Origin: Chloroflexota bacterium
GTDB taxonomy: Bacteria > Chloroflexota > Dehalococcoidia > UBA2979
Assembly (NCBI GenBank): GCA_002716405.1
Contig: PBBA01000006.1
Location: 477,479 to 541,478, forward strand
Length of the DNA: 64,000 nt
Direction of reading: 5' to 3'
The translations under genes were made by a program, and so were the position numbers. The notes beneath the pieces are model-generated. The model was not told the origin of the DNA. It searched no databases and saw nothing but the letters and a program-made list of their open reading frames with translations. Positions 1 through 64,000 of this stretch are shown here, one piece after another. How positions within the stretch are numbered: position 1 is the stretch's first letter; each line of letters opens with the position of its first letter.

Positions 1-510
1 CAAACTAGAGTTGGTTACGGAGCCATGCCAACAGAGTTATTTGATGAAAATGCTGAGAAATTACGTGAAGGTGGAGGTGGAGTAGCTGGAACGAGTGAAT
101 ATGGCACTACAACTGGTCGTGCGCGAAGATGTGGTTGGTTTGATGGTGTGCTTGCTGGCTACACTTCAAGATTAAATGGTGTTACATCTGTAGCATTAAC
201 TCGCTTGGATTCGCTGACTGGATTTTCTAGTGTAAAGATATGTGTAGCATATGAATTAAATGGTAAGCGTGTCACTGCTCTACCTGCAGAGGTAAATGAA
301 GCCTCAAATTTAGTGCCTATTTATGAAGAAATGCCTGGATGGTCAGAAGATGTTTCATCTGTAAGAAATATAAATGATTTGCCACGAGAAGCTATACAGT
401 ATGTTCGACGAATAGAACAATTGGTTGGTGCGCCAATAGACATGATTTCTGTAGGGCCAGAACGCGATCAGGCAATAGTTACTAGAGATATATTTGGTGG
501 CAATCTTTAG
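1..510 (+). CDS. purA: adenylosuccinate synthetase, C-terminal part (5' end lies outside the window)
   Basis: The frame is open from nt 1 (QTRVGYGAMPTELFDE...). GTTTGRxRRCGWFD and SVGPERDQ are typical of the PurA C-terminus. Confidence 0.9.
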   Translation, partial: QTRVGYGAMPTELFDENAEKLREGGGGVAGTSEYGTTTGRARRCGWFDGVLAGYTSRLNGVTSVALTRLDSLTGFSSVKICVAYELNGKRVTALPAEVNEASNLVPIYEEMPGWSEDVSSVRNINDLPREAIQYVRRIEQLVGAPIDMISVGPERDQAIVTRDIFGGNL

Positions 511-525
511 TGATTTAGGAGTGCA

Positions 526-1041
526 TTGATGGAAAACATCATATTGTTTCTGCATGTTGCCGCTGCAGCTATTTTTGTTGGACCGCAATTACTTTTATTT
601 TTTGCAGTGATGCCAGCGACATGGATGATCGATGATGAGCGACTGCGTCGTGATGTTACTTTAGTTATTTCTAGACGGTTTGGGAAAATAGCCGTATTCG
701 CTCTTTTGACGTTATTAATAACCGGTTTATACCAATTTTATTATATAGTGCCTGACACAGTATCAAACGATATAACGAGTTATAACTTTGGTCGTATCTT
801 CATGTTAAAAATGACGTTATTTGTTGTTGCGATTGGATTGGTGATTTTCCACGTAATTTTAGGTAAAAAAATCGGTAAGCTAGTAGATGCCTTAGTTGAA
901 GGTGAAGATAATAGCTTTGAATTATCAGATACGAGAAGAAAATCATTTATGTGGTCTGCTGTCTTATTATTTATTTCTTTTTGTATCCTTGCGCTTGGGG
1001 TTTTATTGGGTAACCCTAAGTTTTCATATGTTATTAGCTAA
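526..1041 (+). CDS. hypothetical integral membrane protein (about 4 TM segments)
   Basis: 171-aa ORF with four hydrophobic segments, starting 16 nt after purA. No family motif recognised. Confidence 0.55.
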   Translation: MMENIILFLHVAAAAIFVGPQLLLFFAVMPATWMIDDERLRRDVTLVISRRFGKIAVFALLTLLITGLYQFYYIVPDTVSNDITSYNFGRIFMLKMTLFVVAIGLVIFHVILGKKIGKLVDALVEGEDNSFELSDTRRKSFMWSAVLLFISFCILALGVLLGNPKFSYVIS

Positions 1042-1066
1042 GTAAGTTGTTTATAGATCAAATTTT

Positions 1067-1621
1067 ATGGATAAAAAACAAAGCTACAATGCTCTTCAAT
1101 CGAATTCATTTGAAAGAAAATATCTAAATAGTTTCTCTAATGATGGGTGTCCTTTGTTTAGTGAAAGACTTGAAGAGCATTTAGTTGCCGTTAGTCGTGG
1201 AGAATCTCCAGCAACAGGTAGATTTTGTGGTTTTTGTTTTACCCCTACAGGGCCTGATACTAAAGTATGCAGTCATTGCCAGAACAATTTTCTGTCAGAT
1301 AAAAAAACAGTTGAAATTGTTCCTTCACTAGTGACAGAAATTCTTAGAGAACAAAGAAAAATTGAAGCTAGGTTTGTTAATGGGTTTGCTTATTTAGGAG
1401 TATTACTTGCTGTTTTAGGTGGGTTGGCTGTAGTACTTGGTATTCCTTATTTACGTGATCATTTAATCCCTGCAACAATTGTATATGCATTGATTTTGTT
1501 GGTCGGTGTTAGGATTTTGGCAGGTATCTTAGGTGGCTATTTTGGTGACAACATAGGTTACAATCGTGCTCGAAAAAAAACGGTCCAGTCTTGGGAAGAA
1601 TTGAAAGTTACTATAGGTTGA
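1067..1621 (+). CDS. hypothetical zinc-ribbon membrane protein
   Basis: CGFC...CSHC zinc-ribbon-like pair followed by two C-terminal TM helices. Confidence 0.55.
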   Translation: MDKKQSYNALQSNSFERKYLNSFSNDGCPLFSERLEEHLVAVSRGESPATGRFCGFCFTPTGPDTKVCSHCQNNFLSDKKTVEIVPSLVTEILREQRKIEARFVNGFAYLGVLLAVLGGLAVVLGIPYLRDHLIPATIVYALILLVGVRILAGILGGYFGDNIGYNRARKKTVQSWEELKVTIG

Positions 1622-1624
1622 AGC

Positions 1625-2515
1625 TCATACAGGTAAGTCTATCTTTTGTTTACCTAATTCATTTTCAATGAGAATGCCATTCTCATTTGAAATTTGTATA
1701 AGTGGCATACGTGTAGGTCCAATGGAAAAACCAATTTTATCGAGCGCATATTTCAATGGTGTAGGGCTAGTTTCTGAAAAAAGAAGATCGTATAAAGGCA
1801 TAATTTTGTTATTAATATTTGTAGCTTCTGATAAGTGTCCATTAGTTTGGAAGTCGATCATTTCACTAATTTGAGTTCCGACTAAATGTGAAGCTACGGA
1901 AACAATACCGACTCCTCCAATTTGCATGATAGGAAGAGTATCTGAATCATTCCCTGACCAGACATCAAAATCATTTGGTGCATTGTCGATAATTGTTTTA
2001 ATCTGACTTAAATCTCCACTAGCTTCCTTAATTCCAATGATATTTGGTATTTTTGCCAATTCTAACGTGGTCGTAGCATCCATATTCAAGGCAGTTCTAG
2101 AAGGAACATTATATAAAAGACAGGGTAAGGATGTTGCTTTTGCAATTGCAGTAAAGTGTGCAATTAATCCTTGTTGGGTAGGTTTGTTATACGCTGGTAC
2201 AGTCAATAATAAACCATCTAAATCCGCTCTCTCTGCTTCTTGGCATAAGTTAATTGATTCTGCGGTATTATTATTTGTAGCTCCGGCAATAACAGGTATT
2301 GATTTACCCACAGCATTTTTGGTGGCTTTCCAGATTTCTATTTGCTCGACTGAACTAAGTGTAGGACTTTCTCCTGTTGTACCCGTAGAGACAATTGATT
2401 CTGTCCCAGATTGAACTAACTTTTGTGCCAGATTTTTGGTGGTATCAAGATCTATGTCACCATTAGGTTTCATGGGGGATGCCATTGCCGTAATTAAGCG
2501 TCCAAAACTATGCAT
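1625..2515 (-). CDS. dapA: 4-hydroxy-tetrahydrodipicolinate synthase
   Basis: GTTGESPTLS motif and IGIKEASGD (Schiff-base Lys context); the length fits. Confidence 0.9.
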   Translation of the reverse strand: MHSFGRLITAMASPMKPNGDIDLDTTKNLAQKLVQSGTESIVSTGTTGESPTLSSVEQIEIWKATKNAVGKSIPVIAGATNNNTAESINLCQEAERADLDGLLLTVPAYNKPTQQGLIAHFTAIAKATSLPCLLYNVPSRTALNMDATTTLELAKIPNIIGIKEASGDLSQIKTIIDNAPNDFDVWSGNDSDTLPIMQIGGVGIVSVASHLVGTQISEMIDFQTNGHLSEATNINNKIMPLYDLLFSETSPTPLKYALDKIGFSIGPTRMPLIQISNENGILIENELGKQKIDLPV

Positions 2516-3533
2516 TGTTACCTCGTAACAAGTTACGTGCTATTAACTCTTCAGCAATTTGTATCGCATTGGTTGCAGCACCTTTTCGTAGATTATCACT
2601 GACACACCAAAATACAATACCTCTATTGTCACTTACCGTTTCATCTCTTCTAAGCCTCCCAATATGAGTAAGATCATTTCCTTCAGCAGTTAAGGGTGTG
2701 GGGTATTCGTTAGGTGAATCACTGATCCAAATTCCATCTTGTTGAGAAAGTGTAGAAAAAATTTCCTGAAGATCCACAGGGTCCTTAAATTCTACATGTA
2801 TTGTTTCGGCATGACCTATCATTGTAGGTACACGAACACATGTTGCCGTAAGAGGCAGATCGGGTAAATGTAAAATTTTACGAGTTTCATTACGCATTTT
2901 GAGCTCTTCTTTAGTGAAGTTGCCTTCATCAAAGTCATCGACCTGTGGGAGTACATTCATAGCTATCTGTTGGGGGTAAACGATTGGTTGTGGGATAGGT
3001 TTTTCTTGAGCTAATGCTTTGATTTGTTCTCTTAATTCCAAAGCAGCAGCAGAGCCACTTCCTGTAACGGCTTGATAAGTGGATGCTATTACTTTTGTTG
3101 GTTCTGATATAGATCTCATAGAATGTAATGCGAGTGCAAGAGGAGTCGTTGTACAGTTTGGTATTGAAATTATGCCTTCATGCCAACTTAAGTCGATTGC
3201 ATTTACTTCTGGGACTACAAGGGGGACCGTTCTGTCCATGCGGAAGGCAGAGCCATCATCGATCATTACAGAGCCCATTTCCCTAATAATGGGACCCCAT
3301 TTTTTTGAAGCCTCAGAGGTTGCAGAACAAAATACAATATCTGAATTTGAAAGTGATGCCTCACTTACTTCTTCGACGGTAATATCTTTGTTTCTAAACT
3401 TCAGTGTTTTCCCAGCAGATCTTGCTGTTGCTAGTAGTTTTAGATTTTGTATAGGAAAATTTCTTTCTTCTGCGACGCGAAGAAAAACATCTCCTACTGC
3501 TCCAGTGGCTCCTATAATGGCTATATTTGGCAA
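2508..3533 (-). CDS. asd: aspartate-semialdehyde dehydrogenase
   Basis: N-terminal IAIIGATGAVG Rossmann motif and IPNCTTT active-site Cys context. Overlaps the dapA start by 8 nt. Confidence 0.92.
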   Translation of the reverse strand: MPNIAIIGATGAVGDVFLRVAEERNFPIQNLKLLATARSAGKTLKFRNKDITVEEVSEASLSNSDIVFCSATSEASKKWGPIIREMGSVMIDDGSAFRMDRTVPLVVPEVNAIDLSWHEGIISIPNCTTTPLALALHSMRSISEPTKVIASTYQAVTGSGSAAALELREQIKALAQEKPIPQPIVYPQQIAMNVLPQVDDFDEGNFTKEELKMRNETRKILHLPDLPLTATCVRVPTMIGHAETIHVEFKDPVDLQEIFSTLSQQDGIWISDSPNEYPTPLTAEGNDLTHIGRLRRDETVSDNRGIVFWCVSDNLRKGAATNAIQIAEELIARNLLRGNNA

Positions 3534-3566
3534 GAGATTCCCCTTTTCATGGTTGTGAAGTAATGT

Positions 3567-4343
3567 TTATTTTAGTCCGAATAATGAATCGAGCCCATTA
3601 AAAAATATGTCTTGTTTTACGACTTCTCGAACTGACATAAGCACTCCTGGCATAAATGAATCGAGACCTGTTGAGTCATGTCGCAGACTTAAAGTTTGAC
3701 CGTCACTTCCAAAGATTACTTCTTGATGAGCAACCAACCCAGGCAACCTTATTGAATGAATTGGGATTCCATTCAATAGCCCTCCTCGAGTATTTTCAAT
3801 ATGAGTGATGTCTGGGATATTATTAATGAAATCGCTACCTCTCGTTTCACGCATTTTTTCAGCAGTGGTTAAAGCAGTACCACTGGGTGCATCAACTTTT
3901 TTTTCATGATGCAATTCAATAATTTCAGCAGTATCAAAATACTTAGAGGCTAATTGAGAGAAATACATAAGCATTACAGCTCCAATTGCAAAATTAGATG
4001 CAACAACCCCCCCAAGTCTTTTCTTTGATAGTTCTTTTTTAAGGTTTGAAAGTGTATCAACGTCTAGACCGCTAGTGCCGATTACTGGACGTACGTTATG
4101 ATTTAATACCGCCTTTATTAATCTGGGTATTGCTTCTGTATTTGTAAAATCGACTACTACATCAGGCTTAACTAATTCAAAAAGTTGATCAGCATCGTTG
4201 TGCGTTGTTATTTCGTCAGGGATATCAAAGTTGAGCGCTATAGGATCAACTACTCCAACCACCTCCATATCCTCTGCAGAAGTGATTGCATTATAAACTG
4301 TAGAGCCCATTCTACCCGTTCCACTAATTGCGACACGTATCAT
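3567..4343 (-). CDS. dapB: 4-hydroxy-tetrahydrodipicolinate reductase
   Basis: MIRVAISGTGRMG N-terminus and ELHHEKKVDAPSGTA signature. The ATG at 4343 is preferred over the track's TTG at 4358 because GGAGGA sits just upstream. Confidence 0.9.
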   Translation of the reverse strand: MIRVAISGTGRMGSTVYNAITSAEDMEVVGVVDPIALNFDIPDEITTHNDADQLFELVKPDVVVDFTNTEAIPRLIKAVLNHNVRPVIGTSGLDVDTLSNLKKELSKKRLGGVVASNFAIGAVMLMYFSQLASKYFDTAEIIELHHEKKVDAPSGTALTTAEKMRETRGSDFINNIPDITHIENTRGGLLNGIPIHSIRLPGLVAHQEVIFGSDGQTLSLRHDSTGLDSFMPGVLMSVREVVKQDIFFNGLDSLFGLK

Positions 4344-4378
4344 TTTTCCTCCAGCCAATAGGATAGTACTAGCATTGA

Positions 4379-4675
4379 CTAATCATTTTCTGCATCAGAA
4401 TCTTCAGCGAATACTCCGAATTCTTCACCTTTCCAAACAGTAACTATAAAATCTTCTCGTTCAGGATCTGCAGAGAGTACTAATCGTTCATCAATCTCGC
4501 TAATTAATTCTTCTATCGCGTTGTCATCTATTGACGAATGCACAGATAACGTTGCGTGTGTTTTACCTGATGTGAAATGTAGGTCTACCCTACCTAGTGA
4601 GTAATCATTATTTTCGATTGTCCATTGTTCTGAATGAGATGTTCGTGCTTCACGCTCGAAAAAGTACTGACTCAT
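4379..4675 (-). CDS. hypothetical small acidic protein
   Basis: 98-aa ORF packed between proB and dapB on the same strand. No recognisable motif. Confidence 0.5.
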   Translation of the reverse strand: MSQYFFEREARTSHSEQWTIENNDYSLGRVDLHFTSGKTHATLSVHSSIDDNAIEELISEIDERLVLSADPEREDFIVTVWKGEEFGVFAEDSDAEND

Positions 4676-4705
4676 AGAACCCCCTTAGGATTTGGAATAA
4701 TCTTA

Positions 4706-5851
4706 CTAAACTAAAATAAGATTATTACGATGAATAATTTCAATTGAATGGGCATAGCCTAATATTTTTGAAATATCATCAGAATGTTTACCTGCTATTT
4801 TTTCAATTTCATCCAGATCATAGTTTACGATACCTGTAGCTATGTGTGCGTTAGAATCTGAATAAATTTCAACAACTGAACCTCGTAAAAAATTACCTTC
4901 AGCACTTAATACTCCTGCTGCGAGTAGTGAGGTGCCAGAGTTTCGCAATGCTGTCACTGCACCGTCATCTATGATTATGTGACCTTGAACTTGTAGTCCT
5001 GACATAAGATATCTTCTTCTACTTTCGGTTCGATCTCCTGTAGGCAAGAAAAGTGTTCCAACATTTTTGGAATTAGAAGCATCTTCGATTACATAATCTT
5101 TATGACCATGGGCTATGATTACATGTGCACCATGTTGAGTTGCAAGACGTGCAGCTATAATTTTACTAGACATTCCACCAGTGCCTCGCTTACTAGGTTC
5201 ACCAGCCATTTGCATTATTGAATCATCAATTTTGGTCACTTTTTCTATTAAGTGTGCGGATTTATTCGTATGAGGATTTTCTGAAAAGAGTCCTTCGATA
5301 TCTGTTAGTATTAGTAAGAGATCAGCATCTACAAGATTTGCGACTTGTGCAGAAAGATAGTCATTGTCTCCTATAGTCGACCGGTCAATTTCTTCAATAG
5401 AAACGACATCATTTTCATTAATTATTGGCAATATTTTTAACGAAAGCATTTGAGTAAGAGTGTTCCGTGCATTTAAATATCCTGCACGATCATTTAGATC
5501 ATTACGTGTAAGTAATGCTTGACCTGCGATAATAGAGTGTTCTTGGAATATTTCATCCCATCTTCTCATTAGCTGTGCCTGTCCAACCGCAGCTAATACC
5601 TGTCTGGAATGGACATCTTTGGTTGTTAAGTCTTCTGTTCGGTCATTGGAATTAGCTTTGTGACGGCCAGCTGCTATTGCACCCGACGTTACAAGGATTA
5701 CTTCAATATCTTTTTGAATAAGAGTTGCAATTTGCTTTGCGAGAGTACTCATTGCCTTTTGGTTTAATGAATCAGTCCCGTTCGTTAATACGTTGGTTCC
5801 TATCTTTACTATAATTCGTTGAAATTGTGCAGTTTTCATTTTTCGATCCAA
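4706..5851 (-). CDS. proB: glutamate 5-kinase (with C-terminal PUA domain)
   Basis: IVKIGTNVLT and INENDVVS motifs, plus a C-terminal PUA-like segment. The true start may be the second ATG (MKTAQ...). Confidence 0.9.
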   Translation of the reverse strand: MDRKMKTAQFQRIIVKIGTNVLTNGTDSLNQKAMSTLAKQIATLIQKDIEVILVTSGAIAAGRHKANSNDRTEDLTTKDVHSRQVLAAVGQAQLMRRWDEIFQEHSIIAGQALLTRNDLNDRAGYLNARNTLTQMLSLKILPIINENDVVSIEEIDRSTIGDNDYLSAQVANLVDADLLLILTDIEGLFSENPHTNKSAHLIEKVTKIDDSIMQMAGEPSKRGTGGMSSKIIAARLATQHGAHVIIAHGHKDYVIEDASNSKNVGTLFLPTGDRTESRRRYLMSGLQVQGHIIIDDGAVTALRNSGTSLLAAGVLSAEGNFLRGSVVEIYSDSNAHIATGIVNYDLDEIEKIAGKHSDDISKILGYAHSIEIIHRNNLILV

Positions 5852-5982
5852 TATCGTATGAGATTAGGATACAGCAGATATGTTCTGTTGATACAATTCT
5901 CTCCTTAGGATGGCTAAATAATCATACTCAGTCGAGGATAATTATATTTGATTTAAGGTATATATTTTAAAAAAAGAAACCT

Positions 5983-6981
5983 TTGGGAGTGAACACTATT
6001 TTAAGAATTAAATTTTTAGGTTTTTCAGCAGTTATTTTGGCCAGATCGATCAAAAATTATACCGAAGATCGTGGTACACAGATGGCGGCATCGATATCTT
6101 ATTATGCTCTTTTTTCGTTAGTGCCCTTAATTGTTTTAGCTGTTGCGATATTTGGTATTTTGTTAAGAAATGCAACCCTTCAGGAAAAACTAATATCAGC
6201 TATCGTGGAAGCACTGCCTCTTTCGGAAGGTGATGTCGCCGATGTAGTGATTGGCGCTACATCGTTATCACCACAATTGGCCATTATTTCATTTATAGCT
6301 GTAATTTGGACTTCAGGTGCATTGGCAGGTGCATTAAGACTCTCCCTTAATGTGGCTTTTGACACTGAGAGAAGGCATCCAGCATTAAGAGGAAAATTAG
6401 TTGATTATGCTTTGGTTCCAATTTTAGGAATTCCTGTGATGGGAAGTCTTATACTTTCAGCATTTTGGCAGATCCTTGAGCAAAAGATAGAAAGTTTTCC
6501 ATTTGCTGATGATTTAAATTGGATATGGTCTCTAACAACGATTTTAGTTTCCTTATCGCTTACTTTTATAACATTTAGTCTTTTTTATCGGTTCGCTCCT
6601 AATAGAAAAATTTATTTGCGTCATATTTGGCCAGCCGCATTGATAGCCGCAATTGCATTTGAAATTATGAAATATGCCTTTGGGATATATTTGAGTAATT
6701 TTGGTAATTATGATTTGGTTTATGGTGCGTTGGGTGGCGTAGTTGTTTTGTTGTATTGGGTATTTTTGAGTGCGAACATTTTTATTTTAGGAGCTGAAAT
6801 AGCTAATCAAATACCGCGAGTATTACATGGCCAACCTCGACGTGATCATATTGTTACTACGGCACAAGATAATACATCTCCATGGAAGTTGATCAGGAAT
6901 TTCTTAATAGGATTGTTATTGGATCCGCGAGATGTTACAGGAAGCTCCTCTTCTTCTCAGATAGAAAAACTGAATGAGTAG
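5983..6981 (+). CDS. YihY/BrkB family membrane protein
   Basis: AASISYYALFSLVPL signature and a multi-TM profile. Confidence 0.8.
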   Translation: MGVNTILRIKFLGFSAVILARSIKNYTEDRGTQMAASISYYALFSLVPLIVLAVAIFGILLRNATLQEKLISAIVEALPLSEGDVADVVIGATSLSPQLAIISFIAVIWTSGALAGALRLSLNVAFDTERRHPALRGKLVDYALVPILGIPVMGSLILSAFWQILEQKIESFPFADDLNWIWSLTTILVSLSLTFITFSLFYRFAPNRKIYLRHIWPAALIAAIAFEIMKYAFGIYLSNFGNYDLVYGALGGVVVLLYWVFLSANIFILGAEIANQIPRVLHGQPRRDHIVTTAQDNTSPWKLIRNFLIGLLLDPRDVTGSSSSSQIEKLNE

Positions 6982-7002
6982 AATATCTCAAACACTGATC
7001 TA

Positions 7003-10000
7003 TCAATGAGTTGAAACGTTTAATGCAAAATTGATTTTCATTCCTTCAATTGAGGTGTCAATTTGTGTAGCATTTTCTAGAGGTTCATTCGATTGGATGG
7101 ATAGAGCTAGAGTTTCTGAAGCAATATATTGTCGATGAGTTTCGATCACCTCATCTAGCTCGAAAGAACTTTCATTAATGTTGTAATAAACATCTATTCT
7201 ATCAGCTACGTCTAAATTAGCAGTTCGCCTTAAATCTTGTATTCTACGAACTATTTCACGCGAGAGCCCTTCAGATCGTAGCTCTGAAGTAATTGATATA
7301 TCTATAAGCGTTAGGTATCCACCATCTTCAGCAGCGGCCCAACCTTCGATTGGTTCAATATCTACAATTAAATCTCCCCCGCTCAATTCATAGCCATCGA
7401 GTAGTAAAGATTCTCCTTTACGAATCGTGTCTACAATTTCTACAGGGTTATTCGATGCGATTGCAGCACTAATTTCCTTAATTTGTTTTCCAAATTTTGG
7501 TCCTAATACTGGTAGGTTAGGTCGTACAGAATAAGATATTTTTTCAGAAATGTCTGATTCAACTTCAACATTTTTGACATTTAGTTCTTCGGCAATTATG
7601 TGGTTGAGTCTTTTTAGTGCATGTAATTCTTCTTCATTCCTTGGGACTACTATGGCTAAAGCAAGAGGTTGACGGACCCTGACATTTGCTTTAGAACGTG
7701 CAGCACGACCAAGTGAAACCATTCTTTGGACAACATGCATTTCCCGATTAAGTAATGAATTGATATCTTCATTTTTTGGTTCAGGCCAGTCAGAAAGATG
7801 AACAGAATCCGGTGTATTTTGTCTATGTTGTGAAACTAAGTTCAGGTACATAGATTCAGCAATAAAGGGAGTGAAAGGTGCTAATAATTGAGAAGTTGTC
7901 ACTAAACACTCATAGAGCGTACGAAAAGCTGAACGACTATCAGCATCATCTCCGGATCTCCAAAATCGCCTCCTACTCCTACGCACATACCAATTTGACA
8001 TTTCATTTACAAAGTTTTCGATAGGTCTTGCTGCTTCTGATAATTCATAATTGTTTAAAGATTCTGTAACTTGCAAAACCGTACTTTGTAATTCTGAACG
8101 AATCCATTGGTCTAGCTCATTCAGTTTATCAGTCTCTGATTCTTGCGAAGGATCAAAATTAGTGAGATTGGCGTAGGTTACAAAAAAAGAATAAGTATTC
8201 CATAACGTTGATAAAAAACGGCGTGCGGTTTCACCTACCAGATCATCTGAAAATCTTCTCTCATTACCGGGTGGTGAAGCAGTATACATATACCAGCGAA
8301 TAGCATCCGCACCATGTTTTTCAATTACATCCCATGGATTGACTACATTTCCTTTAGACTTAGACATTTTTTGCCCGTTGCCATCAAGAATGAGACCTAA
8401 ACAAATTACATTTTTAAAAGATATATTTTCGTTAATTGAATTTGAATGATGTAATAATGTTGCTAATGCATGTAACGTATAAAACCATCCTCTGGTTTGA
8501 TCAACTGCCTCACATATAAAGTCAGCAGGGAAAGAATCAGAAAAAACATCATTATTTTCGAATGGATAATGCCATTGCGCATAAGGCATGGCTCCTGAAT
8601 CAAACCATGCGTCTGCAACTTCAGGTGTCCTAGTCATTAGGGTCTTACAGTTTTTACATGGAATTTTAACTAAATCGATAAATGGTCTATGTGGATCGAA
8701 AGTTTTAGTTTGTTTTTCCAGCTCATCAAGTGAATCTGGTGTTCCGTATTTTTTTAGTTCTTCGAAGGATCCTATGCATTCAATCTGCCCACATTCAGAG
8801 CAAATCCAAATTGGTAAGGGCGTACCCCAATAACGCTCTCGTGAAATCGCCCAATCAACGTTGCCCTCAAGCCAACTTCCGAAGCGCCCCTTTTTTATAT
8901 GTGAAGGAACCCAGTTAATTCGATCATTGTTATTGATCAGTTTTTCTGCGACTGCAGTTGTGCGGATGTACCAAGAAGGTTTTGCGTAGTATAGAACTGG
9001 CTGATCGCATCTCCAACAAAAAGGGTACGTATGTTTAATTTGTTGGGATTTAAATAGTAAGCCTCTATTTTTTAGATCGCCGATGATATGAGTATCAGCT
9101 TCCTTTGCAAACATTCCATCGCCAGGGCCACCGATAAGTGTGCCATCTGATCTTACAGGTTGTAGAAACATAAGATTCTCTTGACGGCCCATTGCATAAT
9201 CGACTTCTCCGAATGCAGGTGCCATATGAATTATTCCAGTTCCTTCGTCAATCGAAACTTCTTCAGAATTTATTATTCTCCTTTTTGGAAATGTGTCATT
9301 TGAGCTTAATGGTTGAGTTCTTCCGTCTACAAAATGTAATGGTTCAACCCAATTTATTACATCAGGGTAGAGAGCCTCATATTCTGAATTTAATAATTCT
9401 TCACCTTCAAATTCCGCTAATATTTTTCCAGAGTCACTGATTAAATTATCTACTGTTGCCGATGCTAGAATTACATATTCTGTGTCTCCTCGGTTCTCAA
9501 TTTCAACTAGTGAATATTTTGATTGTCTAGATACGGCTAATGCAGTATTTCCAGATAATGTCCAAGGTGTTGTTGTCCATGCTAAGAAAGAAACAGGAAT
9601 ATTATCTTGTGCAATATATTTTTTAAAGCGAGATTTTGAATTTTCCGAAACTTTAAACTTTACAGTTACACCTGGATCGGGTGTGTCTTCTTTATAACCA
9701 AGAGCAACTTCGTGGCTGGATAAGCTAGTATCACATCGTGGGCAGTGTGGAGTTACACGAAAGTCTTTAAAGACTAAGTTGTTGTCCCACAAGGTTTTTA
9801 TTATAGCCCAAGCAGATTCGATGTAATTATTTGAATAAGTTACGTATGCATTTTTAGTATCAATCCAGAACCCTATTCGGTCAGTCATTTTTTCCCATTC
9901 ACTGACATAGCGAAAGACCGACTCGCGACATTGTGCATTAAATTCTGCAACTCCAAACTCTTCGATGTCTCTTTTTGAGCTGAGTCCTAACTGGCGTTCT

Positions 10001-10293
10001 ACCTCTAGTTCTACGGGTAGACCATGGGTATCCCAGCCTCCCTTACGTGCCACCCTATAGCCTTGCATTGTCTTGAAACGTGGGATGACATCTTTGAATG
10101 CCCTAGATAGAACATGATGTATGCCTGGATTTCCATTAGCAGTAGGTGGTCCTTCATAGAAGGAAAAAGTTTTGTTAAGAGATTTTTCATTAATACTGCG
10201 TTGAAAAACTTGCTCTTTTTTCCATACCTCCAATATTTTCTCTTCTAATTTAGAGAAAGAAACACGCGAAGAAACGGATTCGAAGTTATTCAT
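7003..10293 (-). CDS. ileS: isoleucine--tRNA ligase (long, Thermus/eukaryote-like type)
   Basis: FYEGPPTANGNPGIHHV (HIGH region), KMSKSKGN, 1096 aa. Confidence 0.97.
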   Translation of the reverse strand: MNNFESVSSRVSFSKLEEKILEVWKKEQVFQRSINEKSLNKTFSFYEGPPTANGNPGIHHVLSRAFKDVIPRFKTMQGYRVARKGGWDTHGLPVELEVERQLGLSSKRDIEEFGVAEFNAQCRESVFRYVSEWEKMTDRIGFWIDTKNAYVTYSNNYIESAWAIIKTLWDNNLVFKDFRVTPHCPRCDTSLSSHEVALGYKEDTPDPGVTVKFKVSENSKSRFKKYIAQDNIPVSFLAWTTTPWTLSGNTALAVSRQSKYSLVEIENRGDTEYVILASATVDNLISDSGKILAEFEGEELLNSEYEALYPDVINWVEPLHFVDGRTQPLSSNDTFPKRRIINSEEVSIDEGTGIIHMAPAFGEVDYAMGRQENLMFLQPVRSDGTLIGGPGDGMFAKEADTHIIGDLKNRGLLFKSQQIKHTYPFCWRCDQPVLYYAKPSWYIRTTAVAEKLINNNDRINWVPSHIKKGRFGSWLEGNVDWAISRERYWGTPLPIWICSECGQIECIGSFEELKKYGTPDSLDELEKQTKTFDPHRPFIDLVKIPCKNCKTLMTRTPEVADAWFDSGAMPYAQWHYPFENNDVFSDSFPADFICEAVDQTRGWFYTLHALATLLHHSNSINENISFKNVICLGLILDGNGQKMSKSKGNVVNPWDVIEKHGADAIRWYMYTASPPGNERRFSDDLVGETARRFLSTLWNTYSFFVTYANLTNFDPSQESETDKLNELDQWIRSELQSTVLQVTESLNNYELSEAARPIENFVNEMSNWYVRRSRRRFWRSGDDADSRSAFRTLYECLVTTSQLLAPFTPFIAESMYLNLVSQHRQNTPDSVHLSDWPEPKNEDINSLLNREMHVVQRMVSLGRAARSKANVRVRQPLALAIVVPRNEEELHALKRLNHIIAEELNVKNVEVESDISEKISYSVRPNLPVLGPKFGKQIKEISAAIASNNPVEIVDTIRKGESLLLDGYELSGGDLIVDIEPIEGWAAAEDGGYLTLIDISITSELRSEGLSREIVRRIQDLRRTANLDVADRIDVYYNINESSFELDEVIETHRQYIASETLALSIQSNEPLENATQIDTSIEGMKINFALNVSTH

Positions 10294-10306
10294 AGCAACT
10301 GGAGTA

Positions 10307-10804
10307 TTACTTTTCAGAACTTTCAGGTTTTTCTTGATTTTGAAGAGTTGCTACTGTAGCTGCATCGAATTCTTCTTTTTCTTGAGGTGATAAACCTTCA
10401 AATTCAAACGTACTACTAGCTGAAGCTATTCGTGAGGCTGAAGCAGCAGCTTCAGCCTCTGCTTGTGCCTCCTGTTTTTTCCTAAGAGATCCGTAGCAGT
10501 CAGAACAATAAACAGGTCGATCATCACGTGGTCTAAATGGTACCTCTGTTTGATTAGCACATTCAGCACATGTTGCCACGTGTAGTTGTCGAGGAGTACG
10601 GCCACCCCATGACGCATATACACCATAGCTTGATACAACTTCTCTTTCTTCAGGCCTTAACGCTTTACGTTGTGCCCTACAGTTTTGACATCGGACCGGG
10701 TCATGTTCCAGTCCTTTAGTTGAATAAAACTCTTGTTCACCAGCTGTGAAGATGAAAGTATTCTCACAATCACGGCAGGGTAGTTCGCGATCTTGAAATG
10801 ACAT
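10307..10804 (-). CDS. zinc-ribbon domain protein (CxxC...FxFTAGEQEFY type)
   Basis: CRDCENTFIFTAGEQEFY...CQNC, with a second CAEC...CSDC module. Confidence 0.7.
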   Translation of the reverse strand: MSFQDRELPCRDCENTFIFTAGEQEFYSTKGLEHDPVRCQNCRAQRKALRPEEREVVSSYGVYASWGGRTPRQLHVATCAECANQTEVPFRPRDDRPVYCSDCYGSLRKKQEAQAEAEAAASASRIASASSTFEFEGLSPQEKEEFDAATVATLQNQEKPESSEK

Positions 10805-10909
10805 TTAGCGCCTCTGTATCGTAGTCTTTGGACTTTTACTGAATTCAATTATCGTCTTGATCTTTTTTGATATCAATCAAATTTTTGCATCGTTGATATT
10901 GTAATTAGT

Positions 10910-12511
10910 TTAATCCATGTTTTTAAATTTTGTCGAAATTAATTTTTTTGTTTGAAACCATTGGAAAGTAATAATTAAAAAAACTAGAGCTCCTGTAGAT
11001 CCAGTTAGTAATACTAATAATATACTACCTATATTGCTATCTATATTAATTTCGAAATGACTAAAATAGTACTGAACTGTAATCATAGCTAGTGTAGCAA
11101 AAAATGTAGAAGTCATTAATTTAACGATAAACTTTAAGAAGTTTTTCTTAAACAATCCTCCAATATTTTTATTTAGTAACCACAGTAAGATAATAAATTC
11201 AAAAATTGCAGATATAGTCATCGCGCTTGCAACTCCTATTAACTCTAAGGGGTTAATGAGTATGTAACATAAAATAATATTGAGTAGCATCGCTGTTATA
11301 GCTATTGCTACCGGTGTTTTAGTATTTTCTAGTGCATAAAAACCCCTGCTTAAGACTTCTATACCTGCATGTGCAAAAATGCCTATACATAAGAAAATTA
11401 ATGGTCGTACGACAAAATCAGTAGACTGTGTATTGAATGCCCCGTGTTCAAATAGCAATCTAATTAAGGGCTCTGCAAGAATGGCTAAAGCGATTGAAGT
11501 TGGAAGTGCAATGAATAATATTGCACGGAGACTACCCCAGATAGTTTCTTGAAGTTGAATGAATTGTTTTGCAGCTGCTTGTTTTGCAAGTGTGGGAAAA
11601 ACAGCTGTTGAGATAGACATTCCTGTCAGTCCGATTGGTAACATCATCATTAAGTAGGCATATGTTATTACACTGATTGCAGTATCAGAAACCAGTGAAG
11701 CGAAGAACAGAAGGGCTATCAAATTAATTTGCGACGCGCTAAGACCTATGATTCTTGGCCCCATTAACTTTAGTACTTCTAAAACATTTTTAGATCTGAT
11801 GCTGATTGAAGCATTCCACTGCATTCCAGATTTGTAGATTGCTGGTATCTGTATAAATGCATGTGCTAGGGAACCAACTGCAACGCCCCATGCAGGTCCA
11901 TAAAGTCCATATGGTTCTGACAGAAATAAGATCCCAAGGATAATTGAGAGATTGTAGATCATAGGAGCAATTGCAGTTGCTAAAAATTTTTCTCGTGCTT
12001 GAAGTATTCCGCTAAACATTCCGGAAATACCAAAAAATATAGGTGAAATCATCATCAACCTTGTGAGATGGATTGCTTTTTGCTGTATCAGATCAGTGTT
12101 TCCGGTAGATTCTCCGAGTCCCGGTGCGATTAACGGGATCAATGATGGCGCAAAGACAAATGCAATAGTTGCAAAAACAAAAGAAAGTAATGCAATTAGA
12201 TTGAGAATTCTTGAGGCTAAGCGCCATGCATCTATGGGTCCAGATTCAAAATAAACTCTACTAAATATGGGAATAAATGCAGCAGAAAGTGTTGCTCCTG
12301 CAATTAGTTGGAAAATAAGATCAGGTATACGAAAAGCAACCCAATAAGCAGCTAGCTCAGGGTCAGTTCCAAAAGCTTCAGCTAAGATGATCGATCTTAG
12401 CAATCCAAGAATGCGTGATCCGAGAAAACCAAGACCTACTATTCCGGCAGCACCTAGGATAGTTGAATTTTTATCCTTGATTACAGATGTTATTTTTTGA
12501 ATATTCTGCAT
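10910..12511 (-). CDS. murJ: lipid II flippase MurJ
   Basis: N-terminal SRILGLLRSIILAEAFG motif; about 14 TM segments; 533 aa. Confidence 0.88.
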   Translation of the reverse strand: MQNIQKITSVIKDKNSTILGAAGIVGLGFLGSRILGLLRSIILAEAFGTDPELAAYWVAFRIPDLIFQLIAGATLSAAFIPIFSRVYFESGPIDAWRLASRILNLIALLSFVFATIAFVFAPSLIPLIAPGLGESTGNTDLIQQKAIHLTRLMMISPIFFGISGMFSGILQAREKFLATAIAPMIYNLSIILGILFLSEPYGLYGPAWGVAVGSLAHAFIQIPAIYKSGMQWNASISIRSKNVLEVLKLMGPRIIGLSASQINLIALLFFASLVSDTAISVITYAYLMMMLPIGLTGMSISTAVFPTLAKQAAAKQFIQLQETIWGSLRAILFIALPTSIALAILAEPLIRLLFEHGAFNTQSTDFVVRPLIFLCIGIFAHAGIEVLSRGFYALENTKTPVAIAITAMLLNIILCYILINPLELIGVASAMTISAIFEFIILLWLLNKNIGGLFKKNFLKFIVKLMTSTFFATLAMITVQYYFSHFEINIDSNIGSILLVLLTGSTGALVFLIITFQWFQTKKLISTKFKNMD

Positions 12512-12625
12512 AAGCTTATCAAGCCTAACCTAGCAATGAATTTTTGCGAAGCCTTATTGAAAGATAGACGCTTGTACATCCAACCGCTAGGATATTACTC
12601 TACGTATATTGAATATGGAGAATTT

Positions 12626-12883
12626 ATGGCACATTCACTGTCTGCTCGAAAACGAGTTCGACAAATTGTAAGAAAGTCAGAAAGAAATCAGCCTTTTCGC
12701 CGGAGGGCAGCTAATGCTGTGCGGGAAGCACGTTTAGCAATAGAGGAAGGCTCTGATGATGCTGGTGAAATGGTACGTCAGGCACAAATAGCACTTGACA
12801 AGGCTGCTAGGCGTCGCATTATTCATCCTAATGCTGCCGCTCGTAGGAAGTCACGTCTTGTAAAACAGCTAAAATCAAATTAG
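12626..12883 (+). CDS. rpsT: 30S ribosomal protein S20
   Basis: MAHSLSARKRVRQ... basic protein. ATG at 12626 with GGAG at 12617-12620. The track's upstream extension would overlap murJ. Confidence 0.92.
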   Translation: MAHSLSARKRVRQIVRKSERNQPFRRRAANAVREARLAIEEGSDDAGEMVRQAQIALDKAARRRIIHPNAAARRKSRLVKQLKSN

Positions 12884-12913
12884 TTAGATATCCTGTATAA
12901 TTGTTGATAGGTC

Positions 12914-12939
12914 TTACCTTGAGTGTAAGGTAATTTTTT
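12914..12939 (+). terminator. intrinsic terminator after rpsT
   Basis: TTACCTT (12914-12920) / AAGGTAA (12927-12933) form a 7-bp stem with a 6-nt loop, followed by T6. Confidence 0.7.
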
Positions 12940-12951
12940 GTGTGGTAATTA

Positions 12952-13464
12952 ATGAGTCAAGAGCTTTTAAAATTTCCCGAAGATGACATTATAGAGGACA
13001 GTTCAATTTCTATTGGGCAATACCTCAAGGAGGCGAGATCAGTAAGAAAATTGTCCCTTGAAGATGCATCAGCCGTTACCCGAATAAGTAAACACTATCT
13101 CCAAGCTCTTGAAGATGAAGATTTTGACACCTTGCCCGCTCCTGTCTATGCAAGAGGTTTTATGCGAAGTTACGCAAAGTTTTTGGGTCTTGATCCTGTT
13201 GCGGCAGTAATGGCAATGCCTTCTGAAATGCCGCAACCTTCAGGATTAGAACCTTTGGCAGGATTACGACAACAGGTGAAGGTTAATAAAAATGATTTTA
13301 ACTTTCGTGTAATTGCAATATTTCTTTCTGTGGCTGTAGTAGCAATTCTGTTGTTATGGCTTGCTCCAAAAATTGGTTCTGGTACAGGTATTGATGATTT
13401 GGATACGACACAAAAATTAGAAGTTACCATTGTACGTAATCAATTTTTTCAAGACAGTATATAA
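12952..13464 (+). CDS. RodZ-like helix-turn-helix membrane protein
   Basis: N-terminal XRE-type HTH (LSLEDASAVTRISKHYLQALE), ARGFMRSYAKFLGLD, then one TM segment. Confidence 0.65.
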   Translation: MSQELLKFPEDDIIEDSSISIGQYLKEARSVRKLSLEDASAVTRISKHYLQALEDEDFDTLPAPVYARGFMRSYAKFLGLDPVAAVMAMPSEMPQPSGLEPLAGLRQQVKVNKNDFNFRVIAIFLSVAVVAILLLWLAPKIGSGTGIDDLDTTQKLEVTIVRNQFFQDSI

Positions 13465-13506
13465 AACTTTAGTTAGTAGTCTAAATACTACAATTGTCAG
13501 GTAGAC

Positions 13507-14802
13507 GTGAAATATTTCTTAACAACTCTTGGATGTGCAAAAAATACAGTAGATTCAATGAAGATTGAACAATCATTGCGATCGGGTAGGCATGTATCTG
13601 CGCATGCTCCAGATGAAGCAGATGTCTTGATTGTTAATACATGTGGATTTATTGATGATGCAAAAGATGAATCTCTTGAGGTGATAAAAAATTTAGATAA
13701 CCACAGAAATGTTGATCAGACTCTTTATGTAGTAGGTTGCTTGTCTGAGATTGCGGAAGAGCAAGTTAAGCAAGTTGTTCCCAATGTTGATCGAATTTTT
13801 GGCGCTGAAGCATGGGCTGATATTGCTGCAAGCTTTGGAAGTGATGCAATTAATTTTGACATACCTCAACCTTCGATTAGTAACATTGGAGGAATTAGTG
13901 CCTATCTAAAATTATCGGATGGGTGCGATCGACCATGTACTTTTTGCATAATTCCTACAATAAAAGGAAAGATGCATTCGACTTCAGAAGATTTGCTTAT
14001 AGCTGAAGCAAAATTTCATGCTGCCATGGGGGTAAAAGAATTAGTGCTAGTTGCTCAGGATTCCACAGCATATGGTGAAGACATTCAGGCTCGTGATGGC
14101 TTAGCTCAATTCCTTGAAAAACTATCATTAGCAGTACCTGAGATACCTTGGATACGTCTAATGTATGCTTATCCAGGTCGGGTTACGAGTAATTTGGCTA
14201 AAGTAATGAGTGATATGCCCAATATTTTACCTTATGTTGACATGCCACTTCAGCACGGATCAGACTCTATATTAAGAAGAATGAAGCGGCCTTCAACACG
14301 TAAAGCCCGTGAAAGTATTTCATATATTCGCAATACTATGAATAATGCAGTTATTAGAACTACTTTTATTGTAGGTTTCCCAGGTGAAACTGATCAGGAA
14401 TTCGATGAATTGCTAGATTTTATTCGATCAGAACAATTTGAACATATTGGTGTATTTACATATTCAGCACAATCCGGGACACCGGCTGCGTTGATGGAAG
14501 ATCAAGTGGATGATGAGTTAAAAACTGAGCGTTATGCTCGTGTAATGGAGCTTGCACAGGAAATTTCTCTTTCTGCTAATCAGTTAATCGTAGGTGATTC
14601 TGTTGATATTTTAATTGAATCTGAAGAGCCAACCAGATCAGCCGGCGGTGATTTGGTTGTGGTTGGCCGTACTTATAGGGATGCACCTGAAGTTGACGGT
14701 CTTGCTTTCGTCAAAGGTGAATTTCAAAAAGGTTCTTTAGTGACGGCTAACGTTGATGGTGCCTTACCATATGATCTATTATGTACACCAATAGATAGAT
14801 AG
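13507..14802 (+). CDS. rimO: ribosomal protein S12 methylthiotransferase
   Basis: TLGCAKNTVDS N-terminus, radical-SAM CDRPCTFC, C-terminal TRAM-like region. Confidence 0.9.
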   Translation: MKYFLTTLGCAKNTVDSMKIEQSLRSGRHVSAHAPDEADVLIVNTCGFIDDAKDESLEVIKNLDNHRNVDQTLYVVGCLSEIAEEQVKQVVPNVDRIFGAEAWADIAASFGSDAINFDIPQPSISNIGGISAYLKLSDGCDRPCTFCIIPTIKGKMHSTSEDLLIAEAKFHAAMGVKELVLVAQDSTAYGEDIQARDGLAQFLEKLSLAVPEIPWIRLMYAYPGRVTSNLAKVMSDMPNILPYVDMPLQHGSDSILRRMKRPSTRKARESISYIRNTMNNAVIRTTFIVGFPGETDQEFDELLDFIRSEQFEHIGVFTYSAQSGTPAALMEDQVDDELKTERYARVMELAQEISLSANQLIVGDSVDILIESEEPTRSAGGDLVVVGRTYRDAPEVDGLAFVKGEFQKGSLVTANVDGALPYDLLCTPIDR

Positions 14803-14827
14803 GTATTCCTTATTAATATTTCGATAA

Positions 14828-15526
14828 TTAATCTAAATTTGTTTCAGACTGTGTAGTAGCAAAATTTTCGACGATCTCACTTAAATCGTCTATGTTGTTA
14901 CTAATTTCAATGTTTTCCTTTTCATTATTTAGAACCTTTGCATCTTCAGAAAATTCAAGTGTTCCTTGTGATTCAGTTTCTTTAAGAATATTTTCTACCG
15001 TTTGAGGTAGGGATGGTAACTCATTAGGGTTAGTTAAGCCGAAATGCTCTAAAAATCTTTGTGTTGTTACAAATAACGCTGGCCTTCCTGGCCCAGGAGC
15101 ACGTCCTTTTATATCAATTAGATTTCGATTTCTTAAAGTAGTTATTGAAGCACCACTGTCTACTCCTCTAATTGTATCAATTATGTGACGAGTTACAGGT
15201 TGTCGATAAGCTATAATGGCTAATGTTTCTAGTGCAGCTGTGGAAAGACGACGATTTGCTTCTAATCCTAAAAAATATTCGATGGTACTCGCTGTTTTCG
15301 GTGAGGTGATAAATTGCACACCATCAGGGCCAAGTTGTAGATTTATTCCTCTTTGTTCCGAATTATAATCCGTGGTCATATTTTTGAGTATTTGATTGAC
15401 TTGTGCAGTCTTAATTTCTAGTACTTTTGCTAGATTTGCAATTGTTATAGGCTCTTCAGCTACAAATAACATAGCTTCTATCAGCGCAGGATAAATGTCC
15501 ACCCCTTGTTTTTCTGTTGAAGTCAT
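14828..15526 (-). CDS. scpB: segregation and condensation protein B
   Basis: IEAMLFVAEEPITI N-terminus and two winged-helix-like segments. Confidence 0.85.
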   Translation of the reverse strand: MTSTEKQGVDIYPALIEAMLFVAEEPITIANLAKVLEIKTAQVNQILKNMTTDYNSEQRGINLQLGPDGVQFITSPKTASTIEYFLGLEANRRLSTAALETLAIIAYRQPVTRHIIDTIRGVDSGASITTLRNRNLIDIKGRAPGPGRPALFVTTQRFLEHFGLTNPNELPSLPQTVENILKETESQGTLEFSEDAKVLNNEKENIEISNNIDDLSEIVENFATTQSETNLD

Positions 15527-16782
15527 TTCTGTTCCTCATATTGTTGGATTATTAAGACTGCATTTTGACCACCAAACCCAAAAGAGTTTTTAAGAACTGT
15601 TTTCACGTCGGCAGAACGTGAAATTAATGGAACGTAGTCAAGATCACATCTTGGGTCTGGATTTTCAAGATTTAATGTAGGTGCTAGTTGATTTGTTAAA
15701 ATCGTTTGGACAGCTGCTATTATTTCTGTCGCTCCTGATCCTCCTAACATATGGCCAGTTTGTGACTTGAGTGCGCTGATGGGGATTTTTTTAGCCAAAT
15801 CCATAAAAACAGTTTTAATTGCTTCAGTTTCTGCAATATCACCTGCATCAGTAGCTGTAGCGTGAGCAGATATGTAATCGATATCTTCTATTGTGCTATC
15901 AGCACTTTTAAGAGCTGATAGCATCGCACGTGAGGCGCCTTCTCCACCATCTGAAGGTGCTACTAAATAACTTGCATCAGCACTAACTCCGTATCCTATG
16001 ATTTCAGCAAGAGGCTTAACCCCTCTAGATAAGGCATGATCAAGTGATTCGAGTACGAGCATTCCTGCGCCTTCTGCAGGAACAAAACCATCTCGATCTT
16101 TGTCAAAGGGACGTGACGCAGCACTAGGGTGATCGTTATACGAGGTCGATAATGCACGCATAGTTGCAAACCCTGCCAATCCTAATTCACATATTCCTGC
16201 CTCTGTTCCACCCGCTATCATGACATCGGCTTTGTTATGTCGAATTATTTCAGCGGCATCACCTATAGCTTGTGTTCCTGAAGCACAAGCTGTAACTACA
16301 GTATTGATATATCCATGAATTCCAAGTTGGATCGAGACATTAGCTGCTGCCATATTAGGCAACCATTTTGCTACGTATAGAGGATCTATTCGCATACCAT
16401 TTTTTTCAAAAAGTGTGCGGTTTGCTTGTTCTACCAACGGGTAACCACCACCTCCATTACCACAAATGATCCCAATTCTAGAACTATCAATATTTTCTAT
16501 ATTTAGATCTGCATTCTCAATGCTTTGTCTTGCTGACGCAACAGCGAACTGAGAGAATCGAGCCATTCTTCTAGCTGATTTTTTATCCATATATATGGTT
16601 GGATCAAAATTTTTGATTTCACCAGCCACTTTACATGGATATTCAGTAGTATCTAAATCAGTGAAATTGTCAATTCCTGAAATTCCATTAATAGCTGAAG
16701 ACCAGAATTCTTCTACCGTGTTTCCTATTGGAGTTATAACGCCCATACCTGTTATTACGACACGTCGATATTGGTTCTGCAT
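15523..16782 (-). CDS. fabF: beta-ketoacyl-ACP synthase II
   Basis: RRVVITGMGVITPIGN, active-site ACASGT, HATAT, GHMLGGSGA (Cys-His-His triad contexts). Confidence 0.92.
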   Translation of the reverse strand: MQNQYRRVVITGMGVITPIGNTVEEFWSSAINGISGIDNFTDLDTTEYPCKVAGEIKNFDPTIYMDKKSARRMARFSQFAVASARQSIENADLNIENIDSSRIGIICGNGGGGYPLVEQANRTLFEKNGMRIDPLYVAKWLPNMAAANVSIQLGIHGYINTVVTACASGTQAIGDAAEIIRHNKADVMIAGGTEAGICELGLAGFATMRALSTSYNDHPSAASRPFDKDRDGFVPAEGAGMLVLESLDHALSRGVKPLAEIIGYGVSADASYLVAPSDGGEGASRAMLSALKSADSTIEDIDYISAHATATDAGDIAETEAIKTVFMDLAKKIPISALKSQTGHMLGGSGATEIIAAVQTILTNQLAPTLNLENPDPRCDLDYVPLISRSADVKTVLKNSFGFGGQNAVLIIQQYEEQK

Positions 16783-16810
16783 AATTTTCAGAAATCCCTT
16801 TCTATATATG

Positions 16811-18181
16811 CTACATTAGACCTAGTTCATGGTCGCTATCAATATCTAGGATTAATTCACGTGCTTCAGCAACAGCATACATGCTCCCAGTCACAATTAT
16901 AGTTCCTGATGATTTTGTAAGCATATAGGCGTAATCGATTGCAGATTCCATGTCATCAGTTGTTCGTACTTGGTGGCCCATTTTATCTAGTACATTAAAT
17001 ATTTCGATATTAGTTATTGATCGTTTTGTACGTAAGTTAGGTAGCACTACACTACTCTGTTTGGGCAATAATCTTGGTAGTATATCGAGCCAATTTTTAT
17101 CTTGGAGAATAGCTAGAATATATACATGAGGTTGATGGAAAATTTGCTCATCGATAGATTCCCTTAATCTTTGTGCAGCAAGTTGGGTATGGGCGCCGTC
17201 TAAGATTATAGTAGGGTTTATATTTATTATTTCACCTCTACCGGGGAGGTTTATTTTTGAGAATGCTCGCAATACTGCTACTGGGTCTAAAATCTTTGTG
17301 GTTTGTCCCAAGGCTAATTCAGAGGCACGTATTGCGGTTATAGCATTTTCGACTTGATGGCGCCCAAGAGTTGGTAACGAAATATTTTTATAAGTATTAT
17401 CTGGAGTTTCTAAATCAAATTGGATTGATTTCTTATTTAGATCATTGATTACATAGTTGCATTCATTAGTTGTTTCATGGACATTCGCACTTACTTTTTT
17501 TGATGCATGATAAATTTGTTCTAATGCATCATCATACTGAGGTGATGTAACTACTTCACAATCAGAAGTAATGATTCCAGATTTTTCTTTGGCAATTTCA
17601 GATATTGTTTTTCCTAAAATTGCCGTATGTTCTAGATCTATTGGTGTAATTATAGCAACCTCTTTATTTTGTATTGCGTTTGTTGGGTCTAGTCTTCCTC
17701 CTAATCCTACCTCTAAGGTTTGCCATGCACTTTTTTCGTGCGAAGCTACGATCCAGGCCATAATTGTTATGAGTTCAAAATAAGATGCTGTAGAGGATAT
17801 TTTTGAATCTAGTACGATTTTAGCAATATCAACAAATTGCCTTTCTGATAATGGGCTACCATTAATTTGAATTCTTTCTCTAGCTGAATGAAGATCCGGT
17901 GATATTGTAAGCATAGTTTTAACATTTGGATCATCAATTATTAATGATTCTCGAATTAAGGTGTCGACCATTATGGCAGTAGATCCCTTTCCCTTTGATC
18001 CTGCAACATGGATAGTATTTCGCTCCTGCGGATTATCTATTTCTGAAAGGTATTGTCGGATAATATTGATTCTATTGGATTTAGTGGAATTTATTTGTGA
18101 TCGATTTTGTTCATTCTTAAGTAAATTTTGTATCGATAGAATATATAGTTCTTTGTCATTAAGGTCTTGTTTATATTTCAT
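16811..18181 (-). CDS. folC: dihydrofolate synthase / folylpolyglutamate synthase (Mur-ligase family)
   Basis: HVAGSKGKGST P-loop and Mur-ligase central/C-terminal layout. Confidence 0.8.
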   Translation of the reverse strand: MKYKQDLNDKELYILSIQNLLKNEQNRSQINSTKSNRINIIRQYLSEIDNPQERNTIHVAGSKGKGSTAIMVDTLIRESLIIDDPNVKTMLTISPDLHSARERIQINGSPLSERQFVDIAKIVLDSKISSTASYFELITIMAWIVASHEKSAWQTLEVGLGGRLDPTNAIQNKEVAIITPIDLEHTAILGKTISEIAKEKSGIITSDCEVVTSPQYDDALEQIYHASKKVSANVHETTNECNYVINDLNKKSIQFDLETPDNTYKNISLPTLGRHQVENAITAIRASELALGQTTKILDPVAVLRAFSKINLPGRGEIININPTIILDGAHTQLAAQRLRESIDEQIFHQPHVYILAILQDKNWLDILPRLLPKQSSVVLPNLRTKRSITNIEIFNVLDKMGHQVRTTDDMESAIDYAYMLTKSSGTIIVTGSMYAVAEARELILDIDSDHELGLM

Positions 18182-18232
18182 TCTATATTTTCACTCACTA
18201 ATAAAGACTAGTATACGTCGGTCTGGTAAGTT

Positions 18233-18949
18233 TTGCTTATGATTAGAACTTATCGGACATCGGCAGGAAGTATATCTCAAAAGACTACCGAGCTTCTCAG
18301 TCAACATTTACATCATAAATCGGTTGGTGAAGATATTAAGCTCAGTATTGAATTTGGATCAGTGGGTCGTGGCGGCGCATCACTGTTCTTTCTATTTTTG
18401 GATGTGAATGAGTATGGATTATCAGATCTTCCAGTGATTACGGCTACATACGGTTCAGGTTTTTTCTCTGATAGTAATTGGGTAGAAGTATTAAATTATA
18501 ATAGGAAAGCTGTATTTCCTTCGGAGCGTATTATTGAAATACCAGAGGTTATAGAAATTGCAATCTTTCATCAAATTGCCTCACTTGTCACTTTAGGCGG
18601 CAAATTACTAATCGAATATGATTCTCCTGACCATCGTTTAACTGCTGAAGCCTTAAGTTTGGGTGTTCCGCCTGCTGCAACCCCTTTGGGGGGAATAATG
18701 TTATCAGCAGGATGTGGTGTAAAGTTCATTAATCATGATTTTGCAGGTGGAGGTCGGTCAGGACGTCGAAAACTTATTGGATTACGTGGGAGGGGCGATC
18801 AGACTGATCGAATGTTGTCACTTAGTATGATTAAGGAATTAGAAAATTTCTTAACTTGGTCCAAGGATTTAGATTGGCTAATTCAATCAAAAACCAGACC
18901 TATTGCTATAGCAACTATTACTATGCTTAAAGAAAAATTTAGTTTATGA
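18233..18949 (+). CDS. hypothetical protein
   Basis: 238-aa ORF directly upstream of fbp on the same strand. No motif recognised. Confidence 0.5.
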   Translation: MLMIRTYRTSAGSISQKTTELLSQHLHHKSVGEDIKLSIEFGSVGRGGASLFFLFLDVNEYGLSDLPVITATYGSGFFSDSNWVEVLNYNRKAVFPSERIIEIPEVIEIAIFHQIASLVTLGGKLLIEYDSPDHRLTAEALSLGVPPAATPLGGIMLSAGCGVKFINHDFAGGGRSGRRKLIGLRGRGDQTDRMLSLSMIKELENFLTWSKDLDWLIQSKTRPIAIATITMLKEKFSL

Positions 18950-18991
18950 GTACACTTTCTATAATATAGATCTATAAAAACAGGAAAAGGT

Positions 18992-19957
18992 ATGCCACTA
19001 ATAATCGAGGGAATTAAATCACCAATAGAAGGAGTGGATGATGCTTCTCTAGCTCCCGTCCTAGAGGCCATAGTCGCGGCTGCTAAATTAATTTCTAATA
19101 ATGTACAAAATGGAGCACTTATTGAGCGTCTTGATTCAGAAGGTGTGCGAAATGTTCATGGTGAATTAGTTCATACATTAGATACATTAGGGACAAATAC
19201 GTTTGTTGAATTTTTTAAGGATACCCAAGTTGTTGCTGGTTTAGTATGCGAAGAATTGGAGACGGAAACGTTTTTTAATGTGGAAGATATTTCTGAATCT
19301 TACTTCTGTGTTTTGGATCCTATCGATGGTACATCGAATGCAGATATTGCAATTACAATTGGTTCTATTTTCGGTATTTTTAAGGGGACCAATGGAGATA
19401 GTACGCTAGATGCTACTCAATTTTTGCGTCCTGCAAAAGATTTTGTTGCTGCGGGGTATGTTCTATATGGTTCAAGTACTTTGTTAATATTAGCGACTCC
19501 AATGAAAGTACAAGAATTTACACTTGATATCGCCAAGATGGAATTTGTCTGTACTCGTAGTTCACTTAGTATTCCCGTTGAATGTCCTTATTATAGTGTA
19601 AATCAAGGATATGAAGATTTTTGGGAAGATAATATAAAAGATGTCGTTCATTCAATTAAAAAAGGACGCTCATTAAGGTACGTTGGATCGTTAGTCTCAG
19701 ATTTCCACCGTGATCTTATCAGAGGTGGTGTCTATTTGTATCCAGGTGATGTGAACAATCCAGAAGGCAAAATTCGTTTGCTCTATGAAGCGGCTGTAAT
19801 GAGTTACATCGCACATTATGCCGGAGGAAGTTCTACTAATGGATATACATCTATTTTTGATTTACAACCCAAGTCAATTCATCAACGAACGCCAATTTTT
19901 GTTGGTAATTCAAATGTAATTGAACAAATCGAATCAATATTAAGAGATAATACTTGA
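18992..19957 (+). CDS. fbp: fructose-1,6-bisphosphatase, class 1
   Basis: DPIDGTSNADI metal-binding motif and GKIRLLYEAAVMSYIAHYAGG. Confidence 0.85.
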   Translation: MPLIIEGIKSPIEGVDDASLAPVLEAIVAAAKLISNNVQNGALIERLDSEGVRNVHGELVHTLDTLGTNTFVEFFKDTQVVAGLVCEELETETFFNVEDISESYFCVLDPIDGTSNADIAITIGSIFGIFKGTNGDSTLDATQFLRPAKDFVAAGYVLYGSSTLLILATPMKVQEFTLDIAKMEFVCTRSSLSIPVECPYYSVNQGYEDFWEDNIKDVVHSIKKGRSLRYVGSLVSDFHRDLIRGGVYLYPGDVNNPEGKIRLLYEAAVMSYIAHYAGGSSTNGYTSIFDLQPKSIHQRTPIFVGNSNVIEQIESILRDNT

Positions 19958-19976
19958 ATTAGAAGAGGAGACTTCG

Positions 19977-20891
19977 ATGGAGGATGCTAATCAACTGAAG
20001 GAACTATGTGTACTAGATGGGATGCAACTCGCATCTGGACAATATTCTAGATTGTATAGAATGATGTACGAATATGGAACAGCTAATGGTACCTTGTTAC
20101 TTCTTCCGTACGATCATGGTATCGAGCATGGACCTATAGATTTTTTAGATTATCTACAGGGTGCTGATCCTGAATACCTTTTTCGTTTAGCAGTACAGGG
20201 GAAGTTTTCGGGTATTGCAACTCATTTAGGTTTAGCAAGGAGATATTTTTCTAATGTGGCAGGACAGGTGCCCCTTGTTGTGAAGCTAAATGGTAAAACA
20301 AATATCCCACCTGACGATCATGCTATTTCTACGATGACAGGAGATGTTGAATCTGCTGTTCGTTTAGGTGCTGACGCTGTAGGTTACACGCTATATGTCG
20401 GCTCTCCAGAGCAACATCGAGATTTTGAACAACTGCGTGCGGTTCGACGTGAATCAGAATTATTAGGGATTCCATTAATTGTCTGGGCTTATCCACGTGG
20501 AAAAGATATTGAATCTAAAGGAGGTAGAGATAGTTTGTATGCAGTAGATTATGCTGCACGATTAGCGTTGGAGTTAGGTGCAGATGTAATCAAGTTGAAT
20601 ACTCCCAAGAGTCATAACCCAGATGCGAATGCCCCAGCTCAATATAAGGAACTAGAAGATGAACGTTTTGAAATGACCAAACGTGTAATCACTTCTGCAC
20701 AAAAAGCGTTGGTAGTTTTTACTGGTGGAAGCTTTCATTCAGATGAAGATTTTCTTACTGATTTAGATATGGTAATGCGTGCGGGAGCTTCAGGTATAAT
20801 TGCTGGGCGTAATATGTTCCAGCGTACTGAAGAAAATGCGATAGCAATTACCAGGCGTGTACACGAACTTTTAGGAGAATATTCACAATGA
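19977..20891 (+). CDS. class I fructose-bisphosphate aldolase, archaeal/DhnA type
   Basis: LLLPYDHGIEHGP, VVKLNG and ADVIKLNTP (Schiff-base Lys context); 304 aa. Confidence 0.78.
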   Translation: MEDANQLKELCVLDGMQLASGQYSRLYRMMYEYGTANGTLLLLPYDHGIEHGPIDFLDYLQGADPEYLFRLAVQGKFSGIATHLGLARRYFSNVAGQVPLVVKLNGKTNIPPDDHAISTMTGDVESAVRLGADAVGYTLYVGSPEQHRDFEQLRAVRRESELLGIPLIVWAYPRGKDIESKGGRDSLYAVDYAARLALELGADVIKLNTPKSHNPDANAPAQYKELEDERFEMTKRVITSAQKALVVFTGGSFHSDEDFLTDLDMVMRAGASGIIAGRNMFQRTEENAIAITRRVHELLGEYSQ

Positions 20892-20964
20892 TTTTTAGTT
20901 TTTTTGTATTTTATTCGTTTGGTTCACCACAATTCGGTTAACTTTTACTTCTATTGCTGCACCA

Positions 20965-22032
20965 GTGGGTGGACTTGTAAGCCCTGGAGTATCTCACTCT
21001 GATATTGCTGAAGTTGCTCAATCTGCAGTAGCTAGAATTGTTATACACACTCCAATAATCGATCTCAAAACTTTTTTAGTAGGTGGCTCAATTTATATTC
21101 TTATTACTCATACAGCAGATGAGAATGATAAGCAGATATTATCGATTGCCAAGAATATTATTGATGAGTGTCAAAGTCTTGCAAAGAAATTGAAATTATA
21201 TGTTTACCATGAAAATGTAGGATTAAATTCTTCAGACGATGATTTAAATGGTTTTGGTTTTTCTGTAGCTGAAATAACTTTTGAGGAAAGAGTAAAAGAG
21301 TCCTTGATTTGCTTTATAGGATCTGGCATGGGTTTGGGAGGATTTAATCTTCCTTTGTTTAAAAGTTTTGCTGATCCATTCAATACACCTGGTTTGATTT
21401 TCTCCGATATGTTGCATGAGGGAACTGCTTTTGAAGTGCAAGATGTAATGGAACGTCGCAAGGCAGTCTTTACTAACCCCAATGAATCGTATGATTTGCT
21501 CGCCTATATAGGTATGACAGATAGATTTATTGTACATCGTGTAATTACTCGCGCTGATGGTAAAATTGTAGCAGTCGCATCAACAGATAGACTAAGTGAC
21601 GTGAATGGGTTAAATTCCGGGAATGATACTCCTGTTGCAATTGCCCGGTGTGAAGGCTCATTGCCTACAGTTGGTGAAATTACTGAACCTTATGCTGTCC
21701 CTGCGCTAGTTGTAGGTTCAAATAGAGGTTCTCACTTAGGACCATGTATGCCTGTTAGTATCACGGATTTATCAATTGGTAGATTTGATGGGCCACCTAA
21801 AGTTGCTGCTCTCGGATTTAATCTCGTTGATGGAAAACTAGGCTTGGAAAAAGATATTTTTGCTGATAAGTCGTATGATCGTGCTAGAGAGCAAGCTAAC
21901 TTACTAACAGATATTTTACGTAAACAAGGTCCATTCGAGCCATATCGAGTAAGCCTTGATAACTCTGAGATTCAACAATTACCTGGATTTGTCGCGCAAA
22001 CAGAATCTCGTTGGGTTTCAGTTGGAGAATAA
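20965..22032 (+). CDS. FBP aldolase/phosphatase (class V FBPase) homologue with substituted catalytic motifs; true start uncertain
   Basis: Conserved scaffold motifs FADPFNTPGL, RGSHLGPCMPVS, RFDGPP and QGPFEPYR. Similarity continues upstream of the GTG, where the frame is open from 20899. Confidence 0.65.
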   Translation: MGGLVSPGVSHSDIAEVAQSAVARIVIHTPIIDLKTFLVGGSIYILITHTADENDKQILSIAKNIIDECQSLAKKLKLYVYHENVGLNSSDDDLNGFGFSVAEITFEERVKESLICFIGSGMGLGGFNLPLFKSFADPFNTPGLIFSDMLHEGTAFEVQDVMERRKAVFTNPNESYDLLAYIGMTDRFIVHRVITRADGKIVAVASTDRLSDVNGLNSGNDTPVAIARCEGSLPTVGEITEPYAVPALVVGSNRGSHLGPCMPVSITDLSIGRFDGPPKVAALGFNLVDGKLGLEKDIFADKSYDRAREQANLLTDILRKQGPFEPYRVSLDNSEIQQLPGFVAQTESRWVSVGE

Positions 22033-22635
22033 ATGATTCAATCTCGATTAGTAGTTGCTACATCAAATCAGGGAAAATTGAATGAAATTCGCACATTACT
22101 TGATGATACTAATTGGTTAATATTGGGGTTGGCTGACTTTAATTTACAGGATACCGCTATAATCGAGACAGGTAATTCATACTTAGAGAATGCTTTGGCA
22201 AAAGCTAACCATATTGCTAAATTGACAGGAATAATGACATTAGCTGATGACTCTGGTTTAGAAGTTAATGCATTGGGAGGTAGTCCAGGAGTAGTTACTG
22301 CAAGATTTGGTGGTCCACTTCTAAATGATAATCAAAGATGTCAATATTTGTTAAAATTGCTATCAGATATTCCTAAGCAAAAACGACAAGCATGCTTTCG
22401 TGCTGTCCTTGCAATTAGTGTCCCAGGAGGACTTAGCTTTGCACGAGAAGGTATATTGAAAGGATATATTGCACAAGAAATTCGTGGCGAGAACGGATTT
22501 GGCTATGATCCTATTTTTGAAATCCAAGATGGAAGGACATTAGCTGAAATGGGGACTGAAAAACAGCAAATTAGTCATCGTTTTAAAGCAATAAAAGCAA
22601 TAAAGAAAGTATTATTGGATTTTCATCATGACTGA
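22033..22635 (+). CDS. rdgB: dITP/XTP pyrophosphatase (RdgB/HAM1)
   Basis: VVATSNQGKLNEI, DDSGLEV, FGYDPIF. Confidence 0.88.
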   Translation: MIQSRLVVATSNQGKLNEIRTLLDDTNWLILGLADFNLQDTAIIETGNSYLENALAKANHIAKLTGIMTLADDSGLEVNALGGSPGVVTARFGGPLLNDNQRCQYLLKLLSDIPKQKRQACFRAVLAISVPGGLSFAREGILKGYIAQEIRGENGFGYDPIFEIQDGRTLAEMGTEKQQISHRFKAIKAIKKVLLDFHHD

Positions 22636-23671
22636 TTCACACGATCATATGTCCGACGATAATTTTATTGATTCCTTAGGTAGGCCGTTAAGAGATTTAA
22701 GGATTTCTGTGACCGATCGATGCAATTTTCGATGTCAGTACTGTATGCCTAAAGAAATTTTCGGACCAGAATTTAAATTTTTGCGCCGGCAAGACATTAT
22801 GAGTTTCGAAGAAATTACCCGAATAGCTTCACTGGCTACCAGTTTAGGTGTTAAAAAATTTAGACTTACAGGTGGAGAGCCGTTACTTCGAGCCGATCTA
22901 CATAAACTTATCCGTCAACTTCACAGGATTCCTGATATTGAAATTGCTCTAACCACAAATGGTACTTTACTTAAAAATCATGCTCAATTATTAGCTGAAT
23001 CAGGTTTAGATAGAGTAACAGTCAGTCTAGACTCATTGGATGATCAAATCTTTCGTCAAATGAATGATGTTGATTTTCCTGTTAGGGATGTTTTAGAAGG
23101 GATTGAAGTGGCAGATAGATTTGGCTTGGGCCCAATTAAGGTTAATGCTGTTGTTCGTAAGGATGTTAATGATCATACGCTTCTGGATTTAGCGACATAT
23201 TTCCGCGGGACTCCTCATATTGTCAGATTCATCGAATTTATGGACGTTGGTAATTCTAATGGTTGGGTTATGGATGAAGTGATCCCTTCGAGTAAAGTTC
23301 TTGACCTGATCGGGAATATTTTTCCTTTAGAGCAACTTCCTTCTAATTATAGTGGTGAAGTAGCGAATAGGTTTCGATACAAGGATGGTAAAGGTGAAAT
23401 AGGATTGATCAGTTCTATTACTGCTCCTTTTTGTGAAAATTGTACTCGTGCACGCTTATCTGCAGATGGTAAGTTTTTCACTTGTCTTTTCGCTAGTGGT
23501 GGTACAGATCTTTTGCAGGAGATTCGTTCTGGTGCTACCGATGAACATTTAACTCAGATATTAAGATCTATTTGGTTAAGTAGAGGAGATCGATATTCGG
23601 AGATTAGAACTGAATATATGCGATCACTTCCTGAGGACAAAAAAATAGAGATGTCATACATAGGTGGTTAA
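22628..23671 (+). CDS. moaA: GTP 3',8-cyclase
   Basis: Radical-SAM CNFRCQYC and the C-terminal CENCTRARLSADGKFFTC cluster. Confidence 0.92.
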   Translation: MTDSHDHMSDDNFIDSLGRPLRDLRISVTDRCNFRCQYCMPKEIFGPEFKFLRRQDIMSFEEITRIASLATSLGVKKFRLTGGEPLLRADLHKLIRQLHRIPDIEIALTTNGTLLKNHAQLLAESGLDRVTVSLDSLDDQIFRQMNDVDFPVRDVLEGIEVADRFGLGPIKVNAVVRKDVNDHTLLDLATYFRGTPHIVRFIEFMDVGNSNGWVMDEVIPSSKVLDLIGNIFPLEQLPSNYSGEVANRFRYKDGKGEIGLISSITAPFCENCTRARLSADGKFFTCLFASGGTDLLQEIRSGATDEHLTQILRSIWLSRGDRYSEIRTEYMRSLPEDKKIEMSYIGG

Positions 23672-23693
23672 TTGTACTTAAGGATCAAGCTTT

Positions 23694-24158
23694 ATGTTTT
23701 CACATATTGATGAAAAAGGTAATGCCAAAATGGTAGATATATCGGACAAAGATCATACCGTGCGTATCGCTACTGCTACAGCTTCAATCACAATGCATAA
23801 AGCCACATTAGAAGAAATAGTTGATGGAAATATTCCTAAGGGAAATGTACTTAATACTGCTAAGATTGCCGGGATAATCGCAGCAAAAAAAACACATGAG
23901 TTAATTCCGTTGTGTCATCAAATATTGCTTTCAGGGGTTGATATAGAATTTCATCCAGATCAAAAAAATGCAACTCTAGTAATTAATTCTAGTGTTAGAA
24001 CAACTTATTCAACTGGTGTTGAGATGGAAGCCTTAACAGCAGTGAGTGTTGCAGCTTTGACGATATATGATATGTGTAAGGCGGTAGATAAAAATATGAA
24101 AATTACGAATATTTATTTAGTTTCTAAAACTGGAGGAAAATCAAGTAATACCCAATAA
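23694..24158 (+). CDS. moaC: cyclic pyranopterin monophosphate synthase
   Basis: MVDISDK, ELIPLCHQI, MEALTAVSVAALTIYDMCKA. Confidence 0.92.
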   Translation: MFSHIDEKGNAKMVDISDKDHTVRIATATASITMHKATLEEIVDGNIPKGNVLNTAKIAGIIAAKKTHELIPLCHQILLSGVDIEFHPDQKNATLVINSSVRTTYSTGVEMEALTAVSVAALTIYDMCKAVDKNMKITNIYLVSKTGGKSSNTQ

Positions 24159-24163
24159 TTTTT

Positions 24164-24550
24164 TTATTCTTGAATAGACCCTTTGTTGAGATAGTTAATT
24201 ACTGCTTGGATAGCTGCATATGCATGCGGTATAAATTCTATAGAATCAAGTTCGAGTAAATTTAATTCTTCATTACGAATTTCAGTTGGTGCACTATTCT
24301 TTGCTAGAGCATTATCGTCAAAACTTAAGATTAGTTCATATAGATTTCCCTTTTCACCTACAATGATACAACCAAAATTACTCCCTTTAGGGGGCTCTAC
24401 TTCTATTCCATATGTAAACATTGCTCCAGGGAATGGAGGTAATTGACCTATTTCTGAAGTTAAGTTTATTAGTATTTCTTTGAGTTCATTTGCAGTCCTG
24501 TCAACAATAGCATTAGTGAAAGCTAGCTGTTCAAAGTGAGAGTTAAACAT
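24164..24550 (-). CDS. hypothetical protein
   Basis: 128-aa ORF convergent with moaC. No motif recognised. Confidence 0.5.
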   Translation of the reverse strand: MFNSHFEQLAFTNAIVDRTANELKEILINLTSEIGQLPPFPGAMFTYGIEVEPPKGSNFGCIIVGEKGNLYELILSFDDNALAKNSAPTEIRNEELNLLELDSIEFIPHAYAAIQAVINYLNKGSIQE

Positions 24551-24665
24551 TAGTGCTCCTCGTGCAGTAGTATATTAAGTAGTACTAAGAAATCATGTGA
24601 TTGTAATCTTATAATTCTAAATAATCTGAGTTATCAGTAAATTATTTCTATATTTACGAGGTTTT

Positions 24666-26591
24666 ATGACTATTTGGATAAATTATTATTCTGTTATTGA
24701 TTTGCAAGCCGTGGAAAATGGCCCATGGATTATTGATCAAAAAAATCAACGTAGTGGTCAAGAGGAACGATTGTTGATTTTGGTCGAACCCGTATCTGAT
24801 GATTCTGCTAGCGTTTGTAGTGAAATTGCACAAGCAGTAGCAACGCTTTTTTTTCATGAAAAACTTTCTGTTACTGGTGCTTTATTACGATCGCTGAGGC
24901 AAGCTGACTATAATCTAAAGGAATGGAACAAAAGGTCATTAAGAGAACATCATGTTTCTGTCGGTTTAACTTGTATTGTTGTCGCAGGTAAAGAAGTGAC
25001 TATTGCTCAAGTTGGTCCCAGTCTTGGTTATATAGTTTCAGAAGAACAAGCCAGTCCGTTACGTACTAAAAATTATCCTGCAGCAATTCCTTTAGGTGGA
25101 GATGGGATAATTCAACCTTTATTTTCTAAATTATCTCTGGATGAGGACCATCTCTTTTTTTTGAGTTCCTTTCTGGAAAACACATTAAGTGAAGATGAAT
25201 TGGCATCTTTTCTAAACTCTGATTCATCTCGATGTCTTGGGGAATTATATTCACGAACTCGTGATGTGAAAAACATGGCCGCTATCGTTTTGGCACCGAC
25301 TCATGTAGACGATCTTGTGCAACCTTTGATTCAAGATACAGTTCCCTTAGATAGTGGTTCCGAAAAAATTGTAGCTATAGGCGTTGAGCAAAAAAATAAT
25401 TCTTTGCAATCTCGTAATCCTAAAGATTATCTCAATAAACATAAGCCAAAAAAAATTGGAAGAATCTTTAATTTCCGTAGGGTGTTGATGTCGATTGCGT
25501 TAACTCTGTCTCTAATTGTTATTTCAATGGGGTGGACATTTTTTTCAGGCTTACTGCAAGAAGATATCGTTGCACAATTTGATGAGTCAATTAGTAATGC
25601 TAGAGAATATGTCGAAATTTTCAATGATAATAACGTTATTGAAATTCGTAGGATGGCTTTAGATGATGCACTTACAGAGCTGGAACGAGCTCGAGCGTTA
25701 ATGCCAGAAGATGACAGCGCAAAGTTATTACAGGCACAGATTTTAGATCTAGTCAAAACATTGGATGCGGTAGTAGAGGTGAAAGATTTCGATGCAACTG
25801 CGAGACTAACGGGTATAATTACTACACCTTTCCAGCCTGTCGATATTGTAGTTGGCAGTTCTTTAGTTTGGTTACATGATTCAGCACAAGGCCGTGTATT
25901 TGTGATTAATCAAGATCTTGTTTCTGAATTCATAGAAGTTTATCGAGCTGGTAAGGTTTATGGTTCTATTTCTGCAGGTTATCCTGTGGCCTTAACTTTT
26001 GATTCAACTAATGCACGTCTTTTGTTGATAGACCAATATAGACAGCTTTGGAGCATAGATCGAGATGGCGTTGTTAATTCTTTAACGCTAAGAGGCATTA
26101 ATGAAGTTCAAGATATTACCGCAATAGATACGTTTAAAGGTAATCTTTATCTTTTGGACGCATCTTCTAATGAAGTGTGGCGATATGTACCGGTAGGTGA
26201 AAGCTTTGACTCGGAAAGATCTAGTGTTTTAGGCTCAGTCAGACTTAGCAAACCTTTAGATCTATATGTCGATAAAGCAGTATATGTTTTAGATGATGTA
26301 ACTATTCGTCGTTTTGTACAAGGGATTGAAACTAATAAACTCTTTGAAGGAATCGATAATGTGCCACACGCAATGGACTCTATGATTGGGTCTAGTGAGC
26401 AGGAATTAATTTTTTTGGTTGATAGAGGGAATGGCCGAATTATAGTTAGTGAACAAGGTGGTTTATTTATAAGGCAGTATCGAAGCCCAAAATTTTCCGA
26501 TTTGAGGTCGATTGCCATTTCTCAAGATACAGACTTATTATTTGTATTGACTGGTACAGAATTAAATCTGCTTAGATTAGTTAGTAACTAG
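24666..26591 (+). CDS. hypothetical single-pass membrane protein; PP2C-like (degenerate) N-terminal region and beta-rich extracytoplasmic C-terminal region
   Basis: 641-aa ORF. VGLTCIVVAGKEVTIAQVGPSLGYIV resembles the PP2C ...VANVGDSR... strand pair without the Asp. TM segment VLMSIALTLSLIVISMGWTFF. Confidence 0.6.
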   Translation: MTIWINYYSVIDLQAVENGPWIIDQKNQRSGQEERLLILVEPVSDDSASVCSEIAQAVATLFFHEKLSVTGALLRSLRQADYNLKEWNKRSLREHHVSVGLTCIVVAGKEVTIAQVGPSLGYIVSEEQASPLRTKNYPAAIPLGGDGIIQPLFSKLSLDEDHLFFLSSFLENTLSEDELASFLNSDSSRCLGELYSRTRDVKNMAAIVLAPTHVDDLVQPLIQDTVPLDSGSEKIVAIGVEQKNNSLQSRNPKDYLNKHKPKKIGRIFNFRRVLMSIALTLSLIVISMGWTFFSGLLQEDIVAQFDESISNAREYVEIFNDNNVIEIRRMALDDALTELERARALMPEDDSAKLLQAQILDLVKTLDAVVEVKDFDATARLTGIITTPFQPVDIVVGSSLVWLHDSAQGRVFVINQDLVSEFIEVYRAGKVYGSISAGYPVALTFDSTNARLLLIDQYRQLWSIDRDGVVNSLTLRGINEVQDITAIDTFKGNLYLLDASSNEVWRYVPVGESFDSERSSVLGSVRLSKPLDLYVDKAVYVLDDVTIRRFVQGIETNKLFEGIDNVPHAMDSMIGSSEQELIFLVDRGNGRIIVSEQGGLFIRQYRSPKFSDLRSIAISQDTDLLFVLTGTELNLLRLVSN

Positions 26592-26607
26592 TTAGAGACG
26601 GATATTT

Positions 26608-27609
26608 ATGCGTGTTTTGGCTATTGAAAGTTCATGTGATGAAACAGCGGCGGCGGTTGTAACTGATGGACATTTAATAGAGTCAAATATAGTTGCCTCG
26701 CAGTCAGAATTACACGCACAGTATGGTGGAATAGTTCCTGAAGTAGCTGCAAGGGCACATTTAGGATCTATAATTCCTGTTGTACGTCAGGCTCTTGCTG
26801 ATGCACATGTTGAGTGGCAAGATCTTGATGTAATTTCAGCTACTCGAGGTCCGGGCCTCCCTAGTGCTTTAGTTGTTGGATTTGGTGTCGCTCGTAGCTT
26901 GGCCTTTGGCTTAGGTCTTCCTTTTGTTCCAGTAGATCATATTGAAGGTCATGTTATGGCAAATTGGTTAACTCAAAATGATGAACTAGATGTGCCACTT
27001 TTACCAGCTGTTGCTTTAGTAGTATCTGGAGGTCATACAGAATTATTACTTGTTGAAGAAGGACCGATATTTAAGCGTTTAGGTGGTACACGTGATGATG
27101 CTGCGGGAGAAGCATTTGATAAAGTGGCCCGATTGTTGGGTCTAAGTTACCCCGGTGGACCTGAAATTAGTAAATTTGCCTCTAATGCAGTTGTAAGGAA
27201 GATGCATTTCCCTCGCGCTTGGCTTCGTGGTACAGATGATTTTTCTTTTTCAGGATTGAAAACCGCTGTATATCGTACTGTTGAAGAGTCATCTAACCCT
27301 GATATCAATGAAATTGCATGGGCTTTTCAGGAATCTGTAGTAGATATCCTAAGTAAAAAGGCAATTCGTGCAGCTGAGCGTGAAGGTGCTCAATCCTTAT
27401 TATTGGCCGGGGGGGTTGCAGCAAATAGACGTTTACGTGAAGTTGTTTATGAACGTTCTACCATCCCGGTGCACATACCATTACCAACTTTGTGTACAGA
27501 TAATGCAGCAATGATTGCAGCTGCAACACGTATGGAAATGGCAATTGCCCCAGATAAGCTCATTGATATTGACCCAACTCCTTATAGATCCCGAGTTCAA
27601 AAAAAATAG
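26608..27609 (+). CDS. tsaD: tRNA N6-adenosine threonylcarbamoyltransferase
   Basis: VLAIESSCDETAAAVV and VSGGHTELL motifs. Confidence 0.93.
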   Translation: MRVLAIESSCDETAAAVVTDGHLIESNIVASQSELHAQYGGIVPEVAARAHLGSIIPVVRQALADAHVEWQDLDVISATRGPGLPSALVVGFGVARSLAFGLGLPFVPVDHIEGHVMANWLTQNDELDVPLLPAVALVVSGGHTELLLVEEGPIFKRLGGTRDDAAGEAFDKVARLLGLSYPGGPEISKFASNAVVRKMHFPRAWLRGTDDFSFSGLKTAVYRTVEESSNPDINEIAWAFQESVVDILSKKAIRAAEREGAQSLLLAGGVAANRRLREVVYERSTIPVHIPLPTLCTDNAAMIAAATRMEMAIAPDKLIDIDPTPYRSRVQKK

Positions 27610-27641
27610 TTAATTTTTTTTCATTATTCTTCTCTCTACCA

Positions 27642-27668
27642 CTAGCACTCACCATGGCAGAGTGCTAA
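27642..27668 (+). promoter_or_regulatory. CIRCE operator (HrcA-binding inverted repeat) upstream of groES
   Basis: cTAGCACTC-N9-GAGTGCTAA against the consensus TTAGCACTC-N9-GAGTGCTAA; lies 80 nt upstream of groES. Confidence 0.85.
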
Positions 27669-27747
27669 TATCTTTGTCGGCTCTTAATGGGCTGGTAAAA
27701 TTAGGTTTTATGAGATATTTCAATTTACATATATCTCGAGGAGGCAT

Positions 27748-28050
27748 GTGATTTTGGCCACAAATGTTGTTCCCCTTACTGATCACATCGTGTTGAAGGC
27801 AGTTGAGCAGGAAGAAGTAACTAGTTCCGGATTAGTTATTCCTGATTCAGCAAAAGAAGCTCCTCAGCATGGTCACGTTGTCGCGGTTGGTCCTGGAAAG
27901 TTAAGTGATACTGGACAGATGATCGATATTGATCTTACCGAAGGCGATAATGTTTTATATCAAAAATATACAGGACAGGAAGTAACAGTAGATTCTCAGG
28001 AATATATTGTAATTCGCTTTCAAGATGTCTTGGCTAAGCTCGTAGACTAG
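27748..28050 (+). CDS. groES: co-chaperonin GroES
   Basis: PLTDHIVLK...GLVIPDSAKE...G.VVAVGPG pattern. GAGGAGG precedes the start; a GTG start (or TTG at 27754). Confidence 0.93.
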   Translation: MILATNVVPLTDHIVLKAVEQEEVTSSGLVIPDSAKEAPQHGHVVAVGPGKLSDTGQMIDIDLTEGDNVLYQKYTGQEVTVDSQEYIVIRFQDVLAKLVD

Positions 28051-28059
28051 TTGCAGTAA

Positions 28060-29760
<1,701 letters not shown>

Positions 29761-29783
29761 TTTGTTTTATTGATAGTGAAAAT

Positions 29784-29821
29784 AAAAAAGAGGTGGTTCT
29801 CGGCAATCACCTCTTTTTTTA
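29784..29821. terminator. bidirectional intrinsic terminator between groEL and the convergent M16 peptidase gene
   Basis: A-run, GAGGTG (29790-29795), 12-nt loop, CACCTC (29808-29813), then T7. Confidence 0.75.
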
Positions 29822-29833
29822 TTATGTTATCTG

Positions 29834-31117
29834 TTAACTGAATAAGACCTCTTCAAAAGGTTCGATTGTCTCAAATGGCCCAACAACCGCTAAGAATGTT
29901 TTGTTGGGAGAATAGATTTCTTGGAACAAATTTTGAATATCTTTTGTGGTAACTTTTGCATAATTATCTAAAGCATTTTCTGGTGATAACAACTGTTGTC
30001 CTAATGTAGCTAGTGCTCCATACCACGATGAAACTGCACGAGTATTTTCCATACTTAGTTCAATTCTTGAACGGATAATTGACTTCGCTCTTTCAAGTTC
30101 GAACTCTTCTAATGGGTTTGCTAGTTTTTCTAACTCACTGCGTATATGTGTAACGGCTTTTTCTATGTTTGACGACTCAACACCAGCATATATTCCAAAC
30201 ATACCTGTATCGAGTAATTGAGCTGAATAACTGTGAACGTCATAGCAAAGACCAAGATCTTCTCTTAACTTAAGAAATAATCTTGATGACATACCTTCAC
30301 CTAAGCATATTGAAAATAAATCCAAGGCATATCTTCTTTGGTCAACAGAGCTGATACCGTTCATTCCTATATTGATATGAGTTTGTCCAGTATCTTTCGT
30401 AAGCAATTCACTTCGGTTATTAATAGATGAATGACTTGGGATCCATTGGCTAGGTTGTCCATGTTTCCACTCATCAATTTTCTCACTTATTAATGCTATT
30501 GACTCCTCAGAGTTGATGGCACCTGCAATAGAAATGATGGCATTGTTTGCAACATACTGTTCTTTGTAAGTGTTGATTATTGTTTCCTGAGAAATATTAC
30601 TTACTGATGCTTCGTTACCTGCTATGTCTCTACCATGGGGTTGATTGGGCCATATTAATGAATCTACTAAAAGTGAAGATAATTCTGCAGGGTTATCTTG
30701 TACAGCTGCTAGTTCCTCTAAGATGACACTACGCTCTCTTTCAATTTCTTCATTAAGGCAGAGTGAGTTTTGTACCATATCGAGTAACAGTTCAATGGTC
30801 TCGTAAGTAAATTCATTAGCAACCTTTGCATAGTAACAAGTCATTTCTCGATAAGTTGCTGCATTGATAGTTCCCCCTAAGGAATCTATTGCAAATGATA
30901 TATCTCTAGGTGTTGGTCTCTTAATGGTTCCTTTGAAACAAATATGCTCTAGAAAATGTGAGATTCCTGCTATTTCTGGATGTTTTTCATAACGAGAGCC
31001 TGACTTTATGTAAATAGAGATTCCGACAGATTTTGCGTGAGGTATAGGGGTGACAATTATTTTCGTTCCGTTAGCAGAGGTATATTGATGAGGTTGATAA
31101 AAATTGCTAATGGACAC
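29834..31117 (-). CDS. M16 family (insulinase-like) zinc peptidase
   Basis: HFLEHICFKGT inverted zinc-binding motif (HxxEH). Confidence 0.85.
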   Translation of the reverse strand: MSISNFYQPHQYTSANGTKIIVTPIPHAKSVGISIYIKSGSRYEKHPEIAGISHFLEHICFKGTIKRPTPRDISFAIDSLGGTINAATYREMTCYYAKVANEFTYETIELLLDMVQNSLCLNEEIERERSVILEELAAVQDNPAELSSLLVDSLIWPNQPHGRDIAGNEASVSNISQETIINTYKEQYVANNAIISIAGAINSEESIALISEKIDEWKHGQPSQWIPSHSSINNRSELLTKDTGQTHINIGMNGISSVDQRRYALDLFSICLGEGMSSRLFLKLREDLGLCYDVHSYSAQLLDTGMFGIYAGVESSNIEKAVTHIRSELEKLANPLEEFELERAKSIIRSRIELSMENTRAVSSWYGALATLGQQLLSPENALDNYAKVTTKDIQNLFQEIYSPNKTFLAVVGPFETIEPFEEVLFS

Positions 31118-31121
31118 AGAG

Positions 31122-31769
31122 TTAACTTTCTAGCCAAGAGACATCACCATGTAGATTTGGATCATGTGATTTTGATGCGAAAATAGCATATTCTTCTTTT
31201 GATATAGCGAGAGTAGTATCACTACCATGACCTGGTAAAATCAGAGTACTATCTGGAAGTTGGTAAAGTTTGTTTGTAATTGAAGAGATCTCCTCTTTGA
31301 GTAAATCATTGGAACGGGTTCTTCCAGGTCCTCCCGGGAATAAAGTATCTCCTGTAAATAGTATGCTACCGATATTTATGCAAATTGATCCGGGTGTGTG
31401 TCCAGGGGTATGTATTATCTCTGCTGTTGTATTGCCGATTTCAATTATGTCATTATGATGAAGTTTTTGAATGTTATATTGTTCGTTCAGGTTTGTTTCT
31501 TTAGCGGATGCAAAAACGGGTGCATCAGTATACTTTCGAAGTTCACCGAAACCATTCCAGTGGTCAGCGTGTGAATGCGTTATGATTATACGTTCGACAT
31601 TACGTCCTTTAAGTTCCTCTACTACAGCCTCACTACCTTCAGGTGCATCAATAATCGTTACAGGTAAATTATGCTCTAACGGGCTAATTATGTAGGCATT
31701 ATTGGCTAAAGGCCCTAAATTAGTTAACCGTTTAACTGAAATGGATTCATTAGAATAAATCACGGTCAT
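31122..31769 (-). CDS. MBL-fold metallo-hydrolase (glyoxalase II-like)
   Basis: THSHADHWNG (HxHxDH) and a later HTPGHTPGS. Confidence 0.8.
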   Translation of the reverse strand: MTVIYSNESISVKRLTNLGPLANNAYIISPLEHNLPVTIIDAPEGSEAVVEELKGRNVERIIITHSHADHWNGFGELRKYTDAPVFASAKETNLNEQYNIQKLHHNDIIEIGNTTAEIIHTPGHTPGSICINIGSILFTGDTLFPGGPGRTRSNDLLKEEISSITNKLYQLPDSTLILPGHGSDTTLAISKEEYAIFASKSHDPNLHGDVSWLES

Positions 31770-31784
31770 AAATTTTTATCCTTT

Positions 31785-32765
31785 CTAAGAAATTTCATAT
31801 CGTGGTGGTTCTATCCATTGTTCACCTTCAGGATTTTCTTGTGCACGAAGTTCTTTACGTCTACGCGAAGTTTCTAGACGTTTAGCTTTTCTAATAATTA
31901 AGTCTTCTTCACGTAGGTGTTCTATATCACGCTGAATTTTATTTTTACTTTTGGCGCGACGAGGTTTACCTTCGTGCACGATGACTCTTTGCTCATCTTT
32001 TAACTGTGTAAGATGGCTTCGTACATTTCCATCAGCTGCTCTACGTAATCGTGTATCGATATCAGGATAAAGTTCTAGCATTATTTCCCAGCTTGTGAGT
32101 TGCTTTTTACTATCAAGTACCTTTAGGATTTGTTGCTCTCGGAGATTTCGGTGGTCTATATATTGCTGTATACGCTCTCTTGGGTTATGAATAATTTTCC
32201 CATGACCAGGACAAATTACTTTCAAGTTAGGTAACTCAAGCAGTCGTTGTAAGCTTTTACGATAATGTCCTAGATTCCATACGGTTGTGGTTGAGGAGCC
32301 TAGTAATGTGTCTCCAGTGAATAATACCCCTTCATCTTCTAGGTAATAACATAATGAGTCCACACTATGTCCAGGTGTTTTTAGTATTTGTACTTTGACT
32401 CCAGAACCTAGTTCAAGATTTTCATTATCATGCAGTAATTTTACATCTCGAGGAATACGACCTTTCAAAAGGTTACGTCCGCCATTTGGGATTGCAATTT
32501 CTGCATTTAAGTGTTGTTTAGCCCATTTTAAATTGCCTGAGTGATCAGAATGATGATGAGTTATTGCAGCCATACCTATTTCTTCATTTTCAATGGCAGC
32601 CAAATAGCCTTTTAGGAACCATCGGTACCTGTCAATTTCTTCACCAGAATCGATAGTAAGTGATTGTTTTCCTTTTGGTCCTACTAAGTATATTGAAGTG
32701 TAATCTGGGTGCATTGGGTTGTCATCAGGTACCATTGCAGCTCTTACTGAAGGGCTAATTTCCAT
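31785..32765 (-). CDS. MBL-fold metallo-hydrolase with C-terminal winged-helix-like region and basic tail
   Basis: THHHSDHSGN (HxHxDH), TPGHSVDS, and a C-terminal K/R-rich region of about 70 aa. Confidence 0.75.
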   Translation of the reverse strand: MEISPSVRAAMVPDDNPMHPDYTSIYLVGPKGKQSLTIDSGEEIDRYRWFLKGYLAAIENEEIGMAAITHHHSDHSGNLKWAKQHLNAEIAIPNGGRNLLKGRIPRDVKLLHDNENLELGSGVKVQILKTPGHSVDSLCYYLEDEGVLFTGDTLLGSSTTTVWNLGHYRKSLQRLLELPNLKVICPGHGKIIHNPRERIQQYIDHRNLREQQILKVLDSKKQLTSWEIMLELYPDIDTRLRRAADGNVRSHLTQLKDEQRVIVHEGKPRRAKSKNKIQRDIEHLREEDLIIRKAKRLETSRRRKELRAQENPEGEQWIEPPRYEIS

Positions 32766-32819
32766 TTATTACCTACTTAAAAATTTATAAATCCTATTTC
32801 ATCTTTAGCAATCAAATTA

Positions 32820-33800
32820 TCAACTGTCTACATATTTATTATGCGATATATTACTGTGTTTATTATTTGAAATTGGATGATCTCCGAGACCAATATAATT
32901 TTTATAAAGCCAAATTAATTCTTCTTTTGCTAGATCATCTATTAGTTTATTTAGTTTTACTTGGGTATCTAAATCTTTAGATAAAGATTCGATTAAATTT
33001 TCTCGATTGAAATTTTCAAAACCACTATTTTTTTCACGTAAAATTTTTAAAATTTTTCCTCTCCAATATCTATTGGAATTTTTAAAGGTTTTGCTTTTTT
33101 TTGTGGGTAATAATGTAACCCCTGAATCTAATTTTGGACGTGCAAGGCAGATTTTTTTTAAAATACAGATATTACATTTTGGTTTTGCTGTACAAATTGT
33201 TGCACCAAAGTCCATTAGGGTAGGGTTCCAAATATGTGCTTTTTTTGTTGGTAGTAATTGAGTTGCTATGGCTTGGATTAATTTGGGATCTGATTCATTA
33301 ATAGGCTGAAGATCTCCACAAAATAATCTTCCGTATATCCGCGTAATGTTTGTATCAATGGCAGTTTTGTCCATGCCGTATCCAAATATTTGAATGATTG
33401 CGGTAGTGAAAGGACCAACACCTGGTAACTGGATAAGTGATTCTTCATCACAAGGTATAATGCCCGCATGATCATTTATACAAATCTGTAATGTTTTATG
33501 TAAGTTCACTGCCCTTCTTGGATATCCAGCATTACCCCAAACGGTAAGTACTTCAGCTCTTGAAGCATTTGCAGCTTTTGCGATAGTTGGAAAAGCAACG
33601 ATCCAACGGTCGAATATTTCGAGGATTCTAGACATTTGAGTTTGTTGTGCACAAACACCGGCAACAAGTGCATAGTAAGGATTAAGGTTGTCTTGCCAAG
33701 GGAAAGGAGTTTGATATTCTTGTGCCCATTCCATTAATAGTTTTTGAATTAAACGGATATTTTTTTTTGGAATTTTTTCAACTTCAGATTGCAAATTCAA
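32820..33800 (-). CDS. MutY/Nth-family DNA glycosylase (HhH-GPD with 4Fe-4S cluster loop)
   Basis: LPGVGPFTTAIIQIF helix-hairpin-helix and the CTAKPKCNICILKKIC cluster. Confidence 0.75.
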   Translation of the reverse strand: MNLQSEVEKIPKKNIRLIQKLLMEWAQEYQTPFPWQDNLNPYYALVAGVCAQQTQMSRILEIFDRWIVAFPTIAKAANASRAEVLTVWGNAGYPRRAVNLHKTLQICINDHAGIIPCDEESLIQLPGVGPFTTAIIQIFGYGMDKTAIDTNITRIYGRLFCGDLQPINESDPKLIQAIATQLLPTKKAHIWNPTLMDFGATICTAKPKCNICILKKICLARPKLDSGVTLLPTKKSKTFKNSNRYWRGKILKILREKNSGFENFNRENLIESLSKDLDTQVKLNKLIDDLAKEELIWLYKNYIGLGDHPISNNKHSNISHNKYVDS

Positions 33801-33991
33801 AAAATTATCTCCCTTTTTGGATAATTGTTTTCTAAGTATAGTCTAGAAAATCTAAAGTATATGATTTCTAAGACGACGACACAGCTAGCTCATGAGATAA
33901 TAATTTTATTCGACAGGTAAAAACAATTATCTAAGACGATATAATCCTAATTAAAGTGAACAATATATGAATTCTAGAAAGAAAGTTTTTT

Positions 33992-35314
33992 ATGACTATT
34001 GATAATCTTTCCCATGTTTTGCCCTTATCGGCAGACTCTACTGATCAAGGCCTCTTGCAGATTGGTGGATGTGATGTGAAAAGCCTTGCGAATCAATACG
34101 GGACCCCTTTATACATTTACGATGTTCAATCGATTAGAGAGTTAGCTATGAATTGGGTTCAAGCATTTGCTGATGCCTATCCTGATAGTGAAGTTTTATA
34201 TGCCTCAAAGGCATATATTAGTCGTCCTTTTGCACGATTACTTTCAGAATTGGATTTAAGTTTCGATGCAGTTTCTGAAGGAGAAATTGAAGTTTTATCT
34301 GCTGCAAATGTAGATCTTTCACGAGTTTATTTTCATGGAAACAATAAAACGCCACCTGAAATTTATCGTTCAATGCAATTGGGTGTAGGGAGAATTGTAC
34401 TTGACGGTTTTGATGAAATAGATACTGTTGCACAAATCGCTGACGATTTGGGAATCACTCAACCAGTATTGTTAAGAGTTTCTCCGGGTGTAGATGCACA
34501 TACTCATGAAAAAACGACTACAGGCATATTGGATTCTAAATTTGGGTTACCAATTGAAACAGGCTTAGCTGAGCTTGCAATTTCCAAAATAATAGAAAAA
34601 CCTGCACTTTCATTTAGAGGTTTACATATGCATTTGGGTAGCCCTATTTTTGATCTAGAACCGTATAAGCTAGGTATTGAAGTGCTTGCTGAATTTATCG
34701 ATGAGATTTGTATAAAAAAATTGGGGGTTTCTGTTGAAGAATTTTCTCCTGGCGGAGGATTTGCTACAGCATATCGAGATTCAGACGATCCCCCAGCGCC
34801 AAAAGAATATGCAAAGATTATTTGTAAAACATTAATAGATGAAGCTGAAAAAAGAAATTTTTCTCTTCCGCACATTACCTTAGAACCTGGTAGATCTATA
34901 GCGGCAAGATCAGGTATTGCTGTCTACACAGTGGGGAATCGTAAAGAAGTTCCTGGAATCAGGACTTACGTGTCTGTCGATGGAGGGATGTCAGATAATA
35001 TTCGCCCGGCATTGTACGATTCAATTTATGAGGTAATTGCTGCAGAAAGGGTAAATGATCCAGTGGAGGAAAAAGTTACTATTGCAGGAAAATATTGTGA
35101 ATCTGGTGATTTGCTGGCTAAAGATGTGGATGTGCCTCGCTTAATTAGTGGTGAGTTGATTGCTATACCTTCATCAGGTGCGTATCAACTTGCGATGTCC
35201 TCAAATTACAATTTAGCATATCGTCCAGCAGTTATTTTGGTAGAAAATGGTCAGTCTCGTCTGATGCAAAGGCGAGAAAAAGCTGAAGATTTAATGAGAT
35301 TAGATATTGACTAA
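33992..35314 (+). CDS. lysA: diaminopimelate decarboxylase
   Basis: YASKAY (PLP Lys), EPGRSI, GKYCESGD. Confidence 0.92.
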   Translation: MTIDNLSHVLPLSADSTDQGLLQIGGCDVKSLANQYGTPLYIYDVQSIRELAMNWVQAFADAYPDSEVLYASKAYISRPFARLLSELDLSFDAVSEGEIEVLSAANVDLSRVYFHGNNKTPPEIYRSMQLGVGRIVLDGFDEIDTVAQIADDLGITQPVLLRVSPGVDAHTHEKTTTGILDSKFGLPIETGLAELAISKIIEKPALSFRGLHMHLGSPIFDLEPYKLGIEVLAEFIDEICIKKLGVSVEEFSPGGGFATAYRDSDDPPAPKEYAKIICKTLIDEAEKRNFSLPHITLEPGRSIAARSGIAVYTVGNRKEVPGIRTYVSVDGGMSDNIRPALYDSIYEVIAAERVNDPVEEKVTIAGKYCESGDLLAKDVDVPRLISGELIAIPSSGAYQLAMSSNYNLAYRPAVILVENGQSRLMQRREKAEDLMRLDID

Positions 35315-36353
35315 TATAGTAGGTAACGAATTTGATTGGCGTTTAGAAGGTTTAGACTTTGCTACTAATATACTTTCTCGTGTGATTAATCATAAAAGCT
35401 TAGGGCATGCATACTTGTTTCATGGACCCAAAAGTGTTGGCAAATTTTCTTTAGCTAGTCGTTTCGCTCAAATATTGGTCACACAAGATTTATATGATGG
35501 CAGAATTAATCTCGATAGCCCTGAAGCAATTGCAATTGAACGCGGTGAATTTCCCGATGTCGAAACTATTTCTGCTGGGGGTATTTGTGATGACTCTAAG
35601 GATGATGATGTTCGTTCTACACGTATAAGAATATGTCAAATTAGACGACTACAACGATTGGCGATGCTTGCCCCATTTCAAGCTAAGAGAAGGATTTTTA
35701 TTATTGACATAGTTGATGATTTACAAGTCGAAGCATCACATGCATTACTTAAGATGTTAGAGGAACCACCTCCTAATGTTTTGTTATTCCTACTCGTGCA
35801 AGATATTGATGCAATTTTGCCTACTATAATATCACGGTGCCAAATTTTACCGATTAACCCTATGCCAAAGAATAAGCTCATTGAAATTTTAGAACGTCAA
35901 TTTGAAACTGATGAAATTACTGCAGAGCAAATTGCAACTTTTTCACGAGGATGTTTTGGACGTGCAATGGATATGCTGAATGATCCATCAGTCATGATGC
36001 TCCAAAAATCTGTACGTTCAGATATAGAAGATTTACTTAATGCTGGGATTAATCAAAGAATGGACTATGCGCAGTCATTAGCAAGTAATTGGCGGCAAGG
36101 ACGCGACAGTGTATTGGCTACAATCCGAATTTGGATGGAATGGTGGTCTGATCAATTATATTTCCTTACTAAATCTGAAAAAAATGAAGCTTCATTCGAT
36201 TTAAAAGTAGAAGATATTCTTACCGCCTTGCGCGCGATTGATCGAACATATGAACACTTGGTTCTTAATGTTAATCCTCAGTTGGCGATAGAGGTTATGA
36301 TGTTAGAAATCCCATCAGTACCCTTTGCTAAACAAGGTAATATTCATGGATAA
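35307..36353 (+). CDS. holB: DNA polymerase III delta' subunit
   Basis: HAYLFHGPKSVGK and LLKMLEEPPPNV motifs. Confidence 0.8.
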   Translation: MTNIVGNEFDWRLEGLDFATNILSRVINHKSLGHAYLFHGPKSVGKFSLASRFAQILVTQDLYDGRINLDSPEAIAIERGEFPDVETISAGGICDDSKDDDVRSTRIRICQIRRLQRLAMLAPFQAKRRIFIIDIVDDLQVEASHALLKMLEEPPPNVLLFLLVQDIDAILPTIISRCQILPINPMPKNKLIEILERQFETDEITAEQIATFSRGCFGRAMDMLNDPSVMMLQKSVRSDIEDLLNAGINQRMDYAQSLASNWRQGRDSVLATIRIWMEWWSDQLYFLTKSEKNEASFDLKVEDILTALRAIDRTYEHLVLNVNPQLAIEVMMLEIPSVPFAKQGNIHG

Positions 36354-37364
36354 AGTTATTGGAGTAAGGTTTACAACTGCCGGCCCTATAGATTATTGCC
36401 AATCTAGTGATTTAGATTTTGGCATGGGTGATTACATAATTGTACGAAAAAAAGACAGTGAATATTTAGGTTGGATTGTTCTTCTCAACGAACAAATCAA
36501 CGTTTCCTTAATTGAACAAGAATTTTTGCAAGTCGAAAGATTTGCTACAGAAGATGATATAGAAAATTGGCGTAAACAAAAAAAAGAGGCGAAGAAGATA
36601 TTGTTCGTGCACAAAATTTACTGATAAAAGCAAACTCCGGAGTGCGTATTGCTGCTATTGATTACGATCTTTCTGGAGATAATTGTACAGTGAGTGTTGT
36701 GAATCTTGATGGTGTTGATATAGAAATACTACCAATTGATTTGGGAGCTCTTTTAATTTCTAACATAGAAATTTTGGAAGTTAATCAAAGGGAGCGCGCT
36801 AAAGCTATGGGTGCTGGTGTCATGGGTCTCTGTGGTAGAGATTTATGCTGCACGAGTTGGATGAATCAATTTCCTACGGTCTCAATACGTATGGCTAAAG
36901 AACAGGGATTATCCCCTGATCCATCGAGGATCTCTGGTCTTTGTGGGCGTTTACTATGCTGTTTAACCTTTGAAGTAGATGAATATAGGCAATTGCGTGG
37001 TGTTTTGCCTGAAGTTGGTGAAGTTGTAACTACGCCTGTAGGACGTGCCAGGGTTGATAAAATTGATATACCTAATAATAATGTGCAGATGGAATTAGAG
37101 CTTTCAGGCCAAATTATTAACATGGCAGTCGACGAAATTTCACAACAATACGGAACTATGATCAGGCCAGAAAAATTAGATGAAGTAGTTGAGAAACCTG
37201 CTCGAGAATCAGCAATAAAATTAAAAGAGTCAACTATTGCTATTTTGGAACCTGTTGACTATTCTCCCAACTCAGAAATATCAAACTCTTCAAAAAAAAA
37301 TGAAAAGACAAATCTAAAAAGAAGAAGAGGAAAACGTGGTGGAAAGCGGAATCAAAAAAATTAG
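36346..37364 (+). CDS. ricT: PSP1/RicT (YaaT) family protein, interrupted by a -1 frame change in an A8 run (36578-36585)
   Basis: The N-terminal piece (MDKVIGVRF...) and C-terminal piece (CGRDLCC, ISGLCGRLLCCLTFE) together align to a single YaaT-type protein. The -1 frame is open from 36576. Confidence 0.75.
36579..36585 (+). promoter_or_regulatory. A_AAA_AAA slippery heptamer at the ricT frame junction
   Basis: In the zero frame this reads caA AAA AAA Gag, an X_XXY_YYZ-type heptamer lying exactly inside the only window where the frames can be joined. Confidence 0.35.
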
Positions 37365-37378
37365 AATTTGGAGTAGAG

Positions 37379-38215
37379 ATGAATATTAATCCTGACCCAA
37401 TTGCCGAAGGCGAATGGATTGTAGAAAATTTGGACGATCCTGAGACTATTTTTGTTCAAGTTGAAGCAGAGAGGTCTATATATGATATTGCTCATTTGCC
37501 CCGAGCAGTTTTTGCTGAAGGTTATAAAGACTTTACCACCGAGAAAAATGGTGTTCGGGCCTTAATTCCTGACATTTCAACCTTAGAAATGACACTGAGT
37601 AATTTTGGTATAGACAATTCTAAAAGGGTAATATTTTATTCGGCTGAAAAATCTATGTGGCCTTGTCGTGCCTATTGGGTTCTTCGATATTATGGCTTTA
37701 AAAATGTACAAATTGCAGATCGATCTCTAGCTGGATTAAATAAATTGGGCATTAAAACTACGAATGAAATTGATTTTACTGACTGGTCTGCTGTTGAGTT
37801 AAGTTTGGCTGATGAGTCTATTATTTCTACTGCTGATGAAGTTTTAGCTGTCTCTCAAGGTCAAATGGAGGGAAAGATTTTAGACTGTCGCTCACATTCT
37901 GAATGGTTAGGTTTAGATACCGGTTCACATTCTGCACCTCGGAAGGGGCGCATTCCTGGTGCATTACATTTAGATTGGGAAGAGTTAATGAATTCTGACG
38001 GTCAATTTTATGATATTGAAACTCTCAAGCAGTTGTATTTAGATGTAGGAATTGATGGTGGTACTCCTATATTCCCATACTGTGGAGGTGGGATCCGTTC
38101 GGCTGTTAGCTGGTTTGTTATGTATGAACTATTGTGTTGGGAATCGGCACGCAATTATGATGGTTCTTGGGCCGAGTGGTCTTATCACGATAGACTACCA
38201 ATAGAAATTCAATAA
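37379..38215 (+). CDS. thiosulfate/3-mercaptopyruvate sulfurtransferase (tandem rhodanese domains)
   Basis: Two rhodanese-like halves; active-site loop CGGGIRS. Confidence 0.85.
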   Translation: MNINPDPIAEGEWIVENLDDPETIFVQVEAERSIYDIAHLPRAVFAEGYKDFTTEKNGVRALIPDISTLEMTLSNFGIDNSKRVIFYSAEKSMWPCRAYWVLRYYGFKNVQIADRSLAGLNKLGIKTTNEIDFTDWSAVELSLADESIISTADEVLAVSQGQMEGKILDCRSHSEWLGLDTGSHSAPRKGRIPGALHLDWEELMNSDGQFYDIETLKQLYLDVGIDGGTPIFPYCGGGIRSAVSWFVMYELLCWESARNYDGSWAEWSYHDRLPIEIQ

Positions 38216-38228
38216 CTTTGAGGTCGGA

Positions 38229-39059
38229 ATGGAAAACTTATTTGGTCGTGTAGCAGTAGTTACCGGTGGTGGTGATGGGATAGGCAGAGGAATTGCACAT
38301 GCTTTAGCGAGAGCAGGTGTCAAAGTTGCTGTTTGTGATATAGATATTCAAGCTGCTGAACGAGTTGCACTTGAATTAAGGTTGTCAGGCAGAGAGTCGC
38401 ATGCGTATAGCGTTAATGTTGCTAATGCTGAATCTATGTTTGCGCTCAGTCAACAGGTTGAAGAGCAAATGGGTCCAGTTACTATATTGTGTAATAATGC
38501 TGGTGTGATGCTAGCGGGATCGATTGTCGATGCTTCTAAATCCGATTGGGATTGGATTTTTGATGTTAATTTGTATGGCGTTATTAATGGAGTGAATGCA
38601 TTTGTTCCATGCATTAAAAAAAATGGTGGTGGACATATTGTGAATACGGCATCGATGGCAGGATTGACCCTCCCTCTGCAACCTAGTTCAGGAATTTATA
38701 GTAGTTCTAAAGCTGCTGTTGTGAGTTATTCAGAAAATTTATCTTCTGAATTAACTGGTGATGGAATTGATGTTTCAGTCTTGTGTCCGTCACGCGTTAA
38801 CACTCGTATTTGGGAAGCAAATAGAAATCGCCCAGAATCTTATGGGCAAGGTAACGCAGTAACGAAACCTGAAGAAGCGGTAGATGATATTGATGGTATG
38901 GACGTAGGACCAATAGTGGTTAGGAGCATTTTACAGTCAAGATTTTATATTTTTACTGGTGATGATGTTCGTGTACGTATTGAAAAGAAAAATGAACAGC
39001 TAATGCGCGATATAAAACTTCATGAAGATGATTTAGAGCCTGGTTCTGTTTGGCATTAA
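38229..39059 (+). CDS. short-chain dehydrogenase/reductase
   Basis: TGGGDGIGRG, NNAG and YSSSK motifs. Confidence 0.85.
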   Translation: MENLFGRVAVVTGGGDGIGRGIAHALARAGVKVAVCDIDIQAAERVALELRLSGRESHAYSVNVANAESMFALSQQVEEQMGPVTILCNNAGVMLAGSIVDASKSDWDWIFDVNLYGVINGVNAFVPCIKKNGGGHIVNTASMAGLTLPLQPSSGIYSSSKAAVVSYSENLSSELTGDGIDVSVLCPSRVNTRIWEANRNRPESYGQGNAVTKPEEAVDDIDGMDVGPIVVRSILQSRFYIFTGDDVRVRIEKKNEQLMRDIKLHEDDLEPGSVWH

Positions 39060-39074
39060 AATTGATCAAATTTT

Positions 39075-39554
39075 CTAATTATTAGTTACTATTTGTTCTA
39101 TTTGATCAATATGGTCGTTTAAGTGTTCAATATGTGAACGTAGTTGTTGCCGTAGTGATCTTCGACCATAGTTGCCAATTGAACCAGGGCGTCCCCACTG
39201 TGCATCTGGGGTGTGAGAGAGTAATTTAATTGTATTTGAAAGTTCGTTACGTAGGTCTTGGAGAAGTTGATTACTGTTGGCTTGTGTATTTTGTTCTGAC
39301 TCCTCATCCCATTCGCGTCGTGTGGGATCGGTCATCCAGGCCATTTGGTTAATAAATTCCCCATTATGCTTTGCATAGCTAATCATATGGTTAAGAATTC
39401 TTGCAGGAGACCATTCAGGATCTCGTGATTGGCGAAATTCATTGTTATTTAACTGATTGAGAATGGTAGCAAGTCGGTCAGGTAAAGTAGCAAGTTCTTC
39501 TACCAAGGGCATATATTTTTCAGGGGCGCCAGTTACGAAGTCAATCCTTGACAT
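39075..39554 (-). CDS. DinB-family protein
   Basis: Four-helix-bundle-like with spaced His residues (ILNHM..., HIEHLNDH). The start overlaps the ridA stop in TAATG. Confidence 0.65.
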   Translation of the reverse strand: MSRIDFVTGAPEKYMPLVEELATLPDRLATILNQLNNNEFRQSRDPEWSPARILNHMISYAKHNGEFINQMAWMTDPTRREWDEESEQNTQANSNQLLQDLRNELSNTIKLLSHTPDAQWGRPGSIGNYGRRSLRQQLRSHIEHLNDHIDQIEQIVTNN

Positions 39555-40009
39555 TAAATTTTCTCCAACAATAGTTCAAATTCAACGGATGATCCTGCTG
39601 GTAATGATGCTACTCCAAAAGCAACGCGTGCGCCAACTCCATTGATATCCCCAAATAAATCTTTAAGTAGTTCACTCGCCCCATTTACAACAGCTGGATG
39701 TTCTTTATAGTCTGTGGTGGCTGAGACATACCCTACACTTTTAATCACTCGTAAATTTTCAAGAGAACCTAGTAATGTATTCACTGCTCCTAAAGCATTA
39801 ATTGCACAGATTCTTGCTGCCGCGTACCCTTCTTCAGTACTTACATTATCACCTAACTTTCCTGGGTTTAGTAATTTCCCACTTTGAACTGGTAATTGCC
39901 CTGAAACATAGATGTATTTTCCTGATTGAACTGCAGGTGAATAGACGCCACCCGCTTTCGGATTCGGAAGTTCAATATTTAGCTCTTGCAGACGTTCAAT
40001 AATTGTCAT
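39554..40009 (-). CDS. ridA: RidA/YjgF family reactive-intermediate deaminase
   Basis: YSPAVQSGKYIYVSGQLP and ARVAFGVASLP motifs. The ATG at 40009 (MTIIERL) is preferred; it overlaps the parB 3' end by 14 nt. Confidence 0.85.
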   Translation of the reverse strand: MTIIERLQELNIELPNPKAGGVYSPAVQSGKYIYVSGQLPVQSGKLLNPGKLGDNVSTEEGYAAARICAINALGAVNTLLGSLENLRVIKSVGYVSATTDYKEHPAVVNGASELLKDLFGDINGVGARVAFGVASLPAGSSVEFELLLEKI

Positions 40010-40946
40010 GATTTTCCTCTTCGATAAGACGTGAAAGAATCCCTTCGTACTCTTCCTCACTATAGAAATGAATAGTTAGAGTTCCCGATCCATCTTTGGC
40101 ACGTTGGACAGTCACTTTTGTACCAAATAATCGCTGTAATGTAACGCTGATATGTTTAATATCCGGCGGCATAGTTTCTAATTCTATTGAAGGATCTTTT
40201 GTTAAAGTATTTTCTATTTCAGTAGGATTTTTATGATCGCGTTGATTCTTAACAATATTTTCTGTCTGTCGAACATTTAAATTGCCATCGATTATTAAAT
40301 TAAGGACATTTATCATATCTTCATGGGTATCTAATCCTAGAAGCGCTCGTGCGTGTCCTTCGGTAATTTCAGCACTTGTTAGTGATTCCTGAATCGTGGC
40401 AGGTAATTCAAGCAATCTAAGAATGTTCGTAATTGTTGTTCGAGATTTACCGACACGGTCAGCAATTTCTTGCTGTGTGAGATTAAAATCATTTGCTAGC
40501 TTTCGATACGCGGTAGCTTCTTCTAACGCGCTTAAGTCAGCACGTTGAATATTTTCTATGAGAGCTAACTCTAATAGCTCTTGCGGATTGGTTTCTTTAA
40601 CTAATACAGGTATCTTTTCTAAATTTGCTATTTTAGCTGCACGCCATCTTCGTTCTCCTGCGATCAATTGGAAAGTACCATTTTTTTGATCAGATACTAG
40701 TAATGGCTGTAATATTCCATGTTCTTTTATTGAACTAGCTAATTCTGATATTTCTTGTTCGTTAAATTCTGTTCTTGGTTGATTAGGATTGGGTTTTATA
40801 TTGTCTGTGTTTACTGTCAAAATATTTAAATCAGAAGTACTTTCCTGATTGGTTTGCATTTTATCTTCAACGTAGTTTTCTTCATTCTGTTGACTATCTG
40901 GTATCAAGGCAGATAATCCACGTCCTAGTCCAGTTTTCCGTGACAT
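39996..40946 (-). CDS. parB: chromosome partitioning protein ParB
   Basis: MSRKTGLGRGLSALI, IENIQRADLS and an HTH segment. ATG at 40946 with AAGGAG 6 nt upstream. Confidence 0.9.
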   Translation of the reverse strand: MSRKTGLGRGLSALIPDSQQNEENYVEDKMQTNQESTSDLNILTVNTDNIKPNPNQPRTEFNEQEISELASSIKEHGILQPLLVSDQKNGTFQLIAGERRWRAAKIANLEKIPVLVKETNPQELLELALIENIQRADLSALEEATAYRKLANDFNLTQQEIADRVGKSRTTITNILRLLELPATIQESLTSAEITEGHARALLGLDTHEDMINVLNLIIDGNLNVRQTENIVKNQRDHKNPTEIENTLTKDPSIELETMPPDIKHISVTLQRLFGTKVTVQRAKDGSGTLTIHFYSEEEYEGILSRLIEEENHDNY

Positions 40947-40959
40947 TATAGTCTCCTTA

Positions 40960-41730
40960 TTAACTATGGTGTCCATTTGATAAATTTAGAAATTCTTCAG
41001 CAAGTTGGTTGTATGCTACTGCGCCTGCAGATTCAGGATCATAATCTAAAACAGATATTCCATGACTTGGTGCCTCGGAGAGTCTTATTGATCGGGGTAT
41101 TACTACATTAAATGTCTCGTTGAAATGTGCGCGTACTTCCAATTCAACATCTCGTGAGAGGTTTGTACGCGCATCATACATCGTAAGTAAAATGCCACAA
41201 ATTTTTAGTTTTGGGTTAAGATTTTTTTGTATTAATTCAACAGTATTAGATAGATGTTTTAATCCTTCTAATGCAAAATATTCACATTGAACAGGAATCA
41301 GCACGCTATCAGCTGCCGTAAGGGCATTTACTGTTAATAAACCTAAAGATGGTGGGCAATCAATAAAAATTAGATCATATTCTTCACGAAGGGATTCTAA
41401 AGTATTTTGCATCCGATATTCACGTGCCAGGTGTGATACAAGTTCTACTTCTACTCCTGCAAGTTCGGGTGCTGAAGGCACTATTGATACTCGTTCCATT
41501 GCGGTGCTCATTATACCGTTACGCAGTGAATAGTTATTTAGGAGCGAATCATAGAGTGCGCTATTGTTTGGTGAATTGAATCCAATCGCTGAAGATGCAT
41601 TAGACTGGGGATCAGCGTCAATAATGAGTACATTTTTATTCATCTTTCCTATTGCAGCAGCTAGCGAAACAGTTGTGGTTGTTTTTCCAACACCACCTTT
41701 TTGATTAGCGATTGCAATAATTTGACTCAA
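40960..41730 (-). CDS. parA: chromosome partitioning ATPase ParA/Soj
   Basis: IAIANQKGGVGKTTT deviant Walker A. The TTG at 41730 is preferred because AGGGAG lies 6 nt upstream, which removes the overlap with the upstream kinase. Confidence 0.9.
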   Translation of the reverse strand: MSQIIAIANQKGGVGKTTTTVSLAAAIGKMNKNVLIIDADPQSNASSAIGFNSPNNSALYDSLLNNYSLRNGIMSTAMERVSIVPSAPELAGVEVELVSHLAREYRMQNTLESLREEYDLIFIDCPPSLGLLTVNALTAADSVLIPVQCEYFALEGLKHLSNTVELIQKNLNPKLKICGILLTMYDARTNLSRDVELEVRAHFNETFNVVIPRSIRLSEAPSHGISVLDYDPESAGAVAYNQLAEEFLNLSNGHHS

Positions 41731-41731
41731 T

Positions 41732-42616
41732 TCAATCTCCCTGATGATTGTGGTCGAAAGCAGACGGTCTATCAAGTACTCTCTTGCAAATAATTTTTTT
41801 TGGGGGAAGTGGTAGAGGTCCTATTTGTTCTATCGAACTCGTTGCATATGCAGCTGCGAGCCTACCAGCATGTTGTTCTCCATGGTTTAAGCTTAATGTA
41901 AATGCGGTGGCAAAGATATCCCCTGCACCAGTCGAATCTAGTTCAAGGTTAGTTGGCACAGGTTGTATTTTTATAATTTTATCAGATCTATGAACCATTG
42001 CTCCTTGTTTTCCCAATGTTGTGATGATCCTTGCTCCTGTTGCCAGTGTTTGATTTACCTGTTCTTTACTCCAGAATTTTGCTTCTTCATCGGATCTAAA
42101 AATTGAGAATGAACGAGAAAAATATTGTAAAAGAGAGTTAAAATGAGATATATTTGAATAAATTATTTTATAATCTCCTCTTCTTTGAAGTCCCTGTGTT
42201 AGTAAAGATACATTGCTTATATTGTTTGCAAATTCTAAAAAGGGCGATATTTCAATGTCATCTTCAATTAAAGGCGCCATTATCAAAGTGTTAGTATTGC
42301 GCCAAGACTTGGGTAGATCGTCAAGGGTAATTCTTTTTGAAGGTTTTTGGAGTAATTTTAACTCGCGCTCTTCATTTTTGCTGTTAATTTCAAATGTTAA
42401 TACTTTTTTGTCAGGAATGACATGAAGTTCATGCTTTTTTAGAACCCCAAGATCAAGTTTTGAATTTCCTATAGTTAATATCCGTGCTCTGTAACCCATG
42501 GAATCAATGACTGAGGCAGCGTACGCTACTGCACCACCCAGCTGTATGCCTTTTAGGGTATGATCGATAGACATGGACCCAACTAGAAGAATAGGTTCTT
42601 GCGAATATTCACCCAA
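41732..42616 (-). CDS. PfkB-family carbohydrate kinase
   Basis: DSTGAGDIFATAF (DTxGAGD-type) motif near the C-terminus. Confidence 0.75.
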   Translation of the reverse strand: MGEYSQEPILLVGSMSIDHTLKGIQLGGAVAYAASVIDSMGYRARILTIGNSKLDLGVLKKHELHVIPDKKVLTFEINSKNEERELKLLQKPSKRITLDDLPKSWRNTNTLIMAPLIEDDIEISPFLEFANNISNVSLLTQGLQRRGDYKIIYSNISHFNSLLQYFSRSFSIFRSDEEAKFWSKEQVNQTLATGARIITTLGKQGAMVHRSDKIIKIQPVPTNLELDSTGAGDIFATAFTLSLNHGEQHAGRLAAAYATSSIEQIGPLPLPPKKIICKRVLDRPSAFDHNHQGD

Positions 42617-42653
42617 TTTTTTCTCCGGATCAATTATTAGGGGAGAAAATATA

Positions 42654-43583
42654 TTATTCCGGCATTACCTCTATTTGTCTTTCTCGGCCTTTACCAATAC
42701 TTTGGGTGGTAACGCCCGCTTCGCCTTCTAATGCTAAGTGCACAATCCTTCTTAGAGCTGCTGGCATCGGTTCTAATGTGATCACATCGCCTGTGGTGCG
42801 GACCTCCTCTGCTATCTCTTTGGCCATCGTTGTTAGGCTTGCTTCGCGTCTATGTCGATACCCATCAATGTCAATAGCATAAACAGAATTCCCCTCAACT
42901 TTACGCGAAACAAGAACGTTAGTGAGGTATTGTAACTGTTGAAGAGTTTCTCCTTTACGGCCAATGAGCATTGCGAGATTGTCTGGGTCAGACTCACCTT
43001 CACTGAAAATATCAAATACTTGATTGACACGACCTAACCCATCACCAGCGGTTTCAGGGTCTCTGACAGTAATATGGGTATCTGCAAATCCAAGTAAATT
43101 TAACAAATCTCGGAGTGTACTACCGAAAAGATCAATGTCATCGTCCCATTCAGCTTTTGAAGATACAGGTATGTTTTCGGTTGGCGCACCTGGTATCTTG
43201 ATTTCATCAGATTTTGTGACAGGAATAATTTCTCTCGCATTTTCTTCGCGATTCGACTGACGTCTATCTTTGCGTTGCCTTTTATTGTTAGGGTTGATCT
43301 CGCTATTTCGGTTACCACGATTCGACGATCCTTGTTCGCTACGTGTGTTCCCGTTACGTCGATTAGTCTGGCGTCCACGCCTTGTAGGCCTTCGATTGCG
43401 GTTACTGCCACTTCGCTTAGCGGTTACTCGGACAATTGCCTCTTCACCACCTAAACCAAGAAACCCCTTACTTCCTTTACGAATTACTTCGACGTCTACT
43501 TGATCTTTTCGACGTCCTAGCTGTTCTAGCGCCCGTTCTACGGCGTCTTCGACGGTTCGTCCGCTGGTTTCGGCCACTTCCAT
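42654..43583 (-). CDS. jag: Jag/KhpB RNA-binding protein (Jag_N, R/N-rich linker, KH, R3H)
   Basis: N-terminal VAETSGRTVEDAVERALEQLG, KH-like GRKGETLQQLQYL, R3H RRIVHLAL. ATG at 43583 with GGAG 7 nt upstream. Confidence 0.85.
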   Translation of the reverse strand: MEVAETSGRTVEDAVERALEQLGRRKDQVDVEVIRKGSKGFLGLGGEEAIVRVTAKRSGSNRNRRPTRRGRQTNRRNGNTRSEQGSSNRGNRNSEINPNNKRQRKDRRQSNREENAREIIPVTKSDEIKIPGAPTENIPVSSKAEWDDDIDLFGSTLRDLLNLLGFADTHITVRDPETAGDGLGRVNQVFDIFSEGESDPDNLAMLIGRKGETLQQLQYLTNVLVSRKVEGNSVYAIDIDGYRHRREASLTTMAKEIAEEVRTTGDVITLEPMPAALRRIVHLALEGEAGVTTQSIGKGRERQIEVMPE

Positions 43584-44424
43584 TTGTAGTCTCCATTTCA
43601 TTTATTTCAGCCATTTCGACTGTGTTTTGTGTATTTATTTCCTTCTGTGCATTAGTAGAAAGTTCCCTTTTCTTTCTCATTGGTGTAGGGATTAGACTTT
43701 CCCAAGTAAAATCTCCCGGTCCTACATATTTCCACTGGAGCATTATGCCAATAATTGTACTAAAACCCCAGTATACGCCAAGGCCTGCAGGTAGTGTAAG
43801 CACAAACCATCCAAACATCATAGGCAACATCCATTGCATCATTTGATTCATTGATTGTTGTTGGGGAGTTTGTGTTGCTGGATTACTAGAAGTTGATATT
43901 TTTTGCTGTAACCACATAGATGCCCCTACGATAATGGCAAGCAAAAATCCACCACGAGCCCCTAAATCCAGCCATAAGAACGTAGTGGAAAGTGGTATAA
44001 CATTTTCTAGAATTTGATAAGAGTAAACACGCGGTGCAAGATCCACTAAGGATTCAGGGGTAGAACCTAAGGTGATACGGATAACTTGGTAGAGTGCAAT
44101 AAAAATTGGTAATTGAATTAATTGCGGGCCAAGACACCCTAAGGGGCTAACGCCGGACTCTTTGTATAGTTTCATAGTTTCTTCAGATCTTCGCTTAGGA
44201 TCTGAGTATTTTTTCTGAATTTCCTTCATTTGAGGCTGTAAACCTTGCATGGCTTTTGCAGATCTTAATGTTTTTAATGTTAATGGGAATAGCAATACTC
44301 TTGAAATGATTGTAAAGATAATTATGGCAATTCCATATTGATTAAAAGTAAGTGAACTCAATATCAGCATAAAATTTAAAAGCGGTGTTTCGAGTCCGGC
44401 TTGCCAGATAGCTCCAATAGGCAC
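43477..44424 (-). CDS. yidC: membrane protein insertase YidC (short, monoderm-type) with Arg-rich C-terminal tail
   Basis: TLKTLRSAKAMQGLQPQMKEIQKKY, LGCLGPQLIQLPIF and 5 TM segments. GTG start preceded by GGGAGGA. Confidence 0.88.
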   Translation of the reverse strand: MPIGAIWQAGLETPLLNFMLILSSLTFNQYGIAIIIFTIISRVLLFPLTLKTLRSAKAMQGLQPQMKEIQKKYSDPKRRSEETMKLYKESGVSPLGCLGPQLIQLPIFIALYQVIRITLGSTPESLVDLAPRVYSYQILENVIPLSTTFLWLDLGARGGFLLAIIVGASMWLQQKISTSSNPATQTPQQQSMNQMMQWMLPMMFGWFVLTLPAGLGVYWGFSTIIGIMLQWKYVGPGDFTWESLIPTPMRKKRELSTNAQKEINTQNTVEMAEINEMETTNGSGRNQRTNRRRRRRTGARTARTSKRSSRRRSNS

Positions 44425-44426
44425 GG

Positions 44427-45512
44427 TTAATCCTCCCTTTTGTAACGATTACTTACGTTACCTGTTTGAGGATTGATATGAATAATTTCACCTGAATGAC
44501 TGAGTATAATTGCCTGGTTGTTGATTAATAACGGTCTTGGCAAGAATTTTGCATCTTCAATTTTACGTTTCCAGAGGATATTTCCAGTACCTTGTTCTAG
44601 TCCAACAATATTACCTTTTCTACATATAACAACTATGACTCCGTTTGAAACAATTGGGGTTGTGCTGAAATTTAAACCTTCATGGGTAGACTTCCAGAGC
44701 ATTTCACCATTTGTTGGGTTAATTGCGGCTATGATCCCACGGGTGGTTACTACATATAGTGTTCCTGAAGAAAGTAAAGGCTTTGCAATTATCCAGCCGT
44801 CTAAAGATAGCTCCCAGTCTTTATCGAGTGAGTTGGTGGCGGTAAATGAACTTAAACGGCCCCCAAGAGTACCTACAATAAGCTTACCTGTTGCCGTTGA
44901 CAAGCTAGAAGCAACCCCGCCAGAAAGGGTTATTTCCGAATCGATAGTACCGTTTGATAAGTTAATACCGACAATCTTTTTTGTATCAAGGGAAGCGAGG
45001 TAAATAACGTTTCCAAAAATAACTGGAGAAGCCCAAACTCGACCTTCTACCTGCTCAAAACTATCAATTAATGCACCATTGTCTTTATTAATGACCAATA
45101 TGTTGCCATTTTCTGTTGTGACGTAGAGTCTTCCATTATGGATAATAGGCTCTGAGATAATTTTGGAGCCTACATCTCGCATATCAGTCCAGTTTAGACG
45201 CCCTGTTGTTATATCGATCGATCCTACTTGGCCGCTGTGATCTGCAATGAATGCGGTATTACCTTCAATTACTGGCGTTGCGTAGAATCCATCGAAATCT
45301 TTATCATCCTGCTTGTAAGGGAACCTCCAGCTTTCTAAAAATCTTCCCGAACTATTGAGGGCACCTCCACTGAGTACACCTCGTTTAAGTTGCAGTATAA
45401 CAGTGTCATTTTTTTCAACTGGATCTGCCCATCCCTCTGGGCCACTAACATCAGCGCAACCTGTACCTATAAGTACTAGTAGGGTTAGCAATAAAAGTTT
45501 CACGTGAAACAT
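44427..45512 (-). CDS. PQQ-like beta-propeller repeat lipoprotein (BamB-like fold)
   Basis: Lipobox LIGTGC after MFHVKLLLLTLLV. Repeated G.l.ald...G...W motifs. ATG at 45512 with AAGGAG upstream. Confidence 0.75.
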   Translation of the reverse strand: MFHVKLLLLTLLVLIGTGCADVSGPEGWADPVEKNDTVILQLKRGVLSGGALNSSGRFLESWRFPYKQDDKDFDGFYATPVIEGNTAFIADHSGQVGSIDITTGRLNWTDMRDVGSKIISEPIIHNGRLYVTTENGNILVINKDNGALIDSFEQVEGRVWASPVIFGNVIYLASLDTKKIVGINLSNGTIDSEITLSGGVASSLSTATGKLIVGTLGGRLSSFTATNSLDKDWELSLDGWIIAKPLLSSGTLYVVTTRGIIAAINPTNGEMLWKSTHEGLNFSTTPIVSNGVIVVICRKGNIVGLEQGTGNILWKRKIEDAKFLPRPLLINNQAIILSHSGEIIHINPQTGNVSNRYKRED

Positions 45513-45540
45513 CGGCTCCTTTATGCAATTTAGTACGCTG

Positions 45541-45816
45541 TTAAGCATTAGATCTGTCAAACCCCCTGTATTCTGTTTTTTTTGAAGGAACAGGGTCTAG
45601 GCCTCCTGTTGCAAATGGGTGACATTTTAGTAGTCTTTTGATTGTAAAGACGGATCCTTTGGTGACCCCAAATCTAATTATTGCAGTATGGGCATACGCC
45701 GAACAGGTAGGGCTATATTTACACGAAGGCCCTAGCAAAGGCGAGATAGCAAATTGGTAGGTACGAATCAATCCAAGTAAAGTTGATTTTATTGATTTAG
45801 ACAAATAATTACTCAC
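45541..45816 (-). CDS. yidD: membrane protein insertion efficiency factor YidD
   Basis: [23 protein letters not shown]...CHPF..GGLDPVP. Confidence 0.88.
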
Positions 45817-45819
45817 TAT

Positions 45820-46164
45820 CTATAATTCTAACTGTAAGATATCGATTGATCTCTTAATATCTATCTCTAGCTCTTTGTAACTCGCTTCAGATGCTTTTCT
45901 TGATGGTATTGCTACGATATCGAGACCAGGTTTTATCGCATAATCACGAATTATCGCACGTAGCCTTCGCTTAATTTGATTACGTGTAACAGCACAACCA
46001 GTGGCTTTATTGACTGAATACCCCACACGGCTGTAGCCAAGATTATTTGGACATGCAACGACCTTCAATATTTTCCCACGCGCATGTCTTCCGTGTTTCA
46101 TGACATTTGAAAAATCTTGACTATGACGTAAACGAGTTAGTTTCTTATCTGTTAGTTGGTTCAC
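45820..46164 (-). CDS. rnpA: ribonuclease P protein component
   Basis: Basic 114-aa protein with an RNR-like motif (AVTRNQIKRRLR), immediately downstream of rpmH. Confidence 0.88.
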   Translation of the reverse strand: MNQLTDKKLTRLRHSQDFSNVMKHGRHARGKILKVVACPNNLGYSRVGYSVNKATGCAVTRNQIKRRLRAIIRDYAIKPGLDIVAIPSRKASEASYKELEIDIKRSIDILQLEL

Positions 46165-46171
46165 AATATTT

Positions 46172-46309
46172 TTATACAGTTAGTCTCACTCTTGCACGAC
46201 TACGTCGTCTAGCCAGAATGTGTCGACCATTTTTTGTTGACATACGTGCTCGAAATCCATGTTTTCGTTTACGTGGGATTCTTTTCGGTTGCCAAGTCCT
46301 TTTTGGCAT
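46172..46309 (-). CDS. rpmH: 50S ribosomal protein L34 (not in the ORF track; below its size cutoff)
   Basis: Hand translation gives [45 protein letters not shown]. Confidence 0.93.
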
Positions 46310-46341
46310 AAAATCGCTCCGATCTCGGGCGTTTCGAGGTT

Positions 46342-46360
46342 ATTCTAAATGTTTATTCTA
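46342..46360 (-). promoter_or_regulatory. candidate rpmH promoter: two TAGAAT -10-like hexamers carried on a tandem 13-bp repeat
   Basis: TTATTCTAAATG occurs at 46340-46351 and 46353-46364. On the minus strand this gives TAGAAT at 46360-46355 and 46347-46342, the latter 33 nt from the rpmH ATG. Confidence 0.3.
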
Positions 46361-46552
46361 AATGCCTTGAAAATCCTCAAGGTATCTGAGTATAGGTCTG
46401 TACAGCATGTCAAGCAATCACGATTATAAAAATAGTTGATCTTTTCTTCAGATTATTTATACGAAGACAAATTCTCTGATTCACTCTAAGCTGTCGAGTA
46501 TTGTAAAGTTAGTACATGTTTTATACTAAACTGGTTGGATAAGGAGTAATTC

Positions 46553-46795
46553 GTGCGACAGATATATGCCGTTTTCACGGGGTTGAGTTTGAGTTTTTTT
46601 CCTTCGGTGATCCTAGCTGGTAGCGAATCTCGTTCTTTGGAGCCTAGCGTTGATTTGCAGATTGTTACTTTTTGGACAATCTTCGGTTTAGCAAGTTTAG
46701 GCATTATTATAAGTTTGGGCTATCTATATAGAAGAGAGCGAGATTTAGACTGGGATTTTCAAAAACCTGATGTTTCTCATGATAATGATCATTAA
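46553..46795 (+). CDS. hypothetical small membrane protein
   Basis: GTG start with AAGGAG 6 nt upstream; signal-like N-terminus plus one TM segment. Lies 22 nt upstream of the Prx gene. Confidence 0.45.
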   Translation: MRQIYAVFTGLSLSFFPSVILAGSESRSLEPSVDLQIVTFWTIFGLASLGIIISLGYLYRRERDLDWDFQKPDVSHDNDH

Positions 46796-46817
46796 TTAGA
46801 TATTTACAGGAGTTTTT

Positions 46818-47264
46818 ATGCTTTCAGTAGGTTCACAGATGCCAGAATTTGTTGTGCGAGATACCGAACGACAAAAAGTATCTGATCAAGATTTTAAAAA
46901 TACAGTGACAGTCATTGCATTTTATCCAATGGCATTTACGGGTGGCTGAACAATTGAAATGCAAGAGTTTCAGGAATTGATTTCTCAATTTGAAGCTCTT
47001 GATGCCAAGGTCGTTGGTATCAGTGCAGATACATTCGCTTCTCAAGGTGCATTTGCTCAGCAAAATGGGTTTACTTTTTCACTTTTATCTGACTGGCCAA
47101 ATTTGGCAATGATGGAAGCTTTCGGCGTGAAAAACGAAGCAGGCACTTCAGCAGTTAGATCGACATTCATATTTAATAAAGATTCAATTCTTCATGAAGT
47201 CATCGCAGATCAGGAAGCTTCAGATCATGCTCCTTTGGCATTAGAAGCAATTAAAGCTTTATAA
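46818..47264 (+). CDS. peroxiredoxin with in-frame TGA (46947-46949) at the peroxidatic Cys position; predicted selenoprotein
   Basis: ATG at 46818 with CAGGAG upstream. ...VIAFYPMAFTGG[TGA]TIEMQEF matches PxxxTxxC. The track reports only the part downstream of the TGA (46959..47264). Confidence 0.8.
46952..46990 (+). promoter_or_regulatory. candidate bacterial SECIS hairpin
   Basis: AAUUGAAAU-G-CAA [12-nt loop GAGUUUCAGGAA] UUG-AUUUC-UC-AAUU: 12 bp with two small bulges, starting 3 nt after the UGA. Confidence 0.5.
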
Positions 47265-47299
47265 TTCAGCTTTTTAATTAGCGAATACGGATTACCATA

Positions 47300-48013
47300 C
47301 TAATGCGTGTGATGTTCTGCAGTTCCACCTGTTGTTGGGATCATAGGTGAAAACGTATTATTTTCTGTGTTGATTTTAGGTAAGGGCATTTCAAGAATTT
47401 CTTTAGATACTGCAGCTACGAGATCTGGATCATTGGGTGTTAATAACACCAAAATACCTGAATCTCGTAAAGCAAGTAGATCGTTGACACTCGGTACGTT
47501 TTCAATAAGTGCTACTAAAGGTGCACTCAAACTTGCAGCAATATTACGAAAATGTAGTTGGTCTTTTATAAAAAAAGGTTCGGGGAGTGCACCTACGAAA
47601 ACAGCGTCAATATTTCGCATGAATTTTAATGTTGTTAGTTGTTCATCATCTATATCTGGCAAGTTTAAAATTTGACCGATTTCAGATTCTCCAAATACGT
47701 TCGCTGGAGTTTGTTCGTAATCAAAAATTATAAAATCAATATTTTGATCTACTGCATCATTAATTATCTTTGTAGTTGGCGCCTCTATCTGGATTCCGAC
47801 TGTATTTTCCTCAACATCAAATTTATATATTTTCTCTGCTAATGTGAGATTACAGCCGGCTTGTACCAACTTTTGGGCTTCTGTTTTATTATTAGCTTTT
47901 GCCATAATTAATATTTGTGGATTTGGTATAGTATTGGTTTCATGCGCAAAACCAATACTTCGACGTGAGGCGTTTTGAATTGTTTGCCTGAGTAAATTTT
48001 TTATTTTGCTCAT
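47300..48013 (-). CDS. hypothetical protein
   Basis: 237-aa ORF convergent with the Prx gene. No motif recognised. Confidence 0.55.
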   Translation of the reverse strand: MSKIKNLLRQTIQNASRRSIGFAHETNTIPNPQILIMAKANNKTEAQKLVQAGCNLTLAEKIYKFDVEENTVGIQIEAPTTKIINDAVDQNIDFIIFDYEQTPANVFGESEIGQILNLPDIDDEQLTTLKFMRNIDAVFVGALPEPFFIKDQLHFRNIAASLSAPLVALIENVPSVNDLLALRDSGILVLLTPNDPDLVAAVSKEILEMPLPKINTENNTFSPMIPTTGGTAEHHTH

Positions 48014-48120
48014 TTTGCATTCCTTACAATGACGTTAATTGATCCGAGCGTACGTTGAGTCAGTGTTTGAGTGCAATGAATATGTGTATTGCATTTGGAA
48101 GAGTTCTTTTTTAGGAAGTT

Positions 48121-49455
48121 GTGAAATTGATGCAGACAAAATACGATGATATGACGATGGGACCTCTTCATGGAATACGAGTATTAGAACTTACACAAGC
48201 TGTGGCAGGGCCTTCATGTGGTCGTATATTAGCAGAGATGGGTGCGGAAGTTCTTAAAATAGAATCTTTAGAAGGTGATCCTTATCGAAATACTAATACC
48301 GTTGTTCCGAATGAAGGGAAACGGTTTCAATCTCTTAATTTGGGTAAAAAAAGTGTTGCTGTTGATCTTAAACATCCAGATGGACAGCAATTGGTACATG
48401 AACTTGTTATCGACAGTGATGTATTACTTACGAATTTTCGTTTTGGTGTTCCTGAAAGGCTTGGATTTGGTTACGAGCAAATTCGAACAATTAATCCACG
48501 ACTGATATATGCTCGTATTACTGGTTTTGGATCAAAAAGCTCCCAAGTTGATCGCCCTGCAAGTGATCCAATGATGCAGTCGTATTCAGGTTTAACTGTT
48601 AATGGTGGTAAATTAAATGAAGAAGGACTTCCTATTTTAGCGAATAATACGATTGCTGATTATTCTGCTGGAATGGGTGCGGCAATTGGGGTACTTGGGG
48701 CTCTTTTAGCTCGTACATATACTGGTACAGGACAATTAGTTGATGCTTCCTTATTACGTGGTGCTTTAGTGTTACAAGATACTGCCGTTATGCGTGAACC
48801 TACGTATGATGCAAAAGTACGTGACATACTTGCTGATGAAATTAAAAAACTAAAACAGCGTAGCGGATCATTTAGTGAAGTTAATGATCTACGTGAATCG
48901 ATTAATCGTGGAGGTTCGATTGGCATTGGCAAATTGATTGCTGGTCCACGTCAAGTGAAAGATGGTGTTATGACTCTTGGTGCATTAACCCCGGCTAATC
49001 GCGCAGCAGCAGCTCGTGCTCTTGAAGTGACTCCTGATGAAGTAGCCATTCTTTCAGATAAAACACATCCAGAACATGAAGAACAAATGGAAAAGATTTT
49101 GGAGCGAACAAAATTACTTTTTGCTAGTCGCACCGTTAATGAATGGACGGAAATTTTTAATCGGGAAGGATGCCCCTCTGCACCGGTTAATATTCCAGAG
49201 TTGATGTCAGATGATCCGATAGTGCAAGAAGCAGATCATATGGTTGAATTGGTGCATCCTGTTACTGGACCTCAACGAGTAGTAGCTCCTCTAGTTGATT
49301 TGTCTGATACTCCTACAAAAATTCAACATGCAGCTACGCCATTGGGTAGTTATACTCGTCAAGTTCTTACTCAACTTGGGAAATCTGATGAAGAGATTTC
49401 TCGATTGATAGATGCCAAGGTAATTGCTGAATATCTTGGTCCAATTTCTGACTAG
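48121..49455 (+). CDS. family III CoA-transferase (CaiB/BaiF)
   Basis: GIRVLELTQAVAGPSCGRILAEMGAEVLKIE N-terminus and an IADYSAG Asp context. Confidence 0.88.
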   Translation: MKLMQTKYDDMTMGPLHGIRVLELTQAVAGPSCGRILAEMGAEVLKIESLEGDPYRNTNTVVPNEGKRFQSLNLGKKSVAVDLKHPDGQQLVHELVIDSDVLLTNFRFGVPERLGFGYEQIRTINPRLIYARITGFGSKSSQVDRPASDPMMQSYSGLTVNGGKLNEEGLPILANNTIADYSAGMGAAIGVLGALLARTYTGTGQLVDASLLRGALVLQDTAVMREPTYDAKVRDILADEIKKLKQRSGSFSEVNDLRESINRGGSIGIGKLIAGPRQVKDGVMTLGALTPANRAAAARALEVTPDEVAILSDKTHPEHEEQMEKILERTKLLFASRTVNEWTEIFNREGCPSAPVNIPELMSDDPIVQEADHMVELVHPVTGPQRVVAPLVDLSDTPTKIQHAATPLGSYTRQVLTQLGKSDEEISRLIDAKVIAEYLGPISD

Positions 49456-49495
49456 ATTGGCTTAGGAGTCAGCTATTCATTGGATTCTCGCGGCT

Positions 49496-50380
49496 TTGAT
49501 AGCAGCCCATTGTTTTGCAATTGTAAGTATTACTGACAAAGTGATAATGAATACCCTTGGTTTGGGTGTTCGTTCTTTTTTGCTATTTATTGGCTTTCAA
49601 TGTTTTGTTATGTGTATTGCAATTTGTATTTTTGTTCCATTTCCGTTTGATATTGACTTCGATATTTATGTTCGTGGTTTTTTGATGGGAATAATGTGGG
49701 GGTTAGCAGCACCTTTGATTATTACTGCAATTGCACGTGAAGAAGTGTCTCGTGCAGCACCTATTTTTCAATCTTATCCCTTGCTTGTTGTGTTGCTGGC
49801 TGTTGTCTTTTTAGGTGAAAATCTTTCACAGTATGAATTTTTAGCTGTGATGTTGGCAATAGGAGGTGCCGTACTCTCTGCATTAAAATTTACAGATAAT
49901 AAGCGGGTGAAATTCAGTGAAGTTACACTTTATTTAGTTATTGCAATCGTACTAGTGTCTGTTTCGCAAATTCTCCTAAAAACAGTAACGGATGAGTTAT
50001 CTTTCTGGCATGCGTTAGTTTTCAGATACTTCGGGATGGCACTTGTCTTGATGCTGTTATATCTGCGTAAGTCATATGTTTTTGAAATATATTATTTTAT
50101 GAAAAAACCATATGCTTCATTGTCACTTACAATCGATGTTGGTGCTGCTGTCTCTGCTTCGGCTCTCTTAACATATGCGATAGCAAAGGGGCCTGTGTCG
50201 TTAGCGAGTGCTGTTGTGAGTGCTTCGCCATTGATTGTATTCTTTATGAGTGTTTTTGTAGCAGCAAAGACCCCATGGCTTGCGACAGAGCAATTAGGTC
50301 GAAACGTGTTAATACAAAAATTTATCGCTACTTTGATGGTTGTTGTAGGTCTTACCGTTTTAGCAGTATCGTCTATTTAA
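49496..50380 (+). CDS. EamA/DMT-family transporter
   Basis: About 10 TM segments in two EamA-like halves. TM1 seems to begin upstream of the TTG called by the track (see findings). Confidence 0.72.
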   Translation: MIAAHCFAIVSITDKVIMNTLGLGVRSFLLFIGFQCFVMCIAICIFVPFPFDIDFDIYVRGFLMGIMWGLAAPLIITAIAREEVSRAAPIFQSYPLLVVLLAVVFLGENLSQYEFLAVMLAIGGAVLSALKFTDNKRVKFSEVTLYLVIAIVLVSVSQILLKTVTDELSFWHALVFRYFGMALVLMLLYLRKSYVFEIYYFMKKPYASLSLTIDVGAAVSASALLTYAIAKGPVSLASAVVSASPLIVFFMSVFVAAKTPWLATEQLGRNVLIQKFIATLMVVVGLTVLAVSSI

Positions 50381-51792
50381 CTTGGCTTCCGTAGGTGATG
50401 CATTGTTGCTTGTTCAAAAGCATAAGCAATTTTCAGCAATTCAATGTCTCCTTTTGGTTTTCCTACAATTTGCAAGCCGACAGGTAAGCCGGATGCAGTA
50501 AAGCCACCTGGTACAGAAATCGTCGGTAAACTTGTGATGGAAATAGCACAGCATACTGTCATCCAATCAAGATATGTGGGGAATTTCACTCCTTCAATTT
50601 CTTCAATCCACGGTGTCTCAATATCGAAAGGAGCAACCTGAGCCGCAGGTAGAATAAGCGCATCATAAGTTTCAAAAAAAGCTGCAATGTTTGCATAAAT
50701 TTCTGCACGAAGTTGTTCTGATTCAAGAATTTCTTGAGAACTTAATTTCATTCCCTCGTCTATATTCCATAGAGCTGTATCTTTAGTATGTGCCCTCCAG
50801 TCTGTGTATTTACTATCAAGGGTTCTTCCTAAATTTGCTAGTCCAGCTGCTCGTTGTATTTGGAACACTTCCATGGCTTTTGATAGGTCTGGCGAGGTTT
50901 CAGTAACCTCCCATCCAAAATCTTCAAATACTATTGGAGCCTGGGCAATAACCTCGCCCACTTCAGAAGCTATGGGCAGTCCATGTAAATTTGGGCTATA
51001 AGCAATTCTGTAAGTGGATGAAGGTTCATTTTCTATCTGTGAGAGCAGATCTTTGAATATGGCTCCTGGTTCTGGAAGCGTCAATGGATCAGATAGATGT
51101 GGTCCTGCTTGGACTGCAAGTAGGAATGTTGCATCTTTAACAGTTCGTGCCATTGGGCCAGCTGTGGACATTCTGCCGAACCATGTCGAATTACCCCCAG
51201 AAGGGACACGGCCAATTGAAGGTCTCATACCTACGATATTGCAAAATGAAGCTGGGTTACGAAGTGATCCTCCCATATCGCTGCCATCGGCTATCGCTAG
51301 CATTTCTGTAGCTATTGCAACAGCAGCACCACCGCTACTACCTCCAGGTGTTCGTGTTTGGTCATATGGATTCAATGTTGTACCAAAGACGTTATTGTAT
51401 GTTTGTGAACCAAGCCCCAATTCTGGAGTATTTGTTTTTCCAATGAAGAGTGCTCCTGCCTGTCTTAAACGGGCAGCCATTGGTCCATCTTTTTCTATTA
51501 TTTGATCTTTATAAGGAATATAACCTGCTGTCGTCGGAAAGCCTGCGACATCATTAAGATCTTTAACAGCCATTGGTATACCGTGTAAATCACCGCGGTT
51601 ATTGGTTTCGATCTGGTCAGCAGCATGTGCAAGTTTTAGTGCTTCATCTCTTGGCAATAAATTAACGATTGCATTGAGTTGTGGGTTATGTCTTTCAATT
51701 CGATCGTACGTTTCATTCATTACATCGACAGCTGAGAAAGTTCCGTCTCTTAATGCAGTACTAAGTGCAATAGCACTATTCCATTTCATCAT
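50377..51792 (-). CDS. amidase (amidase-signature family)
   Basis: GGSSGGAAVA signature. ATG at 51792 (MMKWNSA...) is preferred, with GGAG upstream. Confidence 0.88.
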   Translation of the reverse strand: MMKWNSAIALSTALRDGTFSAVDVMNETYDRIERHNPQLNAIVNLLPRDEALKLAHAADQIETNNRGDLHGIPMAVKDLNDVAGFPTTAGYIPYKDQIIEKDGPMAARLRQAGALFIGKTNTPELGLGSQTYNNVFGTTLNPYDQTRTPGGSSGGAAVAIATEMLAIADGSDMGGSLRNPASFCNIVGMRPSIGRVPSGGNSTWFGRMSTAGPMARTVKDATFLLAVQAGPHLSDPLTLPEPGAIFKDLLSQIENEPSSTYRIAYSPNLHGLPIASEVGEVIAQAPIVFEDFGWEVTETSPDLSKAMEVFQIQRAAGLANLGRTLDSKYTDWRAHTKDTALWNIDEGMKLSSQEILESEQLRAEIYANIAAFFETYDALILPAAQVAPFDIETPWIEEIEGVKFPTYLDWMTVCCAISITSLPTISVPGGFTASGLPVGLQIVGKPKGDIELLKIAYAFEQATMHHLRKPS

Positions 51793-51939
51793 GTGATCAC
51801 TCCGATTTATATTGTTGTTTTGAAGCTTAAGTGTTTTTACTGGAATATTCCATGTGAAATTCATACTTCTAATGGTAAAAAACTATACTGATGTATAAGT
51901 TACGTTGATGACAAAAAAAATTTAGTGTTGGGAGCTATT

Positions 51940-53082
51940 GTGCAGATTACAGATTTGCAGACGGTCGTTGTTGATGCAGCGAGTGAATTTCTTGCTAATC
52001 CATCGGCTAGTAAGCGGACATGGATGTTTGTCGAAATTCATACAGATGAAGGTCTTATTGGGATAGGTGAGTGTAGTCAAAGTCGATTAGATGCAGGGGT
52101 TGCTGTTGCTATTGACGAGATGAAATCTTATTTTATTGGAAAAAATCCCGTTGGTCTTATGCATGGAGCTCGACAACATTGGCTCAATAATCCCTTCGCA
52201 AGTCGAATACGTTATGCTGCAGTAAGTGGTATTGAGCAAGCATTATGGGATTTAACCGGGAAGGCATTAGACCAGCCTGTCTACGTACTGCTTGGAGGAG
52301 CTGTTCGCGAAGATATTCCTCTCTATGCAAATCTCAGTCAAGCCACTCAAAGTCGATCTCCATCTGATCTTGCTGAAGCAGCATCGCGTGCTGTTGCTGA
52401 TGGATTTCAAGCGGTAAAGATCTATCCATTTCCCCAACCAGCCGAGGTAACCTTTGGTCGAGGTGTTGCGCTTACTAATCAAGAACGAGATCTTGCTGAA
52501 TCTCGTATACAGTCAGTGCGTGAAGCCATAGGTCCAGACATCAAACTACATACTGATTGGGCCTGGGCTGTTACTCCTGCAGATGCAAAAGAAATGGCAC
52601 ACAGACTTCTGCCTTATGATCTTTTTTGGATTGAAGAGCCATTTAGGGAAGATGATCACGCAGAGTTAAATGCTTTACGTAGATTCATACAACCACGACT
52701 TGCAGGTGGTGAACAGTTATCAAAACTGATCTCTTTTCGAGAACTCTTTGAAAATCGTGCATTAGATGTCGTGATGCCCGATGTGAAATGGATTGGTGGA
52801 ATTTCTGCATTTAGAGAAGTAGAGGCCATTGCATCCGTTTATGATGTTGAAGTTGCCCCTCATAATATGTCAGGACCAGTTGCTACTGCAAGTTCAGTTC
52901 ATCTCAGTGCTGTTAGTAATAATTTCTTATCTTTAGAGTATGGTTATGCTGGTGTTCCATGGAGGGATGAACTTGTTAATGGAACTGAGATAGTAGAAAA
53001 TGGGACTATCCCGTTACCAACAGCCCCCGGTCTAGGTATTGAATGGAATGGAGATGCAGCAAGACGTTTATCGGTAGGATAA
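51940..53082 (+). CDS. enolase-superfamily enzyme (mandelate racemase / sugar-acid dehydratase type)
   Basis: Metal-ligand contexts HTDWAWA, WIEEP and AGGEQ. GTG at 51940 (VQITDL...) is preferred, with GGGAG upstream. Confidence 0.85.
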   Translation: MQITDLQTVVVDAASEFLANPSASKRTWMFVEIHTDEGLIGIGECSQSRLDAGVAVAIDEMKSYFIGKNPVGLMHGARQHWLNNPFASRIRYAAVSGIEQALWDLTGKALDQPVYVLLGGAVREDIPLYANLSQATQSRSPSDLAEAASRAVADGFQAVKIYPFPQPAEVTFGRGVALTNQERDLAESRIQSVREAIGPDIKLHTDWAWAVTPADAKEMAHRLLPYDLFWIEEPFREDDHAELNALRRFIQPRLAGGEQLSKLISFRELFENRALDVVMPDVKWIGGISAFREVEAIASVYDVEVAPHNMSGPVATASSVHLSAVSNNFLSLEYGYAGVPWRDELVNGTEIVENGTIPLPTAPGLGIEWNGDAARRLSVG

Positions 53083-53101
53083 GTCTTTAAAAGAGGTGTA
53101 T

Positions 53102-54670
53102 ATGCGTTATGATCATATAATTATTGGAGCTGGTTCAGCAGGTGCAATTCTTGCGACAAGACTTTCTGAGGATCCCAACAAATCAGTTTTATTGCTGGAG
53201 GCAGGTCCTGACTATGAAAATATTGAGAGTCTGCCAGAAGAAGTAAAATATGGTTATGCATCAACCAAAAGTATTTGGACGAGTGATTACAATTGGCAGT
53301 ACCGTGCACGTGCCACTGATGTTGCAGAGATTGATATACCACGAGGGAAAATTACAGGTGGTTCGAGTGCTATTAATGGACAAATTTTCCTAAGAGGTCT
53401 TCCTGAAGATTATGATAATTGGTCTGAGTGGGGTAATAATCTTTGGGATTTTGAGCAGTTACTACCTTATTTTAATAAAATCGAAACTGATGTGACGTAT
53501 GAAGATAATCCTGGAGATTTTCATGGATCGACAGGTCCTATTATTTGCCATCGATTTCCTGAGGAGGAATGGCAGGCAGGGTCACGCGCATTTGTTGATG
53601 CATGTCTTGATGCAGGATTTCCGTTTTGTGAAGATGCGAATGCTCCAGACACTATTGGTGTCGGACCGATACCATTGAATAATCCTGGTGGTATCCGTTG
53701 GTCAACTTCAATCGGATATTTGGGACTCTCACGACATAGACTGAATCTGACGATTCGATCTAATGTCACAGTAAAAAATATTCTCTTCGATACTTCTAGT
53801 GATACGCCACATGCTAAAGGAGTATGTGCTGTTTCTGATGGTGAAGAATTCATTGTTGAAGGCGACGAGGTTATTCTCAGTGCTGGCGCGATTGCCTCTC
53901 CACAAATATTGATGCTTTCGGGTATAGGTCCCGCAGATCATTTAGAAGAACATGGAATTAATGTACTTGTGGATTCCCCTGGTGTGGGTCAAAATCTCCG
54001 TGATCATCCTTTATTAGGAATTCTCTGGGCGACGAAACCTGAAGTTGAGCTTGACCCTATCGGCCCAAGATTACAAGTGCTCTTACGATACACTGCTGAT
54101 GGATCGGTCATTGATAACGATATGATTGTGTATCTTTCGCATGCTGCTAGTGCCCGCAGAGATGATCAATCAGGTGATGTTATACATCCTGTGGGGATTA
54201 ATGCTGGTTTAGGCTTAAATTTGGCATTTTCCAAAGGTGAAGTGCGATTGAATTCTGCTGATTACCGAGAACATCCCTATCTTGATTATAATTTATTGGC
54301 TGAAGATGAAGATATTCGTCGGTACCGCGATGGCGTACGTCTTTTAGTGACACTCGAAAATCATCCTGCGATGGAGAATTTAGTACAAGATAGAGTATAC
54401 CCACTGGATACCGATCTGATTTCAGATGAGGCACTTGATGCATGGATTCGTAAGAGTGTGCAAACTGGCCATCATGTTTCGTGCACAGCGAAAATGGGTC
54501 CTCGGTCAGATGAGATGGCTGTTGTCGATCAGTTCGGAAAAGTATATGGCGTTAATAATTTGCGTGTTGCTGATGCGTCTATCATGCCTGAATGTGTGAG
54601 GGCGAATATTAATGCAACAGTTATGGTTATTGGCGAGCGTATTGCGAGTTTTATTTTAGAAGGTAATTAA
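53102..54670 (+). CDS. GMC-family FAD oxidoreductase (choline dehydrogenase-like)
   Basis: IIIGAGSAGAILATRLSED and the C-terminal GHHVSCTAKMG. ATG at 53102 follows AAGAGGTG. Confidence 0.9.
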   Translation: MRYDHIIIGAGSAGAILATRLSEDPNKSVLLLEAGPDYENIESLPEEVKYGYASTKSIWTSDYNWQYRARATDVAEIDIPRGKITGGSSAINGQIFLRGLPEDYDNWSEWGNNLWDFEQLLPYFNKIETDVTYEDNPGDFHGSTGPIICHRFPEEEWQAGSRAFVDACLDAGFPFCEDANAPDTIGVGPIPLNNPGGIRWSTSIGYLGLSRHRLNLTIRSNVTVKNILFDTSSDTPHAKGVCAVSDGEEFIVEGDEVILSAGAIASPQILMLSGIGPADHLEEHGINVLVDSPGVGQNLRDHPLLGILWATKPEVELDPIGPRLQVLLRYTADGSVIDNDMIVYLSHAASARRDDQSGDVIHPVGINAGLGLNLAFSKGEVRLNSADYREHPYLDYNLLAEDEDIRRYRDGVRLLVTLENHPAMENLVQDRVYPLDTDLISDEALDAWIRKSVQTGHHVSCTAKMGPRSDEMAVVDQFGKVYGVNNLRVADASIMPECVRANINATVMVIGERIASFILEGN

Positions 54671-54685
54671 AGAGAAGAGACAAAA

Positions 54686-55447
54686 ATGACATTTGCAACA
54701 TATCCAAGTCTCGATGGTGCCTCTGTATACATTACAGGTGGTGCTTCAGGTATCGGTGCTGAGATCGTGAAGGCTTTCGCGGACCAGAACTCAAAAATTG
54801 GATTTATTGATTTTGATCAAACCAATGGAGAGAAATTAACAAATGAATTGCGTTCAAATGGTGTCGATATTCACTTTGAATTCTGTGATTTGAGAGATAT
54901 AGAAGCTTCACGAGCGGCATTTAAAAAACTTGAAGATACATTGGGCCCTGCACGTGTACTCGTCAATAATGCTGCACGTGATGATCGCCATCAATGGCAA
55001 GATGTGACTCCTGAATATTATGACGAGCGTATTGCTACCAATTTACGGCACATGTTTTTCTCTATCCAATCAGTAGCGCCAGGGATGATTGAGGCTGGTG
55101 GTGGTTCTATTATTAACTTTGGATCAGTTTCGTGGTGGGTGAAGCGTGGTGGTATGCCAGTCTATACAACATCGAAAGCTGCGATACATGGTATGACTCG
55201 ATCGTTCGCACGTGATTTAGGGCCTCATCGTATTCGCGTTAATACGGTCGTTCCAGGTTGGATTATGACTGAGCGGCAGAAAGAACTTTGGGTGACACCT
55301 GAAGGATTGGAAGAAGCACATAAAGAACAATGCTTACCGGATTTAATAGATCCTGTGTACCCAGCAAGAATGGTGTTGTTTTTGGCTTCTGATGATGCTG
55401 CAATGTGTACAGCGAATAATTATATGGTGGAAGCCGGCATGATTTAA
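54686..55447 (+). CDS. short-chain dehydrogenase/reductase
   Basis: ITGGASGIGAEI, NNAA, YTTSKAA. Confidence 0.88.
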   Translation: MTFATYPSLDGASVYITGGASGIGAEIVKAFADQNSKIGFIDFDQTNGEKLTNELRSNGVDIHFEFCDLRDIEASRAAFKKLEDTLGPARVLVNNAARDDRHQWQDVTPEYYDERIATNLRHMFFSIQSVAPGMIEAGGGSIINFGSVSWWVKRGGMPVYTTSKAAIHGMTRSFARDLGPHRIRVNTVVPGWIMTERQKELWVTPEGLEEAHKEQCLPDLIDPVYPARMVLFLASDDAAMCTANNYMVEAGMI

Positions 55448-55473
55448 TCTAAGACAGCTTATGTAGCATTTTG

Positions 55474-56298
55474 CTACGCAACTTTATAGATGTTTGTGTG
55501 TCGGATTCGTGCAATTTCAGTTCCAGATGCATCAAAAAGGGCGCCATCACAAACAGCATAATGGTGTTCTCGTTTTTCATATGTTTCTACAAAATGTCCA
55601 GTAAGTATAAATGTTTGACCTGCCTCAGCACGTTTGAAATTTTGCACATGACTACTGACGTGGATAGCAGGGTGTCCATAGTCATAGGAATGAGCGAGTA
55701 ATGGCATCATTTGTCGTGCAATCAATGCTGGGTGTACTAAGGGATTTTTTCCTGTAAATAAACCTTGAACATCACCTGCATCAATGCCAGTTTCGTTTGC
55801 ATATTCTTCAGAAATCTGAAATGTGAATGTCCTGAGATCTTCACCAACAGGTGCATTATCGATTGTTAAGAATTCACGATTATCCAATACAGGATCAGGG
55901 TTCAAATTGTTTGAGAGCTGTAATGTATCGAGCCAATGAGCTTTACCTAAGCCAAGAGTTCCTCTGAGGCACGCCTCTCCGTCATCTTTTGTCGCAACAA
56001 AATGGTGAGTACCTTCGTCATCTTTTGTCACAATAAATTGCACTTGTGTCCCTGGATATGTCGGTCGACGAAACATGACATGTATCCAGCCATGATCAAG
56101 CCATTCAATTCCCATCGCCTGTAAAATACTGGGGATACACCATCCGTACAAAGTAACTCCACCAACTAATGCTCCACCAAAACCATAACGTGACGCTCCT
56201 TCAGTGGTATGGATGGCATTTTGTTTCAACATTGCAGGATCATTTGGGTCCTTCATTGTCGCAAGAAATGAATTTTCTAGGATGACAGTGCTGCTCAT
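55474..56298 (-). CDS. double hotdog-fold (MaoC-like dehydratase) protein
   Basis: Two hotdog-like halves. ATG at 56298 with GAGGAA 6 nt upstream. The family call is tentative. Confidence 0.6.
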   Translation of the reverse strand: MSSTVILENSFLATMKDPNDPAMLKQNAIHTTEGASRYGFGGALVGGVTLYGWCIPSILQAMGIEWLDHGWIHVMFRRPTYPGTQVQFIVTKDDEGTHHFVATKDDGEACLRGTLGLGKAHWLDTLQLSNNLNPDPVLDNREFLTIDNAPVGEDLRTFTFQISEEYANETGIDAGDVQGLFTGKNPLVHPALIARQMMPLLAHSYDYGHPAIHVSSHVQNFKRAEAGQTFILTGHFVETYEKREHHYAVCDGALFDASGTEIARIRHTNIYKVA

Positions 56299-56371
56299 GT
56301 ATGATTCCTCAAGAAGCATTTTATTCATTCGATAGTTCAAGTTCTACATTCTGTAGTGATACCATAGATTT

Positions 56372-56605
56372 ATGAAAATATTCTCTATTTCCTTAGCTCT
56401 TGTTCTTTTTGCAGCTGTTGCATGCTCTAGTGAAGATACTGCAACAAAAGATTCACTGCGTGCTACCCAAGAAGGTTTAGCGACACTCTCTGTCGAAGTC
56501 ACAAATTTGAAGGCAGAAATAGCAGAACTGGAAACTACGATAGCAGAACTCCAAGGGACTATTATTGCACAAAATGATCAGCCGAAGTCGAGTGATGGTT
56601 ATTAG
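56372..56605 (+). CDS. small coiled-coil lipoprotein
   Basis: Lipobox AAVAC after a signal peptide, then heptad-like LKAEIAELETTIAELQG. Confidence 0.6.
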   Translation: MKIFSISLALVLFAAVACSSEDTATKDSLRATQEGLATLSVEVTNLKAEIAELETTIAELQGTIIAQNDQPKSSDGY

Positions 56606-56677
56606 AATGTACTGATGGCCTATTGCTAGTTCAAAGCATGTTCAGTGTAGAGATAAAATAAAGTCCTGTGAGGTGTA

Positions 56678-57676
56678 ATGATGAGTACCCGTGAAGTGCA
56701 TTTGATAAACCGCCCAGTTGGATTACCGAATGATGAATGCTTTGACATCGTTGAGGTAGAACTACCTACTCCTGAAGATGGTCAGGTCTCTGTTCAAAAT
56801 TTGTTTTTCTCTGTCGATCCGTACATGCGAGGGCGGATGCGAGATGCTGTTTCTTATTCACCTCCGTATCAACTAGGGACAGTCATGCATGGTGGTGCAG
56901 TTGGCGAAGTAACTGCGTCTGAACATGACGATTTTGCCGTGGGTGATCTAGTACAAAGTAATTTAGGTTGGCGTGAAGCTTACACTACATCTGCAAGCTC
57001 ATTAGTGAAATTACCTGCAAATGCCGATATGCCCTCACATTATCTGGGCGTCTTGGGTATGCCTGGGCTTACTGCATATGTCGGTACATTGCACATTGGT
57101 CAGATCCGTGAAGGTGATACGTTCTTTGTCTCAGGTGCAGCCGGTGCAGTCGGGAGTGTCGCTGGGCAGATTGCCAAACTCAAAGGATGTCGAGTGATTG
57201 GTACTGCTGGATCAGACGATAAATGTTCTTGGCTGACGGATGCTCTTGGGTTTGATGTTGCTATTAATTATCGTGACAGTGAGCTCGTACATTCACTATC
57301 AGATGCAGCTCCCGATGGAGTTGATGTGTATTTTGATAATGTGGGCTATGAACACCTTGAAGCAGCGATCGCACTGATGAATGAAGGTGGTCGAATAGCT
57401 GCATGTGGATCGATTTCTGGGTATAACGAAGAAGTCCACAGACCTGGACCAAGTAATTTGTCATTGATTGTGGGTAAACGAATCAATATGCGTGGCTTTA
57501 TCGTCTCTGACCACAGTGATCTTCGCTCTCAATTTCTTTCTGATATGAGTACTTGGATGTCTGAAGGAAAGATCACAACACAAGAAACAGTGGTTGAAGG
57601 TATCGAAAATGCAGCAGAAGCATTTCGCGGATTATTTGCTGGGACCAATATGGGAAAAATGGTTGTAAAACTCTAG
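56678..57676 (+). CDS. NADP-dependent medium-chain reductase (YncB/PTGR-like)
   Basis: VSGAAGAVGSVAGQIAK nucleotide-binding motif; 332 aa. Confidence 0.88.
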   Translation: MMSTREVHLINRPVGLPNDECFDIVEVELPTPEDGQVSVQNLFFSVDPYMRGRMRDAVSYSPPYQLGTVMHGGAVGEVTASEHDDFAVGDLVQSNLGWREAYTTSASSLVKLPANADMPSHYLGVLGMPGLTAYVGTLHIGQIREGDTFFVSGAAGAVGSVAGQIAKLKGCRVIGTAGSDDKCSWLTDALGFDVAINYRDSELVHSLSDAAPDGVDVYFDNVGYEHLEAAIALMNEGGRIAACGSISGYNEEVHRPGPSNLSLIVGKRINMRGFIVSDHSDLRSQFLSDMSTWMSEGKITTQETVVEGIENAAEAFRGLFAGTNMGKMVVKL

Positions 57677-57726
57677 CGATTGTGTTGGGCTTGTTTTACT
57701 TTGGGATCTATAGAAGTGAGGGTATA

Positions 57727-59073
57727 GTGTCGATCCATGCTGTACAGACTGGTGGACAAGATCGTGTCACGAAGCGACAGTCCTGGGATAATTGGGCTGG
57801 AAACCTACACTCATCACCGATCGAAATATTTCGCCCAACGACTGAAGATGAAATTGTAGCACTGGTTCAACAGGCAGCGAATCGTGGTTTGCGAATCAAA
57901 GCATTTGGTGCAAAGCACTCCTTTAGTGGTATAGCAATCTCTGATGATTATATTTTGGATCTTACTAGTTATGATCAAATCGTAGAAGTGGATTCCGTCA
58001 ACGGATACGTCACAGTTCAATCTGGAAAAAAATTATCACACTTAAGTGAAGAACTGTTTACGTACGGATTTGCAATGGAGGATATGGGTGATATCGCATA
58101 TCAAAGTATTGCAGGGGCGATTTCTACTGGTACTCATGGGACAGGTGCGACATTTGGGTGTATCCCGACTCAAGTACATTCGATGCGCATTATCACAGCA
58201 GATGGTTCAGTACTTAATTGTAGTAAGGATGAAAACCAAGATATTTTTCATTCTGCACGTGTGTCTCTAGGTGCATTAGGAATTCTTTCAACGATTACGC
58301 TCAAATGTGAAACAGCGTTTAATTTACACGCTGTGGAAAAGCCAATTGCATTAGATGAAGTCATGACAAATCTTGATGACTTTGTCGATAGCAATGAACA
58401 TTTTGAATTTTTCTGGCAACCCAATATGCAGAATGCATTTACCAAACAAAATAATCGAACAACACGTCCTGAAGAACCTCTTACCGATTGGGAAAATTTT
58501 AAAAATGATGTACTAATAGGTGATTTTATTGCCAATAATCTGGTCAAAGTAGACAGAATTGCCCCACCGTTGAGCAGGTTCATACGACGTAATCTTCCTG
58601 TGACTTATCGAGAAGATTATGTAGATCGAAGTTACAGAGTGTTTACTTCGGAGCGCAAAGTGAAGTTCGTTGAAATGGAATATTTTATTCCTCGTGCTGC
58701 AGCAAAAGATGCTATGGAACGATATCGTACATTTCTCCAGCAAACAGGGATCGTACCGAGTATGTCGATTGAGATGCGTTTTACTGCAGCAGACGATATT
58801 CCACTCAGTATGTCGACTGATCGTGAAACATGCTCGTTTGCTATTCATTTACGTACACATGAACGCTATCAGCAATACTTTGAAGGATTTGAAACATTGA
58901 TGCGAGAATTTGATGGTCGTCCGCACTGGGGCAAAATGCATTTCCAGACCAAAGATACGTTGATGCACTTATATCCCCAATGGGAGCAATTTCAAGTGGT
59001 TCGAAAAAAACTCGATCCAGACGGGCGTTTTACAAATGCGTACCTCAACAGAGTATTGGGACAAATAGAATAA
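57727..59073 (+). CDS. FAD-linked sugar-1,4-lactone oxidase/dehydrogenase (ALO/GULO family)
   Basis: FAD_binding_4-like N-terminus (AFGAKHSFS) and the C-terminal GRPHWGKMHF. GTG at 57727 follows GAGGG. Confidence 0.85.
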   Translation: MSIHAVQTGGQDRVTKRQSWDNWAGNLHSSPIEIFRPTTEDEIVALVQQAANRGLRIKAFGAKHSFSGIAISDDYILDLTSYDQIVEVDSVNGYVTVQSGKKLSHLSEELFTYGFAMEDMGDIAYQSIAGAISTGTHGTGATFGCIPTQVHSMRIITADGSVLNCSKDENQDIFHSARVSLGALGILSTITLKCETAFNLHAVEKPIALDEVMTNLDDFVDSNEHFEFFWQPNMQNAFTKQNNRTTRPEEPLTDWENFKNDVLIGDFIANNLVKVDRIAPPLSRFIRRNLPVTYREDYVDRSYRVFTSERKVKFVEMEYFIPRAAAKDAMERYRTFLQQTGIVPSMSIEMRFTAADDIPLSMSTDRETCSFAIHLRTHERYQQYFEGFETLMREFDGRPHWGKMHFQTKDTLMHLYPQWEQFQVVRKKLDPDGRFTNAYLNRVLGQIE

Positions 59074-59082
59074 TTGTCTGTT

Positions 59083-59499
59083 CTATTGCTCCAAGGGACG
59101 TACTGCCTGTGTTTGTGTGATTAGTGCCACACATTCACCAGCATCATTCTCGAGTGTTGTTTGTACAACTAATGATGTTCGTCCGTTGTGAACGACTTCG
59201 GAGATTGCATCAATATAGTTTCCCGAAGCTTGTCGAAGGAAATTAATACTAAATTGTTGTGTACCGGCAAGTTGTCCTTTGGTGTGGATGTGTGCCCAAA
59301 CAACACTAGCGATATCAGCGAACGACATCAATGCACCACCATGCATTGCTCCAAAAGCATGCTCAAGATCTTCTCGGCACTGCATGCGAATACGTGATTT
59401 TTCATCATCTGCTTCGATCAGCTCTAACTGAAAGAGCTCAGGGAATGGACCAGCATTTGTCAGTCGTTGTTTGGTCCGTTCAAAAATCGGTACATCCAC
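59083..59499 (-). CDS. PaaI-family hotdog thioesterase
   Basis: AMHGGALMSFADIA motif; 138 aa. Confidence 0.8.
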   Translation of the reverse strand: MDVPIFERTKQRLTNAGPFPELFQLELIEADDEKSRIRMQCREDLEHAFGAMHGGALMSFADIASVVWAHIHTKGQLAGTQQFSINFLRQASGNYIDAISEVVHNGRTSLVVQTTLENDAGECVALITQTQAVRPLEQ

Positions 59500-59632
59500 A
59501 ATGTTCGCCTTCTTTTATTCTTCATCGATAGACAAAGTTCATCATAAAACTTAACTATCGATTAATGCATTCTTAATGTAATTTCTGTCGTATTGTTTAA
59601 ATATAAATTTATCAATTTAAGGTGTTTAAATA

Positions 59633-61222
59633 ATGATCAGAACAGTTTTTTTTCCCATGCATTACCGCGTATTGGTGATGATCGCTATTGCCTGCAGCCT
59701 TGCATTTATTACAGGATGTTCAGGAGATTCCTCTGATTCTTCTGCGGCAGCAACGGCAGCACCAGCGGTAGCAACGACAGCACCAGCGGCAGCAACGACA
59801 GCACCAGCGGTAGCAACGACAGCACCAGCGGCAGCAACAACAGCACCAGCGGCAGCAACAACAGCACCAACGGCAGTAACGACAGCACCAGCGGTAGCAA
59901 CAACAGCACCTTCACTTACAGCAAGTATTTCCGCTACAAAGAAAGTAGCACCACCGACAGTTACTACAACCACAACAGGTCCAAAATATGTGTTTACTGA
60001 TGTTAGTGCGCCAACATCAGTATCGATTCCTGATGGTGCATTACCCAGTGGTGTCACAATTGTTCCAGAATTATGGGAAGAAAAACGCACTGATCCTGAT
60101 TCAGGAGTAGTGATCACTGAAAAGGTCTTTAAATTTGGATCGGAACATGTGGAGTTGAGTAAACCAGCACAGATCGAATTTGAAGTCCCTAAAGCAATGA
60201 ATCTCTTATTGGTTCGATCTGTAGATGATGCAGGAAATCCTATTGCTGGTGCGAGTGCCCCTACGATCACTCGTAGTACTACATCTTCAGGGACAACGAC
60301 TGTGACTGCGGAAGTGGATCATTTTAGTAATTATGTCTTTGCTTATACAAACTGGAATATCGTACGTGGTGACAGGCAAGATATTGCGAAGTACTTCAAT
60401 ATTTCTGAGATATCGCAAACATCCTATCAATCTAAAGTTGGGGAAACAGTGGAAATTCCGTTTGCTGCCAATACGGTACCTCCAGGTTTAAGTACGTACA
60501 TGAACGATTTTATGGTAGGTGTTCATAGTCAGGATAATCATATCATTATTGGTTCAAAATCCGCGGTACATGCAGACTATGGAGATTCTGATCCACACAT
60601 AAGGGCTTGGGTAACTGGTGATGAGCTAGAATATGAGGTGTTACGGTCCTGGAAGATAGCATTTGCTTACTGGCTGCCTGTAACGAACTCTTCGTTGCAT
60701 ATTGAATGTGTCAAACCAGGAAACTACGAGTTTGAACTCGAATTTGAGAGCGAGCTTACGCTGTTTGGTAGAGAACTAGAGAGTTTTCAAGCTGGGCAAT
60801 CGTTCATTGCTCTGTTTAACAGCGATAGTCTACTATTGGCAACCAAACAGCTAACAGGTGCGTACTTAGATTTGTCCTATGGCCGTGAAGCTGACATATC
60901 CATCAACTGTGTAAAGATAGAGGAGGCACCTAAAGTGTGTACCGGGCAAATACCACATGTAGTCTATGGTGTTGGTGCGACAGCAGGATCGACCATTGAG
61001 ATATATCTTGCCAGCAGTGCTATCGCACAATCATCTGCACGTTCTGTAACGTCAGTGGTTGTTGGATCAGACGGATCGTGGGGTCCTGTCAATCTTGACG
61101 ATGGGTGTGTAGGGCAGACAATACTTTTCAAAGTTGATGGAGAGTGGATGTCTCAGAGTGATACATGGTCAGCTGGAGGAGTGCCTCCTGATCCAGTCGG
61201 TGGCTATCAGTTAACTCCGTAG
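59633..61222 (+). CDS. secreted lipoprotein with an (A-T-T-A-P-A-A/V)x8 linker and a large domain of unknown function
   Basis: Signal peptide plus lipobox FITGC, S/D-rich spacer, eight heptad repeats, then about 430 aa with no recognisable family. Confidence 0.7.
   Translation: MIRTVFFPMHYRVLVMIAIACSLAFITGCSGDSSDSSAAATAAPAVATTAPAAATTAPAVATTAPAAATTAPAAATTAPTAVTTAPAVATTAPSLTASISATKKVAPPTVTTTTTGPKYVFTDVSAPTSVSIPDGALPSGVTIVPELWEEKRTDPDSGVVITEKVFKFGSEHVELSKPAQIEFEVPKAMNLLLVRSVDDAGNPIAGASAPTITRSTTSSGTTTVTAEVDHFSNYVFAYTNWNIVRGDRQDIAKYFNISEISQTSYQSKVGETVEIPFAANTVPPGLSTYMNDFMVGVHSQDNHIIIGSKSAVHADYGDSDPHIRAWVTGDELEYEVLRSWKIAFAYWLPVTNSSLHIECVKPGNYEFELEFESELTLFGRELESFQAGQSFIALFNSDSLLLATKQLTGAYLDLSYGREADISINCVKIEEAPKVCTGQIPHVVYGVGATAGSTIEIYLASSAIAQSSARSVTSVVVGSDGSWGPVNLDDGCVGQTILFKVDGEWMSQSDTWSAGGVPPDPVGGYQLTP
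59750..59917 (+). repeat. tandem 21-bp repeat, 8 units (in-frame, coding)
   Basis: gcaacgacagcaccagcggya repeated head to tail with a few substitutions; visibly more GC-rich than its surroundings. Confidence 0.9.
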
Positions 61223-61248
61223 TGCTGACTGCAGTTATTCAATTCAAT

Positions 61249-61286
61249 CAAAAAAACCCCTCTCCGATCGGAGAGGGGTTTTTTTA
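61249..61286. terminator. bidirectional intrinsic terminator
   Basis: A7, CCCCTCTCCGA/TCGGAGAGGGG perfect palindrome, T7; lies between convergent genes. Confidence 0.85.
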
Positions 61287-61304
61287 GTGTACTAACGTAG
61301 TGAC

Positions 61305-61988
61305 TTAGCCATCTTGTGACATCTTAAGACCACGTGAAACTGCCCAAATGGTAATCAGTATGAAAGCTAGTCCACCAAGCTGACTTCCTGATTCAACACT
61401 GACAAAGTTGTTAAGAATGAGCGTGGAGAATAACAAAATTACTCCAGCTGCAATTGCGACCCATCCGAGTGGAAGGAAAGAAATTGCGCCTTTGACATCA
61501 CTATCTTTATAGGCGAGTCCAAGTGACAACCAGCCGATACCGGCAAGTAGTCCACCTAAACTATTGGCTCCTATGCTTGCAGCATTAGTGAATCCACCCG
61601 CAATTGCGATGTTACCAGCTGTTGCAGCATCTCCAGCAGCACTTGCAGCAACAAAACGTTCACCCATTTCGATCAGTGCAACTCCGAACCCAATGCTCGT
61701 TACCCATACTGCAATGGAAGCGATGATACAAAAAATTCCTAAACTTTCGCATGAACCAGATACTGTCCCTTTGGTTGCAAGTAATCCAGCTGCATGAACA
61801 ACTAAACCAACACCTATAAGTGTGAGTGCAATTTTAATGGCTGTAGCACCAGATGCGCTATTTGCAAGTATTGTTGTTATATCGTCTGTTTTTGTGTCGA
61901 AACCTATTTGGGTTTGCCACAAGATGTAACCTACAATTCCAGCCAATACTCCTAGTGCCATTGCGCGACCAGCGCTTTTGGTATCCAT
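61305..61988 (-). CDS. hypothetical integral membrane protein (about 6 TM segments, Gly/Ala-rich)
   Basis: ATG at 61988 (MDTKSAGR...) with AGGAAGGA 5 nt upstream. Confidence 0.65.
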   Translation of the reverse strand: MDTKSAGRAMALGVLAGIVGYILWQTQIGFDTKTDDITTILANSASGATAIKIALTLIGVGLVVHAAGLLATKGTVSGSCESLGIFCIIASIAVWVTSIGFGVALIEMGERFVAASAAGDAATAGNIAIAGGFTNAASIGANSLGGLLAGIGWLSLGLAYKDSDVKGAISFLPLGWVAIAAGVILLFSTLILNNFVSVESGSQLGGLAFILITIWAVSRGLKMSQDG

Positions 61989-62033
61989 AAAGATCCTTCC
62001 TATTGTGTTTGTTATTAACACCTAACAGTTAAG

Positions 62034-62122
62034 ATCATATATAAATTAGTCTGATTCGTACACTATTAAATGATGAAATGTATATATAAGTGTACATTTC
62101 ATCATATATAAATTAGTCTGAT
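62034..62122. repeat. 22-bp direct repeat pair flanking and overlapping a perfect 13-bp inverted repeat
   Basis: ATCATATATAAATTAGTCTGAT at 62034-62055 and 62101-62122. ATGATGAAATGTA (62070-62082) pairs with TACATTTCATCAT (62093-62105). Confidence 0.8.
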
Positions 62123-62195
62123 GAACAGTGAATGCACACTCCTATTATGTCAAAAAGAAGTGTGTATTCATGAATGTGCAAGTAAAAAACGATTC

Positions 62196-62477
62196 CTAGA
62201 AAAGTGCTGGAGGTGGTTCCATAACAGGTGTAATGACAAAGTCTCCTGTTTTTTTGCATTGCCCAATTGTTTTTTCTATATCAGAATATGTCGCTGCTTC
62301 CATTAAGAGGAAAAACGTGTGTTCAGTAGCATTTACTTGAAAAAACTGTATTTCTACGTTGTTTTCGTGAGCGTTTGCTTTAACCTGTTTCCACAAACCC
62401 ATCGTCTCCTCATCCGCATTGGGGCCTCCGAAACAAGTTTCTGCGGTATGTGTGTGAGTAATATGGTAAGCAGACAT
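62196..62477 (-). CDS. hypothetical small protein
   Basis: 93-aa ORF with AAGGAG 6 nt upstream of the ATG. Confidence 0.55.
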   Translation of the reverse strand: MSAYHITHTHTAETCFGGPNADEETMGLWKQVKANAHENNVEIQFFQVNATEHTFFLLMEAATYSDIEKTIGQCKKTGDFVITPVMEPPPALF

Positions 62478-62568
62478 AGATTTCTCCTTGCTAGAGATAT
62501 TTGATATCTAATATTAACGTATTTAAATACGATTAATCTACTGTAAAGTTTGTGTGTTGTAGAAAAGA

Positions 62569-62991
62569 CTAAACTTCTCTTGCAGTGATTCGTTCGATTA
62601 CTATTTCGAAAAGTGCAACTTGATCCGCGGTCATATCTTTGTAACCATTGGCAAATTTTTGTCCTTCTGTCTCACCGTAATATTTTTGTGCCATTCGTAA
62701 TACGACGGGATACATTAATTCATCTTGATCACTTTTGCGTACAGCACGTCCATCAATTATGACTGATTTATATGGTGGATCAGGATCGTCAATGCATAAA
62801 GAAACACGGTTGTCTTTTTCTATATTTTTCCATTTGAGTGATTGTGTCGACGTAAAGAGAAGTAAACCATGTTCACTCCAATCGTGCCAAATTGCACGCG
62901 TACGTGGGGCACCACCTGCATCAAGTGTTGCTAATGTGCTAACCAAAGGTTGCTTCAAAAATTCAGATATATTTTCAGGGATTTCATTCAT
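62569..62991 (-). CDS. PPOX-class (pyridoxamine 5'-phosphate oxidase-like, probably F420/FMN-binding) protein
   Basis: Split-barrel pattern: LVSTLATLDAGGAPRTRAIW...RVSLCIDD...VIIDGRA. Confidence 0.72.
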   Translation of the reverse strand: MNEIPENISEFLKQPLVSTLATLDAGGAPRTRAIWHDWSEHGLLLFTSTQSLKWKNIEKDNRVSLCIDDPDPPYKSVIIDGRAVRKSDQDELMYPVVLRMAQKYYGETEGQKFANGYKDMTADQVALFEIVIERITAREV

Positions 62992-63123
62992 CTTTATCTC
63001 TCATCGTTTATTGCATTTGCTGCAATGATTATCTAGGCGTGACATATTTTCTATTATATAGAGTGGCCATTAAGATCGGCATAGAAGCTACCTCCCTTAA
63101 TGACCTTTCACAGTATAGCCAAT

Positions 63124-63339
63124 TTACCAACTAGGGGGTTGATTCCGAGCCCACACAGCAATTGATATGAGTACTGTTGCTAAAAGTATTCCAAATACCA
63201 AACCCCAATTAATCTTCGTATTGAAAATATACATTTTTTGAAGATCGTTGAGTAGATTGCTCAATTGGTCTTGTTTGACGAGGTAGATGTTGTAAGGTGG
63301 TTCTGTCATATATATATAGGTCTTAGCGCAAAATCTCAC
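63124..63339 (-). CDS. possible small tail-anchored membrane protein
   Basis: ORF with a C-terminal TM segment, but no convincing SD or start codon. Confidence 0.3.
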   Translation of the reverse strand: MRFCAKTYIYMTEPPYNIYLVKQDQLSNLLNDLQKMYIFNTKINWGLVFGILLATVLISIAVWARNQPPSW

Positions 63340-63377
63340 ACTAGTGGGTCTATATGAAATTTTTTGAAGGAGTTAAT

Positions 63378-63647
63378 ATGAAATTGTTAGGACGTTTTTC
63401 TGTTACTAAAGGTTATGAACATTGGAAATCAGTATTTGATGCACATGCTCCAGCTAGAGAAGAAGCTGGAATAACAACAGTATTTACAGGAATGCAAGCT
63501 GACGATCCGAGCATTGTACATGTGTGTTTGGAAGTTGACAGCTTTGAGGGTATCCAGGAATTTATGCAAAAACCTGAAAATGCACAAGTGATACAAGAAG
63601 CAGGAGTGATTGTAGAAACACAAGTAATGACACCTATTATTGAGTGA
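63378..63647 (+). CDS. hypothetical small protein
   Basis: ATG at 63378 with GAAGGAG 5 nt upstream (MKLLGRFSV...). Confidence 0.55.
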   Translation: MKLLGRFSVTKGYEHWKSVFDAHAPAREEAGITTVFTGMQADDPSIVHVCLEVDSFEGIQEFMQKPENAQVIQEAGVIVETQVMTPIIE

Positions 63648-63679
63648 TTTTAATAGAACAAGGAAAATGAGGTATCGAT

Positions 63680-64000
63680 ATGGCTGTAGTAAATTTTCTT
63701 TCAGACATTCGTAATGCAACAGTTGCTAACGCGGTAATTGTCGTCTTTCACATATACATTGCTTTTGCGATCGAAGGGTTAAGTTTCCTCGTTATTGTCA
63801 TTCCAGTGGGAGCTTTGATTGCAGGGGCGTATTACTTTAAAGGTAAGATTGGAGCGGCTTTACTTGCCCTTCCAACACTTGCTTACCTACTTATTGTGCC
63901 AGATATGTTGGAAGCACTTACAACATCAGGTGGCGATGAGGACATAGGATGGTTCACTTATGTAATAATCCCCTTTTGGTTATTTACTATCCTACTGAAC
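63680..64000 (+). CDS. hypothetical membrane protein, N-terminal part (runs off the window)
   Basis: ATG at 63680; 107 codons open to the window end; several hydrophobic segments. Not in the ORF track. Confidence 0.5.
   Translation, partial: MAVVNFLSDIRNATVANAVIVVFHIYIAFAIEGLSFLVIVIPVGALIAGAYYFKGKIGAALLALPTLAYLLIVPDMLEALTTSGGDEDIGWFTYVIIPFWLFTILLN

Follow-up and report, generated by a model that had tools for sequence, protein, structure and literature searches.

A probable non-catalytic descendant of FBP aldolase/phosphatase with an apparent AUU start in marine Dehalococcoidia

The window, i.e., the whole 64,000-nucleotide stretch of Chloroflexota DNA analyzed here, contains a gene at positions 20932-22032 whose product is a predicted folded and expressed descendant of the bifunctional FBP aldolase/phosphatase (FBPA/P). 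Almost all residues that are invariant at the catalytic and metal-binding positions of the canonical enzymes have been replaced in this protein. We consider it probable that the gene represents a displaced, catalytically dead orthologue of FBPA/P that has been kept as a binding protein, and that its AUU initiation codon is fed with ribosomes by a short upstream open reading frame (sORF) acting as a relay.

Family assignment and fold

The gene and the upstream limit of its reading frame were located as follows:

20932-22032, plus strand: FBPA/P-like coding sequence of 366 codons, running from ATT to TAA, with the FBPase_3 fold and with its catalytic residues replaced.
20896-20898, plus strand: conserved TAG closing the FBPA/P-like frame upstream.

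From this TAG on, the frame is open through the TAA at 22030-22032, and the local GC content around the ORF is 0.36-0.44. The ORF at 20899-22032 matched the Pfam family FBPase_3 (PF01950) over its full length, from position 1 to position 360 of the 361-position profile (E 6e-97). A phmmer search against the PDB produced gapless alignments of the window protein with both the S. tokodaii enzyme ST0318 (3r1m; E 2.8e-75) and the T. neutrophilus FBPA/P (3t2b; E 2.3e-73). The AF2 model of the protein had a pLDDT of 83.8 and a pTM of 0.88, and its comparison with 3r1m in Foldseek (E 2e-37, TM 0.88/0.90) indicated that the three-dimensional fold of FBPA/P is present. The initial annotation of this DNA, made from its letters only, had described an intact FBPA/P homologue, which is borne out by these data, and all the scaffold motifs that it had named (FADPFNTPGL, RGSHLGPCMPVS, GRFDGPP, and QGPFEPYR) were found in the window protein. 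When scored against NF041126, the NCBIfam equivalog model, the protein reached 319 bits versus a cut-off of 520 bits and thus did not qualify as a protein of the same function; two other members of the degenerate clade described below scored 371 bits (P0006) and 316 bits (P0013).

Replacement of the catalytic residues

The codons that stand in place of three groups of canonical residues (ST0318 numbering) are:

21085-21090, plus strand: codons of G52-S53, replacing Asp53-Asp54.
21322-21327, plus strand: codons of S131-G132, replacing Asp132-Lys133.
21622-21630, plus strand: codons of N231-D232-T233, replacing the Schiff-base Lys232 and the metal ligands Asp233-Asp234.

Residue roles were based on family invariance, the PDB alignments, PMC8740755, and general knowledge. 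In ST0318 numbering, the PDB alignment revealed the N-terminal exchanges K10A, D12P, and H19P, followed by D53G/D54S, Q95E/D96N, D132S/K133G, Y229N, K232N, D234T, Q242E, and Ile in place of the Tyr of the C-terminal loop, with D233 being kept. The substituted positions are invariant (100%) among 91 canonical homologues, and D233 was the only one of the 15 invariant catalytic or ligand positions checked that was retained. The loss of catalytic residues claimed in the initial annotation was therefore real: its motifs had not been mis-registered, and every substitution listed there was correct and in the right register.

The residues D12, H19, D53, D54, Q95, D132, D233, and D234, which we take to be the ligands of the Mg2+ cluster, read P, P, G, S, E, S, D, and T in the window protein, so that D233 is the sole ligand kept. 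Lys232, reportedly the Schiff-base lysine of FBPA/P (Du et al.; Fushinobu et al. 2011), is present in 91 of the 91 canonical sequences; it is Asn in the window and His, Asn, Ile, Tyr, or Arg across the clade. Tyr229 and the catalytic Tyr of the C-terminal loop (named Tyr347 in PMC8740755), which are Tyr in every canonical sequence, are Asn and Ile, respectively. Since the protein has no Schiff-base Lys, neither catalytic Tyr, and none of the ligands except Asp233, it is predicted to be inactive and no longer able to perform FBP aldolase/phosphatase chemistry. In this sense, it is a pseudoenzyme, namely an enzyme homologue devoid of residues essential for the chemistry of its family.

Genomic context

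The genes surrounding the FBPA/P-like gene are:

16811-18181, minus strand: folC-like Mur-ligase gene, which is divergently oriented and delimits the syntenic block on the left.
18233-18949, plus strand: DUF1122 gene, the constant upstream neighbor of canonical or dead FBPA/P in Chloroflexota.
18992-19957, plus strand: class I FBPase gene (Pfam FBPase and FBPase_C; NCBIfam class 1 FBPase; motifs DPIDGTSN and LLYE).
19977-20891, plus strand: gene of a DhnA/DeoC-family class I aldolase (Pfam DeoC, E 1e-40).
22033-22635, plus strand: Ham1/RdgB gene, constantly found as the downstream neighbor, its start lying 1 nt past the stop of the FBPA/P-like gene.
22628-24158, plus strand: moaA and moaC, part of the conserved syntenic block.

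This arrangement defines a syntenic slot, FolC<-DUF1122->X->Ham1->MoaA->MoaC, in which X is either a canonical or a degenerate FBPA/P. A canonical gene occupies the slot in about 18 Chloroflexota loci, including that of a D. mccartyi MAG, and the degenerate gene is found there in 11 lineages. The FBPA/P-like gene is hence the positional orthologue of the canonical FBPA/P of other Dehalococcoidia and not an extra paralogue. The earlier suggestion of a "pseudoenzyme or repurposed paralogue" accordingly survives in its first part, a pseudoenzyme or a repurposed protein being the best reading, whereas paralogy is contradicted by the slot shared with the canonical enzyme.

All degenerate loci have a class I FBPase gene directly upstream, and no canonical locus does; the aldolase gene separates FBPase I from the degenerate gene in the low-GC lineage of the window only. 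The best NCBIfam match of this aldolase was class I FBP aldolase, with a score (204 bits) under the cut-off of 277 bits, and its dN/dS was 0.03-0.05. A search with a custom HMM found no DUF1122-FBPA/P adjacency beyond Chloroflexota, and no solved relative of DUF1122 was found.

Selection and conservation in the former active site

The degenerate sequences form a monophyletic clade of 23 sequences derived from marine Dehalococcoidia MAGs, with about 50% identity and a mean column identity of 72%. Identities to the distant clade members were 47-53% for the FBPA/P-like protein, 42-47% for FolC, and 56-62% for Ham1. In four of four diverged lineages, the 366-codon frame contained neither indels nor stops, and its dN/dS was 0.08-0.15 at dS of 0.5-1.1 (366 codons, four lineages), which is comparable to that of the neighboring Ham1 gene (0.08-0.10). 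Low dN/dS, intact frames, and clade-wide conservation point to purifying selection, as expected of a pseudoenzyme and not of a pseudogene. The argument against a dead pseudogene made in the initial annotation thus held when orthologues, all intact and of constant length, and dN/dS (about 0.1) were checked.

One segment departs from this pattern:

21199-21267, plus strand: former lid loop, residues 90-112, the sole relaxed segment, in which 16 of 23 positions (70%) vary.

The AF2 confidence was low across residues 94-108 of this loop. In the window lineage, 7-21% of the positions in the former active-site segments were variable versus 26% protein-wide, and many codons had synonymous changes only; the loop TDRLSD(V/I)(N/S)GLNSGNDTPVA was nearly invariant within the lineage, with nine synonymous-only codons. 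Polar replacements conserved throughout the clade were Q242 to E/D, G112 to S, and A247 to T, and K232 was replaced by His in 17 of 25 sequences. The conservation of the remodeled active-site segments suggests either retained binding or a new function; as the polar replacements could constitute a new catalytic or binding site, "non-catalytic" is to be read as a probable description.

Translation start and upstream sORF

The features relevant to initiation of translation are:

20873-20878, plus strand: AGGAGA, a Shine-Dalgarno (SD)-like motif in the 3' end of the aldolase gene, ending 9 nt before the sORF ATG and invariant across lineages.
20888-20941, plus strand: 17-codon sORF, whose ATG overlaps the aldolase TGA (ATGA).
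20899-20905, plus strand: T7 run, read in the sORF frame as the heptamer U_UUU_UUU, present in the window species only and not a conserved frameshift site.
20932-20934, plus strand: ATT, the putative non-canonical initiation codon (ATT, ATT, ATC, and ATT across the four lineages).
20965-20967, plus strand: GTG chosen by gene callers (355-aa product), the first canonical start in frame.

The in-frame codons between 20899 and 20964 comprise no ATG, GTG, or TTG, and ATT occurs at 20908, 20932, and 20953. The absence of a canonical start, pointed out in the initial annotation, was seen in four of four lineages, and of the three ATT codons considered there as candidates, comparison backs only that at 20932. 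In alignments, this codon falls opposite Met1/Val1 of distant orthologues (MRITLT...), and from here on substitutions concentrate at third codon positions: the variable sites at the first, second, and third codon positions numbered 2/0/7 in the 11 codons that follow it and 6/5/7 before it. An ATT or ATC is therefore conserved at the homologous position where the coding signal begins. GenBank MBA01616.1 (366 aa, MRLTLTS...) likewise starts at the codon equivalent to ATT 20932. These observations argue that translation in the window lineage would start at AUU 20932 (AUC in one relative).

Two other positions were rejected as starts: (i) GTG 20965, which is GTT in three other lineages and is preceded by codons that evolve as coding and (ii) ATT 20908, the start of a 374-aa GenBank model, in place of which relatives carry AAT or GAT and even a strain of 99.8% identity has AAT. 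The leader around AUU 20932 is U-rich, unstructured, and without SD; in distant orthologues, a GTG start is located 3-5 nt past the FBPase stop, likewise without SD, and translation of distant clade members begins at an ordinary GTG or ATG. No conserved RNA structure was found around the FBPA/P-like start, nor were any Rfam families found anywhere in the window. Peptides of the type MRLTFTSIAAPVGG bear on the location of the start site.

The upstream ATG and its sORF were absent from the initial annotation. The sORF has an identical ATG, length, and stop position in all four lineages, and its TAA lies within the third and fourth codons of the FBPA/P-like frame, 5 nt downstream of ATT 20932. 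Variation in the sORF over the three codon positions was 5/7/6, i.e., without bias, so that the sequence of the peptide does not appear to be constrained. The arrangement suggests coupled reinitiation at ATT 20932. Its conservation across four related lineages is weak evidence for a relay, as the sORF is short and its SD lies within the aldolase coding sequence; in the window, an SD-like motif was present ahead of 36% of the naive ORF starts, versus 9% in the background. The T7 run was found in an independent assembly (L092), which rules out a homopolymer sequencing error, and was missing from the three other lineages (L001, L002, and L004).

Discussion

The following history would account for the locus. 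A class I FBPase gene was inserted directly upstream of the FBPA/P-like gene in the degenerate lineage, and a DhnA-type class I aldolase gene additionally in the low-GC sub-lineage of the window. The inserted enzymes would then have taken over gluconeogenic FBP synthesis and hydrolysis, and by this takeover the old FBPA/P would have been released from catalytic constraint, to be maintained thereafter by strong purifying selection. Because the remodeled former active-site cleft varies less than the remainder of the protein, the gene product most likely binds a ligand or a partner without catalysis, a role that would be new. Adjacency and short intergenic distances are consistent with joint expression and a functional link with FBPase I. 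Ribosomes leaving the 17-codon relay sORF, whose start overlaps the aldolase stop (ATGA) and whose own stop lies 5 nt beyond the AUU, probably feed initiation at AUU 20932, and this would result in low, coupled expression.

Among other explanations, we regard as rather unlikely a neofunctionalized enzyme, whose cleft would have been rebuilt to act on a sugar phosphate or other substrate by a different reaction, either metal-independent or differently liganded; the protein would in that case be an active enzyme instead of a pseudoenzyme. The above-average conservation of the former active-site segments within the lineage and the clade-wide replacements at Q242, G112, and A247, together with the frequent His at K232, would fit such an enzyme, and a precedent is provided by Coxiella burnetii CinF (Cbu0513), an FBPA/P homologue without FBPase activity that is a protein phosphatase (PMC8740755). 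However, the residues at key positions vary by sub-clade (GNDTP, GHEAP, GHQNP), two loops are deleted in sub-clade B, the conserved clade-specific changes are mostly hydrophobic swaps, and the catalytic Tyr kept in CinF is absent from the window clade. It is highly improbable that the protein still works as an FBP aldolase and/or phosphatase by means of alternative residues: it is named fructose 1,6-bisphosphatase in GenBank and keeps the scaffold, R266, H269, D233, and the FADPFNT and GRFDGPP motifs, but it has lost the Schiff-base Lys, both Tyr residues, and eight invariant ligand positions (acidic, His, or Gln), the score is far under the equivalog cut-off, and dedicated FBPase I and aldolase genes adjoin.

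The unusual start raises two further explanations. A decaying pseudogene, inactivated by loss of its start codon while the frame is as yet undisrupted, would explain why there is neither a canonical start nor an SD and why gene callers shorten the product to 280-355 aa. This is hardly credible in view of a dN/dS of about 0.1 at dS of up to 1.1, a 366-codon frame that is intact everywhere, the third-position substitution pattern in the first 11 codons, and the normal GTG/ATG starts of distant clade members. It also appears very unlikely that the T7 run causes a programmed -1 frameshift or slippage during transcription, by which translation from ATG 20888 would give an N-extended product (MIFSFFCILFVWFTT-IRLTF...). 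An SD precedes that ATG, the run forms a perfect slippery heptamer (U_UUU_UUU) from which a -1 shift enters the FBPA/P-like frame, and it is reproduced in an independent assembly; yet the three other lineages have neither the heptamer nor an alternative slippery site, no downstream stimulatory structure was detected (z-scores -0.07 to +1.37), and upstream of ATT 20932 neither frame has a coding-type substitution pattern. The conserved heptamer plus stimulatory structure that characterizes programmed frameshifting is thus not present, and the frameshift was rejected. We therefore retain the displaced, non-catalytic binding protein as the preferred reading.

The window protein resembles canonical FBPA/P in its full-length homology (38-42% identity), its fold (TM about 0.9), the 76 of 148 canonical-invariant positions that it keeps, and the genomic slot that it shares with the enzyme of other Dehalococcoidia. 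Unlike canonical FBPA/P, it lacks Lys232, Tyr229, the C-terminal-loop Tyr, and the Asp/His/Gln metal ligands except D233, and it has a sub-cut-off equivalog score, a relaxed lid loop, and a non-AUG start. The Schiff-base Lys has also been lost in the same slot in other Chloroflexota (Fu_MAG_70 [L024], ZH-3nov15-188 [L037], P0024, P0030, P0031, and P0052), and in L037 a gene of a replacement enzyme is likewise inserted directly upstream; in contrast to the window clade, these proteins keep most metal ligands, and they fall outside the monophyletic, fully degenerate clade. As to the start codon, AUU-initiated bacterial genes include E. coli infC and pcnB. With such genes and with termination-reinitiation coupling, the window gene has in common a conserved AUU/AUC at the start position and the stop of an upstream ORF a few nucleotides away; unlike infC and pcnB, it has a putative relay sORF and no known autoregulatory logic. 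Initiation at AUU/AUC in E. coli amounts to about 1-2% of that at AUG (bioRxiv 10.1101/063800). CinF belongs to the FBPA/P family and has exchanged FBP chemistry for a different role, as the window protein probably has. In CinF, a secreted effector, Tyr362 is kept and required (PMC8740755). The corresponding residue (ST0318 Tyr347) is Ile in the window and Gln or Leu in the clade, which argues against a CinF-like phosphatase; the window protein further differs from CinF in lacking the metal ligands (D233 being kept) and in being encoded in a housekeeping operon.

A more specific, and in our view unlikely, version of the binding role is that the dead FBPA/P serves as a non-catalytic subunit or sugar-phosphate sensor that joins or allosterically controls the co-transcribed FBPase I (and, in the window lineage, the aldolase), with its dosage set by the sORF-AUU/AUC relay. 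If this were true, the repeated and independent loss of catalysis in one slot (L024, L037, and the window clade) would signify that a second, non-catalytic function was already present in the ancestral "pacemaker" enzyme of gluconeogenesis in Chloroflexota.

In GenBank and IMG, proteins of the clade go by the names "fructose 1,6-bisphosphatase" or "FBP aldolase/phosphatase", with inconsistent annotated lengths (280, 310, 318, 355, 359, 366, or 374 aa), and the GenBank name "fructose 1,6-bisphosphatase" is probably a functional misannotation. No description of the degenerate clade was found in the literature, where the slash in "aldolase/phosphatase" was not searchable. Since homology annotation (e.g., Pfam PF01950) counts the clade as FBPA/P, metabolic reconstructions may mis-assign the gluconeogenic route, and this may concern abundant marine Dehalococcoidia. 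FBPA/P is regarded as the ancestral gluconeogenic enzyme. The locus would be a natural example of non-orthologous displacement in which the displaced gene is still in place and the replacement enzymes have been inserted in situ. The conserved AUU/AUC start with its putative relay sORF lends itself to tests of non-canonical initiation in bacteria other than the model species, and the persistence of the protein after catalytic loss implies an unrecognized second role for the FBPA/P fold.

Fold and catalytic residues of the FBPA/P-like protein

The frame of the FBPA/P-like gene, the elements around its start and the DUF1122 gene of the same locus are as follows.

18233-18949, + strand: DUF1122 gene, TTG start, 238 aa
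20888, + strand: ATG of a short ORF (sORF), overlapping the aldolase TGA (ATGA), with AGGAGA upstream
20896-20898, + strand: TAG closing the FBPA/P-like frame upstream (reading of sequence)
20908, 20932 and 20953, + strand: ATT, the only near-cognate in-frame codons in 20899-20964
20939-20941, + strand: TAA of the sORF, 5 nt after ATT 20932
20965, + strand: GTG, first canonical start of the frame
22030-22032, + strand: TAA stop of the FBPA/P-like frame (reading of sequence)

The product matches FBPase_3 (PF01950) end to end (E 6e-97, profile positions 1-360 of 361), aligns without a gap to S. tokodaii ST0318 (PDB 3r1m; E 2.8e-75) and is also close to the T. neutrophilus enzyme (PDB 3t2b; E 2.3e-73). 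An AlphaFold2 model built with 120 homologues (mean pLDDT 83.8, pTM 0.88) recovered the FBPA/P fold, with TM-scores of 0.88/0.90 on 3r1m. Confidence was low only at residues 94-108, 221-230 and 336-340, which correspond to the catalytic loops that are mobile in the canonical enzyme.

Canonical catalytic residues and their counterparts in the window protein (ST0318 numbering, equal to the count from ATT 20932 plus 1)
K10: A
D12: P
H19: P
D53, D54: G, S
Q95, D96: E, N
D132, K133: S, G
Y229: N
K232: N
D233: D (kept)
D234: T
Q242: E
C-terminal-loop Tyr: I

Each of these positions is 100% conserved among 91 canonical sequences recovered in the homology search. Two papers in Nature in 2011, by Du et al. 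and by Fushinobu et al., are reported to have identified Lys232 as forming the Schiff base and the Asp, His and Gln positions as Mg2+ ligands. The C-terminal Tyr is essential for both activities (PMC8740755). The motif substitutions listed in the initial annotation proved correct and correctly registered in the PDB alignments and the homologue comparison, and alignment to both reference enzymes confirmed that the catalytic residues are lost, D233 excepted. Against the NCBI equivalog model NF041126 the protein scored 319 bits (cut-off 520). It fails the functional definition of FBPA/P despite its FBPA/P fold and ancestry, and an annotation as FBP aldolase/phosphatase would be wrong for it.

A degenerate clade under purifying selection

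Four diverged lineages of the low-GC group were recovered, represented by the window species with the independent assembly L092, by loci L001/L093/L094, by L002/L003 and by L004/L095/L096. In all four, the 366-codon frame from ATT/ATC to stop is uninterrupted and free of indels. Pairwise dN/dS was 0.08-0.15 (dS 0.5-1.1) for the FBPA/P-like gene, 0.03-0.05 for the upstream aldolase and 0.08-0.10 for the downstream Ham1. With purifying-range values and none of the stops or indels typical of decay among the orthologues, the gene is not a pseudogene, in agreement with the initial argument from the intact ORF.

Beyond the low-GC lineage, the homology search returned proteins of about 50% identity that have degenerated in like manner: sub-clade A (about 365 aa) carries GAGTATGAFN and GAGAGHEAP, and sub-clade B (341 aa) has two former catalytic loops deleted outright. 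In an NJ tree, 23 degenerate sequences formed one clade with no canonical sequence within it (mean column identity 72%). Record titles and source names assign them to Dehalococcoidia/Chloroflexota MAGs, and an aquatic, in most cases marine, origin is suggested by the names of samples (Tara) and bins (SI072, casp40). No description of a degenerate FBPA/P clade was found in the literature searched. When 1.8 billion cluster representatives were searched with a profile, the loose alignment tentatively suggested that FBPase_3 homologues with incomplete catalytic sets are common among the divergent representatives. The same search returned P0211 (2730 aa), by Pfam a TIM-PGK-GAPDH-FBPase_3 fusion, a gluconeogenic polyprotein, as well as P0183 and P0189, each with several FBPase_3 stretches.

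Canonical enzymes conserve 148 positions at a level of 97% or more; of these, 76 are kept in the degenerate clade, 38 are mixed and 34 are lost, all catalytic positions included. The conserved changes specific to the clade are mostly hydrophobic swaps; the few polar ones that are shared are Glu/Asp at Q242, Ser at G112 and Thr at A247, and His replaces K232 in 17 of 25 sequences. Within the window lineage, 26% of positions vary across the whole protein, 7-21% in the former active-site segments and 70% in the former lid loop, and each former active-site segment contains 6-9 codons with synonymous differences only. The cleft is remodelled and devoid of metal-binding acidic residues, yet still under selection.

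Probable displacement within a conserved locus

The gene arrangement folC(-), DUF1122, class I FBPase (FBPase I), degenerate FBPA/P, (hydrolase), Ham1, moaA, moaC is common to all degenerate loci. The block folC(-), DUF1122, X, Ham1, moaA, moaC is kept in about 18 other Chloroflexota loci, that of a Dehalococcoides mccartyi MAG included; none of these has an FBPase I between DUF1122 and X, and X is mostly a canonical FBPA/P whose catalytic residues are complete, the exceptions being the partly degenerate L024 and L037. Since it lies in the same slot, the window gene is the orthologue of the active enzyme and not an extra paralogue. The proposal of a pseudoenzyme or repurposed protein is supported (catalytic residues lost, gene maintained), except for the word paralogue. 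In 30+ Chloroflexota loci the upstream neighbour of FBPA/P, whether the latter is canonical or dead, is consistently DUF1122, which was not found adjoining FBPA/P in the other phyla sampled; its product has no NCBIfam match and no solved relative. In the window, the Ham1 ATG abuts the FBPA/P-like TAA without a spacer (22032, then 22033), and the start of moaA overlaps the end of Ham1 by 8 nt (22628-22635). Rfam found no family at gathering score over the whole 64-kb window, hence no tRNA, rRNA or riboswitch, including a Moco riboswitch before moaA. Sub-clade B loci (L009:8117-8998; L010:8065-8983; L013, L014) have one or two extra genes between the degenerate gene and Ham1, one encoding an alpha/beta-hydrolase and the others without a Pfam match.

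In this sample, loss of the catalytic residues coincides perfectly with insertion of FBPase I directly upstream, at gaps of 3-5 nt or about 45-70 nt. The window FBPase I has intact DPIDGTSN and LLYE motifs, and the DhnA/DeoC-family class I aldolase that follows it is an extra acquisition of the low-GC lineage. Outside the fully degenerate clade, the syntenic FBPA/P of L024 (6001-7080, Dehalococcoidia bacterium Fu_MAG_70) carries D12A, H19Q, D53E, D132S, K133E and K232S, and in four orthologues in the syntenic slot (P0024, P0030, P0031, P0052) the only catalytic residue changed is K232, to N or S. L037:4753-7074 (Chloroflexi bacterium ZH-3nov15-188, CANMOP010000005.1) contains tandem FBPA/P genes: K232E and a Tyr-to-Arg change mark the syntenic copy, and directly 5' of it lies a divergent (24% identity to the window protein) but catalytically complete copy. 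This locus looks like an independent in-situ displacement. In L015 a canonical FBPA/P adjoins DeoC-like and FBPase-like genes. The process is seen in partial form in L024 and L037, and these two, with L015, resemble stages of it that came earlier or arose in parallel. In the degenerate clade, FBPase I, plus the aldolase in the window lineage, likely displaced FBPA/P.

Probable initiation at a non-canonical codon

No in-frame ATG, GTG or TTG occurs across 20899-20964 in the window gene, or between the conserved TAG and the N-terminal peptide IRLT(F/L)TSIA(A/S)PVGG in any of the four low-GC lineages, so the absence of a canonical start noted initially holds in all four. GTG 20965 was rejected, being GTT in the other three lineages and lying inside constrained coding sequence. 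Of the three ATT codons proposed, ATT 20908, the start of the 374-aa GenBank model, is not conserved (relatives read GAT, AAT or AAT, and even the 99.8%-identical strain L092, MDTE01062685.1, reads AAT), and comparison supports ATT 20932. This codon reads ATT, ATT, ATC and ATT across the lineages and aligns exactly with Met1/Val1 of distant orthologues (MRITLTAV...). Variable sites by codon position number 2/0/7 in the 11 codons from ATT 20932, whereas the preceding 44 nt give 6/5/7, or 5/7/6 when read in the other frame, which indicates that constrained coding sequence begins at this ATT. GenBank models of 366, 359 and 374 aa all start at ATT or ATC, and the 366-aa one (MBA01616.1) agrees with ATT 20932; across all public models of the window gene, the shortest product has 280 aa and the longest 374 aa.

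The sORF from ATG 20888 has 17 codons in every low-GC lineage. The leader before ATT 20932 is U-rich and unstructured (z-scores -0.07 to +1.37), and no terminator was found between the genes upstream of the start. ATG 20888 could likewise be connected with the ORF by a -1 frameshift at the U_UUU_UUU run of the window, but this run is absent from the other low-GC lineages. Initiation would occur at AUU or AUC, probably aided by ribosomes terminating on the sORF as a relay; such sORF-fed AUU initiation is plausible. In E. coli, AUU and AUC support initiation at about 1-2% of the AUG level (10.1101/063800), so expression would be low. Distant orthologues have a GTG start immediately after the FBPase stop, likewise without an SD, so weak, coupled initiation seems to be a feature of the degenerate clade.

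Possible role of the degenerate protein

Among documented cases of repurposing in the FBPA/P family, the closest precedent is Coxiella CinF, which has lost FBPase activity but remains a phosphatase that depends on its Tyr and has IkB-alpha as a substrate (PMC8740755). Whereas CinF relies on that Tyr, the window clade lacks both it and the metal ligands, and is thus a different, more radical derivative. The window protein is highly likely to be expressed and folded but incapable of FBPA/P chemistry. Continued selection on the cleft favours a binding function that has been kept, or conceivably a new catalytic function, over a mere structural remnant, and the degenerate FBPA/P may plausibly now bind a ligand or a partner in a role linked to FBPase I.

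Follow-up and report, generated by a model that had tools for sequence, protein, structure and literature searches.

The interrupted frame and its product

The window, a stretch of 64,000 nucleotides with a GC content of ~38-42%, contains on its forward strand a single reading frame that, in translation of the window DNA, is open from start to stop apart from one lone internal stop, a TGA at codon 44 (Table 1). The sequence-only reading had described this frame, its single TGA and the CAGGAG motif ahead of the start, and both the sequence and the coordinates of these elements are confirmed here. The read-through translation is MLSVGSQMPEFVVRDTERQKVSDQDFKNTVTVIAFYPMAFTGG*TIEMQEF..., and its remaining 147 residues include no Cys, as had also been claimed. 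In the ORF list, the same frame is represented by two separate entries, 46818..46949 (43 aa, ATG) and 46959..47264 (101 aa, ATG). Motifs of the AGGAG or GAGG type precede the same start in the orthologues, and no Shine-Dalgarno motif comparable to CAGGAG can be read in the sequence upstream of the internal ATG at 46959.

Table 1. Features of the peroxiredoxin locus, in window coordinates
Feature	Position	Strand	Basis or remark
Small membrane-type ORF of 80 aa, 22 nt ahead of the Sec-peroxiredoxin gene	46553..46795	+	upstream of the Sec-peroxiredoxin gene in 39 Dehalococcoidia loci
Shine-Dalgarno-like CAGGAG, 5 nt before the ATG	46807..46812	+	read from the sequence
Sec-peroxiredoxin CDS, 148 residues, ATG...TAA, predicted Sec at codon 44	46818..47264	+	frame, Pfam, AhpE match, dN/dS
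Predicted active-site motif P37-M-A-F-T41-G-G-U44 (PxxxTxxU)	46926..46949	+	aligned to AhpE FPLAFTGIC45
In-frame UGA, putative Sec codon at the peroxidatic position	46947..46949	+	same codon across relatives; TGC/TGT in some
SECIS-like hairpin: 11-bp lower stem, GG bulge, 6-bp upper stem	46962..47001	+	-18.6 kcal/mol, z = -3.0 vs shuffles
Arg114 codon, conserved active-site Arg of peroxiredoxins	47157..47159	+	aligned to Arg of AhpE ...ANRGTFVV...; invariant in alignment A2

The public gene calls that were examined divide the gene into two ORFs, of 43 aa and ~104 aa, in agreement with the earlier claim that standard ORF calling misses it. A protein search returns six truncated relatives of 103-133 residues, which start at the Met located four residues past the TGA, together with full-length Cys forms; every contig with one of these truncated forms has a 43-residue ORF immediately ahead of it, and a lone in-frame TGA at codon 44 forms the join. 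When 1.84 billion cluster representatives are searched, ~25 of the best 150 are ~100-108 residues in length and start at that same Met, so the mis-call looks widespread.

With Cys substituted for Sec, the read-through protein matches the Pfam family AhpC-TSA (PF00578) at 1e-30, with 106.6 bits against a cut-off of 26, and the match spans residues 4-126 and profile positions 1-122 of 124. The Redoxin family of Pfam is matched by the read-through protein at 2e-21. Among solved relatives, M. tuberculosis AhpE (Rv2238c; 79.3 bits, E = 3e-21) matches best, and its FPLAFTGIC45 aligns with YPMAFTGG[TGA] in such a way that Cys45 falls on the TGA. The assignment of the product as a peroxiredoxin in the sequence-only reading is supported by the AhpC-TSA match, and the alignment places the TGA in the column that holds the peroxidatic Cys in AhpE and in the Cys-containing relatives, as that reading had proposed. 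The residues P37, T41, U44 and R114, all of which are conserved in the orthologues, are by alignment those of the peroxiredoxin active site, and AF[TS]GGU is kept in 80+ loci. Away from position 44, the window protein and the orthologues share no conserved Cys, and this absence of any conserved resolving Cys fits the earlier description of a 1-Sec enzyme. Among the NCBIfam models, none reaches its cut-off with the read-through protein, the top match being the BCP model NF006960 (77.3 bits against a curated cut-off of 140). The 148-residue product is, with a high degree of confidence, a cytoplasmic AhpE/BCP-like (COG1225-type) peroxiredoxin of marine Dehalococcoidia (Chloroflexota) in which the peroxidatic residue is selenocysteine.

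The small ORF that precedes the peroxiredoxin gene is probably co-transcribed with it. The N-terminus of the encoded protein is signal-like; the protein also has one hydrophobic helix and, at the C-terminus, the invariant motif GYLYRRERxLDW[DE]FQKPD, and its counterparts include ORFs in L001 (9588-9830), L005 (5834-6052), L009 (2141-2377) and L011 (398-634); a counterpart is not seen in the Acidobacteriota loci. A 237-residue ORF on the reverse strand (47300-48013) is convergent with the peroxiredoxin gene; all Dehalococcoidia lineages have it in synteny, at lengths of 237-245 aa, and its conserved N-terminus is MS...LRQT.Q...R.IGF. Neither ORF has a Pfam or NCBIfam match, and the small ORF is devoid of Cys, while the 237-residue ORF has no conserved Cys; a redox partner among these neighbours was rejected on the grounds that neither provides a conserved Cys or a family match.

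The genomes closest to the window are the marine Dehalococcoidia/Chloroflexota MAGs JAKUNM01 (Station ALOHA) and PANZ01 ("SAT228"), with ~86% DNA identity over 18-20 kb. A cluster of the origin-proximal type occupies ~39996-46400 on the reverse strand and comprises rpmH, rnpA, yidD, a PQQ/BamB-like beta-propeller gene, yidC, jag (KH/R3H), a PfkB kinase gene, parA and parB; the related contig L001 retains this cluster. Genes for a CoA-transferase, an amidase, an enolase-superfamily protein and a GMC-oxidoreductase lie on the other flank of the peroxiredoxin gene. Elsewhere in the window, two fructose-1,6-bisphosphatase genes are located ~1 kb apart on the forward strand (18992-19957 and 20965-22032), and the pair consists of a classical FBPase (PF00316) and an FBP aldolase/phosphatase type (PF01950). 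Two large forward-strand ORFs are without a Pfam match, one of 641 residues (24666-26591) and one of 529 residues (59633-61222); the former has a weak, sub-threshold NCBIfam match to a contractile-injection-system protein (E = 0.004).

Codon 44 and the downstream hairpin across relatives

Codon 44 is TGA in 12 of 13 Dehalococcoidia species-representative genomes, the exception being L022 (TGC). All 10 Acidobacteriota relatives and a single Acidimicrobiales genome also have TGA, for a species-level total of 23 genomes with this codon. The metagenome loci give 59 TGA codons in 60 evaluable cases, a proportion that is biased towards Sec forms because one of the two search patterns is the motif just after Sec. 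A Cys codon (TGC/TGT) occupies this position in L022, P0004 and more distant relatives, and the same column holds Cys in AhpE, P0004, L022, L036-L039 and L107; the loci used for the TGA/Cys comparison span 38% to >70% GC. MDTE01062685.1, an independently made assembly from the same population (99.8% identity over 6.3 kb), likewise has the TGA, as do both of the MAGs that share ~86% DNA identity with the window. Since independent assemblies all carry the TGA, a base-call error, which had been named as a finding that would overturn the interpretation, is ruled out.

In more than 80 loci, the junction between the two parts of the gene is exactly one TGA and never TAA, TAG or a frameshift. Upstream of the TGA (codons 1-43), pairwise dN/dS is 0.06-0.22, and downstream of it (codons 45-145) the range is 0.04-0.29; these low values on both flanks indicate that both parts are translated in this frame. 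The pattern at codon 44, as judged from the aligned sequences, is far beyond chance, in that the TGA is recurrent, the protein is conserved on both sides of it, and the flanks are under purifying selection.

The Sec forms of Dehalococcoidia, of Acidobacteriota and of a third group (DFTPGUTNEMQAFQ, L097-L106) have U-T-x-E-M-x-x-F-Q in common (loci L013-L035 and L049-L106), and the Cys relatives have C-T-x-E-x-C-x-F-R-D in its place. Two Cys forms (TGC), L022 from genome CAYZJO01 and P0004, occur among the Sec-containing Dehalococcoidia; a recent change from Sec to Cys in these two sequences is suggested by the T-L-E-M-R-A-F-Q context and the portion of the hairpin that they retain. Additionally, the Cys form L022, with its retained T-L-E-M-R-A-F-Q, and the Sec form L025 have a common N-terminal sequence, MLQIGDRMPEFVLRD, and this likeness suggests that Sec and Cys have been exchanged within the clade. 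A further difference concerns the N-termini: the Sec-peroxiredoxins of the Acidobacteriota-type loci (L026-L035 and L080-L095) carry signal-peptide-like extensions, and the Dehalococcoidia proteins start with MLxVG. In view of these extensions, the Acidobacteriota Sec-peroxiredoxins may be exported, unlike those of Dehalococcoidia.

A stable hairpin begins 15 nt past the U of the UGA, inside the coding sequence, and its apical loop is UUUC (46981-46984). This hairpin is the most stable 45-nt window of the gene (z = -4.6). Across relatives, the mean z of the post-UGA window against the rest of the gene is -2.44 for 25 Sec forms versus -0.84 for 5 Cys forms. The Sec forms have a hairpin at the same place with at least 4 different stem sequences: UUCCAGC/GCUGGAA in most of the GC-rich forms, GUCGGCG/CGCCGAC in L017, L018 and L051, GCGUAUCAG.../...CUGAUAUCGC in three Acidobacteriota, and an AT-rich version in the lineage of the window, in which the register is shifted by one base. 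A paired change in the stem is observed in L070, with UUU...AAA versus UUC...GAA elsewhere, at the cost of a Glu-to-Lys replacement. The consensus stem pairs best at slide 0, where 76.5% of cells are paired versus 47% and 61% in the slid registers. With the lineages placed on a shared register, covariation is modest, the observed score being reached by 20 of 500 shuffles, and a single common SECIS structure for all lineages was rejected in view of this modest covariation, the one-base register shift and the quite different stems of some lineages. The hairpin lies within the coding sequence, and its conservation is therefore partly due to the protein; the U-T-x-E-M-x-x-F-Q peptide overlaps the 5' arm, so that RNA and protein constraints are entangled.

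The bSECIS model specifies an apical loop of 3-9 nt, an upper stem of 4-16 bp, a G in the first two loop positions, a distance of 16-37 nt from the UGA to the loop and an MFE of -7.5 kcal/mol or lower (PMC13188914). The minimum-energy fold of the window hairpin has a 4-nt loop, a 6-bp upper stem, a distance of 31 nt from the UGA and an energy of -18.6 kcal/mol, and its UUUC loop is without the G that the model requires. A conformer at -13.3 kcal/mol has an 8-nt loop, GAUUUCUC, which starts with G, and it agrees with the bSECIS model in all four respects; the G is in place only in a conformer 4.4 kcal/mol less stable than the minimum-energy fold. Judged from these predicted folds, the hairpin is consistent with a bacterial SECIS, and the agreement is not conclusive.

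Proposed decoding of the UGA and alternative explanations

TGA is the stop codon of 11 of the 60 window ORFs, and the window is ~91% coding under table 11. Together, these values indicate that TGA is not reassigned genome-wide, and they rule out an alternative genetic code in which TGA encodes Trp or Gly. The components of selenocysteine decoding were sought both in the window and beyond it. ARAGORN finds no tRNA-Sec in the window and 26 loci, and tblastn with the E. coli proteins finds no selA, selB or selD in the window and related loci, 652 kb in all. Set against a genome size of ~3 Mb, this covers a minor fraction, and the negative result is absence of evidence only. The window has no Rfam match at the gathering thresholds, Pfam scans of 20 of its larger ORFs reveal no Sec machinery, and the 10 kb past its left end contain only housekeeping genes. 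A survey of the window for further selenoprotein genes, which covered TGA-bridged ORFs, TGA read-through, upstream extensions and ORFs in intergenic gaps, yields no convincing candidate.

Use of Sec is documented for Chloroflexi and Acidobacteria (PMC1794560), tRNA-Sec is present in Dehalogenimonas (PMC5330540), and the top ten of bacteria by selenoprotein content in BSepDB include two Dehalococcoidia MAGs, which carry 49 and 46 selenoprotein genes (PMC13326102). From these reports and from the pattern of TGA conservation, we infer that the source genome encodes the Sec-decoding machinery. Apart from this qualification and that concerning the PrxU subtype, which is discussed below, the observation and the interpretation of the sequence-only reading are borne out in every part that could be checked.

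In the proposed mechanism, the UGA at codon 44 would be read by Sec-tRNA(Sec) delivered by SelB, which would be recruited by the mRNA hairpin located 15 nt downstream inside the coding sequence, and Sec insertion as a whole would proceed through SelA/SelB/SelC/SelD. The selenolate of U44, activated by P37, T41 and R114, would attack the peroxide and be converted to a selenenic acid. 1-Cys peroxiredoxins such as AhpE are recycled by an external thiol reductant. Because no resolving Cys is conserved, the window enzyme would likewise depend on an external thiol reductant, which may be a thioredoxin- or glutaredoxin-type protein or a low-molecular-weight thiol, for its regeneration via a selenenylsulfide.

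The UGA could instead be recoded to a residue other than Sec, for example to Cys by a tRNA with a UCA anticodon or to Trp by near-cognate read-through. Unusual tRNAs, possibly suppressors, are described for Acidobacteria and other bacteria (PMC5389517), and the lack of Sec machinery in the 652 kb searched points in the same direction. Trp or another non-nucleophilic residue would inactivate the enzyme, yet purifying selection is strong; moreover, a conserved hairpin right after the UGA is a signature of SelB-dependent decoding, and extensive use of Sec is documented for the class Dehalococcoidia (PMC13326102). We consider recoding to a different residue to be very unlikely.

Still more improbable is a gene that is truly split, such that only the 43-residue peptide and/or a separately started 101-residue fragment from the ATG at 46959 would be made. 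The fragment would be without the Pro, the Thr and the peroxidatic residue and could not be a peroxidase, and its start is not preceded by a Shine-Dalgarno motif. The annotation by public gene callers matches a split gene, and the Met four codons past the TGA is conserved, but the 43 upstream codons are constrained as strongly as the downstream part, the Cys forms are uninterrupted, and no junction other than one TGA is found in the >80 loci, neither TAA or TAG nor a frameshift. The least weight, close to none, is given to a sequencing or assembly error or a recent pseudogene. TGT or TGC would be converted to TGA by a single-base change, and the occurrence of the same TGA in independent assemblies, in many samples, in lineages at ~50% protein identity and in other phyla argues strongly against such an origin, as do the purifying selection on the gene and the lack of further disruptions.

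Read as a Sec-encoding frame, the locus is a genuine unannotated selenoprotein gene in a known and abundant family, and neither a new mechanism nor a new family is involved. The ~104-residue annotated fragment is catalytically meaningless. Because the gene is split in the public calls, the antioxidant repertoire and the selenium demand of the abundant ocean Dehalococcoidia are under-counted by standard pipelines. The Sec forms, interspersed with a few Cys forms such as L022 and P0004, make up a well-populated natural series that could be used to study the exchange of Sec and Cys and also to study how a SECIS fits inside a coding sequence from 38% to >70% GC. A joint reading of the neighbourhood and the clade can be offered only as a speculation that is more probably wrong than right. 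It holds that in marine Dehalococcoidia the Sec-peroxiredoxin gene and the small ORF ahead of it constitute a dedicated module in which the 80-residue membrane protein, with its invariant cytoplasmic tail YLYRRERxLDW[DE]F, might serve as a membrane tether or specificity partner for the selenoenzyme and, separately, that U-T-x-E-M-x-x-F-Q with its embedded hairpin might represent a Sec-peroxiredoxin cassette that moved between phyla together with its SECIS.

Comparison with known peroxiredoxins and selenoproteins

AhpE (Rv2238c) resembles the window protein in its similar length (153 aa), in the N-terminal ML.VG..P.F, in the aligned active site and in the absence of a resolving Cys. AhpE differs in that its peroxidatic residue is Cys rather than Sec and in its actinobacterial host, as opposed to Chloroflexota. 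The AhpE score of 79.3 bits is barely above that of the archaeal Bcp-4 of S. solfataricus (75.2 bits), and the subfamily is not separated by these scores. The thioredoxin-dependent BCP/PrxQ proteins have the same fold and the same C-T-x-E context after the active residue, and the NF006960 score of the window protein is below the cut-off of that model. The resolving Cys of BCP, five residues past the peroxidatic residue in C-T-x-E-x-C, is read as Met in the window protein (U-T-I-E-M).

PrxU of Eubacterium (Peptoclostridium) acidaminophilum is an experimentally shown Sec peroxiredoxin and, like the window protein, has Sec at the peroxidatic position. The sequence-only reading had named PrxU as a known Sec peroxiredoxin. 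The window protein is not of the PrxU type, however, as it obtains only 34.7 bits with the NCBIfam PrxU model NF040737 (233 positions), against a curated cut-off of 270, and PrxU belongs to a different peroxiredoxin subfamily.

The closest correspondence is with the Prx selenoprotein family (pfam00578/COG1225, TxxU) of Zhang, Gladyshev and co-workers, with which the window gene shares the Pfam domain, the position of Sec, the existence of Cys homologues and the hairpin after the UGA. This family had 12 members in 2006 (PMC1794560), was represented by 253 sequences in 34 GOS samples (PMC2398784), comprised 91 proteins from 78 organisms in 2016 (PMC5029168) and accounts for 7.1% of the selenoprotein genes in an expanded GOS marine dataset (PMC9402790); PxxxTxxU is described as its conserved motif in a 2026 review (PMC13188914). 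It ranks within the top ten of bacterial selenoprotein families. The statement in the earlier reading that the family of Sec-peroxiredoxins is not new is in accord with these reports, in which the family is abundant in marine metagenomes (PMC2398784, PMC5029168, PMC13188914). The Prx TxxU family is delimited by domain and motif, not by orthology. By the operational definition of the family, the window gene, as far as its sequence can tell, is a member: it has the domain, the motif, a Sec/Cys pair, UGA-containing homologues and the downstream hairpin.
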